A stretch of 63,178 nucleotides of DNA, the filler included, from Lenisia limosa (Eukaryota > Protista > Breviatea), in NCBI GenBank assembly GCA_001655205.1. It is 13 parts of 13 records of this genome, joined end to end, with 100 filler letters (N's around TTAATTAATTAA, not from the genome) between each part and the next. Parts side by side here need not be neighbours in the genome. Positions count along the whole stretch, not along the records: positions 1 to 13,870 come from LPNZ01010020.1; 12 more parts are not named here. One strand, written 5' to 3'. How positions within the stretch are numbered: position 1 is the first letter of the stretch; each line of letters begins with the position of its first letter. Below, piece by piece: positions 1 to 63,178 of this stretch. The notes under the pieces were generated by a model. The model saw nothing but the letters and a program-made list of their open reading frames with translations, did no database searches and had not been told where the DNA came from. A program made the translations under genes and the position numbers.

Positions 1-18
1 CCGGTTTTTGTGGACGGG

Positions 19-170
19 GATATATATATTATATATATGTATAATATTATACATATGATATGTATATCTTTATCTCGATATATATAGTATATGATATATT
101 ATACATATGATATCGATATGTATATCTATATATACTACTAGTATATTATATATATATAGTATACTATAGT
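19..170. repeat. TA-rich low-complexity / microsatellite tract
   Basis: Almost pure (TA)n-derived sequence with scattered G/C. Confidence 0.85.
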
Positions 171-1070
171 TAAAACCGCGAACAAAAAGGAGGTGTCTCT
201 TTCAATTTTTGAGCCAATACGCTCCTTATTTACGCCTCTTTCGCATTTTTGCCAATTATCGCCCGAAACACTCCTTTATTCAGGGTTTTATTCATAAGAA
301 TAGGCAGGGGTATCAACATACATGCAAAATACCACCTTCATGGTACTTCAATTTTTCATGCGAAATACATTAAAAACACTGGATTATGGGCCTAGAATGC
401 CCCTGCGATAAAGTGAAGACATTCTTGCACCATCAGATTTGATTTTTTTCCACTCTTGAGTAACCTAGAGGAATTTAAGTAGAGAATACGAGACAAATTG
501 GGCAAAAAATGAGCATAAATTACCCATAAATGGGCGAAAATATGATAGAAGATGTTAAAAATCAATCGAATTTGACTCTTACCTTTTGTGCCATTCCAGA
601 ACGGTAAATGGGTTGTTGACGCAGCATATACCTTAATCAGACGTCTATTTTGTCCAATGGCTCCATTATAGTGACTGAACAAGAAAAATTCTTGAAAAAA
701 CCGTTACAAAAGTTGACGTAAATACCTCAAAATCACTACATTTTCTCCAAAAATGGACTTCAGATTCGAATTCTCTTTAAAAATCTGCGTTTCTATAGTG
801 GGGCACTTTAATAGGCTCAAAATGCTATTATTCTGAAAGAGGGGGGTTTCAAAAAATATTTTCGCGTAAAGGAAACTGGGTGACCCCGGCCGGGTCGATT
901 CTGATCAAAAGATCTTCTTTTTTTCGATTTTTTTATCTCATTTTTTTTTCTTCTTTTTGCTCAAAATTTCTTTGTTTTGTCAAAACTGCCGAATTTCACA
1001 CTAAAACGGGTGTTATTGAAGCGATTTAAGTCGAATTTTGGTTTGGTTTTAATCATGTTCGCGGTTTTAA
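170..1070. mobile_element. Non-autonomous TIR DNA transposon (~900 bp), TTAA-flanked, possibly Kolobok-like
   Basis: Perfect 15-bp inverted repeat ttaaaaccgcgaaca (170-184) / tgttcgcggttttaa (1056-1070). The same end recurs at 43881. No credible internal ORF. Confidence 0.65.
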
Positions 1071-1170
1071 ACACCAACCTATATGCCATATAATATACTA
1101 CCGTAATCAAACAGTATCACAACAACTCATAATTCATAAAACAGGCACCCATTCAAAAAGCAACAGCAAC

Positions 1171-4302
<3,132 letters not shown>

Positions 4303-4488
4303 GCCTCTTCAACAAATTTACGTTTACCAAACTAAAATCGGTTTCAAAATTATCCTCTCCTCTCAACAAAATCACTGAATTAAGCTTTACGAAAAAACGA
4401 GCCAAAAAAAACACAAAAATAATCGCAAAATGTGATTACTCTGTCGACAAATGAAAGCAATCAAAAATCAAAAAGTTGGCAAAAATCA

Positions 4489-4600
4489 TGCCCAGAGTGG
4501 GGCTCGAACCCACGGCTTTTCGCTGGCTTATCAGAATCCATTGAAGGATTTCTTTCTCAAGAATATGAGACGAACACTCTACCGACTGAGTTATCCAGGC
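4489..4600 (-). tRNA. tRNA-Met(CAT), elongator-type, with ~39-nt intron
   Basis: Reverse complement reads GCCTGGATAACTCAGTCGGTAGAGTG-TTCGT-CTCATA-[intron]-A-GCGAA-AAGCC-GTGGGTTCGAGCCCCAC-TCTGGGCA. All stems pair (some G-U); the intron sits one base 3' of the anticodon. Confidence 0.9.
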
Positions 4601-4819
4601 TACCAATAAAACCAATTATTTTTTCTTGATGATCGTAATTAAAAAAAGTAAAAACAATTTGTTTGTAAGCCTCTTTCCACAAGGTCAACATCAGATTTCA
4701 GCTGTTGCGAGATCTAGACTCGTAGTCGCGCTACTTTAGCACATATTCCTCCAAGGTCGCGCCTCCCCCACACGTATTCACAATTTAAACAGGGCTCAAC
4801 TAACTACCTAACATTGTAT

Positions 4820-6200
4820 TTAAAACATGAGACACGAACACCCGAAGAATATAAAAAAAAGAAACAGAATACAACTATGGAGACATGGTGGGGTGATTGT
4901 TGGCGCTCTAAAAGGTAAAAGAAACTCATAATAACGATTTTCAAAACACGACAAAAGATATGAAAACGAGATTTCATACAAAATACGACGTAAAACCTTG
5001 ATCAAATACGAAAACAAGAAAAAAGATTATGAAATACGAAATTTGAACAGGAAATACGACGTAAAACCTTTACCAATGTGAAAAACGATTTTTGAACAAC
5101 AAATAATGGAAACGAAATACGACAAAAACGATTCGTTTTTTTGAGAAATGAATTAAACAAATAATGGTAACGAAAAACGAAGAAAAACGATTTTCAAATA
5201 CGAGAAACGATTCTTGAAAAACGAAAACGTTTTTTTGCAAAAAAAAAACCAAAACACGAAAAACGACTATGAAAAACGAAAATTGAAGAAAAACGACGTA
5301 AAACCTGAAAACGATTGTCAAGCACAAAGAACAAAATTTTAACAAATAATGATACATTTTTCTAATACGAAAAACAATTTTTGAAAAACGAAAAACGATT
5401 TTCAAAACACGAAAAATAATATGAAACAAGAATTTCTGATGAAATACGACGTAAAACCTTTACCAAATAGGAAAAACAATTGCTAAACACGAAAAACAAT
5501 TTTTGAAAAACAAATAATGATGACGAAAGACGTAAAATCTTCTTCAAATACGAAAAACGATTATTTTTACAAAACGAAAAAAGGATTTTCAATGCACGAA
5601 AAATAATATAAAAACGAGAATTGAATATGAAATAAGATTAGAACCTTTATCAAATAAGAAAACACGAAAAAAGAGTATGAAATACGAAATTTGAATACGA
5701 AATACTACGTGAAACCTTTACCAAGACGAAAAGCGATTGTTAAACACAAAAAACAATATTTGAAAAACAAATAATGGTAACGAAATACAACAAAAACGAT
5801 TATTGAGAAACGAAAAACGTTCTTTTACAACATGAAAAACGACTTTCAAAAACACGAAAAAGGATATTAAAAAGGAAATTTTCTTACGAAATACGACGTA
5901 AAACCTTTATCAAATACGAAAAACGATTGTCAAGCAAAAAGAACAACTTTTGAAAAACAAATAATGATAATGAAAAACGACGAAAAACGGTTTTCAAAAC
6001 ACGAAAAATTATACGAAAAACGAGAATTTCTTACGTAATACGATGTAAAATCTTTAACAAATACAAAAAACGATTGCTTAACACCAAAAACGATTATTGA
6101 AAAACAAATAATGATGAAAGAAGAAAAACGATTTTTGAAAACGAATATTGAGAAATATAAGACGAAAAACCTTTATCAAATACGAAAAACGATTGATAAA
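4820..6200. repeat. Degenerate A-rich satellite-like tandem array
   Basis: About 9 copies of the core aaatacgacgtaaaacctttaYcaaatacgaaaa at irregular ~70-240 bp spacing; strongly A-skewed. Confidence 0.85.
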
Positions 6201-9200
6201 CACGCAAAATGCGATTTCAACCCAACACTAGGATTGAGAGCCACAGGGGTTCTCAGGTTAGTGGGGCTTGGGGGCACTTCGGTTGGCTTGGCTGGGTCAG
6301 GCAGCGGAGTCAAAGTCTGCAACTCTGACTTCTCTTCTGTGCCAATCAGTTACTAAAACATACTTTTGAAGTAAAAGCCCCCTCCAATTAGACCAACCAG
6401 AGCTAGGGGATATGGTGATAGAGGGGGCCTTGGCCAGGACACTTTGGTCGAAAGCTCGGGACTCGACCCCGGCAGCAATAGCGGCAATTGCATCGTGGAA
6501 GAGCGCTAACCGGACCTCCTGTTCACTGATAACGTTTTGCAACTGATTAAACGTCACGTTAAGCGTGGAGGCCTCAAACTGAAGAAGTTGCAGCAACTAC
6601 AAGGTCACTGATGATAGGAATTATAATCATTTCATATCATATACTACCACATGTATAATTTATATATCATATCGATCATATATATTATGTTAACAAGAAC
6701 AAAAGAAAAATGATTCACAATTGTTGACAAAATGCGAGTCTCACCTCTCTGAGTGACAGCCCTTGCTGCTGCAAAGAGTTCTAAAAGCAGTAAGCTTATG
6801 AAAAGAAGGTGGACTTGGGTATGAAGTTACTATACTATCGTATTATGTGATATCCCACTGGTTGGATATAACACGATCCCTAACACACATGTTTTCGCTT
6901 GATATTGAGTCGTTTTTGCTCTTCCCAGACATCGGAGAAGGAGGCACTCAGGATTGTAACCGGGAAGGCGATAATGAACACTCCAGAAAGCATGGTTACC
7001 GTTCCCATCATTTTTCCAGTAACAGAAATGGGGTATACTGCAATAGTGAAGAAAAAGTCGTGTACATTACATGAATATATCATATGATATGTATCACGGG
7101 TAAGTAACAACAACAAAAAAACAAACCCCAAGAGAATGAAGGTGAGAAAGCATCATGACAAAAAAAAACACCTCAATAAGATAACTTGAAACAAACATTG
7201 TGGAAAAAAAAAAAAAANNNNNNNNNNNNNNNNNNNNNNNNNNNNNNNNNNNNNNNNNNNNNNNNNNNNNNNNNNNNNNNNNNNNNNNNNTCTATGAAAA
7301 ACCCATTTCATGATATATATTTTTTTTTTTAAAAAAAAAACCCTATCCCTGCAAACCATCACCGTATCCAACACCCATGATGGAGACGATCACATACCAC
7401 GCAGTCGAGGGAATTGACTGAAAGGGACTGATATCGTAAGCCAGAAAAAAATCTGACAATGATATCATACAAAACAAAAAACCCAGAAAAATTATGATTG
7501 TTCAATGATTCCCTGTTCCAATGATAGCAAGAGACTGAAAGGAGAACTAAGATCAATTAGATATTATATAATATGACATATTATATTATATGTACTAGAT
7601 GTAGTATGTCATATATTTACGGGCTTGAAAACCAAGGACCAGAACCAACATTTCTATCAAGAGTCCCCTACTACGTCTCACCAAAAAGTTCCATCAAAAA
7701 CCGGGTTTTCCTGTCCTTGTTTGTAGTACCATCGCTCTTCATCCTAAAGAATAAAACGATGCTGATCGGAAGAATAAAAGGATCAGTTCTGGAGTAGCAT
7801 GTTTCAATATGAAAAGGGACAAGCACTTTAATATCCCAAAAAAAACTATCTCATAACGTGTTCCAGACTGCGCTACTATTAATGGATAGTTACNNNNNNN
7901 NNNNNNNNNNNNNNNNNNNNNNNNNNNNNNNNNNNNNNNNNNNNNNNNNNNNNNNNNNNNNNNNNNCTGTTTATATTTAGAATAGATTTTCTGAAAAAGT
8001 CCAATCAAGTATCATAAAATAATTATAATAATATGAACTACTAATAGCTAATGCTATTGTATTATTTGGACGGGTCCTTAGTTTTTCTCGCAACCCCCAC
8101 AAATATCTACACGAAGTGATATGCTGCAAAGGGAAAACTGATTGGAAAAGACGAACCTCATTGAACTCGCACGAGCCAATTTCTGCGTAGTACACAGCAG
8201 CCGACATAATGACGACCGCAATGACTAGAAGAAACATCAGTAAGAGCAGTGCGTCTCTGCTCACACTCATTGCCCGCTTCATAAGCTACTTCGTCAAGAA
8301 CAGCGGACGCGTAATATGGTGGAGAAGTGGGATACCCAATGAAACAACGAAACCAATTTAATGGGTTTCAAAAAGGAAAAGAAAAGTCCACCTACATTGA
8401 GACTATGGGCCCATGATGCAAGTTTGAAGACTCGTAGCACTCGCGTCAATCGGACGGCCCTCATGATGATGAGGGCTGTGAATTGAACATCCGAGCCACG
8501 AAGGACAAGCTACACCGTCAGAATGAGAAAGAAAGAATTGACAGGATGTTACTGAAAGTTCGTTTGAGCTCATTTAAATGGAATCATCCCAATTGTATAG
8601 AAGATAGGATTTCAAAAAATATTTACCTCGAGATAGTATGGTAGGATGGCAAGAAGGTCAACAACATTGTGGAATCCTGTTGTTGTTAAAAAGGGGCCTA
8701 AGGTCAAGACTGAGCAATGGAAAGCCCCAACAGGCAGCAAAACACTGTGACTTCGAATATCAATATGATGGGAGCAAATCAAGTCAGGAAGCCTACGAAA
8801 AGCAAATTGGGCTTTATTGGGAGCAGTGAAAAGACGGACAAGGTACTCTATGGAGAAGTTGATAATGGCAAAAGACTCCAAAATAAACCATGGGGAGTCG
8901 TATGGCCTATCTTTCTCGTAAATGGATGGCAGGGACTGGAGAAACAAGGCAGTGGTGGATGCAAGGATGAGGATGAGGATCCATATGTTGATAGCCATGC
9001 CCTAACAGTGATGAGGAATGAATGCGAAAAAAGCCAAGAAGGCTCTCGAATGGCATGTATTAAGCCTACCAGCTTGGATCCTTGCGGTGATTCAAAGAGG
9101 TAATGAATCCTGTGCTTTGTTGAAACATTGGCGGCTTCCGGGGGAGGGTAAAATTCATCGCAATGAGTAGGTGGAGAAAACCTGTTTCCAGGGACCGGCG

Positions 9201-9320
9201 CACGTTCGTTATTCAATGATGAAAACTCCTTTGACGGTGAATATGCTCGCCCTAAACAGTAACAGAGTCCTCGGGGGAAAAAAACACAAACCGGCAACGG
9301 CCGAGTTTAGTCCAATCATT
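6180..9320 (-). CDS. Voltage-gated K+ channel-like protein (6TM), multi-exon
   Basis: S1-S3 INIWILILILAS..WFILESFAIINFSIEYLVRLFTAP..VVDLLAILPYY; S4 RAVRLTRVLRVFKL; S5 LLLLMFLLVIAVVIMSAAVYYAE; pore SPFQSIPSTAWYVIVSIMGVGYGD|VYP; S6 TGKMMGTVTMLSGVFIIAFPVTIL. No T1 domain seen. Ends approximate. Confidence 0.92.
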
Positions 9321-9735
9321 ACTGAGAGTGTGTTTCAAAACACGTTTACGCCGTTTAAGTCATTATTTCATACAAAATCGACAATCTAAGATATATATAA
9401 AAGGACAAGAACTCTTTGTATAGCAAATCCCTATATTTTGCGTGAATTTATGTGCTAGAATTTTTTATGCTTCACAATCAGGTCGCAATCAGGCAAAGGC
9501 AAAGGGCAAAGGGGTAAAGGCGGCGATTTGGCGATTTGTTGGGGCGAAGCAATTCTTCAGCCGCCGGGCAACATGCTGCGGGGGCGCTCACTGAGTAATC
9601 AAAGTAATCAAAACGTCATCGTTTTGGGGCTTTTTCGCCACACCCATCTTCCTCTCTTGCTACCTCTACTAATGCACTAAACATTTATTAGTTGGTTTCC
9701 AAGTAGATTTGAGAAGATATTAGAAGCCTGTCACT

Positions 9736-11598
9736 ATGTTTGTTTCACAGTCCAAGCTTGACGGCTTGAAAATGTACAAGTACTCGGGTTGTGACCACTC
9801 ACTGCTAAGAAAATATGTAATGGAAGCCATGTATGTCAAGTTTGTCGAGGCCCTTCCCCTTTGGCTGGCGTAAGTTCCTTTTACTTTTGTTCCCCTCTCA
9901 CGCACACCAGTCCAAACTTGATGACCTTAACGGGCCTGTTCCTCCTTATTATCTCCAATATCATTTTTGCAATTTGTTCTCCATCAATGGATATGGAACT
10001 CCCCGGTTGGACTCTTCTCTACGCTGCCGCGGCCCTGCTCTCATACATGTTTCTTGACAACTGTTTGTCGGGGTTGTGCGAGGTGTTGAGCGTTACTATT
10101 TTGCCTCCTTTGACTTTTTTATTGCATAGGTGATGGAAAACAAGCGAGGAGAACAGGAACGTCTTCTGCCCTTGGTGAATTTTTTGATCATGGTTGGCTG
10201 ATTGGCTAATTTTGTCAATGGTACCAGCTGAATTGATTTGGTGAACACACTCATTACCTGAACTGTTTCCTTGATTTCTCAATTTCAAAATTAATGACAC
10301 TATATTTTTTTAATTGTGAGATTTCTTGAGCTTCCTCTTGGTGAGGATAATGAATCAAAAACAAGGGTCTGACTTACAGGTTGCGATGCCATCAATATGG
10401 GACTTATTGGTCTCAATATCTGCACCGTCTTTGGCCTTGGATGTACATGGCAAGCGGTCATGCTCTGCTTCATTTGCTTCATCGCGTTCTGGGGAGCAAC
10501 TTGGGAGGAGTCTGAGGGGTGGTATTGGAGCAACTTGGGAGGAGTCTGAGGGGTGGTATTGGAGCAGCTTGGGAGGAGTCTGAGGGGTGGTATTTAATTA
10601 CGGAATCGTTGACGTTTTAGGTATTTCACTGGTACAATGTATCTTGGACTAGTCAATGGTCCGTCAGAGGGCATTATGTCCCTCATCTTGGTGTATATTT
10701 TTACATTCTTCTCAGGTGGGTACCAGTTGCATAACATTTCCAATAAAGTTACAATTTTTCAGAATTCACTAATTCAATGAAGGTGTCGGTTTCTGGCAAC
10801 AGCCGTTAGCCACCGTACCCATCATTGGGCATTTCGTGAGCTTTACCATGCCCCTCAATCACTTTCTGGCTTACGGCAGCATTGTAAACGCTGTTGTCGG
10901 GCTCGTTGTCAAGTGGGGGGAGGGGGTAGTCCTAAACAGGCAATTTTTTTGGTAAACATTTACCATTAAGCGGACACGCAGCCTATAGTAAGCTTCAGGA
11001 GAAGTACAATGGTTTAGAACTCTCACAAAAGGCATTTCATGGACTTGTGCTTATGGTAGGTGATAAACACAACAAAATTCAATTGCGTTTGTAGTGTGGC
11101 TTTTCAAAACTTAACAATTTCTTGCTTACCAGTGTAGAATATCACGCCAGTGATTGTGGGATTTTCATCCATTCTCTACGCCTACTATTTGCCCGATGTC
11201 CTCACAGAAAATGCGCATATCTTTATGTATATGGCCAACTTTCTCTTCTCATTCCTCACGGTAGGCCGTGAGAAAAATATAATTTTGAACTTTAGGGACG
11301 TCTTATTGTTGCACGGCTCTGTGCACTGCCATACCGAGCTTTCCAACCCGTTGCCTTGGTCATGCTTCTTCCTTTCCTCAATATGATCCTTGACCAAGTA
11401 TTTGGTGTTGGAGTAAGTCACTCTTTCCTTCTGGCTATCTGCTGCTCCACCACTGTCGGGTTCTACTCGATCTTTATTTATGAGGTTGGTTTGCTGTGGT
11501 TTTGTTGCTTTTGTGTCAGAGTTTCCAGTTGGGTTGGAGAAATTCAAATCGTCTTACTCTCAGGTTCTTCTGGAAATGTCTACATATTTGGGTGTTGA
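9736..11598 (+). CDS. CEPT1: Choline/ethanolamine phosphotransferase (CDP-alcohol phosphatidyltransferase)
   Basis: YKYSGCDHSLL, PNLMTLTG, LDNC|DGKQARRTGTSSALGEFFDHG and WEE|YFTGTMYLGLVNGPSEG across GT-AG introns. Confidence 0.93.
10493..10594 (+). repeat. 3 x 34-bp tandem repeat spanning an exon/intron junction
   Basis: ggagcaacttgggagga|gtctgaggggtggtatt repeated three times with one mismatch. Confidence 0.95.
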
Positions 11599-11848
11599 GA
11601 TCCTAACTGTTCCCAAAAAGTAGGTATTTATTTCAACGATTTGTTTGTTTCTAATTTCTTACATGGATTGTTTAATGTTATTCGATCTGTGGTCGTGTTG
11701 ATGATCGCTCAGAGGAGATGTTTGAATCCCTAACTCTGACTGAGATTATGGAGTCACAGTTTACCATTCATTGTCAAATTACCCAGCTCACTTCCAAACT
11801 AGAAATCCATGGACTGACCATTGATATGATGGACGAGTTAAATAGGCT

Positions 11849-13510
11849 TTATTTTCTAAGGAACGTAGACAAGATGTCAGCAGTGGAAACAATTCCAACG
11901 GGCCGATTGTCATCATCTACTGCGATGCAACGGTGGACCCGGTATCGCGCAAGTCGAAGCTACGGAGTTATAATCCAAACCGCCAATGCAACACATGACT
12001 GTGATTCTACAAAGTGGATTTTCGAGAAGTGGTTGTCCGCTGAACATACCAAAACTTTTTCAAGGGACTCGTCAGCTTGACATGTGACAACCTGTTCTAA
12101 TCGCTGGAGGGGGNNNNNNNNNNNNNNNNNNNNNNNNNNNNNNNNNNNNNNNNNNNNNNNNNNNNNNNNNNNNNNNNNNNNNNNNNNNNNNNNNNNNNNN
12201 NNNNNNNNNNNNNNNNNNNNNNNNNNNNNNNNNNNNNNNNNNNNNNNNNNNNNNNNNNNNACAAAAACCAGATTTAAAAAAGTAAGGGAAATGTTAAAAA
12301 CTCCAACAAATTAACGGTCACAACCCCATCATAACGCTTAGAACCGTCCCAAGCATACGACCCCCGAGGGGATCAAAGCTGGATGGACAGAGCGTGCACC
12401 AGACCAGACAATAGAAAAGAATACTGTCAAGCAAACTAGGACTATTCTAAACCATAAAAGTAGTAACGGTAAATAAAAACTGGCTGGGCAGACACAAGGC
12501 ATAAATATAACAAAACAAACACGCAGGCAGCAAACATTGAAATCAAAGCACAAAATTTACCAATATCACTTGAAGTTGTTGCTCTGTTTCCCTAACACAC
12601 TTTTGAGCTCAATTTCAATGCTTCAGAAATGGGCATTTGAAGGTTATGGTAGGCCTTGTGCCGGGCCAAGTCCTGAATGGTCACTGAAAAAAACGGAATA
12701 ATCATCAATTTCAAACTAAGCGCCACTGTATTCCACCATCATACAATGGTATCATATCTTGTATTGTGTCGACGCACATAAACAAACCCAACAATCCAAC
12801 CTACCATTACATCACGTTTGGAGTAGACATTAACTACCGCCCCACTGTCGTCCACAACTGGGAGGGCTGAGACCCCACGTTCGGATATAATTGTCAGCGC
12901 CTTGATTATCACAAATGGATTATTGTTTATATCATATATTTTATGAAGCCTTTGCTTTTTCCTTATTGAATCTCCCCCCCTCCCCCCGCCCACATCTATC
13001 AATGGGGTGTCCAATGTGACAACACTGATACTATCGAAAGTTCCGAGGCCTAAATTGCCAATTTTGAAAGGGAGATCGAAACCCTGTGCTGCATACTAGA
13101 GTATTTAGGTAAGTACAGAAAATAAATAAAAGAAATACTTATAAAAGAAAACTCCCGATAAACCCTCCATTCAGCTTACATGAAGAGCAGTGTATTGTAG
13201 AATACGCGAGTGGGTAATTACTTGAAGAACGATTCTATCGTCATCCGTCATGACTGGAAGTCTGTATGGCGATTATTCTAAGGGTATCTAAAGATATATC
13301 ATATATATTACAGTATAATATAGTATAATACATATCATATGAAATACTATATTTGTATATCGGTGAAACACAACTTAATTCCAAAAAGAGGTGCTTCACC
13401 TTCACCCACCTGTGGATTTTTGCTTGATCAAGGAAGGTTAATGCGTGAAAAAGGTTTCGATCCGAGGAAATAGTTTCAAGAGGCTTGTTGCTTTCTCGCA
13501 TATCTGGTGA
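11849..13510 (-). CDS. SNF4/PRKAG: AMP-activated protein kinase gamma subunit (CBS domains), 5' part lost in gap
   Basis: TISSDRNLFHALTFLDQAKIHR; GNLGLGTFDSISVVTLDTPLID; ERGVSALPVVDDSGAVVNVYSKRDVM; DLARHKAYHNLQMPISEAL; VVTCQADESLEKVL|LRLARYRVHRCIAVDDDNRPVGIVSTADIL..*. Confidence 0.9.
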
Positions 13511-13870
13511 AGTGATCTTAAGAAATTGGGATCTATAAATGATGTTGAAGNNNNNNNNNNNNNNNNNNNNNNNNNNNNNNNNNNNNNNNNNNNNNNNNNN
13601 NNNNNNNNNNNNNNNNNNNNNNNNNNNNNNNNNNNNNNNNNNNNNNNNNNNNNNNNNNNNNNNNNNNNNNNNNNNNNNNNNNNNNNNNNNNNNNNNNNNN
13701 NNNNNNNNNNNCTAAAAGATCTCAAATATATTATTAAACATTTTTTTTCGATTAAATCCTTGATAATTATCGATAATTTTTAGCCATGGGTTTTTCAACT
13801 GCTGTGTCTTACTTCAACCAGAAACTACGACTCGTGATTAGTATAACAACCCAAAATCCTTTAAACACGT

Positions 13871-13970
13871 NNNNNNNNNNNNNNNNNNNNNNNNNNNNNN
13901 NNNNNNNNNNNNNNTTAATTAATTAANNNNNNNNNNNNNNNNNNNNNNNNNNNNNNNNNNNNNNNNNNNN
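13871..13970. other. Assembly spacer N44-TTAATTAATTAA-N44 (artefact; 12 such blocks)
   Basis: An identical 12-mer giving stops in all six frames sits between N runs at ~13915, 24310, 26819, 32959, 34146, 36702, 38501, 42260, 48637, 50625, 56769 and 59565. Confidence 0.97.
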
Positions 13971-16900
13971 TCCGCCTCCGAACATGCTGCTCAGGTCAGG
14001 CATACCCCCGGGTGCTCCTCCAGCGCCTAGGGGGGAGTAAAACGAAGGCAATTTCGATGAAGAATATTGACGTAAAGGTACTTATCACGAACCGAATAAT
14101 CTGAAACTCCAAACAAGCAACCAACGGATGACAAACACAAAAACAAACACAAGCCAGGTGAGATGGAATCAAAAACAACAATATCAAACTTGACCCACCC
14201 CCGCGCACCTCCAGCGCCGAAGTTAGCGAAGGGGTTCTCAGCATTTGCGTTGCTATTGGGGATTTCTTCAGGCTCTTCATCGGAGCTGTTCTGAATAGTC
14301 AGACGTGATGCCTCCGTCATAGAGCTGTTATAAATGACTCTAATAATATAACTGTTCCAACTAGTAGAGGGGAAGACTCTCATGATATATACTATGTAGC
14401 TGATTGAAAGAGAATGAAAGTGGACGACTCTCAGAAAGCAGTTTGAGTGCGAAACACCAACAGTCCCTCAAATACTCGCCTCCCTTCCCATGCCGCGAAG
14501 CCAACCATTTCCTCGACTTCGGTTTTGAAGTTGCCGGCGGTGTCGTTGCAAGGTTGTGCGGTTTCCTTCAGCTTGGCCTTGGCAGCTGAGAGTCCTTCTT
14601 GGGCAACCATGTTCGTGGGGTCACGGTCTGGATGTGTTTATTAATAATGAGAAAATATAATATAATCTAGGGTTACAAAAGAAAAATACATAGCAAGGGG
14701 GTGATAGTGGTTTGAATAATGTGCTGAAAAAGAATCAATATGATGAACTACAAGTCTTGACCGATTTTTCTGAAGGGAAATGTTATTTCACCAACATTAA
14801 CCACAGCAACTGAAGCAAAAGGACCCCCCCCCCNNNNNNNNNNNNNNNNNNNNNNNNNNNNNNNNNNNNNNNNNNNNNNNNNNNNNNNNNNNNNNNNNNN
14901 NNNNNNNNNNNNNATGTTGAAGTATGCAAGTCTGTTGTGTTAGAGTAGGCAAGTCTGGTAAAACATGCAGATATTCATACACATACTCGTTTTTAGAAAC
15001 AGTATCTGTCCTATTCTGAGAAGTGTAGAAATAGAGCACGAAAATAACTAGAAAACAAAGCAATAAAATCACCAGACAGAGAGATTGACAATGGGTACCC
15101 TCCCTCACCCCAAGCGACTGTAGGACTTGACGTAGTTGGGGTCGATCTTGATGGCGGCTTCACAGTCAGAAATTGCCTCGTTGTCTTTGGAAATGTGGGA
15201 GAGGGCGGCAGCTCTGAACGCGTGACGTATTGGTTATGGTACTAGTAGACTACATTAGAAAACAAAGTAATATGAGGAACTGCATATCATTTGTGTTATG
15301 TTATGTGTTCCATTGAGCAAAAGGCTAAAAGAACATGAGACTCAACACAAGATTCAAAACAAGCAAACCTGTTAGCATAATAAATGGCACAGTGGGGGTA
15401 CGCCTCGATAGCGAGTGTATATTCCTGAACGGCAGCCTGGTAGTCTCCAGATTGAAGGAACCCATTTCCTGATACTGTGAGCAAATACTCTGTGCATACA
15501 GTATTACATAGTAATATATAGTTGTAAGGCAAAAAGATTGGGTGAATTAATATTACACTATAATTCAATATCTCTTATAAGCGTGGGTGTTGACGGCTTC
15601 GGCCAGATACACCTTATTTTTTATTTCTCAATGCTCTTAATATAATATACACTATACTCCATACCTTATGATAACTTATATTATCATATAGCAATGATGA
15701 AGAATTGAAAAATAAAAGATAATAGTTTTGCTACTGTTGAATAAGCCATAACAATAATATGAGCTTCCAGCAGCCAGAAAACTGACACAATCAAAAGTCA
15801 CCATCTAAGAACACGATATTTTATAATTCTCCCAAACCAGATTTTTTGTGTTCGTCACCAAGAGACTTTGCGGTCATATCGTCCTTCTAAAAAAAGTCAG
15901 GAAATCTGATCTTTTTTCTCACCAGAAAACAATGGTACAATACATGTATATTTCATCATTCAGAATATTTAATAAAAGAGAGTAGTACCTGACCGAAGCC
16001 ATCCACGCTTAGAAGATATAATGCAATAATGAAAACCCCAAACCTGAACCGCAGGACCGTATTTGAGCTCAAACTTCATTTTGGCCTTGGAATAGAGGTC
16101 ATTGAAAGCTACAATTGGTAAATGATAATGTAACTCTCTGTGTACTAACTTCTTTGCCATATTTCACAATAAAACCAAGACTGAAACCATACCTGCAGAG
16201 CCGTATGGCGCAGACGCAAAGGCACCCTTGTCCTCCAGGGTCTTCAGGAATCTCTCAAAACGGGCATCCTCCTCTTCCGGGCCTTGAACGTAATGAGGAT
16301 GGAAAATTTTTGGAACAAAAAAACAGCTCTCTTGACAAAAATTTGACATGCACAAGGTTTGAAAACAAAAAAATAAATAAACAAAGCTCAGAGTAGCTCC
16401 GCAGCACCACACCTCATTACATGATACATCCATTCCTTTACCCCCTCCCCCTCCCCCTCCAACGAAGTTCAACGAATGTCTCTTCCTCCTTTTGGGGGGC
16501 TGAAGGTGCTGGAGAGCCGTCTAATTGTCAGATGGAGTCAGAATATATCATAGAAATGAGAAAACGAAGGTGTAGAACTGAGAAGAAAAAATAAGGAGTA
16601 TATGGCTGAAGAGGTCCACCATCAAGATTATACTACATAAGATGATATATAACATTAATTCAACCAATCGTTTGTCTTACAACTCCGTACATGAAGATAT
16701 TACTGGGTAGTATTCCATAAAAAGACACGCATTATCTAATTTATTATATCCTCCACCCACTAAATGATTCTTGAAACTCGACCAGCTTCTGTGAAAACTC
16801 GTCGAGAGGAACAGGGGTCTCAAATTCGGTAAAGCCAAAAGCAGCAGCAAGTGACTCTGTTGCAATCTAGGGTGGTGTGATCAAACTATGATGAAGCTCA

Positions 16901-17379
16901 AATTAATACGAGGATCATCTTCAAAAGTCCCTCGCAACCATGTTCACACAACCCCAAGGTACCAAGCCAAGACGGATTGTTTTTTTTAGAAGAAGAGACA
17001 CCAGAGGACAACAGGCTGTACAAGGCTGAAGCCATCCTCTCTACCTATCTCTTGTATATTTCCACAATTTGCTTGAATTAGTCAAAAAAAATCTCTCTCC
17101 GTAAACCTCAACAGTGTAATAAATCTGAGCACACAGCTGAACTGTACGACAAACAATTTCAATCCTCATCTATTAGGATATTGCCAAAGGCCAAAGCCAA
17201 AAAAATTAATTTTTATACACTCTTCATATATAATAACTTGCAAAATGAATATAATCCCTTGTTATGCGCGTTCATGAAACACCAACCTCAAGATTGTCAG
17301 GATCTTCAACTGAGGCTGCCACGGCGTCGGAAGCAAGCCATGCGGTAAATGCCTGGATCAAATCTTTTGTTACAAGCAT
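13971..17379 (-). CDS. SGTA: Small glutamine-rich TPR co-chaperone (SGTA/Sgt2), 3' end in gap
   Basis: N-terminal dimerisation-like LIQAFTAWL..DNLE|IATESLAAAFGF; TPRs GNGFLQSGDYQAAVQEYTLAIEAYPHCAIYYANR and AAALSHISKDNEAISDCEAAIKIDPNYVKSYSRLG; Gly-rich GGAPGGMPDLSSM. Confidence 0.85.
14027..14105 (-). repeat. Intronic repeat family B (ends at 3' splice site), representative copy
   Basis: cagattattcggttcgtgataagtacctttacgtcaatattcttcatcgaaattgccttcgttttactcccccctag. Other copies at ~27905-27960(+), 33942-34018(-), 36830-36860(-), 50020-50075(+), 50415-50450(+, partial) and 52295-52346(+). Confidence 0.85.
15520..15635 (+). repeat. Dispersed repeat family C containing a ggc-TTCG-gcc hairpin, representative copy
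   Basis: aatatctcttataagcgtg(at)ggtgtggacggcttcggccagatacaccttattttttatttctca. Copies at ~20790-20860 (degenerate), 24820-24876, 26935-26975, 26990-27030, 36520-36600 and 56595-56655. Confidence 0.85.
16290..16425 (-). repeat. Intronic repeat family A (~130-150 bp, runs toward 3' splice site), representative copy
   Basis: Approximate consensus gtgatgggatgcggtgctgcagaagcgactggYctgggctttgtttg..cttgtgtgctgtcagccaaRagagttgattttgggctttttttgtttcataaattttccaWttttactcccccag. Copies or fragments at ~24445, 26735, 30644, 33345, 34265, 36758, 48700, 49245, 49570, 50200, 50500 and 58375. Confidence 0.85.
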
Positions 17380-17619
17380 ACTGTTATTTTAGCAACCAGT
17401 ACACAAAGAGAAAGGCTCTGCGAAAAAGGTGGTTGAAGAAGTCTCGGCTCCGTCGGCTCCGCATATTTAAAGAAACAGATAATTTAAATTTACCTATTTT
17501 GATTGATTGATTAAGGTATGTATTATGATGCATACTTTTAAAAAAAGCTATATTTAGACTTTGCTCTCATTTTCCTTGAGCATTTTGTTTTTCTTCTTCT
17601 CCTGGATTAATTGTTTTAG

Positions 17620-19081
17620 ATGCCATTTGCCAACGCTGAAGGAAAGACCGTCCCTGACGTTAAGTTCCCCGTCATCACCAAGGAAGGTTTCAAGGTATGT
17701 TCATTCCAATGACCACGCTTTCTTTTATAGACGTGCACATTCTTCTCACCTTTTTAGGCTGTCTCTACTGATGACCTTTTCAAGGTATGCGAAAATTGAT
17801 GAGTAATCAATTCAAGGAACCTCCTGAAATTAGGTCTATGCCTTAAATGAAGACTTTAATGAATATATTCTTAAGTCCCATTGATTGTAACGTTTTCAGG
17901 GAAAGCGCGTCGTTGTCTTCTCTCTCCCCGGAGCTTTCACCCCCACTTGCTCCTCAACTCACCTTCCCCGCTACAATGAGCTCGCTGAAGTCATCAAGGT
18001 CAGCACTCTGGTGATTTTTTTCTTGGATAACAGTTCCGACTTTGGAAGGTTCTCTTCTGACCCTTCTTTAGGCCCAGAAGGTCGATGACATCATCTGCAT
18101 GTCCGTTAACGACACCTTTGTCATGAACGAGTGGCGCCGCTTCCAGGAGGCTGAGAACATCACGTAGGAGAGCGGATCTCTTCATCATTTCATCGTCTTC
18201 ATCTCGTTTGGAGCAGTTTAACCATCATATAGATTTTAACTTCATGTTTTCACACTTCACACGCGACCATGACACAATGTTAAAAATTCTTCTGTTCTTC
18301 GTTGACAACCAAGCATTCCAGTGTTAACCCCCCTTCAGCCTCATTCCCGACGGCAACTGCGAGTTCACCGAGAAGATCGGCATGATGACCGACAAGTCCG
18401 CAATCGGCTTTGGCAAGCGCTCATGGAGATATTCCATGGTTGTCAACGACAAGGTATGTGGAGCGGTGGAAACTTCTGTACATGTCTGTGCGTATGTACC
18501 TGTGTTTGATTTTTGTCATTCACGCCTCCAGGTTGTTGAGAAGATGTTCATTGAGCCCGAGGTTGAGGGCGACCCATTCGAGGTTTCCGACGCTGACACC
18601 ATGCTCAAGTACCTCAACCCCAACGCCCAGCCCCCCAAGTTCTTCACTGTCTTCTCGTAAGCATCTGATTCTTTTTCTTCTCTCTTTGAACTTTGACTTC
18701 CTTTTCTTTCTCCTTTGCTCCATTCATCATCAACAGTCGCCCCGGCTGCCCCTACTGCGCCAACACCATTGCCCTCATGAAGAGCAAGTACGTTCGGAAT
18801 CATTTACAAAAACAACATCCTTTTAAACGGCCTGCTGGGTTCCGAAAATATAATTTGACCAATTTTAGGGGCTGCAAGTACGAGGAGATCACTCTTGGCA
18901 AGGACATCACTTCCAAGTCTCTCACTGCCGTCTCCGGCGCCTCCACCACCCCCCAGGTAAGAATACTGTCCAGATGACACCCCCCCTTTTGTTTTTTAAA
19001 ATAATTTGTTCCCAGGTTTTCTACAACGGAAACCTCATTGGAGACTCTGTCAAGTTTGCTGAGTTCGCCAAGACCCTCTAA
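17620..19081 (+). CDS. PGdx: Hybrid peroxiredoxin (Prx5-type)-glutaredoxin, 9 exons
   Basis: [100 protein letters not shown], fused to Grx [31 protein letters not shown]. Confidence 0.95.
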
Positions 19082-19543
19082 GTTCTCTGTCGTCCTTGTG
19101 CCATGAAAATTATTTATGTTTCATTGAGGATTTGTGAGATTACCCCTATGACTGCCCTATGATGTGCCTATGATAAGTTCCCCCAAGTCTGTTGGTTGGT
19201 GGAGTTGGTTGCTCTGAGAGCATCGGAGAATGGAAAATGACAGAAAACTTTATATTATGATAAATGACCATCACCATTTCCCTGCGCCGGCGGGTCTAAC
19301 TTCGATTTCACTTCTTTTATACAAGAGAGGACCCGGCGGCGGATCGGGAAACAACTATAACCATCATCTAGAAGGGACCAGATAGACAATCAAAACCTGG
19401 GGGACGGGGGCCATCATGCCCTTTTAAAGGCTCAAACTCCCCGATCCCGCTCCTTTTGCTAGGAGTATTATTGTATTTATTGTATTATAGACGCTGAGAC
19501 GAAGAGGTATTCACCGCACCACTCTTCATCTCAATCTTCGACA

Positions 19544-22235
19544 ATGGCTAAGCTCTTCCTGGTAGCACTTCTTGCGCTACTAGCACCACTGTGCTCGGCT
19601 GCAGTTTTCAGGGCACCGTTTACAAGGAATCTGTCCCTTGAAATGAGAGTGGGTTACTGCACGCACATCTTCTCATTCCATTTGCACATCTACAACCACG
19701 AATAGCCAGGGTAATTTTTTTATTTTGTGTTGTGTTGTTTTGTTTATTTGTTTTGTGATTTCAAATCACAAGCCATTCGAGATGCTTTTTTTCAGATTGG
19801 ATATCCTGGTGTGACTGTGTTTGTGCTGCTTTAGACAGACATGTGAATATCTCAAACGAACCCCTAACTGCTCGACCACCGACCATAACTGACCAGGGAT
19901 ACGATGTAAAAGTCGCACGCCTCCTCCTCACGCAGCTCGGCTACCTGTCATACCCCATCTCAGACCACTACGACCACACGACGGCCACGGCGGTGGTGCA
20001 GTTCAATAGTGACTATGGCCTTGAGCAGGGTTGGATGGTTATGTCTTATATCACTTTTTGGGGCTATCATTTTCCGCAGTGATAAGATATCCACTCATGT
20101 GATAATTGACCGACAAAGTCTCAGCGATACTCTGATACATAATGGATGAAATCTTCTTTCATCATTTCGACTCGAAAGTCTGGCATAAGGTTCCCCTCTT
20201 TTTACCCCCCTCCCCAACTTACGCCAATATTCTTCCGTTGTCAATGTCGATATCTGATATCATCTAATTCTTCCCACGTTCTCGATAAATCTTATACTAC
20301 CCCTTTATTTTTGGACCATTGAGAAGCCTTACTAACATGATACAGAAGGTCTGCATGCGGCCGCGCAGTCGCTGCTCCTTGACCTTGCCCCAATCGATTC
20401 CTATATCGACGCCGGCGGACATCTTCCGAGCCCGTATAAATATAAGGTTTGCAAGGGGGGGTATGTCAGAAACAAATAAGCTTACAATTTTAAATTTTAG
20501 CTAAATTTACGTGAAAACTTAAACCCCGAGGGTGCCTCTTAGTCTCTCCAAAAACTTAGTATTCTTATTATCACTTTTCGGGTCATTTTCACACAGTCAG
20601 AGCTATTTCTGTTCATCATTTCGACTCCTATCTCACTACTACCCACTCATCTCTTCATAAACCCCCTGTCTTACTGTTGACCATGATTTTAGGTTTTGGT
20701 CACTGTTTGTGAAGATCGCACTATTCAGGTATGCTGGGGAGGCACGCAGAAAGATGTGTGCATAGATTTGTAAAGCAAATGATGGGTTGAATTACTAATA
20801 TAATCCAATATCTCCTCTAAGTATGGTGTGGATGACTTTGACCTGATACTTTAATTTCTTGTTTCTACCTACTATCATAGTATTCAACAAAATATGAGAT
20901 GCTTGGAAAAGGTCATCTACGAGTTCACAAACAAGCGCACCTCATATTTTGACAAGCCCTATATACGATGTAATATATATTTCGATAGTTCACCGCTCTT
21001 GTTCCAAAAATACAACTTTAAGCTTCTTTTTATTTTTACTACGGGTTCAAAAATAATCTGCACCTCAGATTTGGTTGAGCCGTATATAGACTGAATTTCT
21101 CGATAAATCTTCGAGAATTATCGATATTTTACCAGTATTTTTCGTACTGGAGTGAAGCCCTAATAGTATATCGATTATTAATCAGTCATTATCATGATTA
21201 GAGTGATTTCTAAATATTGGCCTAACGCAACAGCCAATTGCGAAACTGCTGAATTCCACTGGGCACGTGATCCATTCCTTCCGAGCCCGACTGAAGGGCC
21301 AGAGCGACTCCAACGGCCGCTCCATATCGGAGGNNNNNNNNNNNNNNNNNNNNNNNNNNNNNNNNNNNNNNNNNNNNNNNNNNNNNNNNNNNNNNNNNNN
21401 NNNNNNNNNNNNNNTCAACTCACTTTTTACACCTTAGTTTGGCTCTGATGGTGACACTCCCACAGGCCTCTATTTGTTTGACCTCAACTCACCCGGTACG
21501 TTTTGGTTTTATATTGTAGTCGCCCTGGACTGGCTTTGTTTGTTGTTTGTAATCATGGGCATAACGCGTTAATGGGCTTATTGGCTTCAGAAGGTGACGA
21601 CGACCTCTACGGACCCTACCCAGTCAACCGTGCGACTGATGGTATGCTCAGTTTTTATCTGAATCGATTGTGTCATCTTCGATATAATAATAAACAATGA
21701 CGCTGGCAGGTCTTGCTGGTAACGCAGCTATTGCCTATAAATCAGGCGGCCCGAGGAGCGGCATTCTCCTGCATACTGGCTCCTGGGACAAGTCCGGTTC
21801 GGATACCATGGAGGACTCTCATGGTTTGAAGGGTGGTAGTAGGAGTAGTTTGTGCGCTAAAAGAGGGACGTTTGACTTAATTATAAATTAGTGCAATAAT
21901 AAGTTCATATTTTTTTTGTTTTGTGCGCCAGTGACGGAAGTTGGTTTTCATTTCCAACGTGTTTAGGATGTATTCACGCCCACCAAGACGATATCCGCAC
22001 AATATGGAAGAAGCTTGTTGCTCTTGGTGTTGAAGTGGGGAGGGAGGCCTGATAACTTACCAAATAAAACGATTCGCTGTAAAAGAACCAGCTCCAATAG
22101 TGATTGCGATTCACCATACTGTGTTTTCTATTCTTATCCCCGCAGGTCCGAGAGAACCCCTTCGGAACTCGGCCATATCCCTTCGCACCCCAGGGCCTTT
22201 TGTCGGTGCAAAGGGGGAATTGCCACAACTTCTGA
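19544..22235 (+). CDS. Secreted protein: peptidoglycan-binding domain plus L,D-transpeptidase-like (YkuD) catalytic domain
   Basis: Signal peptide MAKLFLVALLALLAPLCSAA; PG_binding_1-like LSLEMR|GYDVKVARLLLTQLGYL..YDHTTATAVVQFNSDYGL; GDTPTGLY; ILLHTGSWDKSGSDTMEDSH|GCIH fits H-X14-SHGC. Confidence 0.82.
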
Positions 22236-22469
22236 AGCTTTATGTCTTGTCTTAATTTATATTTCTATTGATCTACCCCTCTTCAATCCATAGATTATGA
22301 ATGTTAGATTATACACTATTTGACACAAAAACAGACACCAAAGAATTTGGAGGCACTGAGCTGCCTATCGTAAGCTGTCCCAACTCGCCTCCCATCTGAC
22401 ATCAGAAAACCTTACATCTCACCGAAAACAGCGCATTTGAGCACAGCAAACCAATAGAAAAGACTACGA

Positions 22470-24210
22470 AAGAACACTATGACGATGAAACGAACGTGGC
22501 CTCGCGCCCTCTGAGCATCTCCTGGACCTCTTCCGTGCTGATGTAAAGGTCCGGGTCCTCTCCCTCCATTGTTCCAAAGGGAACTGGCTTCCAGTTGCTG
22601 AGGCCTAGAGGGATAAGGTTATAATTTTTGAGGGGCGATCAGGATTCTTAGAGCAAAATGTAATTGTGATAACTTTGGCACCGTGTGATACTAATGTCAT
22701 ACGAAAAACTCGGAAATAGATTGTTAGAGATTTCGCCTCACAAATCTATACACAGTTTTCTCCGTGCCTCCCATTAATAACGATTCACCCATCATTTGCA
22801 TTTCAACTTCGTGGACTTGTAATACTCCCATCCCACTGGTCCAGGGCGAATCAGAGGCGGCCACTTCCGCTTCCATTGACTCAATGTCGATCTAGGGCGT
22901 GAAGGCGGTTTTGAGAAGAATGGGTGTGCTAAAGAATACAGAAGAGGGTGTTATAGAAGAAAGGGGGTGATAAAGGTTAGAACGGAACTGAAAAGAACGA
23001 GGAAGAGGTTAGACAAGAATTTTGGTGTTCCAGAAAATGACAGCATCTACCAGCAAAACACGACCCCATGCCTACCGCGCTTTTGGAAGAGGGAGTCACA
23101 GATTTCGGCTTCTTTTCGAAGAGCCTGGAGAAGGCATGGAGACGCTTCCTCGGGGCCTGGGTGGCCATTTCGGGGCTGACACTCGCGTAGCATGGCATGG
23201 CCTCCAGAGTGGGGGAGGGCGTGGAGGCGGCTGCGGAGGTGTGAATAGGGCTTCACTTCGGTTCGGGAAAATATATCTATTTTCGAGGATTTATCGAGAA
23301 TTTCAGTCTTTTTTCGAACCGAAGTGAAGTCTTAGGTATGAAGGGCATTTCAATGAATATTGAGGTGAGAAGGCATGGGAAAGCATGCTTAGGCATCTTA
23401 TCCAAATCATACTAATATTATTACCTCCCAACCTGGGGGTGCGGTCAGCACAATGCTTTGTTTTTCAACAGCTTGGGACAGAAGCTTGAAGAGTGAAAAT
23501 AACAACAGAATAAAACACAAGAAAAAAGAAGAGAATTCCCATTAAATAGAATAGAAAATCAACTCCCCCCACCAGTGCCGCTTGAACTGCTGAGAGGTTC
23601 CTTGCGGGGAGCTGGGCTAACAAGTCACTGACCGTCTGGTAGCACTTTGCCGTTCTAACAGGTCAGGAAGAACACTGCAATGATTGCCTTGATCCCCAAG
23701 AAAGAAGATAATAGATTGTGGAATTACCTGAGAAATTTACAATTTGAAGTGAGGCAACATTAAATGTCTTAATTCCACCAAAAAAAACTGCACAAAGGGC
23801 CAAAACGCTCCGCCCACTGTTGGTTCAAAAAGGCCTGGCCATTTTTGAGCAAGTCTTCCAAAGCATCCGCATAACCGAGCTCGTCAAATTTCTGAAGGAA
23901 TTGTGAGCAAGACAAAATGCACAGGGGACCCATTTTGAAGAAATTGAAATGGGGTTAATGACGAAAACGAAACAAAAACTGGAACAAGTATTGATGATAA
24001 TTCTCAGAAATATATAGCTTAACACCCATTTTGATACACAAAACGAAGTAGATGAGGCGAGAAGCCCCTTCTACCCTCCACTCTTCTTCGTTACCACAAC
24101 GAACCTCAGTGTTAGTGACCTTATTGAAGTCCTGTGGCCCGGCCTTCTGTGCTTTCTCTCGCGCAATTCTTTCGCCTTTGCGGGACCTTCGGAATCAAAG
24201 AGCTTCAGCT
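22470..24210 (-). CDS. Multi-exon gene of uncertain function (weak RhoGAP-like hint)
   Basis: GC-richer exon blocks with GT-AG borders on the minus strand, e.g. VSDLLAQLPARNLSAVQAAL and GLSNWKPVPFGTMEGEDPDLYISTEEVQEML. Confidence 0.45.
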
Positions 24211-24365
24211 CAGATCGGTTTAATAACAAATATCGAGAAATTCGATATTGGGGAGGGAAGGGGGTNNNNNNNNNNNNNNNNNNNNNNNNNNNNNNNNNNN
24301 NNNNNNNNNTTAATTAATTAANNNNNNNNNNNNNNNNNNNNNNNNNNNNNNNNNNNNNNNNNNNN

Positions 24366-26794
24366 AACCAATCTTCTGGTACGATGGAATTAATAATATC
24401 TCTCAGGGATCCCCCTTCCCACAATCATATAATCATATGATATATTAGTGACGGGGATGCGGTGCTGCAGAAGCGACTGGTCTGGTCTTTGATTGTTCTG
24501 TTTTTACAACCCTTGTGTGCTTGGACTTATATGCTTCATATATTTGCCAATTTTACTCCCCCCAGGTATCCGGACTTGTCGGTAACAACGGCCCGACCTC
24601 TTCCGACGTTACTTCCGTCATCACCATCCCGACCGGTGTGGGTATTGCCACCCTCTCAGATGGCGCTGTGCGTCACGTGACCAACTGCCCTGTGGATGTA
24701 GGGGGAGAGGTATTATTTTTAGGTGTTCCATTTGGTTTGGAAAAAGACTGAATTTCTCAATAAATTCTCAAAAACTGTAGATATTCCCTAATTATTTTGA
24801 GTATTGTGTCTATTTATGTATGAGCGTGATGGTGGACGGCTTCGGCCAGATACAATCTTATTTTTTATTTCTCATTGCAATATATAAATGTCTCAAGTAG
24901 TTATTCGATGAAGGGATTGCTTTCTATTGTAACTCATTGCACAGTCCTCCGAAGTTTCCCTTGCTGGATGTACTGTTACGTGGGTCACGCCGGGACTAAA
25001 AACCGGACAGGTCTGTGGGTGTGGTGCGTTTTTGGAGGGGAAAACAATTTATCGTAATTCAATAAATTTGAAAATAAACACACACAAAATTGTACCTCCA
25101 TCCCTTCGGTTTCCATTTACCCCACAGGTCACATCAGTATCTGTCGTGTTGGCGGTTCCAACAACTTTCCCCNNNNNNNNNNNNNNNNNNNNNNNNNNNN
25201 NNNNNNNNNNNCGGGCTCGGAAACTGACGAGAGCCTTGGCAACAATAACGCTGCTATTAGTGGTGAGTGGATTATTGAAGAGAGGGGGGTGGTGGGGTTA
25301 TAATCATGATGGTAGTGATGGGTGGTTCAAACAAAAACTGAATTCCTCATAAATCCTCGAAAACTATCGATATTTTATCGGTCTTTTTCGGACCAACGTG
25401 ATGGCCTAGGGGTTACAAATAAAAATATGGGTATTTAAATGTGGTCCTCTCAATATTTAATAATATTAAAACATGGGGATACCAATAGCAAAACATCTTC
25501 ACTTTTTTTGTTTTTTATTTCGGCAGTTGACGTCTTCGTTGGTGCCGATTTCGAAGTCAAACAGTATAATGACGACACCGCTTTGGTTGGTGCTTACATA
25601 ATCAAAGGACATTACGCTTAGGTTCTAGGACCCTGTGCGATTAATTTAGATATGATATATTAAGATGATGGATATGGTATGCAATTGTGATTTTGATGTA
25701 GGGCAATGAGAAGGCCATATCTGACACCCTGCATTGAACCGTCCCTCATATTTTGAATTAACTTACCTGCTTAGATTGGAGACACATTCTCCGTCACTTA
25801 CGTTGTGGAAAGCAAGGGTCCCTCTGATGCTTCCAATACCGGTATTTTGGAGTCGGATACCTGGTTTTTTTTTATTTATTTTTTTGTTTTTAAAAAAAAT
25901 TGGTCTTTTTGTGAATTCTTAAACTACTCAGCTTGGTATTCTTTTGAAATAGTTGGAATTCCCATTATTTACATGGGAATCCTAACCCTACTCTCTCACA
26001 CCAGTCCTTCGGTCAGTTAATTATCCAATATCTCTGAAGTTTACCAATGATACTGTAACCCATCCACGCCCCATCTCACGCAGTAGTTCTGAAGATCAAC
26101 AAGCACAGCGCCCTGACCAAGTTGTTCCATAGTCCCTCCGACTGGATTGTAACAGAAGATGGTGAGAGGGTTATTATTAGAGCTTCACTTCGGGAAATAA
26201 GACTGAATTTCTCGATAAATCTTCGAAATATATCGATATTTTACCAGTCTTTTTCGAACCGAAGTGAAGCCTTATTATTATTACAATTGGAGGGGGGGGG
26301 GGGCNNNNNNNNNNNNNNNNNNNNNNNNNNNNNNNNNNNNNNNNNNNNNNNNNNNNNNNNNNNNNNNNNNNNNNNNNNNNNNNNNNNNNNNNNNNNNNNN
26401 NNNNNNNNNNNNNNNNNNNNNNNTATGTTTTTCAAATGGTCAGAGTTGATTGTTGGTTTTTGTTTTGTTTTGTTTTTTTAGAAATACGTTTCATAATCTT
26501 TCTCTTTTACCCCCTTCCCCCCAGCCACCCATTATTTGGTGACACTTCCTGCTATGGCTGCCTATGACAGATCCATTTTCGCCGTGCAGTTCAGCATCGA
26601 TGCCAACATCACTAACTCGGATATTACGGTACGCTGCACTGGCTTACTATACAATCTTTAAGACAAATGATTGGGTCGCTCATATTTTTATTCGCCATTT
26701 CTACATGTCAATATGTGCAGACTTTCACTAATCTTAAGAGTTGTTTTGGGCTTTTTTGTTTCAAAAATTTTCCAATTTTACCCCCCCCCCCCAG
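24366..26794 (+). CDS. Putative surface/secreted protein with DUF11-like beta-sandwich repeats (partial)
   Basis: Exons VGNNGPTSSDVTSVITIP, ETDESLGNNNAAIS and IGDTFSVTYVVESKGPSDASNT resemble the DUF11 G..tY..vtN.GPs.A and E.d..NN.a motifs. Confidence 0.6.
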
Positions 26795-27959
26795 NNNNNN
26801 NNNNNNNNNNNNNNNNNNNNNNNNNNNNNNNNNNNNNNTTAATTAATTAANNNNNNNNNNNNNNNNNNNNNNNNNNNNNNNNNNNNNNNNNNNNAAGAGG
26901 TCGGGATAGTGGGAAAAGAAGATTTGGTATTATGTTTCGGTGTGGACGGCTTCGGTCGGATATAATCTTGTTTTTTTAGCTGTATATTAGCATGACGGTG
27001 TGGACGGCTTGGGCCGGATGTATATTATATTTGGGGATGGGGATGGGATATTTGGGGTAACACTCAAACACATGAAAGAAGCCTCAAAAACATAAACACT
27101 CAAAAAATCACTTCTTAGATGAGGGCCCGCACTTTTATCCAGACAACATTTTGGGTAGGTTCTTATTAACTCGTTTACTGTGATTGTTATGTCATTTGTG
27201 TTGGTGTTCAAAAGTCCATTATCAGATCACTTATTGGAACATTTTTACACGTGTCATATCTATGGTTTCACTTCGGTTTGAAAAAATCCAGAAAAATATC
27301 GACAGTTTTCAAGGATTTATTGAGAAATTCAGTCTTTTTTCGAACCGAATTGAAACACTAGTCATATCCCCTTGTCTGATAATTTACTGACAAGTCTCAA
27401 TGAAACTTCAATGTAACTTTTATATAATTTGGATAAACCCTCATTTTATCGTCGGTCATCATACGAATATGGTTCACCAGGGCTCACTTCTGTTCGAAAT
27501 TGACCGGTAAAATTTCGATGGTTTTCAAGGATTTATCAAGAATTCAGTCTTTTTTTAGAACCAAAGTGAAGCCGGGCCTGTGGTTAACATATCACCTACC
27601 TACTGAGCTTGTCAGCGAGATCCCTCAAAAAACCCTCCCCAAATCTTTTCACTTTTTTTTATCGTTCTACCAATCCACCCCAAGCAGGAATCTACCGCCA
27701 CCCCCACCAACAGAGTTTTTTGTTTCTAATTTTACACCCCTCTCCCCCTGTCTAACTTATCATCCTATTCCCCATCGTGTCTAACCGGTTTATACCTGTT
27801 TGACACTTTGTGCTATCTCAAGGTTCTATTTCTCTCTTTTGTTTCCAATTTCAACCCCACTCCCAACAATAAAGTATCCGCTGGAGTTTTGTTTGTTTCA
27901 TGATTGTCCTATTTACTATTCTTCATCGACATTTCCTTCGTTTTACCCCCCCCCCCCTA

Positions 27960-30110
27960 GGAGGAAACTACCCATCAAGCCACCAAGCTGCACTTAGCTC
28001 AATTGCTTATCCAGTGGACGCCCAAGGATTCCCCGAATATCAATGGAATGCCCTGGATGATGTGGTGGTATGCTGTGTTTAAATGATTGGGGGAATTAAT
28101 ACTATAATCCTATATTGTCGGACCCCTAGGAAGCATATGGTGGTATGCTACGGTGGTTGAATTAACAATAAAGTGTACACGTAGTAACACCCAATCCCTT
28201 GATTTTCATCAAGCTTTTCCTTTTTTTTTTGATCATCATCTTACCTTAGGAATCCCTTTATCTGACCATCATCTCCTAAGGTTGACCAGAACATTCCCTC
28301 CTATGAAACTGCAGTACAGCCTCCCCCAGCATACACCCAGGTCTGGACGTGGTTATATTGTTCACCAAGATTGTTAGGATCCCTTTTGCAGGTGGTGGTT
28401 GCTCACCCACAAATATATTTTATGAATGCCAACATGGTGTTTAACCTCTCCTACACTTTTGTGGGTGAGCAACCGCTCCCTTTTTTGCAGGCAAGAGAAA
28501 CAAACACCAACTCATGTCAGTGCATCATAATTAGGGCTTCACTTCGGTTCGAAAAAAGACTGAATTTCTCAATAATCCTCGAAAACTATCGATATTTGAC
28601 TGGTCTTTTTCGAACTGAAGTGAAGCCCTAATCATAATATGATAAGTAAGTATATAATATCATACGCATATCAAATGCTACCTCCAATTTCTTGATGTGA
28701 TCGATTCGCCTTGTTGGGATTAAAGTAACTTCAATACATTCATATTTATAGGTTGTTGGTGAAAATGAAGACTCAGCCCCAGCGCCTGAAGGAGATGGTC
28801 AAGAAAATGTGGGGGAAGGACTGGCTTCACTTCGGTTCGAAATTTACCACAGATTTATCTAAAATTCAGTCTTTTTTTCGAACCTCCTTTCACAATTTTT
28901 CGCTTCGTTGTATCTGTGGCATTTTTTCGCATTGTTTTGTTTATTTTGACCATCCAAATCCTTAGACCTGGGAATTATTTTCAAAGATCTGAAAGATCTC
29001 AGCGTAACATTGCTTCCTCTCATCATTATCAGGCAACCTCAAGTGAGCGTTCGAGTCGTCTTTGTGTTATCTGTCTTTCTCAGGATGTAAGCCGTCTTTT
29101 AAGAGATCTTATGCCTTATGCAATGTGCTATAAGGCTTCACTTGGAATGGAAAAAGACTGAATTCTACTGATCTTTTTCGAACCGAAGTGAAGCCTGGTC
29201 CTATATGATACTCTTTTGTGAACTTTAATACACGTTGATATAAGGACACATTTATACACATTTTTTAACTTCTCTACACAATCCAATATATCAACTGGGT
29301 AAATAAGTTTTCCAGTCAGATAATTAAATTGTCAGGGATGGAGGGAATTAGTCTCAGCTTTATAAAAGATTACATAAGTGATCCTTATATTACTCCCTGT
29401 CATTTTGCTTCATTGTTTACAGTACAGTCTCGATTTAAACTAGGATCATAAAGATACACAAACAACACCCACTGAGACAGGCTACATAATACTTAGATGT
29501 ACGTTTTTGGCTTCCCTGCGGTCCATTTATGGAGCAATTCCGTCTTTTATGGGACCACAGTGAAGCCCTACTTGTCGTCATATGAATTTTGATGGCTGCG
29601 GACAGATACTACCAATATTTTTTCTGCCATCTCTTTGGCCACTTATACGTACATCTAAGTATATAGCCTGTCAAGTTCAGTGAGTGTTTGTTTTTGGTAT
29701 CTTGATGATACTAGTTTAAATTGTAAACAATGTAGCTTGGGCTTCCCTACAGTCCGAAAAAAACCGATTAATTATCGACATTTATCCAGGATTTATCGAG
29801 AGATTCGGTCCTTTTTAGGACCGTAGGGAAGCCCTAAATGTAGCAAAATGACAGGGATTCTGATGTATCGTATTTGGGAATTCCGTTTCCCAACTTTGTT
29901 AAAAGTAACCCATGTCATTTTGACTTAGTGTTCAAAGAAATCGCGCCATAGTGTTCACATGAATCCCAAAAACCCAAATCAATACGCCGTAGTTTTGCTC
30001 TCATTAATTTACCATTCCAGTTCAACATGGTCATTCAGCCGTGTATGCATCTCTGTACTTGCTCACAATGTCAGTACTACCTCCAAGAGTGCCCTTTATG
30101 CCGGTAATGG
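27960..30110 (+). CDS. RING-HC finger protein (C3HC4_3 type), probable E3 ligase; start not defined
   Basis: Exons ~29031-29086 and 30021-30104 splice to LCVICLSQD|FNMVIQPCMHLCTCSQCQYYLQECPLCR with canonical RING-HC spacing. Upstream exons include PSYETAVQPPPAY. Confidence 0.75.
28534..28628. mobile_element. MITE family 1 (~95 bp, TA-flanked, Tc1/mariner-type), best copy
   Basis: TA-gggcttcacttcggttcgaaaaa...tttttcgaactgaagtgaagccc-TA. Copies or fragments at ~21060, 23248, 24205, 25335, 26180, 27261, 27480, 28824, 29134, 29505, 29739, 30482, 32220, 43680, 55570 and 57900. Confidence 0.9.
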
Positions 30111-31236
30111 GTTACTGTGCATTTATTTTTTGAAGAACTGTGTGATGTTTGCAAACACGATCTCGTCAAAAACGATTGCAGTAAGTGTTTTACCCACCTC
30201 ATTTGCTTTAAATTATGTTTGGTGTATCAGCTGTACAGTGGTCTGTAATTTCTCATTTAACATAACCTCGGATATATTTGGCTGTGAGTAAGCAGGAAAA
30301 TTTTGGGATGATAATAGTTGAATTTTACAAGTCCGAAAAGGGTTCTTGTTACAACATATCTCACTTCAACCTTTTAACAATTTTCAATTAATTATGTGGA
30401 GTCCAGAACTGTATATCTTGTGAAGAATAATATGAAGCGGGAAAGTGATGACGAGTAGAGCTTCCCCTTCAGTTCCAGATAGGGCTTCACTTCGGCTCAT
30501 TTATCGAAAAATTCAGTCTTATTTCCGAACCGAAGTGAGGCCCTAGTTCCAGAACACAGAATTTCTCGAAGATTCAAGAATTCCGTCACCTTTGCAACCA
30601 AGTAAAGCTCTAGTTGCCAGATACCCCAGACACCCCCCCCCCCTACCAAAGTGATGGGATGCGGGGCTGCAGGAGCGACTGGCCTGGGCAAATTTTGTTT
30701 TGTTGTTTTCAACACTTGTGTGCTATCAGCCAATAGAGTTCATTTTGCGCTTTTTTTTGAATTGTTTCATTTCACTTCAGTTCAAAAAAACTCTGGAAAA
30801 TTTCGATAGTTGTGGAGGTTATATTTTTTAAAAATAAAAACCTAATATATATTTGAAAATTTGCTAATATGTTCAGTGGTCGTGTGGAATCATCAATGGA
30901 AGTGTTTCTACCTTAGTCCTGTAATCTTAAGTTATTAATGTTTCGTATGTTTTGCTTTTGTGATTGTGAATATATTTAAGACGCCTACAACTTTAATGGG
31001 ACTTTTCTATTTTAACTCCCGGAAGTGTATATTGAGGAATCTCGTCGAGGAATCGAAGATGGTGCAAGGCGTAATAATCTTACTATAATATGGATATTAT
31101 ATTTTCTTACAAAAAATATATTTACATCGTGAGCAAAATTACCATTAATTCGAGCTTATCAAACTGAATCTATAGTAGGGTGAAAATTAAAAAAAACAAA
31201 AAAAAGGACAAAACAAAAAAAATTAGCAAAAAAAAT

Positions 31237-31318
31237 CGACTAGTGCAGGATTTGAACCTACGCGGGCAGAACCCAACAGATTTCTAATCTGTCGCCTTAA
31301 CCACTCGGCCAACTAGTC
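31237..31318 (-). tRNA. tRNA-Ser(AGA)
   Basis: Reverse complement GACTAGTTGGCCGAGTGGTTAAGGCG-ACAGA-TTAGAAA-TCTGT-TGGGTTCTGCCCGC-GTAGGTTCAAATCCTGC-ACTAGTCG; 82 nt with a long variable arm. Confidence 0.95.
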
Positions 31319-32132
31319 ACATACAAAATAGCGAATATGATTAACATCCGATACTAGTTTTTATATTGTTTTACTAAATACATTTCTTGTCCAAAACCCC
31401 GCCCCATTGTATTCCTCTCCCTTAGTTAATTGATACATCTTGTTACAAAATTTTTTTTACCCGCCTCCACGGTGACTCACTCAAAATGTTTCGATAAACA
31501 GTCTTCCCCGGTCAAGTCCTTCAACGAAGGGCCCGGCTCGGGGAAGATAATTCTGTTTTCCTTTCCAACATTCAAAAAACCCCCAGATGATATTTAATAT
31601 TGGGAATTTTGTGAATTTTGCAATTTTTGAAATCTTAAAATCTATGTCATTATATGATGTTGAGATATGTACATTAATGTTCTTTTAGCGATCTTGTTCT
31701 TGTTACAATAAATGACGAGGAAATGATTCGGTGAGAGTTTATATAACTGCCTTTTTTATCTCTCTGGAATCCTCTACTCAATCTGCGCGTAAGCATGGGT
31801 GTTTTAAAAAGTATTTTGCTCTTTTAAGGTGGTAATGATGGTAAACACCCCTTCACCATACCATCTCTATCTCATAGTTCATTGTGTTGTCTTCGAAGGC
31901 ATTTTGTTCTCTCATGACCCCCCCAATCCATCTTTTATCCCAGTCCTCCTTTCTACCAATTTGTTCCGACCCCTTTCTCTCCACATGTTAATCCTTGTTT
32001 TGTTTCTCATCTCTATATAAAACGGAGAAGAACGGGGGTTTCCCCTTTGCAAATCTCTCTCTGTTGAGTTGTTGAAGATTTATTGTTTTCAACCCTCATT
32101 TTTTCAAATTGAGTGTTTCTCACCTCAATAGA

Positions 32133-32715
32133 ATGGACCAAGGAGGGGGCGGAATTCCCCTTTTCGAGGCCGCTGAGTTACTGCGGACTGTTGTCAGGTA
32201 TTCTGGGACTGCTGTCAGTGGGGCTAATCTACGGTTAGAGAAAAAGCTGAATTTCTCTATAAATCCTCGAAAATTATCGTTAGATACAACCTATTTTTTA
32301 TTTCTCATTTCCCCTTATCATCAAGAAGTTAATTTTTCCAACTGGTTTGTTGTTTTTTTTTGTTGTTGTTTTCAAGATTCTGGTTTTTTTTGTTTCAGTT
32401 TTTTTTTTTTCTTTTCATTTTATTTCTCTTGTTTTAGCGGTGNNNNNNNNNNNNNNNNNNNNNNNNNNNNNNNNNNNNNNNNNNNNNNNNNNNNNNNNNN
32501 NNNNNNNNNNNNNNNNNNNNNNNNNNNNNNNNNNNNNNNNNNNNNNNNNNNNNNNNNNNNNNNNNNNNNNNNNNNNNNNNNNNNNNNNNNNNNNNNNNNN
32601 NNNNNNNNNNNNNNNNNNNNNNNNNNNNNNNNNNNNNAGCGGGGTCCAAGATAATGATTCTGGGGAGGTGATCGAGGTCGAGCATGTAGAAGTGGCACTT
32701 GCGGGGACAACAACG
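32133..32715 (+). CDS. Hypothetical protein, 5' exons only
   Basis: MDQGGGGIPLFEAAELLRTVVR followed by a GT donor; a later exon reads DNDSGEVIEVEHVEVALAGTT. Interrupted by N gaps. Confidence 0.4.
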
Positions 32716-33279
32716 TATTGTTGCATTGTGCTTAGCAATGGTGTGTTGGTTCTCTATATTGTGACGTTGTACTAGTGATGGTTTGCTTTTTGATATTGTT
32801 TAAACTGAAGAAAATCAAATCCCACGAAGATTTAATCCTAAGAATATCTAATTTTGAGAATCATAGTTTTTTTCGCGTTGGGTTTAGCAAGGGTTTGCAT
32901 GGCGTCTCACAACTNNNNNNNNNNNNNNNNNNNNNNNNNNNNNNNNNNNNNNNNNNNNTTAATTAATTAANNNNNNNNNNNNNNNNNNNNNNNNNNNNNN
33001 NNNNNNNNNNNNNNTAAATCCTTACAGCCACATAACAATCTTCATTTTAAACCATTTTATGGCTCAAACATTCTTAATGATGATGAAAAATGACAAAACA
33101 AGGAGAAGTGGGGTGCGGGTTAGTTGCATTCCACCCTTGGGGAGGGGTGTCGTGGATAATTTCTCTGTTGTGCCTTTCACACTATATAGTGCCTCTTCAT
33201 ATTTTCATACTGTGTAGGGTACCTCCATCATTCTTCCTATTTTCATACTGTAGCGTCTTACCTATTTTCCTCCTGTTGG

Positions 33280-33942
33280 ACTTGGGCTGCGCGTCTCTCC
33301 AGTTCCTCTTCCGATCGGCGAAGAGCCTCAAGCTCAGCCTGAGAGGGGGGGGGGAGTAAAATTGGAAAATTTGTAAAACAACAAAGTCCAGACCAGTCGC
33401 TTCTGTAGCACCGCCAAAAAGACCTCAAGACGAACCTGTTTTGACTGTTCTTCGATTCTTTTCATAGCTTCATTCTGGCGCTGGCGCTCAGCCTCAAGAT
33501 AACGACGTTCGGACTCGATCGCCTCGTTTTGCTTCTGGACCGCTTCGGCTTGAATCGCGTCCTGTCAGGTAATCAGGAGAAAAGGACACAGTATCGAGAG
33601 AAAAATCAATAACCCTTATCAAAATATTACCCCCATTGCAGCCTCCCTAAAACAACAGCCCCACTAAAATCTTAAAAACACTTCTCTTCCACCTGAGGGC
33701 GCCGAGTAGCGTGGGCGAGGAGGCAAGATATTTTGTTTATGGTATCCCTATGTATTTATTTGTTTCCCTAGATTTCTAATATTATTTCTCGTGTTCAAAA
33801 AAAAATTTTCCACCACCCCACCGCACGCCGCCGTTCGTCTTCAAGAACCTGCCTGCGGGCCTCAGCCAGAGCCTCCTGTCGTGACTCTAAGGAGGGCGAG
33901 GCTCGCGATATGGCTTCTTGTTCCATGCGTTGTGCGTGGGCC
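33280..33942 (-). CDS. Coiled-coil protein fragment
   Basis: Exons AHAQRMEQEA..EARRQVLEDERRRA, AVQKQNEAIESERRYLEAERQRQNEAMK and AELEALRRSEEELERRAAQVQ. Confidence 0.55.
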
Positions 33943-34739
33943 TGAAGGGGTAAAACGAAGGAAATTTTGATAAAGAATATTGGCGTCAAGGTACTTATCA
34001 CGAACCGAATAATCTGTAACTGACAAGAAAACAAAAAAACACGCAATAACAAACACTAGCAACCAACGCCAAAACTAGGTCAGATAAAGGGGGGGGGGGG
34101 ANNNNNNNNNNNNNNNNNNNNNNNNNNNNNNNNNNNNNNNNNNNNTTAATTAATTAANNNNNNNNNNNNNNNNNNNNNNNNNNNNNNNNNNNNNNNNNNN
34201 NATGTAGCTCTTTGGCAGCAAGCTCATTATTTGTTTCTTTAATTGGGAGAGGGAAGGGAGGTTGGGGATGGGAAAATTTATGAAACAAAACTCCCATCAA
34301 CTCCGTTGTCTCAACTTTAAACTCCCATCAACTCCGATGTCACAACTTTAAGAAACACCCTGGCTGAAAAACAAAAAAAACACATATTGCCAGGGTAGAC
34401 GGTATGAGGGGGGGACATTGTGTATACAGAGACAGATGGACAGGCAACACTGTAGACCCACATATTTCTGCGTGGGTGTGAGAGTCCTTCGAAGGGTCCN
34501 NNNNNNNNNNNNNNNNNNNNNNNNNNNNNNNNNNNNNNNNNNNNNNNNNNNNNNNNNNNNNNNNNNNNNNNNNNNNNNNNNNNNNNNNNNNNNNNNNNNN
34601 NNNNNNNNNNNNNNNTTTGGTCATAAGACCGAAGTAATAATAAACTATCAGATAGATTCGCATAAGTGCATATCATATGATGATTATGTTCAAAAGTAAA
34701 ATCAAGTCCCTCGAGAATCCTGAATAATCACATCACCAT

Positions 34740-35890
34740 GGTACATGTTTCTACAGTATTCACCATACACTATGGGGAATTGCAACCTACTCTATGTCTA
34801 TAATACTACAGAGAATTCCCTGAATTAGGACTCACAGAACCGCACCCACCTGTATTTCTGGAGAGCAACATAGACCAAAAGAGGCATTCCAGCACCGTAG
34901 GCAAGAAGAGCAAACAGCGCTATCGGCAAATGCGTGTGGATCCACTCTTTGGTGTAGCACTTGGTCGTGGGGTCCTCAGCTAGGTAGTACTCTCCATCAG
35001 GCATGTACTGACAGTCGAAAATCTGGGTAAATTAGATGGGGCACCACATATTGTATATCATTTCATATACACAGTGACCGCGATAAGTCATGACACAATT
35101 GATACAGCTCAATATACGTGTCAGGCCTTATCGAGGTCAATGTACATACTGTACATGCATGAGGATTTATGCAACGTATTTGCTACATTTTCACCCCCCC
35201 CCCTCCCTCCCCATAAAACAGTACGCTTAGAGTTAGCTTTCAACCCCCTCCCCCACTATGTCGATAGTAATACATTTTTAACCCCGTCNNNNNNNNNNNN
35301 NNNNNNNNNNNNNNNNNNNNNNNNNNNNNNNNNNNNNNNNNNNNNNNNNNNNNNNNNNNNNNNNNNNNNNNNNNNNNNNNNNNNNNNNNNNNNNNNNNNN
35401 NNNNNNNNNNNNNNNNNNNNNNNNNNNNNNNNNNNNNNNNNNNNNNNNNNNNNNNNNNNNNNNNNNNNNNNNNNNNNNNNNNNNNNNNNNNNNNNNNNNN
35501 NNNNNNNNNNNNNNNNNNNNNNNNNNNNNNNNNNNNNNNNNNNNNNNNNNNNNNNNNNNNNNNNNNNNNNTGTTTGAAATCGGATACGCATCCCCACAAT
35601 GTCCAAAGATTATGTAGCCTGAAACAAGAGAAACTAACGAAAAATATACAACATTGGACTATTTTGGGCCCATTGTATTCCACTCGAGACAGCACATAAG
35701 CGCCACACACTTGCACAAACAGCCAGGGCATGACCTCGGTCGCATCTCCAACTCGGCGCAACGATGAGTGGCAAACACCAATGAATTTCTCTGCTCCCAC
35801 GAAGAAGAGAATCACGACGTACACCACGAGAAGGAGAATCAGGACCAGGACTATAACATCAGAAAGATATTTGAAATTATTCCATGTCAT
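34740..35890 (-). CDS. Multi-pass membrane protein with a protist-type FxC..YL..D...C motif (partial)
   Basis: IFDCQYMPDGEYYLAEDPTTKCYTKEWIHTHLPIALFALLAYGAGMPLLVYV plus upstream hydrophobic segments. The gene may extend to ~37560. Confidence 0.6.
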
Positions 35891-36033
35891 AGCTTTTCAC
35901 GTTATTAGAGTACATATAGCTACACATATTTATATTCCTGCTGTTGTCTATCACTGTTGTCTATGACATGGAATAGACAACAGCAGGAATATAAATATGT
36001 GTAGCTATATGTACTCTAATAACGTGAAAAGCT
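35891..36033. repeat. Perfect 61-bp inverted repeat with 21-bp spacer
   Basis: 35891-35951 is the exact reverse complement of 35973-36033. Confidence 0.95.
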
Positions 36034-37805
36034 GAACCGGTCCTCATTTATCATAGCGTTTGGCACCACTCTAATCCTAGTAACCCACTAGGGAGAAGCA
36101 GAGTGATGATTGTCCATCCATAGTAGCTAAATGAGGTAAGAAAAATAAAATAGAATAGGAATTTAGAATAATCCAATAATGTACGAGTTAGAGAATAAAC
36201 CATAAAAAATGATAAAATTAAAATTTGTACTAAAGAGGAATGTGATGATTAGAGAATATAGTCCCCTTTTACCCGATTTGGAATATGCAGTCGCCACCGA
36301 GCTGTGAAATGTCCAGGAAAAAGAGCGAAGTAAATTGTGATACCTGTTAAGTGAGGAATGCGGTAATGGTGGTTGGTCAGTAGCGTTATTATCAGAGCGA
36401 TATGCTTTGCTGGGGCATGTGTTTTCCTTATCCATGACATGATAGTGGTATATCTTGACCGATTTCTCTTGAGAAATCATTGAGCAAATCGGTCAAGACC
36501 ACTTGCATGAGATATACAACCTCCATATTCAATATCTATTATAAGCGTGATGGTGTGGACAGCTTCGGCCAGGCACAACCTTATTTTATTTCTCATCTCT
36601 CTATATGTGCAGCTTCCAACCTGCTCCTGAGGATCTGGCCAACTTCCATTGTAGAAGNNNNNNNNNNNNNNNNNNNNNNNNNNNNNNNNNNNNNNNNNNN
36701 NTTAATTAATTAANNNNNNNNNNNNNNNNNNNNNNNNNNNNNNNNNNNNNNNNNNNNGAAAGCAACAAAACAAACAAAGGCCAGGCCAGTCGCTTCTGTA
36801 TAACCGCATCCCATCACTCCAGTGCACGGGGGAAATTTCGATAAAGAATATTGGAGTAAAGGAAGGGTGGGGGTGGGGTAAGGCGTGGAAAAAATGACAC
36901 AGAGACTGGTCTGTGTACCAAGCATACCTTTTGAAATATCAACACTAAATCATCATCATCAACATCAGCACCACCATCATCATCTTTAATATTCTTCTTC
37001 TCAAACAATAGGTCAACTATCAATAAATGATGACTTAATATAACAGACCAAACATCACACGGATAATTCAATTCGGGTCTTTTCTGGAACTGCAAAAGGT
37101 ATCCCGACGGTCCAAAAAAGACCAACTTATTCAATAAGCACTCGATAAGCACTCGATAAACCCTCGATAAATGCACTGTTTCATTTGACTTTTCCGCGCT
37201 ACAAGAAGCCCCTCTCATCACCACCAAGCCCTTCTGACTCACAGTTTCCATTTTTGTCGACGGAAAAATCCCCAGATCAACCGACAAGACCATCCGTTTC
37301 AACCCATGCTTAGCATCACTTAGGTTCACCTTATATAGCATTATAAGCCATAAAGGAAAGATGATTCAGCTACTTACCCCTTTGAATCGACATGGGGCAT
37401 AACAACGCCCATTACGAGCGTTGGCTGGGCATCTTCTTCGGCACTGGCGTTGACGTCCTGAAATCATCATTTTGCGGCTGATTGCGTTGTTTACAACGGG
37501 AGAAGGCCTCAAGAACATGGTTACAAACATTGTCAAGATCGCTGTTACTGTCACACATGGCTCCGTTTTCGTGCCTCGTGGTTGACTCTAGCTAGAAATA
37601 TCTATAATTAGTTAACACTGGTTATATTTTGCTGAATTTCGATTTCGACTTTTGATAATTATATAGTGGGGATTCTATCAACCAAGTAGAATATAAACGT
37701 GTGAAAGATGCATAAATATTGCTAAATTTATTGCTTATCTGTCGAAGAGACCAACTTTCTACTTTACGACAGAAGACTCTCGAGAAGAGGAGTAGAGAAA
37801 CAACA

Positions 37806-38457
37806 ATGATCCAAGCCCTTCTTCTTGCAGTCTGCGTTCTTCTATGTCATGTTACTGCCTACCACATGTATGTAGAGTGGATAGATACCACATTAACATC
37901 CACTTTGAAATTAATTTTCTCAATTAGTTAATTACAGAGGTCTAGTTATTTTTATTTTCAAGGAGGATTTCATTTTTAATTATGATTTCTATTTTAACAT
38001 TTGAAATGGGACATAGTGTCAGGAAATGTTATTTCAGAGACTTTTGTTGAATATCTACAAAGACTGAAGTCACTTTTTGACATTTTCTATGCAGTGATAT
38101 GGAGCCTTGTTCACCCCTCAAAGCTATCTCGAAAATCGGCCATATAGTTGTCTTACTTGGGGATATGGGTTAACATATGATCTAGTTAATCTATATGATA
38201 CCATATTACGTTGTTCGTAACATTATTTTCTAACATATATTTCATAAAATAATTATATAATATAGTATAGCTATATGATTACCATAATAATATAGAATTT
38301 TATAATAGTAAATATATGATAGAGTAGTTCATTACATCGTTTATAACATTAATAACATTGCAGCGTTGGCCACACGAACAGTTCCATCCATATAACCACC
38401 CTCAATTCTGATGTGAGCCTTTGGGGTGAAGTTCCGTATGTCTCCAGAACCTTCCTA
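37806..38457 (+). CDS. Putative secreted protein, 5' exons
   Basis: Signal peptide MIQALLLAVCVLLCHVTAYH followed by a GT donor; later exons before a gap. Confidence 0.5.
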
Positions 38458-38559
38458 NNNNNNNNNNNNNNNNNNNNNNNNNNNNNNNNNNNNNNNNNNN
38501 NTTAATTAATTAANNNNNNNNNNNNNNNNNNNNNNNNNNNNNNNNNNNNNNNNNNNNCT

Positions 38560-39839
38560 TGTGACTGAAGCACCAAAAACAGATAATGTGTGAGCGAGTG
38601 ACCATTTTCTAATAATAAAAAAAAGAAGTAACGGAAGGGAAAAAAGGAAAAGAGTACCAAGAATACGAAATCGTATCAGAAATACACCAATTTACCCCCC
38701 CCCCTCCCCTCTCCCAGCACAAACTTTTTTACACAGCCTCGTAAACAGGGCTTCAGCCCTGAGAAAGTCCACCGAATCAGGGGGATGAGTCACTAAGAGC
38801 TTGACAGTGTCATCAAGGGCCTGCCTTCTAATGGACGTGTCACCAAGACCAATTAAGGCGGATGCTTTGATAAGTGCAATATACGACACATATGTCATAC
38901 ATGTAGGTGCAATATACACGTACACTATATCACACATGTCGCCATAAGGAAGTGTCTATCGTTCTATCGTGTGAGGTAAGCAAGCTGCATACTTATTTCC
39001 TCTACCCCAACAATAGTTTAGAGGAGAAATTCCCAAAGAGTACATTCATCTTTGGGTTTACTATCACATATGATATGAAATGCTGTGAAGAAACATGTTC
39101 ACTACTCCTCCCCACGTCTTGCTATCAAGGATCTCGTGACAGCTGAGGCCCTGGAAGAAGCCAATTTCGAGTCCATACTTCAGGCCCTGCAACCGTCCTG
39201 ATCTAAGGGTTGTAAGTAATACAGCGAGACTGTCAAGAAATAAAATAAAAAAAACATAGAGACATAATTTATCGTGGTTTGATCGATAATTGGTTGGGAA
39301 CTCTCATAAAAGACAGAACACTTATGTACAAAAATGAAGAGAATAACGTTTTTTTTTTGCTTTTTTTGCAGTTTTCTTTAGCAAAGGGGGGGGNNNNNNN
39401 NNNNNNNNNNNNNNNNNNNNNNNNNNNNNNNNNNNNNNNNNNNNNNNNNNNNNNNNNNNNNNNNNNNNNNNNNNNNNNNNNNNNNNNNNNNNNNNNNNNN
39501 NNNNNNNNNNNNNNNNNNNNNNNNNNNNNNNNNNNNNNNNNNNNNNNNNNNNNNNNNNNNNNNNNNNTTCGCCTTCCTTGTAGGCAGAGGCAAATGCCGT
39601 CTGGAGAGTGAAAGAAAACAAAACACGAAAAATAACAAACTACCAGTAAGGCGGCAATAAACAAAGTACCAGTAAGGCGGCAATTTTGGTGAGCATTGAA
39701 GATAAAGCACTAGCCCCAAAGCCCAGGTAAAAAAAGAAAAAGCATGTAGCATCAAAACAAACAAACCCCCATTTGGCTTTGTTACACAAAGAACCCTGAC
39801 CTGGTCTGCCATAATAACGCTATCAAAAGGGTCCGTCAT
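38560..39839 (-). CDS. LTO1: LTO1/ORAOV1-like (Yae1_N family) protein
   Basis: MTDPFDSVIMADQ|TAFASAYKEGE..SGRLQGLKYGLEIGFFQGL..ALDDTVKLLVTHPPDSVDFLRAEALFTRLCKK matches the deca-GX3 pattern. Confidence 0.65.
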
Positions 39840-40169
39840 TGTGACGGGATACCAAGAATCAAGAACTGGCTCAATGTGGATTTGTGAAGTGTCGTTTCCT
39901 TCTCTCCGCTGATGCACTGTGTTCTGTGATGATACACTTTCTTCTTCCTGTTCAGTTTTCAATCGGCAATAGGTTTGGGGGNNNNNNNNNNNNNNNNNNN
40001 NNNNNNNNNNNNNNNNNNNNNNNNNNNNNNNNNNNNNNNNNNNNNNNNNNNNNNNNNNNNNNNNNNNNNNNNNNNNNNNNNNNNNTTTTTTTTTGAAAAA
40101 AGTTTTTATTGATATGATATATATATTTCTGTTGAACTTATTTCCTCTTTTTGGACAGCTTTTGAGCTT

Positions 40170-42150
40170 TTGGAGAACATGCTAGCTCGTTGGCAACAAG
40201 TCCCAAACAAGCCTCAATGATGGGAATTAAATTCAAGGTGGTATAGTCACCCACCCCCTTATCATATCATCCACAAGACAACTGTTCACTCAGAGCCTGT
40301 AACTTCAAGTTTGAAACTAAGATAAATTACAACCAATAAATATGACCTAATATTTTACAATTGACGCGCCGTCAGGCTACATAAGTGTCTAAGAGAGTTA
40401 GACAAAGGCTGTTGGGAGGGCGGGGGAGGGGGGTGTATACCGCTAGTATTGTGCAGAGCAAATGAGGGTAGAAATGAGCAGAAAAATCTAAGATAGTGAA
40501 AGCATACAGTCCACTCACCACTTCTTCATTCCTGCAGGTTTGATTCTTGAACCTGGAGACGATCGCATTGTTACCGAATCTCTCGAATATGACGATCTAA
40601 ATGATCAGTTTGAGGGGGAACCTATCATCGTCATTCATATCCAGTTTCACGGATCTCATGTCCATTGGAGTGCGAAGAGTCGCTCACCTTCTTATTGACG
40701 CTCTTGTGGGACTGTTGACGTGGGATTTCGGACTGCCAAGTGGCGTTCTAGAAGGTTCAGAATGGATATCACATTCGATTTATTAATTGTAGCATGAGGA
40801 ATACGAAAGGAATCAGTAAACGTTTCTTGCTATTTTACTAAAGCAGTTACATCTGCGGCCTGAACTCATGCTTCACAAAAAATAATACAACTTTGAAATT
40901 GAAGATCATAATTATTCCTTCTCAATACAAACACAATGTTTTTGCCCCTGCTTGCAACCATCACCCCACCTTGGTGAAGCCATTGTAGGCGGTCGCGGCT
41001 GCAGAGGTGATGCATTGGACAGTTTGCTGCATCTCGAGGATGCAGAGGAAAGGTCTGTGATCAGCCGCTCAATCTCACCAAGAAGCAAACCAGCTCCCTC
41101 TGTACCTGCGGGGGGGGGGGGNNNNNNNNNNNNNNNNNNNNNNNNNNNNNNNNNNNNNNNNNNNNNNNNNNNNNNNNNNNNNNNNNNNNNNNNNNNNNNN
41201 NNNNNNNNNNNNNNNNNNNNNNNNNNNNNNNNNNNNNNNNNNNNNNNNNNNNNNNNNNNNNNNNNNNNNNNNNNNNNNNNNNNNNNNNNNNNNNNNNNNN
41301 NNNNNNNNNNNNNNNNNNNNNNNNNNNNNNGAAATTTATACCTGCTTATTATTTGCTCAGACTCTTTGAAAATGATAAACCCCATAGCCACCCCATAGCC
41401 ACCCCACAAACCCTTGATGTTTCGTATTGACGGCACCTCGAAAGTGAGGCGCTGTTTGATGGCGCGAATGGTGGAAGACGACGCCAATAGAGTGTCGGAT
41501 ATGTCGGCAATTCCGATGGTTGTGAGTGTCAGACGATCTTCCGCCCTGAGCAGGTGAAAAGGGCAGATGCAACATGAAAGAAGAGAGATGGGACAATTAC
41601 ACCTCTAGATTTGAAGGGGGGCGGAGCGGTCAAAATAAAAAAAACTGTTTTGTCTTTTTGGGATGCGGATATCTCGAAGATTGATCTTTATCCTTGCCCC
41701 CCCCCCCCCCNNNNNNNNNNNNNNNNNNNNNNNNNNNNNNNNNNNNNNNNNNNNNNNNNNNNNNNNNNNNNNNNNNNNNNNNNNNNNNNNNNNNNNNNNN
41801 NNNNNNNNNNNNNNNNNNNNNNNNNNNNNNNNNNNNNNNNNNNNNNNNNNNNNNNNNNNNNNNNNNNNNNNNNNNNNAAACTGACGGACTGGATGGAGGA
41901 CTTCGCGTCTGAGCGCAAGATGAAAGAATGATGGAAGCATGGTGACAGAATGATGGCTGTAAGTTCCCGCCCAATGCAAAATGGACAAAAAAAGCATCAG
42001 ATAGTATCCTGTAAACAACAACTTTCCCGAACCAAGACCAACCCGAATCTGTCATGGTGGATTTGGTGGTGGTGGGCTTGGCTCTTCGTCCAATCACAGA
42101 ACGTAACGCTGTTAACTCCCCTGATATATCAGTGCTTTGTAGAGAGAAAT
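40170..42150 (-). CDS. Hypothetical multi-exon protein (partial)
   Basis: Exons such as DISGELTALRSVIGRRAKP, LLASSSTIRAIKQRLTFEVPSIRNIK and IEACLGLVANELACSPKAQKLSKKRK*. Confidence 0.5.
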
Positions 42151-42420
42151 AGGACTCCTGTGAAATAATAATAATCGAAAAGCCTGTTATACATCCCATC
42201 CCTGTTACCCCCCCCNNNNNNNNNNNNNNNNNNNNNNNNNNNNNNNNNNNNNNNNNNNNTTAATTAATTAANNNNNNNNNNNNNNNNNNNNNNNNNNNNN
42301 NNNNNNNNNNNNNNNATACTGTAATACTCAACTTATTCTATTAAGGAAAATGTTCATTTAGCTTGTTTTCACAGATAGAGGAAAATTCACAGATATATGG
42401 ACGGTGATAAGGTACGTCAC

Positions 42421-43868
42421 CTGACCGGTGAACACTAACCTGACTGTGAACATCAGACTTTTTTTTTTTCGTTTATTTTATCATAATTGCGATATATATA
42501 TATCCCAAAAATTGCCCAGTTTTATTTAAAAATGGCTGTTAAATAAGAGAAGAAAAGTTCTTGGGATAATAAAACACACAAAAAAATCACTGAACTGAAC
42601 TGAACTGAACTGAACATATTCCATTTATGTCGACTCGATCTAGATTTCTCTTTTGAAAAAACTTTGGAGTGGTGGAATTGGCTTACGCAAATGTTTCCCC
42701 TTTAACCCCTGGTTCAACAAAACTCGGTTCTCTTTTGTTTTGTTATCCATAAAGGCGATGTCAAGATAATTTGAAATAGTTTTTAGAATACTGGAAAAGT
42801 CATTCTTCAAACCAGATACTGTTTTGAGCGGAACACTATTTTCAGAATTCTCTGCGACGAATCAGCAGTATTAGGCATGACGTTGTTGTTCAGCAACTAA
42901 CTGTAGACTTTTGACAAACCCCGAAAAGTAAAAGACTCTTGATGCTTCCAGTATTAAGCAAATCAAAAATAGAGACGAAGTGCTACGAAGAGTTGTTGAA
43001 GTATATAAATATTTTGGAACAAATTTGTTCTTGAAAATTCTGTTTTTCCCAGCAAAAAACTTTTTCCAGAAAATTCACTGTATTGTTCCAGGAAAACCAC
43101 TGAAAAAGTGAAAAAAATCCGATTCAAGTCTTTTCCAATCGAAATACCTCTCGTTTTTTTTTGCTCGTGGTTGTCTTGCTTTTGTTACTCAGAGTTTTAT
43201 GTTGAGGAAAACTCCTTGTAAAAAATCAGAAAACCACTCCCAGGAAAAAAAAAGGTTCTTTGTAGGAAAACCACTGTAAAAGTGAAAAAATCCCTACTCC
43301 AGTGTTTTCCATTTGAATTCCTCCTCGTTTTTTTCTTCATGGTTGTCTTCTTTTGTTCCTCGGAGTTTTCTGAGNNNNNNNNNNNNNNNNNNNNNNNNNN
43401 NNNNNNNNNAAGAAATGAAGCAATTTTTTTGACGCCTGCCTCCTTTTTTTAACTGAGTCCGTAAACTTGTGTTTTCCGGCCAGAAATCTCCAGTAAAAAA
43501 AAGCAGAAAACCACTCCCAGGAAAAAAAACTCGGGTTTTTCTTTTTAATACTTCATTTGGAAATGACCTTGGTACTGTTAACTGCTATTTCTTCAATATA
43601 TCATATATTCAATGTAGATGATATAATTATCATTAATTGATACATTTACATTCTTGTCCTTAAAAAATGATTTGTATTTTACCGGTCTTTTTCGGACCTG
43701 AGTGAAGCCTTTGTTGGTGTCATATATTGTTGACTGGGATAATAAAATTTTTGTTGTATTTATTATGACAAAATCGTAGCAATATCAAGTAATATTGAAA
43801 AAAGAAAGAAAAAGGGCCGATGTTCACGGCCAGGTTATGTTCACGGTCAGGTTAGTGTTCACGGTCAG
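42421..43868. mobile_element. Non-autonomous TIR element (~1.45 kb) with tandem sub-repeats in its ends and internal ~190-bp repeats
   Basis: Left end ctgaccggtgaacactaacctgactgtgaacatc matches the reverse complement of the right end, ctgaccgtgaacactaacctgaccgtgaacataacctggccgtgaacatc. Internal duplicated blocks ggaaaaccactg.aaaagtgaaaaaa and gaaaaccactcccaggaaaaa. Confidence 0.65.
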
Positions 43869-43880
43869 NNNNNNNNNNGC

Positions 43881-43920
43881 TTAAAACCGCGAACAAAAAC
43901 TGAGGGGTTTCCTCAATTCT
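43881..43920 (+). mobile_element. Second copy of the left end of the 170-1070 element
   Basis: ttaaaaccgcgaacaaaaactgaggggtttcctcaatt versus ttaaaaccgcgaacaaaaaggaggtgtctctttcaatt. Confidence 0.65.
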
Positions 43921-44080
43921 GGACACAAGATATTCCTTGTTAACCCTGTTTTTACTGTTTTTAATGTTTCCCTTCAAACACACTTACTGAACGGAGAATC
44001 GTTGGCTTGTCTGTGGCTTTCAATGTAAAAACGTAACACCAACCTAAATATGATATTCTCTGCATTTCTTACCTCTACAG

Positions 44081-44430
44081 ATTCAAAATGTCTTTGGGCA
44101 TTATGGTATTACAATTGATCCACGTCACTTAAGTATTGTGAGCGATTTCATGACCCATACAGGCTGTTATAGGTAAATAACTACTTCTCTAATTCCGACC
44201 ATTTAACCGAATGGGAATGGCAAGTATGGGTTCTCCTCTTCTGAAAATGTCCTTTGAAACATCAGCTGGTTTTTTAACTGAAGTATTTTCTTCTTCTTTT
44301 TTTATAGGCTGCTCTTTGTCCTGCACAGAGTAGTGTTGACCCACTTTTAACTCCTGCGTCAACCATTGTTGTGGGGAAATGCCTTCAGAGAATTGGAACT
44401 TCTGTGTGTGATATATTACAAGTGCTATAA
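44081..44430 (+). CDS. RPA1: RNA polymerase I largest subunit, last three exons only
   Basis: IQNVFGHYGITIDPRHLSIVSDFMTHTGCYR|PFNRMGMASMGSPLLKMSFETSAGFLTE|..DPLLTPASTIVVGK..IGTSVCDIL*. Confidence 0.8.
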
Positions 44431-44489
44431 TTGTTTAGATATAACTTTTTTGAATTTTGATTAGTTCAAGTTTGTTGAGACTTTGAGAG

Positions 44490-45299
44490 GGGGGTAATTC
44501 CTTCATTGATACCCCACAAGAGCAACCTTATACAGACGAAATCCCACCCGACGCATCAATGTAGTCTCTCCAGATCGGTGTCCCAAATTGTGAGTACTGA
44601 GTTCCTGGAATCAGTTAAACCGAAATCATAAAGTTTACCTGAGAAGAGGACGGAGCAGGGGAGACTGCTAGCTTTTGGTCACTGTAACCCTTGGTCCCAC
44701 ATGCTGGAGCCAGATCAAGTTTCTGGTTCCACAGCGTGAAGTGCCTTGTCGAATTACAGCACCCCAGCTCTGGGTTGACCATGTAAATAATGTAGTCTCC
44801 TGAATGAAATAAGAACCACAAGTAACACGATAAAATCATACCAAGAGCATGGGAAAACCTTGTTCTCAAAGACATATCATTGGCTGATACGAGAAACCTT
44901 GCAACCTCAGCTGAGATAGGTGTTTCAGCTATTCTGAAGAGTAAGAGTACACTTTCCGGTTGTAACAGCTAACATGTGTCTGTTCTAAGATTAGAGGCCG
45001 ATAGAACAGGATAACCCCTCAACACACCGATAAACGCTCCCTTCAACCTTTCGCATGTTTGCCCCAACACGCGCCTTGACAACAACCTTTAGGTTGTTAA
45101 CCCCCTCATAAACACGGCGCTCGCCTTCTTTGGCAACCCTCAGAGTTGCCAACCAAGGGAGAGTCGACACTGATGATGTCACGCTCATCTTATCTTTCAA
45201 TTTATTTATGACTTTAGATCTGCTTTTGAACCATTTGGTTAATTGGGGAAAGGTTCGGAGGAGTCCAAAAAAGGTCAGCCGGCCTTCGCTCTTGACCAC
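44490..45299 (-). CDS. Hypothetical spliced gene or gene relic
   Basis: Open blocks (ORFs 44991-45299 and 44615-44875) with plausible GT-AG introns; no recognisable motif. Confidence 0.35.
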
Positions 45300-45888
45300 C
45301 CAACCCTATCTCGTCACTCAAGTCACTTTGGAACTTCACTCTTGATTTATTGATTGTATCTTTGTATTTATTATTGCCGTCTTTTTGTGATTTTTCGTGG
45401 CACAGCTTAGTTTCAACGTGCCGCGGAGTTCAATAAATTTGAACACCGGGAGCGTGTTTGCAAATCAATCTTGGCTCTTGATTAATTTTTCTGACATATC
45501 TAAGAGAATTGACAAGGAGTTTAGCAAGTAAGCGGTGCTGAGGTTGCGAATCTTTTTTTTGAAAATGCTTTTAGTACCTATCTTCTTCCTTCCTTACCAC
45601 TCTTAGGAACAAGAACACCAAATCACTTGAATAAGCGGTAAGAGATATTATCTTGCTTTGTTTTTATCCCTCTTGCTGTTTTGCCTGATATTGTTGCTGT
45701 CACCTGAAATTGTTCAGCTATAAAATTATTTCCTGTTGATTGAGGAGATGTGACGTGCATGAAGATGACGGAAAAACCAGAAATTGTATGTACAACCTTC
45801 CTTGTTTTAGCCTGAGCATATTTTGAATGGATGTTCTATCTTTTTATTTCTAGTTTTTGTGATCATTCAATAATTTGTTCAGGAAAGA

Positions 45889-46260
45889 GTGTGCAGGAAA
45901 TGCCTCCGCACTATTTTAGGTTTTCACATCCGGGATCAGAATGACCCTACCAACCCTGAGTGGTATTGCACCCGAAGTGCAATATTACCACTGAAACAAT
46001 GCATCCCTGCCTCCATCACCCTCCACCCCTATCAAAAAGAGGCCATCCAGTTTCTCGCCGATGGCCACACGGTCGTCAACACTGCGGCATGTGGCATGGG
46101 CAAGTCACTTGTACCAAATGTGTTTTATCACATGAGAAATTAGAGGGCATTGCCTTTACCATCCTGCCGACCCGGGCGTTAGCCATTAGTCACAAAGATG
46201 CGGACTTCACCGCAGTTAAGGAGACGAACTTGGAGGGTCACTATGCTGTCCGTGTTAACG
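45889..46260 (+). pseudogene. SF2 (RecQ/DEAH-like) helicase N-terminal fragment, frameshifted
   Basis: Q motif and Walker A LHPYQKEAIQFLADGHTVVNTAACGMGKSL; motif Ia GIAFTILPTRAL in a shifted frame; no DExH exon downstream. Confidence 0.65.
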
Positions 46261-48821
46261 GTCTTATGGGTTGGTGGAGCGGATGGCTATTTTCCATTAT
46301 TTTCCTTTTGTCTTAAATGTTGATGAGGGTTTTTTTCTTCTTCTTCTCTGTGATAACGACCTTTTTATAATATGATACAAAGATGTAATATGAACACTTA
46401 AGTATGGTATATTATATACATACTACATTTAAAAATATGCTCGTGCGCCAAAACCCCGTTGTTTTTGGAATATCCCGTCACATTTGAATAAACGGCGGCG
46501 TCTAAGACCTCAAGAATCCATTTTTTTTACTTTTCTAACCAGCAGACAGTAAAAATTAGCAAAATTAAAAAAGTTATTTTAAAAAAATTATTCGGAAGTC
46601 TCGCAAGTCCAGTTCACCCCCTTTGCACGAGTTTTTTTTAAAAAATTGACCCCCTCTTTTTAAGCTACCCAATTTTTTTAACATTTTTTTACACAGAATC
46701 AAGAAGAAGACATCCAGATCAGTTGTTTGCCACCTTTTTTTTTGAATAACAAATGACAGCTAGATGTTACAAAGTTGGCAGATTTGGTCCGCTGAAACAT
46801 GATAAGTAAAGGTTTGGGGGTATATGAATGACTATTTGGGACATTAACGGTTCTCTTCAAAAGATTTGCTATATGAAGTCTCAATTTGTTTGTTTCCAAT
46901 TGTATTTCATCTTATTATTGTTCTGAATAACAATAGACTCAGAGTTTCCAATTCAACTGTCTCATTTTAAAAGGTTTTGAGAGAATAATTTAGCTAAAAA
47001 AAGCGTAAATTTGCAGTTTGTGGGTGTTTATATGGAAATGGTCCTTTCTATTCTATGTTTCACAACAATTTTCAACCAATTATTTATTGGGTTGTTCAAA
47101 TAATTTCGCCAATCAAGAGAAAATATTATATTTGCTAGACTGCCCCATATCCACTAGTGATATGATCATACGACCGATTTACGAGTCGAAATGATAACGG
47201 AGATATCACAGGTTTATTTCGAGTGTATTAGAGTGTCATCGAGACTTATTGATCAATTATCACACAAGTGGATATGAGGTAATATTCATATTACTGTGTA
47301 GAAAATGATATTGCACACGTGTGAAAAAGACCCAAAAAGTGATGTTTTTGTTTATTTGGAAACAAAGTATGAAGGGAAGCCTTCACCTTGAGTGTCAAAA
47401 CCGGCAGCACCAAGAAAGCGCAGACAGGAGCAGCGGCGGAAATCAATGGTCTTTTTTCTAAAATCAAGTCAGTTATTCATAACAAGGATACAAACAGAAA
47501 CGTTGAAATCTCACTGTCAACTTTCCAGACTTGGACTTTTCCTTGATATACTTGAAGAAAAAGTCCACAGCTTGTCCAGGATGCGCTTCTTCTTGCTCAT
47601 CAAGCCATTTGAAGGAATAAAAGCAGTTGGTTTAAAGCATAACGACGAGCCAATTAAGCCTCTTAGCCCGCCTTGCTCACGCTCATAACATTGATAAAGA
47701 GTGTTGGGAACTTATTTGAAAGCAAGGGAAAAGCCCCTATTGAACACCCGGTCCATGTTCGTCAACTTTCTTTTAAGTAATATTTCAGATACAAATATTG
47801 TTAACATATTCACAAGTAATTAGGAAGATGATTCAAAAGTAATCCTTGTGAAATTACTGAAATATAGCCCATTTAGAGAGTGAACAGCACAAAATTGAGT
47901 GAAATGGAAATCTTAGAAAAAAACCATCAAACAAGTGTATTTTTGGAATGCAAAACTGTCAAGAGTATTTTTCACAAATTATTTTCTGCATTTTTACTCC
48001 TTCAAAATCCCTGTAATAAATTTTAGTGCGTGCTCTGACCAACGCTACTCTCTCCCTATCAAGATAATGTTTTGTGTTGTTCCACCTGGATGATAACATG
48101 AACTGGGCTACTATGGAATACCATCACTGGAAGGAAAGGTCTACTCCCTGTTCGGATCGGAAGTCAAACAGTTCATGTTAAAAATATCATTTTTTTCTCA
48201 ACATTTACAATATCAAAATACAACCCCCTCCCCCATGACTGAAAGGTTTATGTATTAATAGCACCTTTTTTCCAACCAAAAAACAAAGAAAAAAATGAAT
48301 TGGATGTCAGCGTTTCAATCGTACTTATTCAAACAGGAAGTCAATTGTTATGGGAAGCTTGAGGAGAGCTTCCCCGAAATGAGTACAGAAAAATCGATTC
48401 ACTTTCCACTCTTACCTTAGCCTTATCGTTACCAGCTCGCTGGCGAAGCCTTGCCTGGACTTGCTTGATGTGGACCATTTTTGTACAAGGACCAATGCTA
48501 AAACATAATTTGGTAAGGCAAGAAGGGAAATAGACCTCAACACCATCACTTATTGAAAAAAAAAATGACTGAAAAAGCCAGTCAAAATTCGANNNNNNNN
48601 NNNNNNNNNNNNNNNNNNNNNNNNNNNNNNNNNNNNTTAATTAATTAANNNNNNNNNNNNNNNNNNNNNNNNNNNNNNNNNNNNNNNNNNNNCACTCTCC
48701 AGCACTCTGTCAGCCCAGAGTTGATTTTGGGCTTTTCTATATGATATATTATTACATGATATGTGATATAAATTTTCCATTTTCACTGGAAATTTCCTTT
48801 GATTTCACCCCTCCCCCCCAG

Positions 48822-50367
48822 CCTTACTGCAACTATTGCTACGGCCGCGACTATGCGGACTCGTGTGCGTTCTGTTTCAACCCCATTTTGCAAACTCCAA
48901 TCAAAGCTATGGGCGTGGCCTTCCATGAGGTATTGAGATGGCTTTTCATGGGGTTTTGTTGATAAATCTTGACTTCTTTTATCGGATATGTATGAAAAAA
49001 TATTATTGTGTAATTCATTTTTCGATATTTCTTGAATGTGATTATGTTTAATCAGTCAATTGGAACCAAAGGTAATTACCTGTCTGTTTCATATTGTTTT
49101 AAGCTTCATGATGGTAATAATCCCCCTCAGCATCACTTTATCTGCGAGACCTGTGGCCAACCGCTGTCACATAAGTCTTGTGTCATGTACCAAGACAGAC
49201 CAACGTGTAACGTTTGTGAGTCCAAGGTATGGGGAGGGGGGGGTGATGGTGGTGGTCCTTTTCTTCCAAAGAGTTGATTTTGGGCTTTTTTTGTTTCATA
49301 TTTCTATCTTCACCNNNNNNNNNNNNNNNNNNNNNNNNNNNNNNNNNNNNNNNNNNNNNNNNNNNNNNNNNNNNNNNNNNNNNNNNNNNNNNNNNNNNNN
49401 NNNNNNNNNNNNNNNNNNNNNNNNNNNNNNNNNNNNNNNNNNNNNNNNNNNNNNNNNNNNNNNNTGCCTTCCTCCGAACAGACCGCTATGTCTCAATCAA
49501 GGTGGGTGTTGTATGAGTCAAAAAGGTGATTACGTTTCTCATTATCCCCCTATACTTACCTCATTACGGTTGTCAGCCAAAAGAGTGATTTTGGGCACTT
49601 TTTTTTGTTTCATTAATATTACAATCTCTGACCCTACAAAGGACGCGAAGGTTCATTTGCGGCATCTGCAGTGCCAGGCTTGTGGCTGCTTCTTCCCCAA
49701 CATCAACGACCTCAGGATTCACCATGGTGGGGGATGTAATGAAATAGTGCTGGCGGTAGTGACATATAATGGTGTGAGAGGAGGAGGACATTGTTAGAAG
49801 GGGAGATAGGAGCTATCAGTATTTCTTCAAAGTTGGTTATTAATTGTTCACCTCAAACCATCTGTGGTTGACCCCCCTGACCTGTTTAAAAGTTTGCTCA
49901 TAGATAAGCCTTACATCATTGCCCAATATATGATAATATCATTAACCTCATAGATATGCCCTACTGCTTGAGAGACTACAACAACTTACTCAGCAATATC
50001 TGCTCAGGGTAAGAGAGGGGGGTACTTTACGCTATTATTCTTCATCGAAATGTCCTTCGTTTACCCCCCCCCCCCNNNNNNNNNNNNNNNNNNNNNNNNN
50101 NNNNNNNNNNNNNNNNNNNNNNNNNNNNNNNNNNNNNNNNNNNNNNNNNNNNNNNNNNNNNNNNNNNNNNNNNNNNNNNNNNNNNNNNNNNNNNNNNNNN
50201 NGTCCGCCAACAGATTTGATTTTGGGCTTTTTTTTTGTTCCATAAATGTCCTGCGTTTACCCCCTAGGTGCCAGATGCCTGTTGTTGGGAATGGCATGGT
50301 GGAAGCTTTGGGCAGGAAGTGGCATCCCGAGCATCTCACGTGCACGGAGTGTTCCAAGGTTGGGGGT
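48822..50367 (+). CDS. Multi-LIM domain protein (paxillin-like), partial
   Basis: PYCNYCYGRDYADSCAFCFNPI..AMGVAFHE, HFICETCGQPL..RPTCNVCE and CQMPVVGNGMVEALGRKWHPEHLTCTECSK. Confidence 0.9.
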
Positions 50368-51351
50368 CTATATCCATGTTCCAAGGTTGGGGGTCTATAT
50401 CCATGTTACTTTTTCTCGGATTATTCGGTTCGTATTGAGTACTACCTTTGCCTTTGTCCCCATGTTGCGCTAACAGAATATAAGGCGTACATTTAGACCT
50501 CAAATGGGATGTGGTGCTGGAGAAGTGACTGGCCTGGGCTTTGTTTGCTTTGTTGTTTTTGCCCTCGTGTGTTGGTCAGCNNNNNNNNNNNNNNNNNNNN
50601 NNNNNNNNNNNNNNNNNNNNNNNNTTAATTAATTAANNNNNNNNNNNNNNNNNNNNNNNNNNNNNNNNNNNNNNNNNNNNTTTACATCAATATGATGGAC
50701 TCACCACAACACGCCTTGACGCAGGCTCTTCAGCCAATGAAGGGTTATGGGTGAAACCGGTTGAGCCTAGCAGATCACGTAATCTGAAGATAATTTCGTT
50801 TATTGTCAACATGAAGATATAACGAAGACACCCACAAAGATGGATATAATCTTAATCTCCATAACACACCTGAAATGCAGCTTGCGCCGCACTGGTTGAC
50901 AAGGCATTGACGAACGTTGTCAAAGGAGCATCATGACAAGTACCAGCCGGAGGGAGGGGGGATGAGGGACTGTTGTTTGATTTTCTAAGTAATATAATAT
51001 AAAAATAGTAAAAGAATGAAAGGGGAGGGATGGGAAGGGAAGATGCTGGGTGGGAAGATGGATGGGGATGCCGGATGACAAATGCCCAGCATTTGCACAT
51101 TCACCAAGCCAGATAATCCGCCATGAGATCTACGATCGCTTAACCTGGGAAAATCCCAAGAAAAATATGTAAGGGAGGGAAGCCAAAGGGAAGCAGAAGA
51201 AATGGAAGAAAGAGAAATATAGAAGAGGAGTTAAGTTGCGTACTTTTTTGGAGACTCCTATTTACACCAGGGCCAGGGCCCGTTTGTTGAGCTGGTGTAA
51301 TTGTGCTTCTGTCTGTTGTTGTTAAGTGTTGTTAAAAAAGAAGAAAAACAA

Positions 51352-54300
51352 ATGGGGCGTCGGAGAAATAGAAAAGTACAACCCTCTGTCCCTGCCCCTG
51401 CCCCTTCTACCTCTAAACGTCCAAGTGATGCTGAAACCAAAAAGAAGTTAAAAGACCTGGAAAAGGAGGTCACTGACCTTTGCTGTCACCGACAACCAGA
51501 AGATGAAAAGAGCTTCACTCAGTTTGGATCCTTCAGAGCATCGGTTTGGTTTTTACTGCAAGTGTCCACTAAGAAATTTACGGTTTTCAGGATTTTGTGC
51601 ATGGCAACTTGTCGAAATCAGTTGGCGACCTCAAAAGGATTGGACTCCTAATAAGCCAAGTGAAATATCACAAAAAGAGTGCGGAACTTAAGAGAGGTTT
51701 GATTGGCTTTTGTTGGATCATCGGTATTTCGCTACAGTAAAACAAAAACAATTTGTGAATAGTGGGTCACCTTATAAGTGCTGACAGTTTTGATGCCGCT
51801 TAAGCGCCACATCACTGGACTCTTTTCTTGATTCATAAATTTTCTCACCCCCCCCCCCCCNNNNNNNNNNNNNNNNNNNNNNNNNNNNNNNNNNNNNNNN
51901 NNNNNNNNNNNNNNNNNNNNNNNNNNNNNNNATCTCAGTCTTTCCAGGATCGTAGCATATATGATATGTTGGATATGATATATATTATTTTAGTCGCCAT
52001 TTGTCTGTTTTGTAACATCTTATCATCTAGGCCCAGATGAGGCACATGAACAAGATTCAAGAATTTTCCAGTTTAAGGTGGATCCGACTTCAGTCTCAAC
52101 TGATGAGCCATTTGAAAGCGATACAAATAAAGGTGTCATTAAAAAAGTGATTAGGGTTGGAAGTATCCAATTCAAAGAGGTGACATTATACTTAATAATA
52201 AACCTTTATCTTCAATCTACAAACCCTCCATCCTCATAAGGCCCATTTCAGCCTCCGACTTGAAATATGATGTTCACCTTCCCAGGTTTTTGCCAACGTT
52301 CTTCATCGAAGTTTCCTTCATTTTACCTCCCCCTCCAATCCTTAGGTTCTTCAAACAGTCTGCTGTCATATCTTGAAAATTTGGCCCGAAACAAATATTG
52401 TACCCAGCCACGACGAGATAGTCCAACTGTGGGTTGTGAAGCTCCTTTCTTAATGTTTCTGACTTGGCCTCCATTAAGTACTCATGTAGCACTACATATA
52501 TCATGTATACTACTATACAGTGACCGTGGTAAGTCTTGACGGATAACTCGGCTCCCATCAGGAAAATCGGTCAAGGCCTATCACGGTCCGTGTCCGTGAG
52601 TCATCAAAACTCAGGGCATCAGTTCCATGGTGACGTGACATACGTCACGTTGCTGTTGCTATGGGTTGGCTGTGTTTGGTGAGGTTATTTGATCGTTTTT
52701 TTTTGTCGGCTCTGAATGCTTGTTCTGCAGCTGGGTTGCATACAGGTATACGAATGACAGCTGGTCATGATCAATCTAGCTGCTTCAGAGAAATTTTAAT
52801 AAATGTCAAACCATATTCACTCTTATCTTTTCCAGTACCAGCATTGGAAAGTGGCTGGCAAAGCTCTTCGGAAGCCATGTCCCCCCAGTCGAAACCAACT
52901 ATAGCCTGACATTCAAAGTAACCCCAATGTATAACGACAAGAAGGAATATGTACAAAGAGATTTTGACTGCATTGACAACGCTGGGTTTATCCCTTTGGC
53001 CGAATACTTTAGTTTGGAAGCAAGAGATGCTCACGCAATTCACCTGGTCTTTTACTGCTATGCATGCAAATTCTTCCGTTTGTGGGATAATACTATTCCA
53101 TGTTACTTTTTTTCTGGTATTATGTTCATACACTGGGTTCCAGGCGCTCCTTTACCGGATAATGATACAGAAGGGGGGGGGGGTATATTATTGGAAGGAA
53201 TTGGTCCGAAAAAGGGTTTATTATACGNNNNNNNNNNNNNNNNNNNNNNNNNNNNNNNNNNNNNNNNNNNNNNNNNNNNNNNNNNNNNNNNNNNNTCTGA
53301 TATCAGCTGACATTTCAGGTGCACATATTAAGAGCTTATTATTGGACACCTTTCAATCTCCTATGGTTGGTATAGTTTGAATGGCTCCTTGTTAGCAGTG
53401 GGATCAATGAAAAATCCAAATAGCTTTGTGTTTTTATTCTTCTTTTAGGACAATATATCAAATGAACTGTTAATCACGGCTTCAAATCGGTTGGAACACG
53501 CTCTAAGACAGGTTTGTATTGGTGTACATATAATTCTATTCTTCTTTTTGACGAGCCATTCTACCCGAGACTATTAAGATGGTATCAAGAAATGAGAAAT
53601 ATTACAATGTTGTATCTGGCTGAAGCGTCCACTCCACGCTTAATATTGGATTATAGTTTAATGTTAATTCACCCAATCATTTGCATTACAACTCTGTGCA
53701 CACAGCTTTCTGCGCACCATATAAAGAATATTATGAATATTTTTTATAATTAATGTCTGCATTTCGAAAAAAAAAAAAAAAGAAAAAAAAAAAAAAAAAA
53801 NNNNNNNNNNNNNNNNNNNNNNNNNNNNNNNNNNNNNNNNNNNNNNNNNNNNNNNNNNNNNNNNNNNNNNNNNNNNACCCAAGTTGATTGTTTCATGATT
53901 TCAGAGTGTGCCTGATCAAGATGACAATGTATACAAAGCATGTCTTGAATGCTTTGGCCCTTTCAGCAAAAGCAAAGTGGGTATTGTTTTTGTTTTGTGC
54001 TGTAATACATATGATATAGTATACTATATACTATATACTATATGATATAGTATACGGGTCTTATGAGCTGTTTAGTTTCGTAACTCTGGTTACTTGTATA
54101 TTGTTACTTGGACTATAATGTTTTAGAAAGATCATGTTAAACAGCAGCTAACTCTTTGCGAGCTCTTTGTGGCCTATGATATTGGTAGGCAATGGTCGTA
54201 TGTCAGATGTTTTTTTCAGATATCACGGGCTTCCTCTATTTAGTATCAGTTTGTAATCATTCAGGTTTCGTTGCCAAAAGAAGCGTCATTTCACTTACAT

Positions 54301-56480
54301 TGAAAGATGTGGAAGAGGAACTTCGATTTAATGGTGGTGGTACATATAAACCTACAGCATATCGCGTTTTCCAAGGATCCACAGTTGCTATCATGCCAGC
54401 ATTCCTTTCCGACACCCCGCTAAAAAGCTTTGATGAACAGTGTCACGTTGAAGTAAGCTACAATATTGAGGACATGTCATATGTCCCACACACTATCATT
54501 TCACGTTGTATTGTACTGTTATTTTTTCTTGTTTATTTTCTCTGAATCACCAGGGTCCGGCGTTGATTTTCGAAGATTGCCGAGACATTGTACCCTACAA
54601 CGAGTCCCGATTTTCTCCCAATCCCGCCCATTCCTCCCCCAAACCCCCCTACTCTCTGATGCATAATGTGCCCTCTGAGAGTATCTTCTCAGACATTTTG
54701 AAGAAACTTGATCAAGCAATCATCGATTCTCCTCACGATTTAAACGTTTTCTTTGAAGCTCTCATATTCGATGTTCCTGGCCTTGAAAAACGATTAGAAA
54801 CACAAAAAATAACTGCTCAATTGGATATCCTGGAAGAAGTGTTTTCATCCTCTGACAACTACCTTATCGTTCTTGAATTGCTAAAAACTGTGATGAATCA
54901 AATGGACATCGATCCCTGTTGTTTTCCATTATTCAACAACCAAAACAAAGCATTTACCAGTCTGGTGCAGGTTGCTGGGAGTAGCCTTGGTTTCGCAGTG
55001 TTGTCTGACGAGGTTGTTGCGGAGGCTCTTCAGTCAAGTGAACCTACCCTCTACGATGTTTTAGTTCTGATTGAGGCTCTTGGGTGTGAAATGGAGGTAG
55101 GATAGCCTCGGATTTGATGTCGGTTTGGAGATTGAAATTTCATATCCTTTTTGACTTACACATCCTACAGGAAAAGGATGTTGCAATGAGGCTCTTTAAT
55201 ATCCTCCAAGCTCATCATGAACTGTTTTCTTTAGTTTTCCCAAAGCTCTATGGAACAACCACTTGTGTAAGCTGTTGCTTGCTTCTGCCTTGTTATTTAT
55301 CCCTCCGTTCAGAAGCTAAAATTATCTTTTGAAACCACCAATAACATTGATTGATCAATTCAACCCCAACCCCCGACCTTCTAAATGTAATCATGAAAGT
55401 CTCGAACCAATCTATCTTGACTAGTAAACATGTAAATATCATATATGTATGTTGTATGTTGCATTGAAGTGGCGACCTACATTGTTTTGTCTATGCTATC
55501 TATATACTAATTGTATGTATATATGTATGTATATTATATATATATCGATAAATCTATATCAAAACTTAGGGCCTCCCTCTGGTCCCCTCATAGACTGTTT
55601 CTCCCAAATATATTCACTGTCTTTTTCGGACCGAAGAGAAACTCTAACAATAACCTCTAATATCCAAGCTGCCTCTCTTGTCGCTGGTGGCACAGCATTG
55701 GCCTGAGATGGTTCCTTTTGTACATAAGTTCCGCCCACAATCTCGGCATCATATAAACAACGGAGGTTTGTTCATACTTCTCCATGATAAAAATACAATT
55801 GTGGCTTTCTTGTAACTTTTTTCTTTTTATCTGGAGACACTCGGCTACAATTCTAATATCTGCAGAGATATTATTAAATATTATGACTTGCGGACCGAGC
55901 TGACCATTCACAGGTGATGGACTGTTCCACCTGGCAACTCAACCAATGTCACAGACTGTGCACAGGGCAGTTGTTTGTCTTACAAAGGATGTAGGCAATA
56001 TCCTGTTTTTAAAGTTCAAAAATTATTTGACGCTTTTTTAACTTCGAACCTGACCTGAATGGCACTTTTAGAGGAATTTGTGGAATATCTCTTATTTTAC
56101 ATCACATCTAAAAACGGCTTGTTTGTTCTTGAGTTATTAATTTGTCTTTGGAAAATGCAATCTATACATTAATAGTAATAATGAATCACTTGTTGCCCTT
56201 TACTCTATTATCACTTTTTTGCGTGTATGTCTTAAAAAGTACCGACTTGTGTAATAATAAAGCAGAGTACAAGACAGTGTTCATACAAATTGATGTTATG
56301 CAGAGCCAAAAATAGGAATAGAAAAGAAGAGGGGAGGTGAACAATCAGGACTAAGAATTATAGCAAAACTAATTCAAACTACAGGCGTCTGAACTCGAGT
56401 TGACTCTGGCACTGAATGAGGCAGGTAGCTCCAAAAACTTGGCGATGGTAAATCTCCTTCTTAATAACGGAGCACACACG
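51352..56480 (+). CDS. Large multi-exon hypothetical gene (possibly more than one), with an ankyrin-like segment near the end
   Basis: Long exons 52860-53075, 54270-54450 and 54555-55096. ALNEAGSSKNLAMVNLLLNNGAH at ~56405-56475 resembles an ankyrin repeat. Confidence 0.45.
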
Positions 56481-57399
56481 GTTGGTGGTAACATAGACAT
56501 AATGTGGTATACTATTTATGTGTATGCTGGGGTGGCACGCAGAAAGAGTTGTCAGGCAAAATATTTGAGTGCATTGATATTATACTATAACTCTTTTAAG
56601 CGTGATGGTGTGGACGCTTCGGCCAGATACAACCCTCTTTTTTAATTTCTCATCTCTATAATATATCATTTCATATATCTACAAAAAATGATACTATTAT
56701 GTATCTGTATATGCGTGTCCCGCTNNNNNNNNNNNNNNNNNNNNNNNNNNNNNNNNNNNNNNNNNNNNTTAATTAATTAANNNNNNNNNNNNNNNNNNNN
56801 NNNNNNNNNNNNNNNNNNNNNNNNATTGTAAAGGGGAATCGTTAGAAAGTAGAAAATGAAAACAAATCAAGAGACGATCAAAATGTTAAATGTAGAAATG
56901 AGAAAGAGACAAAGAAGTATCAGGCAAAACCCTTTAACTCAATCACGTTTGTTCCGAACAATAAATATTATTTAGAACAATTAACTGAGGCAAGGTAGCT
57001 GTTGAAAATCAAAAATCAGAAGAAAGAAAAAAGAAATTGCTTGAAAAATAAAGGCTAAACCTAGATGAGAATTTGATCGAGAATTTTGGACCTATTCACA
57101 GGCTTACTGCAAAGATGGGAGGTTTGATTGTTTTTGTTATTCAGAACCAATGTTGAGGGTGGTGCATCAAGAAAAAACAAGGCAAGCAATGATGTCTTTT
57201 TTGTCAATTCAACAAATGATCTTCATAATGCTGAGTGCAAGTCACTCCATCGCCAACAACCATCTTGCCCATCTTCTCAAGAAGGCTACCACTCAAGGCA
57301 AGGTGTTTGGAGTCCGAGACACAAAGGTATTCCTCTCTGCAGGCTACGACCTCACTCCTGCTAAGAAAAAGGGTGTTGCTTCCGACGACTTGCCGCCCT

Positions 57400-57672
57400 T
57401 CAAGTCACTTTCAGACATTGAAAAGAAAGAGCTTGGTCCTGCTCGTGTACGGCAGCGTTGACGATGTTGGAATAGACGAATTCAAGTCAATAATTCCGGC
57501 CACTTTGCCCAAAAGAGACCTCCTCGCCATCGTGTGAGGACAATGACCCCAAGCACACAGCTATTATTATATTCTGACTGTTCTATCATGGAGTGGCGTA
57601 CTCAAGGTCCTTATCTCAACCCAATTGCGCATGCGTGGCAGCTTCTTGAAGGAACATGGGCTTAACGTTTGG
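57400..57672 (+). pseudogene. Degenerate Tc1/IS630-mariner transposase catalytic-domain remnant
   Basis: EDNDPKHTA (cf. Tc1 QDNDPKHTS), then after a frameshift IMEWRTQGPYLNPIAHAW (cf. LDWPSQSPDLNPIEHLW). The catalytic Glu is lost. Confidence 0.75.
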
Positions 57673-58079
57673 TTCTCTAAGTAAAGGCTGCATGAATCCT
57701 CCATAGATATCGTTTTTGTAAAGTAGTTTAGGAAGCTTTGATTGGGAACTCTATTGGATCTTGGTTTAACCCAACAATGAGAATATTTGAATAGAGGAAG
57801 AAAACGATAGTTAAAACAAAAAACAAAAAAAAGTAAGCTCTTCGTGCTTTGATTGCAATTCTAGGTATTTGATACTACCTCCTCTACATACATACATATT
57901 CCGAAGAAAGACTGAATTTCACGGTAAATCCTCAAAAAAACTGTCGATATTTTCTCCGGTTCATTTCGGGCCGAAGTGAAGCCCTAAACATATCCCCTTC
58001 TCACTGTACAAAAGATTATCCATCTCTAACTATGAAATACATATCAGATATATATTATGTGTATTTTTGTCCAAAAACC

Positions 58080-60240
58080 CTGCCCACTGATGTTCCAGCC
58101 CCGGGTGCGGGATGAAGCCTCTGTAAGCCAGGGACGGCTTGTCTGAGTTTGAAAGGCTCATTCGTCGAGCATGGTGCTGGGAGGTCTTTCCTTCCTGCGA
58201 GAATAAAAAAAAATTCCAGAACTGTGAGAGGATCTATTGATAATCCTCTACATCATTCATTAGCCCAACTAATCCTCCCTCCCCATTCCAAAGGTTTACC
58301 CCCATCATAACCCCCTCTTACCGCATTAGGGTTGGAGTAGGACGCAAGGAACTCTTGTCTTCTGGCATGGGCTGGAGGAGTAAAAATGGAAAATTTATGA
58401 AACAAAAAAGCCCAAAATCAACTCTCTTGGCTAAAAACACATGAGGGTTAAACAACAAAACAAAAAGCCAGCTGCTACCATCACCCAGGGTGAAGAGGGT
58501 AGGTTTAGAGGGGTCAAGATGAGTACGTTGAGCAAAAGCAAGACTTTTTCTATTATTATGTGTGACATTAATCATCTTTTTACGAATATAGAGGACCATC
58601 CTCCCCTCTCACAATGCTCCTGGCGCTTCCTCTCTTTCAAACGATTCATCTAAAATGTTATACTGAATCTCTGTGCTTTGTACCCATGAAAATAGGTGAA
58701 TCCTTTTTGAATAAGATGCATTTGTTCTTATTTTTTAAAAGGTATTCATTCGTTGCAAAATACCCACTTTTGCTTCTTCATAAAAGGACTGTTTGGCCTC
58801 ATTGAGCTGACGATTGGTAGCTGGAAAGTGTTACAGGCAGCAAAATTATCAGCGAATTAGGATTTTAGTGTATTCCAATATAAACAAGAAACCCGGCTCT
58901 TGACACAATATGGTCTATCATTTCCCCAGTTCATACCTGCTGAACGCTCGACTCTCTCAACTTCCTCCCAACTAGGCCCAATAACAGGAGAAGCCTCGGA
59001 CGGTACAATGGGGCTAGCTAATGGAGAGGCTAGGGGAGGGTAAATAAGGATGTTATTATGTGTGGCTCAAATCGATGCTTGGAAGTGGAAAAGAAACAGA
59101 GGAGTTTTATCCGAAAAAAAAAAAGTTCAAACCTTATCGTAAAAGTTGTATGTTAGAAAATGATCAATAATTATGGTAACATCTTGCAGGAAAGTCTGAT
59201 CTGGATCTTACACATGTGTCTGTGGTATTTTCACATTTATTAATCTTTTTTTAAATTTTTTTATAACAAAATAGTACTTTGCTTACGTAAATCCCGTGGG
59301 GTTGATGGGAGCGGAGAACTGCCTGATGTTGAAGGTCCTAAGAAGTATCAGAGGAAATGGTGATCCATACCCAGTCGCGATATAATATGACCGACTTCCG
59401 AGTTACAATGATGAACGTAGATAGAACTAGGGTTCATATCCTGAATGTATCTGACTATTATTGACACCTGTATATTATAAATCCCCCCCCCTCCCCAATC
59501 AAACTTGAAGGTGTTACAGCNNNNNNNNNNNNNNNNNNNNNNNNNNNNNNNNNNNNNNNNNNNNTTAATTAATTAANNNNNNNNNNNNNNNNNNNNNNNN
59601 NNNNNNNNNNNNNNNNNNNNAACTCTCCAGTCTCCCAATAACTTTGATCCGCTACTCCAAAGCCCCGCAGACAAAAGCGTCATGGACAGTTACCTTGTTC
59701 GTTCACTGAGAGTGGGTAGTGCCTTTATTCTTCGTATTGAATTAAGAACAACTGCCTTCATAGTGAGAAAAGACCCAACAGCCAGAGGCTCTCCCAGTTC
59801 TTTTACATGCTGTAATTATTGCTTATTTTGTTAAAATATGATATTACTAAGACTACAACCCCATTGTCATCCACCCAGCAACAACGGTCACAGCCACCAC
59901 AGTCCAGACGTCCTACCTCGATCCCTCAGAGCCTCTTACCTGACCGNNNNNNNNNNNNNNNNNNNNNNNNNNNNNNNNNNNNNNNNNNNNNNNNNNNNNN
60001 NNNNNNNNNNNNNNNNNNNNNNNNNACATGGGTCATTTTCACCCGTTGATAGTGGCTCATATCCACCATTACGACTCGAAAGTCGGTTATATGGTCATAT
60101 CACTAGTCGGTATGGGTTATAATGCAAGCAATACAAGTTGAGAAGAACTTTTTTCCTCACCATTTAGATGCCAGCATGAACTTTGGAGAAGACAGCGAGC
60201 TGGATGATGCGTTTACTGATCTCGAGGATCTATAAACCGT
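58080..60240 (-). CDS. Hypothetical Ser/Pro-rich multi-exon gene(s)
   Basis: Exons such as EGKTSQHHARRMSLSNSDKPSLAYRGF, PMPEDKSSLRPTPTLMR and LASPLASPIVPSEASP with GT-AG borders; crosses a spacer gap. Confidence 0.4.
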
Positions 60241-60601
60241 GGGTTGGGATGTGTGTACCGTTACGGTTTAGGTCTAGCGAATTCCCTCGTATTATTGCTT
60301 ATGTAGCTTTTCCTCGGATTATTGGTTTTTTAGCTTATTGTGTGTAGGTGCCAGTCAGGTCCTGATTAAGTTCGACAGTCGCTATGTATCTTGAATGTAT
60401 TTTATTAGACCAACACGATGAGGGTTTCAGGTGTATTTCCTCCAGGCTTTGATTTTTGGGATCTTAGAGTCGTGACATCTTCTCGTGTGATTTTCGGCAG
60501 ATTTCGTATGGTGTTTTCCGGGAAGAAAGGAAGAAACATTCAGTCACCATTTAATTTTGTTGTGGTGTTGTGTGTGACAGTGGTGACAAGTCTCCACTAG
60601 G

Positions 60602-60810
60602 GGCCGCAGTTCGGGGATAACACAATATCTGTTTTTACAAATCATATAACATGACGTCATGACGTCATGCATTAATTTTCGTATAAACTCCCCATGTTTA
60701 AGAAAGATTTTTACCATGACGTCATGGCGATTTCTGTCACCTGTGTGAATTGAATATTTTGACTTTAATTTTGACTTTTACCACTTTTTGCGTTTTCCCG
60801 AACTGCGGCC
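60602..60810. mobile_element. MITE family 2 (~210 bp)
   Basis: Perfect 14-bp inverted repeat ggccgcagttcggg (60602-60615) / cccgaactgcggcc (60797-60810). Contains three TGACGTCA palindromes. Confidence 0.6.
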
Positions 60811-60884
60811 TGCGTCTTCACATGTATTATCAAGCGAAATATGCAATACAATCGGTTTGTCTGCTCTTCACCAAATATAGATGA

Positions 60885-62361
60885 ATGGAATCCCTCAACA
60901 TTAACAACAGTTTTAAAAGTAAATATTATATTTATTATTATAATATCAAGGCGGCACAGACATGATAAATCTTGAATAAAATCATGGGGCGGATAGTGGT
61001 ATATAACTCTTCAACAGCCCGTAAATGTTCTAATCCCTCAATAAATATGCGTTTTTCTGACAACCCAAATAGGTCCACTTTTCTCCCTTTAATGCTTCGC
61101 ATATTTTGGTCGGATCAAGTCAGTATTTTGGAATTGTTGGAAATGGAGCATTGGAAATCCTTGGAATCGACAATGTAGGTGGCGATTTAATTATTGCTGA
61201 AAAAGTCTCATTCATACGTTACTCTCTGAAATTTATACTCAAATCAACATAATCTTGTGTTGTGTCATGTTGCCAATATTTGGAGGTGGCCTATGTTACA
61301 AACCTCTAGGGACAAATTTCGCGATTTGCTATCTATGACACCCAAACTGGGGTGAATGATGTGGCTTGGAGGTTTGTTTGTACTTCTATTTTTCAATGTA
61401 GTGAAAAAAACAATTTCCAATTTGTGAGTGCTACTGCTGATGGAAAAGCTAGGCTTTATGACATGAAAATAGGTATTTTCAAAGCTGTGTTGTTATTTTC
61501 AGGGAATCGACCAGTTGAAATGTTCCAAGCTAGTTCAGTAGATCTTTCAGCAGTTCAATGGTGTCCTTCAAATAGAGAATCGTATGGGGAAGTGAAGGAA
61601 AATACTAATCTTCAGGCTTGCAATCACTTCATGGGATGGCTCGCTGTCACTTTGGACTCCACGGAGACAGACTCCAATTTTGAAAACGCAAATTAGCCAT
61701 GTGAGTGGTCATTTGCTAATCTCCATAGTCTCGCCTCACTGATGTGACCTGGAATCCACATTGTCCGTCAACTTTGGCAGTGTCAGACCAAACAGGAAGT
61801 ATTTCAATGATTGATATTCGAAATCCCCAGTCTCACAAGATTAACGCTCATATACAAGAAGCAATGTCGCTGGATTGGGGGAAGTACAATGTTAGATCAT
61901 TTCAAACTGACATTTAGACAAATTATTTAATTTCAAGTTCTGTTGATAGGCTTATCAAACTATGGGTGGGTGATTAATTTGAAGAACGCACTTACGATCA
62001 GGATATTCGACACCCACAGCAGCCGATTTCTACCTTTCTCGGCCACTGTCAGGTTTGATAACAAGTCGTGTGACAGCATAGGCAATTAGAAGATGTCGAT
62101 GGTCCCCTCATGTACCAAATCTAATTGCCTCGGTTTCATAGTGAGTCATTAAAATCGAATTATAATGTTCTAGTGATTCGAAAACAGCCCTTCATGACAT
62201 CACCCCCGGAAAGCATCCAAAAGTACAACAGAATCACAGTGAATTTGTACATGGCTTAGACTTCAGTCTGTTCACTCCAGGATTGGTGAGAGAATTGCAA
62301 TGTGACAGCACAGGTAGCGACAGGAGGGTGGGACCGAAGGCTTTGGATTGGAATGCTATAG
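60885..62361 (+). CDS. PEX7: Peroxisomal PTS2 receptor (WD40)
   Basis: NGALEIL, YDTQTGVNDVAWS|EKN..VSATADGKARLYD, INAHIQEAMSLDWGK, DRLIKLW|DIR..FLGH, NHSEFVHGLDFSLFTPG, VATGGWD. Confidence 0.85.
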
Positions 62362-63178
62362 GTCCAATTTGAGTTTATCAAATACAATCTCTAACTACAA
62401 TAACTGAAGCAACAACACATGCGTCAAGTGTCAAGCATAAAACAATGACAAATTAAACAACCTAGAAAAAGAAATAACCCAAAAAATAGAGCCTAATGCA
62501 AAACAGAAACGGGAGATCTGTTTCAGGAGGAAGAAGGTCTTCCACAGTTTCCTTGGATGTTTATGACACCGTAAAAAGACAGCCAGCCGTATGTTACCCG
62601 GGAAATGGGAAATGTGATTTCGGGAAAATCGTCATAATTTTTCAAAATGACCATATTTTCAAACAAATGTCAAATTTTATGCTAATATCATGATCTTTTA
62701 CGGGACAAGGGGGACAGGGGGGTAATAAGGGAGGGGAAAGAAAGAAAACTATAGTGACACGTCATAGGAATGTCAAAAATATGACGAAGAAGACACCAGT
62801 AAGACACCAGATCAAATTTGACTTTTGCAATATTTTTCTCTTCTCTAAATAAGGGTTTCCCTTGTGTTCTCTTAAATATGACAGTTGAACATATATTTGG
62901 GATATACAACCAATAATGAAATACGATTACGATTCGAGTTCAGGAATGCATCTGGGTATAGACAGAGGGACACAAAGCAAATAATAAAAAAAAAATCATT
63001 TGAGATACATTTACCAATAACCATCCACCCCTTCCAAGAAGCTCCTTAAGAAGGCAGAAAGCAGACAGGTCTAAGGAGATCAAGCCATTGAGAAGATTAC
63101 TAACCGGAAAGAAGTACTAGTATTTGCCTTGATTCGGCTTTGACTTGACTTCTATTTTTTTGGCGTAGGAATGTGCTT

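Follow-up and report, generated by a model that had tools for sequence, protein, structure and literature searches.

A Kv-like channel gene of the protist Lenisia limosa with glycine at the S4 ion site of its selectivity filter

Results

The channel gene and its surroundings

The window analysed here is a stretch of 63,178 nucleotides from the genome of Lenisia limosa. On its minus strand lies a Kv-like channel gene of 12 exons, which runs from an ATG at 9319 to a predicted TGA at 6178-6176; translation of the spliced model gives 461 amino acids, with a reading frame open across all 461 codons. The introns measure 40 to 413 nt and are all of the GT-AG type; the shortest, of 40 nt (9252-9291), is found just downstream of the start codon. 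Directly 3' of the gene is an A/T-rich degenerate tandem repeat array (5184-6141; periods of 20-22 and 147 nt), and the predicted stop codon lies ~35 nt upstream of the end of this array. On the other side, a divergent plus-strand gene begins at 9736, so compactly spaced that only ~400 nt separate the 5' end of the channel gene from the next start codon. This neighbour (9736-11600) was judged by eye to be CDP-alcohol phosphotransferase-like (CEPT/CHPT-like), and a Pfam scan of one of its short exons gave no match. Farther away are an ABCC-type ABC transporter-like gene (about 2000-4400, minus strand), with a weak, sub-threshold ABC_membrane hit (E 2e-4), and a CBS-domain, AMPK-gamma-like gene (12739-13501, minus strand; CBS hit, E 1.6e-5). 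A tRNA scan found none.

Exon 1 (9292-9375), delimited by an RNA joint (9250/9291) and by translation, holds the 5' UTR, the ATG (9319-9317) and the first 9 codons. The RNA contig covers it as far as 9375 and carries an in-frame TAA (9322-9320) directly before the ATG; the N-terminus ahead of S1 therefore comprises only ~70 residues and includes no T1 domain. Exon 2 (9070-9251), supported by RNA joints and by alignment to relatives, encodes this short cytoplasmic segment and ends with the pre-S1 motif HRIHYLFESPQGSKL; Pfam returned no match for the N-terminal stretch. The voltage-sensing part follows in exon 3 (8797-9001; S1 and S2 with the conserved acidic residues E112 and E122), exon 4 (8627-8676; S3 with the conserved D145), exon 5 (8396-8509; the S4 voltage sensor with R172, R175, R178, R181 and K184) and exon 6 (8157-8285; the S4-S5 linker and S5 with the invariant E228), the last three being defined by RNA joints. 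Pfam Ion_trans matched S1-S3 (E 3.4e-6, on exon 3) and also the S4 segment, and the intact S4 string reported in the initial annotation, RAVRLTRVLRVFKL, was found at 8423-8461.

The pore is divided among three exons. Exon 7 (7682-7743; RNA joints 7427/7682 and 7742/8156) encodes the extracellular turret DEERWYYKQGQENPVFDGTF, a motif that also occurs in relatives, exon 8 (7357-7427) the pore helix and selectivity filter CPFQSIPSTAWYVIVSIMGVGYGD, matched by Pfam Ion_trans_2 (E 0.003), and exon 9 (6889-7037) the VYP sequence and S6 with the gate motif AFPVT (6955-6969; P306-V-T308). Exon 9 corresponds to an RNA contig piece at 6889-7037, and its VYP is joined to CPFQSIPSTAWYVIVSIMGVGYGD in the mRNA, as had been proposed. 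The C-terminal region begins with the short exon 10 (6745-6780; RNA joints 6596/6745 and 6780/6889) and continues in exon 11 (6398-6596; RNA joints), which is probably helical and has a comparable tail in relatives. A Pfam scan of exon 11, the largest C-terminal exon, gave no significant match and hence no cyclic-nucleotide-binding domain of the HCN/CNG kind. Exon 12 (6176-6336; RNA joint 6336/6398 and translation) encodes a Pro-rich tail that ends at the predicted stop codon; the RNA evidence was examined down to 6250, and the last ~25 codons and the 3' end of the coding sequence are accordingly a prediction.

The filter codons in DNA and RNA

The pore exon encodes ...WYVIVSIMGVGYGD, and minus-strand translation across the pore reads ...STAWYVIVSIMGVGYGD. 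The filter is thus SIMGVGYGD where the canonical sequence is TMTTVGYGD, as the initial annotation had noticed. On the minus strand, W267 (7399-7397) is followed by Y268, V, I, V, S272 (7384-7382) and I273, then by M274 (ATG, 7378-7376) and G275 (GGT, 7375-7373), and finally by V276, G277, Y278, G279 and D280 (7360-7358). The pore had been placed at 7358-7430, which does contain the pore exon but includes three intron bases; the Ser with which the pore string had been made to begin came from reading through the acceptor, and the mRNA has Cys there, from a split codon (TG/T).

Two sets of contigs from the same study were compared with positions 6250-9750: DNA contigs of run X1, which is probably the source of the assembly, and spliced polyA-RNA contigs of run X2, from another sample. 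Neither set differed from the window by a single letter. Ten introns, all with GT-AG ends, were skipped in the RNA contigs. The eleventh joint, 7037/7357, was derived by contig arithmetic, the direct joint having been dropped at a repeat: within an RNA contig, the S6 piece (6889-7037) is separated from the S5 piece (8157-8285) by 133 letters, exactly the combined length of the pore exon (71 nt) and the turret exon (62 nt), and the joint follows from this spacing. Moreover, the replacement of Thr by Gly takes two base changes (ACN to GGN), and a single-base error is therefore no explanation. Since the DNA contigs and the spliced RNA contigs agree, the filter variant is confirmed as real, and the gene as expressed and spliced, at contig level. 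Of the outcomes that would have undone the original observation, an assembly error hiding a Thr-Thr pair was not seen in contigs of either sample, and lack of expression is contradicted by the spliced polyA RNA.

There are two N gaps, one in each of the introns that flank the pore exon. The first, of only ~95 nt, is spanned by a DNA contig, and at the second the contig ends on both sides continue into A/T-rich sequence, which makes an alternative pore exon hidden inside the gaps unlikely. Over the S6 exon/intron boundary (7006-7067), run X1 also contains extra short DNA contigs whose flanks differ and which lack one base at 7039; they are probably bubbles formed by the alleles of a diploid genome.

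A T1-less Shaker-like channel

A phmmer search with the S1-S3 open reading frame against 1.84 billion representatives gave 102 hits, with no ortholog and no self-hit among them; a word search with the same query gave no match, its length rule excluding full-length proteins for a query of exon size. Scored with phmmer against the relatives fetched, the spliced model reached up to 235 bits on single-domain proteins, the best of which (P0005) is 45% identical to it. Mantamonas, Lithocolla, Chromosphaera, Corallochytrium and further protists supply its nearest relatives, proteins with PF00520 and PF07885 as their only domains, and Diphylleia and Rigifila are also among the nearest sources. The top S1-S3 relatives, P0001 (1748 aa), P0002 and P0103 (Diphylleia rotans), are single polypeptides that string together three or four 6TM K-channel domains, every one of them with a GYG pore, and so represent concatenated Kv-like channels in protists.

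A search seeded with P0005 retrieved T1-less proteins first, including that of Corallochytrium, and then T1-bearing KCNA proteins of cnidarians and vertebrates, while the best solved-structure matches of the pore exon were Kv4.2, Kv1.2, Kv1.3, Shaker and Kv2.1. In a quick maximum-likelihood tree, the model fell, without a resolved position, at the base of the K-channel clade, with P0005 and the proteins of Mantamonas beside it. The end branch leading to the model, 1.23, is about twice the median of 0.62, a length that could reflect relaxed constraint.

Shaker-like Kv channels without T1 are known from choanoflagellates (PMC11287247). By the definition given there, the Lenisia channel agrees in having an S1-S6 core near animal Shaker and no T1, but departs in its filter, which is not canonical. 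Two marks of the true Shaker family (Kv1-Kv4) are absent, namely the T1 domain (BTB_2, PF02214) and the PVP motif of S6. In a survey of S6 sequences, PVP was present in 16 of 17 T1-bearing Shakers, whereas the T1-less relatives mostly have P-x-T/S/A. On these comparisons, we assign the channel to the T1-less 'Shaker-like' Kv channels of protists. The lack of T1 and the AFPV in place of PVP, which had both been singled out as oddities, are indeed present, but they are common to its T1-less relatives and are traits of the family, not peculiarities of this gene. For the same reason, we rejected the PVT motif as the mark of a silent subunit.

Departures from conservation at the inner end of the filter

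Thirty-five alignment columns are conserved to at least 85% among the 102 relatives, and the channel retains 31 of them. Among these are E112, E122, D145, R172, R175, R178, R181, E228 and W267, as well as V276, G277, Y278, G279, D280, P283 and P306; the voltage-sensor charges (R172, R175, R178, R181, K184, E112, E122 and D145) match columns conserved at 86-100%. The four misses, W268Y, T272S, T274M and T275G, are all located at the inner end of the filter and run consecutively in the list of conserved columns (p ~6e-4). They differ in kind. The equivalent of W268Y is also seen in Kv4, T272S retains the hydroxyl, and the equivalent of T274M occurs in ~3% of the relatives. At the fourth, the V-G-Y-G-D of the T-V-G-Y-G-D signature is present and Gly stands for the Thr found in 97% of the relatives; in the first two protein sets searched, none of ~184 real pores had this Thr-to-Gly change at the site. 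As aligned here, the outer filter and its support (W267, V276-G-Y-G-D280, P283) are kept, and only the inner end is remodelled.

Natural pores with glycine at the same site

The pattern W-[WY]-x6-G-V-G-Y-G-D, searched as degenerate DNA, has one match in the window; elsewhere it matches at least 120 loci among metagenome contigs, together with 99 among GTDB genomes. When the 219 matches listed were scored with a profile of the relatives' pores, at least 187 proved to be real K-channel pores with xGVGYGD at E < 1e-8, and 188 at a looser listing cut-off. The Gly is therefore no exceptional natural event, and the idea that Gly before VGYG is unprecedented was rejected; replacement of Thr by Gly at site S4 is an uncommon but recurrent natural variant. 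These Gly-type pores belong to bacteria and archaea, to eukaryote-like contigs and to Shaker genes of corals, with Methanobacteriaceae among the carriers, and they keep the same spacing from the pore-helix Trp as the Lenisia filter. Among the matches listed, most have ...T(M/I/V/L)TGVGYGD, and the residue before Gly is T, A, S, V, F, G, P or L, with Thr in 131 of 187 and Met, as in the Met-Gly pair of the Lenisia channel, in none of the 187.

Pfam runs on ten Gly-type loci revealed at least five architectures. They comprise 6TM Ion_trans proteins (Novosphingobium), a Methanobrevibacter channel, GluR0-like SBP_bac_3+Lig_chan proteins (Verrucomicrobiae, Planctomycetaceae, Acidobacteriota), 6TM+RCK proteins (Spirochaetales), T1-less eukaryote-like 6TM proteins and a T1-bearing Shaker. 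Example loci, in the numbering of our set L001-L219, are L137:956-1687:+, L129:1018-1836:+, L126:1681-2799:-, L167:814-2160:+ and L112:1511-3148:+; of these, L137 encodes a protein of 244 aa from Novosphingobium profundi. The T1-bearing Shaker with a Gly-type pore is anthozoan (L059:1684-2979:+), and among 116 of its relatives (P0216-P0331) the counts at the site before VGYG include T 40, A 35, S 33 and G 5.

Among the matches listed, the Gly-type loci are at most 33% identical to the Lenisia channel, which is lower than its canonical relatives, and from this we infer that its Gly arose independently of the other Gly-type pores. No paper that discusses natural xGVGYG channel pores was found in the open-access literature.

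Discussion

The Thr before VGYG has been central to debates on knock-on permeation, on selectivity and on how slow inactivation is coupled to the gate. To our knowledge, this residue has been probed almost only through engineered mutants, with results that disagree between channels. The gene described here is an otherwise well-kept Kv channel gene that carries Gly at this position in nature and is expressed. By itself it adds modestly to a family already known, but Gly, and in cnidarians also Ala and Ser, recurs at this position in many unrelated K+ channel families, so that natural Gly-type channels, this one included, offer ready material for testing the role of site S4.

In canonical channels, site S4 is made up of the carbonyl and the hydroxyl of Thr (PMC11251424). 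In KcsA, the T75C and T75G mutations lead to the loss of the S4 ion and lower the occupancy of S2, and in a review's account of the T75G mutant, its inactivation rate is normal while its recovery is much slower (Matulef 2016 as reviewed in PMC7337057). Shaker T442A and Kv1.5 T480A are still K+-selective, selectivity is lost in MthK T59A and NaK2K T63A, and KcsA T75A has lowered selectivity in simulations (PMC11251424).

By analogy with these mutants, four subunits of the Lenisia channel would assemble one voltage-gated pore in which sites S1-S3 and the carbonyl ring of site S4 stay intact, and in which site S4 would lack, on the side of the cavity, the four Thr hydroxyls whose ring normally closes it. 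The innermost K+ would then be held by four carbonyls and water. On the precedent of KcsA T75G/A and Shaker T442A, such a pore is expected to conduct and still to prefer K+, with a smaller unitary conductance and a change in slow inactivation or in the recovery from it, and its K+ selectivity may be weakened.

We therefore consider the gene product to be, on balance, probably a working voltage-gated, K+-preferring Kv subunit, with an open-bottomed S4 site, a lower conductance and changed slow inactivation, because the outer filter and the voltage sensor are kept, because Gly recurs naturally at the site, and because of what the engineered mutants do. The canonical splicing, the polyA RNA, the open frame, the 31 of 35 conserved columns and the at least 187 natural Gly pores all speak for this reading. 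On the other hand, no current has been reported in the searchable literature for any natural Gly-type channel, and the loss of selectivity in MthK T59A and NaK2K T63A indicates that the outcome depends on the channel. The Met-Gly pair, unmatched in the 187 pores listed, the lack of an ortholog among the search hits, the long branch and the predicted 3' end also count against it.

The product may instead be a regulatory ('silent') subunit, unable to carry current as a homotetramer and serving only to tune a canonical paralog within heteromers, in the manner of Kv5/6/8/9 with Kv2 or of NvShakR with NvShak in Nematostella. The clustering of the filter changes and the long branch would fit such a role, fast-evolving regulatory Shaker paralogs exist in cnidarians (PMC3519636) and in mammals (PMC6279357), and the same position of the filter varies among cnidarian Shaker clades. 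However, the known regulatory subunits need T1 self-incompatibility and this channel has no T1, its P-x-T gate motif is a family trait, and Gly-type pores are present in prokaryotic channels, which are assumed to be homotetramers of a single gene product and which lean against a purely silent subunit. We regard this role as possible but rather unlikely.

A weakly selective or even Na+-permeable voltage-gated cation channel, in which M274 and G275 remove site S4 and lower the discrimination between K+ and Na+, would be in line with the abolition of selectivity by Thr to Ala in MthK and NaK2K and with its decrease in the KcsA T75A simulations (PMC11251424). Yet the closest relatives tested, Shaker T442A and Kv1.5 T480A, stay selective, and the GYGD sequence and the supporting Trp/Asp network are intact here, so that this reading seems unlikely. 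In its boldest form, it would have the replacement of Thr-Thr by Met-Gly make of a Kv-type channel a voltage-gated cation channel that by nature has three ion sites and selects K+ weakly, one member of a widespread, unstudied x-G-V-G-Y-G class whose permeation or inactivation would be distinct, a conjecture that we offer as speculation and would ourselves doubt.

Decay of the gene, or a non-conducting product under relaxed pore selection, might be suspected from four departures within the most conserved stretch, a branch above the median and the lack of an ortholog that would show constraint; we think it very improbable, as the frame stays open through 12 exons, every splice site is canonical, the transcript is both spliced and polyadenylated, and the conserved columns retained include every voltage-sensor charge and GYGD. 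As for an error of assembly or sequencing in the filter codons, which a draft assembly with N gaps in both flanking introns might suggest, it would require two adjacent base changes and has to contend with independent RNA contigs, from another sample, that give the same exon without a letter different, and its probability is close to negligible.

Comparison with known systems

In its overall design, the channel comes closest to the T1-less Shaker-like Kv channels (PMC11287247). It shares with them an S1-S6 core nearest to animal Shaker/Kv1, the absence of T1, a short N-terminus with the pre-S1 motif, the P-x-T/S/A of S6, the turret PFQSIP and a C-terminal tail, probably helical, that carries no annotation; the difference is that their filter is canonical by definition, whereas this channel has S-I-M-G for T-M-T-T. 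The animal Shaker family (Kv1-Kv4) provides the best solved matches of the pore exon, the Trp-Tyr pore helix (in Kv4) and the same voltage-sensor charges, but the Lenisia channel has no T1, PVT versus PVP and Gly versus the Thr of site S4. KcsA T75G/T75A/T75C, Shaker T442A and Kv1.5 T480A have lost the hydroxyl at the same position; these, however, were made in the laboratory by point mutation of filters that are otherwise canonical, and the Lenisia channel is natural and carries, in addition, the equivalents of T74M, T72S and W68Y.

HCN channels, whose filter reads CIGYG, also do without the Thr hydroxyl at the filter site. The comparison with them, made from the start, survives as a loose analogy, no cyclic-nucleotide-binding domain having been found in the scanned C-terminal exon. 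In the Kv2-related silent subunits (Kv5/6/8/9), the second Pro of the S6 PXP motif is altered; here too the likeness is one of analogy only, the Lenisia channel being without T1 and its S6 motif being a family trait. The natural Gly-type pores, at most 33% identical to it and with Met before Gly in none of the matches listed, nevertheless share with the Lenisia channel a Gly at the very same site.

Follow-up and report, generated by a model that had tools for sequence, protein, structure and literature searches.

A predicted secreted PG_binding_1/YkuD protein of Lenisia limosa and its apparent place in a eukaryote-specific clade of L,D-transpeptidase-fold proteins

Enzymes with the L,D-transpeptidase fold are regarded as peculiar to bacteria and as targets for carbapenems. 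They carry the canonical YkuD motif H-x(14-17)-[S/T]-H-G-C-h-[R/N] and form a thioacyl intermediate at the third residue of the stem peptide, with release of D-Ala4. Among the bacterial L,D-transpeptidases (PF03734) are B. subtilis YkuD, LdtMt2 and Ldtfm, and in YcbB/LdtD the YkuD domain is combined with a PG_binding_1 domain; Csd6 of H. pylori, Pgp2 of C. jejuni and Bd1075 of Bdellovibrio are L,D-carboxypeptidases. The PG_binding_1 fold is also found in metazoan matrix metalloproteinases, where it is the pro-domain, and tick Dae2 and the GH25 lysozymes are eukaryotic murein hydrolases with bacterial ancestry. The NlpC/P60 proteins of Trichomonas vaginalis are eukaryotic murein hydrolases of bacterial ancestry as well (PMC10461829; 10.1101/320382), and Tlde1/Tlde1a of Salmonella is a T6SS antibacterial effector that resembles L,D-transpeptidases (bioRxiv 10.1101/2022.08.05.502956).

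In the full-text literature, coverage of which stops at subscription journals, no description of eukaryotic YkuD proteins was found, and the literature yielded no biochemical or localisation data for any member of the family presented here. What is newly described, on the evidence of sequence comparison, is a clade of proteins specific to eukaryotes within the L,D-transpeptidase fold, the fold itself being already known. We approach it through a gene of the breviate Lenisia limosa, located on the + strand of the window, by which we mean the whole stretch of 63,178 nucleotides of L. limosa DNA that was analysed. Lenisia feeds on bacteria, and Arcobacter epibionts were reportedly described on it by Hamann et al. 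in 2016; the Lenisia literature that we found has syntrophy and mitochondria as its topics.

The gene model is based on two public runs examined over the region 19300-22500, namely a DNA data set, containing 0.99 of the words sampled, and a poly(A) RNA library, the latter labelled metatranscriptomic and derived from a culture that is a mixed community. Over 19409-22271 the gene is represented by a single poly(A) RNA contig, 1026 nt long, which makes nine jumps (19648 to 19897, 20029 to 20346, 20446 to 20693, 20728 to 21234, 21332 to 21438, 21495 to 21591, 21641 to 21710, 21823 to 21967 and 22034 to 22146). The ten exons add up to exactly the length of this contig (240+133+101+36+99+58+51+114+68+126 = 1026 nt), so that no coding letters are concealed by the assembly gap that the gene contains. 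The coding sequence at 19544-22235 (+) consists of 855 nt in ten exons, interrupted by nine introns, and specifies 284 amino acids; all nine introns have GT..AG ends, the second letter of intron 5 being an N, and every joint is present in the RNA contig. The 5' UTR (19409-19543) begins where the contig begins and the 3' UTR (22236-22271) extends to its limit, and the word depth of the RNA contig is about 40 for the gene. An independently assembled EukProt Trinity ORF from Lenisia limosa (251 aa, here P0002) is identical to residues 34-284, and is without the signal peptide because the database ORF begins at the internal Met34. A search of protein representatives with exon 8 (37 aa) returned the gene's own products, P0002 and a read-through ORF (P0001), together with three chance matches to repeat proteins. 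Next to the gene lies an ORF with a glutaredoxin domain. The locus is a genuine nuclear gene, spliced and expressed, and its nine introns and poly(A) RNA contig bear out an earlier note, made from the DNA alone, that had taken it to be eukaryotic.

Exon 1 (19544-19648, aa 1-35) encodes the signal peptide (aa 1-19, 19544-19600) and the start of a conserved PF.R.L segment, exon 2 (19897-20029, aa 36-80, ending in phase 1) the core of the PG_binding_1 domain, exon 3 (20346-20446, aa 80-113) the third PG-binding helix, a linker and the beginning of the catalytic domain (YKYK), and exon 4 (20693-20728, aa 114-125) strand 1 of the YkuD domain; these exons and exon 5 (21234-21332, aa 126-158) are delimited by RNA joints. 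A start of exon 2 at about 19835-19843 was considered and rejected, as no exon 1 donor gives a matching frame and the RNA joins 19648 to 19897. The position near 19840 given in the earlier note is accordingly replaced by an acceptor at 19897, and the letters in frame from about 19837 (NISNEPLTARPPTITDQ) belong to the intron. Exon 5 ends in ...TCGGAG, and the donor opens with the G that follows, which flanks the gap. Intron 5 (21333-21437) encloses the whole assembly gap (21334-21414) and has, according to the RNA and DNA contigs, a real length of about 82 nt; across it the mRNA fuses SISE and FGSDGDTPTG in frame. The gap is bridged by a DNA contig of 2184 nt, spanning 21103-22500, which is 23 letters shorter than the assembly, so that the unread stretch measures about 58 nt as against 81 and its flanks are contiguous. 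The DNA run is perhaps the assembly's own source and hence not independent evidence, whereas the RNA contig comes from a separate library.

Downstream of the gap, exon 6 (21438-21495, aa 159-178) contains the TPTG motif (residues 165-168, 21456-21467) and an invariant DLNSPE, and exon 7 (21591-21641, aa 178-195) the family signature YGPYPVNR, both placed by the RNA contig and its translation. Exon 8 (21710-21823, aa 195-233) provides the predicted catalytic His216 (21772-21774), Ser231-His232 and the first base of Gly233, whose codon is split between G and GA by the phase 1 intron 8 (21824-21966), as the RNA joint confirms. Exon 9 (21967-22034, aa 233-255) supplies the remainder of Gly233, the predicted catalytic Cys234 (21969-21971), Ile235, His236 and a helix, and exon 10 (22146-22235, aa 256-284 and stop) the C-terminal YkuD strands NPFG..YP..QG. 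The earlier note had read a TPTG motif and an H-x14-SHGC motif with a split glycine codon from the unspliced DNA; both hold, with the dyad intact, and the RNA joint 21822/3 to 21966/7 makes the junction of SH to GCIH.

The 284-aa product is predicted to be a secreted protein made up of a signal peptide, a three-helix PG_binding_1 domain and a cysteine enzyme of the YkuD fold. The signal peptide (MAKLFLVALLALLAPLCSA, mean Kyte-Doolittle value 2.85 over residues 4-17), already proposed in the earlier note, was called by eye and from hydropathy, and the relatives likewise begin with hydrophobic leaders; the analyses of domains, relatives and structure took P0002, which lacks the first 33 residues, as reference. 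What had been seen as a helical domain of PG-binding type is recognised in P0002 by Pfam as PG_binding_1 (PF01471; 30.9 bits against a gathering score of 23, E 3e-7), with the three-helix fold present, and exon 2 gives this match even alone (E 6.5e-7). The YkuD profile (PF03734) matches aa 160-249 over profile positions 36-138 of 146 (28.7 bits, gathering score 23.4, E 2.3e-6). Pfam recognised no domain beyond these two in P0002, and both families are matched by 54 of the 59 relatives aligned. Searched singly against Pfam and PDB, the catalytic exons gave no match, being too short. The best bacterial match in a tblastn search of plasmids was an annotated L,D-transpeptidase of Paenibacillus polymyxa, 28% identical over the catalytic domain only; BLASTP to this enzyme gives E 6e-12 with DG.TPTG, YG.Y, R.G..H.G and [ST]HGC aligned, and hhalign pairs it with the family profile at 94% probability.

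Against PDB sequences the family profile finds matches solely through PG-binding domains, the catalytic domain being too divergent by sequence there, and comparison with solved structures was made through an AlphaFold model built on 59 relatives (pLDDT 91.8, pTM 0.89). The top Foldseek matches of this model in the PDB all have the YkuD fold, the ErfK/YkuD beta-sandwich. Structural comparison of the model gave values of 12.3 for Pgp2, 12.1 for Csd6, 11.4 for the SleB N-domain (against the N-terminal domain, with an rmsd of 1.2 A), 10.8 for B. subtilis YkuD, 10.6 for Bd1075, 10.0 for V. cholerae LdtA, 9.8 for Ldtfm, 9.7 for Tlde1a and about 9.5 for LdtMt2. Taken together, the profile match above cut-off and the predicted fold place the protein in the YkuD superfamily, in line with the fold anticipated in the earlier note.

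The active site is strongly conserved across the eukaryotic family. In 59 sequences, 38-50% identical to the Lenisia protein, the residues H216, T217, G218, W220, S231, G233 and C234 are invariant, as are the additional blocks DLNSPE, GPYPVNR, GL.GNA and HTG.W. The Lenisia motif reads H216-x14-S231-H232-G233-C234-I235 with the final R/N of the canonical motif replaced by His236, and this replacement is general, as the residue two after the cysteine is His in 58 of the 59; the second position of SHGC, in turn, is variable and is His in only 19. Such departures from the canonical motif mean that chemistry or substrate could differ. The Lenisia protein carries every block of the clade (DLNSPE, GPYPVNR, R.GILLHTG.W, S.GCIH). 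Sixty alignment columns reach a conservation of 90% or more among the other 58 sequences, and the Lenisia protein agrees with 53 of them, the second lowest figure of the set; a near-invariant Trp is missing from its loop between His216 and Ser231, and near-invariant prolines are substituted at P229E and P239Q.

Relatives were sought by a word-indexed search of 5.8 billion proteins (E <= 1e-3), which returned 159 relative clusters, the best being 49-50% identical to the Lenisia protein; the 119 relatives listed have E values from 1e-34 to 2e-58. The named matches are all eukaryotic. They come from Amoebozoa (Acytostelium, Ceratiomyxa, Soliformovum and Paramoeba), which answers the question, raised in the earlier note, of whether amoebae have homologues, from choanoflagellates (Salpingoeca kvevrii and Choanoeca flexa), cnidarians (Nematostella and Actinia) and ochrophytes (Rhizochromulina, Pteridomonas, Ochromonas and Ochromonadaceae), and from the jakobid Andalucia, the heterolobosean Pharyngomonas and Trimastix marina. 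All named taxa with a family member are phagotrophs or cnidarians; no fungus, land plant, arthropod or vertebrate is among the named matches listed. Database labels of the members go no further than 'hypothetical', 'uncharacterized' or 'peptidoglycan binding-like domain-containing'. Every genomic context inspected is eukaryotic: metagenomic members adjoin genes for ELMO, GRIP, a split oxidosqualene cyclase, calreticulin, MutS and a mitochondrial carrier, the Acytostelium copy is flanked by alpha-adaptin and a STAT gene, and the Actinia copy adjoins a PKS. In a feature search of the ESM Atlas the top two clusters consist of eukaryotes throughout (134 members, most commonly Cnidaria, and 60, most commonly Evosea), with bacterial PG_binding_1 plus YkuD clusters ranking after the eukaryotic ones. 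The most similar bacterial proteins are built from the two domains as well but are only about 25% identical; bacterial proteins of this build include the AlphaFold DB cluster representative C5CGK8 and a cluster from Verrucomicrobiota. Neither MP[ND]S.GC[ILV]H[AGS] nor [YF]GPYP[VI]NR[AVF], two motifs of the family, led to a tblastn-confirmed relative in 185,579 prokaryotic species represented by one genome each; scanning viral contigs for family motifs and searching phage records with tblastn were equally without a match. By these comparisons the gene belongs to a large, eukaryote-only branch of the YkuD superfamily.

The identity of at most 50% to its best, eukaryotic relatives and the lack of a prokaryotic match to the motifs mean that it is not a recent import from bacteria such as an epibiont, and suggest that eukaryotes have carried the gene for a long time. 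Intron positions are suggestive in the same sense of a long eukaryotic residence. Nine introns were mapped in Lenisia, eight in Actinia and three in Acytostelium, and one intron, located before catalytic strand 1 directly after YK[YF]K, is common to Lenisia and Actinia tenebrosa in alignment column and phase; three further pairs in these two species lie 1-5 nt apart. By a rough count, one exact match would be expected by chance in about 8% of cases, and four within 5 nt in about 1-2%. A maximum-likelihood tree places the cnidarians together, the ochrophytes together and three amoebozoans near each other, with an unresolved backbone, and gives Lenisia a branch of 1.47 against a median of 0.59. 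Rooting on the Paenibacillus enzyme was tried and set aside: the outgroup branch measures 10 substitutions per site and draws the long branch of Lenisia towards it, which makes the root unreliable, and no donor or order of events is derived from it.

Set against the described systems, the Lenisia gene differs from those of the bacterial L,D-transpeptidases in being eukaryotic, with introns and a signal peptide, in encoding S-x-G-C-I-H of the eukaryotic family in place of [ST]-H-G-C-h-[RN], in the invariant DLNSPE, GPYPVNR, GL.GNA and HTG.W that the family adds, and in a host that makes no murein which it could cross-link. Its domain architecture is like that of YcbB/LdtD. Csd6, Pgp2 and Bd1075 are 16-17% identical to it, and for the first two only the catalytic domains align (Pgp2 58-203, Csd6 61-203); the C-terminal NTF2-like and N-terminal dimerisation domains of the Csd6/Pgp2 type are absent from the Lenisia protein, which ends 3 residues past its catalytic domain and has PG_binding_1 instead, and the absence of the NTF2-like domain places it outside the Csd6/Pgp2 family. 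Nor is it a Tlde1, as Tlde1_dom (PF10908) has no match in P0002 at E up to 10; moreover, unlike Tlde1/Tlde1a, the gene has no T6SS or immunity-gene context, and export by a eukaryotic signal peptide is predicted. With NlpC/P60, Dae2 and GH25 the family would share a concept, that of a bacterial wall-enzyme fold kept and secreted by eukaryotes that meet bacteria. Those enzymes are, however, papain-like or glycosidases, unrelated to the YkuD beta-sandwich with its Cys/His dyad, and the YkuD family occurs in a far wider range of eukaryotic supergroups, while no close counterpart of it turned up in the prokaryotic genomes searched.

From what YkuD enzymes are known to do, the protein would most likely be an L,D-peptidase, secreted or phagosomal, that shortens the stem peptides of bacteria. 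The PG-binding module would dock onto bacterial murein, and Cys234, activated by His216, would attack the carbonyl of the L-centre of residue 3 in a tetrapeptide stem, with D-Ala4 or a 3-3 cross-linked partner as leaving group and a thioacyl enzyme as the result. Water would then resolve the thioacyl intermediate, because neither the eukaryotic phagosome nor the medium offers an organised acceptor, and the net activity would be that of an L,D-carboxypeptidase or L,D-endopeptidase, comparable with Csd6, Pgp2 and Bd1075. The likely use of such an activity is the processing of the walls of bacteria that are ingested or attached, and a role directed at bacteria gains support from the named members all being phagotrophs or cnidarians. 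Of the interpretation given in the earlier note, the two domains, the fold and the eukaryotic character of the gene are supported; its wall-degrading enzyme for digesting prey or managing symbionts, perhaps sensitive to carbapenems, remains a proposal.

That the enzyme might instead exchange or transfer rather than hydrolyse, replacing D-Ala4 by another D-amino acid or by an amine, or attaching something to murein, and in this way poisoning or labelling bacterial walls in the manner of the T6SS effector Tlde1, we think unlikely; hydrolysis is favoured because the host builds no murein, because the enzyme would meet foreign walls in the phagosome or at the cell surface, and because the closest solved structures are carboxypeptidases. 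We are slightly more sceptical of a re-use of the family on an endogenous substrate, such as a peptide of the extracellular matrix, the cyst wall or a glycoprotein, in which PG_binding_1 would act as a protein-interaction module or pro-domain and peptidoglycan would play no part. The restriction of the family to eukaryotes, the alteration of the motif to S-x-G-C-I-H and the invariant DLNSPE and GPYPVNR, which bacterial relatives lack, would all fit such a re-use, as would the metalloproteinase pro-domains, on account of which PG_binding_1 alone is not proof of murein binding in eukaryotes. Yet phagotrophic protists and cnidarians differ greatly in their walls and matrices, and the two-domain architecture is shared with bacterial murein enzymes.

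Two further explanations concern the Lenisia copy itself. Its long branch, the lost Trp and the two replaced prolines near the catalytic loop could betray a gene that is decaying or has been neofunctionalised with loss of the family reaction, but an intact frame through ten exons, expression and the retention of every invariant catalytic residue lead us to read them as fast evolution rather than decay, and to hold this explanation improbable. Recent horizontal transfer or contamination from Lenisia-associated bacteria such as an epibiont, to which the bacterial occurrence of the YkuD fold outside the present family, the mixed-community culture and the metatranscriptomic label of the RNA library might point, is effectively refuted by the nine spliceosomal introns, the poly(A) RNA and the eukaryotic relatives. 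It is also countered by the adjacent glutaredoxin-domain ORF, by the low identity of the plasmid match, by the absence of the family motifs from the prokaryotic genomes and by the intron shared with a sea anemone. The reading that we prefer, and regard as probable, combines these points: a nuclear gene for a secreted PG_binding_1/YkuD protein, old in eukaryotes, whose product would hydrolyse the walls of ingested or attached bacteria. More tentatively, the family as a whole may represent ancient, eukaryote-specific secreted L,D-peptidases of Amorphea, Discoba, Metamonada and stramenopiles, with which phagotrophs and cnidarians dismantle or edit stem peptides by a route that is neither lysozyme nor amidase. 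Were this so, such peptidases could determine whether the muropeptide signals that reach the host are of the tri- or the tetrapeptide kind, and the fast-evolving Lenisia copy may be tuned to Arcobacter epibionts.

The interest of the family lies in its being conserved, intron-bearing and predicted to be secreted across many eukaryotes that feed on bacteria, as well as in sea anemones. If its members cut or edit murein stem peptides, they would constitute a new enzyme class in eukaryotic antibacterial digestion and immunity, joining lysozymes, PGRP amidases and the NlpC/P60 or Dae enzymes, and would open a way to study how protists deal with their prey and with symbionts on their surface. The family lends itself to direct testing, since members occur in Nematostella, dictyostelids and choanoflagellates, all tractable in the laboratory.

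A minor observation concerns intron 4 (20729-21233, 505 nt), in which DNA word depth reveals a very high-copy repeat: the depth rises to as much as 44,391 against about 36 nearby, and an inverted copy of the repeat lies at 23246-23334.

Outside the eukaryote-only family of PG_binding_1 plus YkuD relatives to which the 284-aa Lenisia limosa protein belongs, the top whole-length structural match is C5CGK8, an AlphaFold DB cluster representative of 267 aa (E 1.6e-15, 25% identity, TM 0.55/0.52), and this protein is a candidate closest relative among non-members that share the two-domain layout. Within the family, the gene call for one member, P0071 (438 aa; 24.7-kb JGI contig), joins it to a DUF952 domain (PF06108); this could be either a real fusion or the product of merged gene calls. 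The Lenisia protein itself is represented in EukProt by EP01086_Lenisia_limosa_P016103 (P0002), an ORF that starts at the internal Met34 and is therefore missing the signal peptide; a localisation prediction run on this database entry would give a non-secreted protein.

Intron 4 of the gene (20729-21233) harbours a very high-copy repeat, chiefly at 21012-21225, where DNA word depth reaches up to 44,391 versus approximately 36 in the flanks, and which forms the break point of many contigs. Two arms of this repeat, one of 38 nt (21081-21118) and one of 25 nt (21138-21162), are inverted copies of a palindromic element located at 23246-23334, and the repeat looks MITE-like. The same piece of the assembly also carries, outside the YkuD gene, a second assembly gap of 80 N (14834-14913) and a weak TPR-like ORF on the minus strand (15296-15565; TPR_2, E 0.006, under the cut-off).

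Upstream, the neighbouring gene contains a plus-strand glutaredoxin-domain ORF at 18382-18977 with a CPYC motif (Pfam E 1e-7). The ORF immediately preceding it resembles, by eye, the C-terminal portion of a peroxiredoxin of the Prx5 type, a Pfam search of this ORF returned no match, and the neighbouring gene may be a Prx-Grx fusion with introns. Downstream, a second RNA contig of 485 nt (depth 15, plus strand), covering 22411-22500 and beyond, starts approximately 140 nt past the 3' end of the YkuD-gene transcript and marks a closely spaced transcribed gene.
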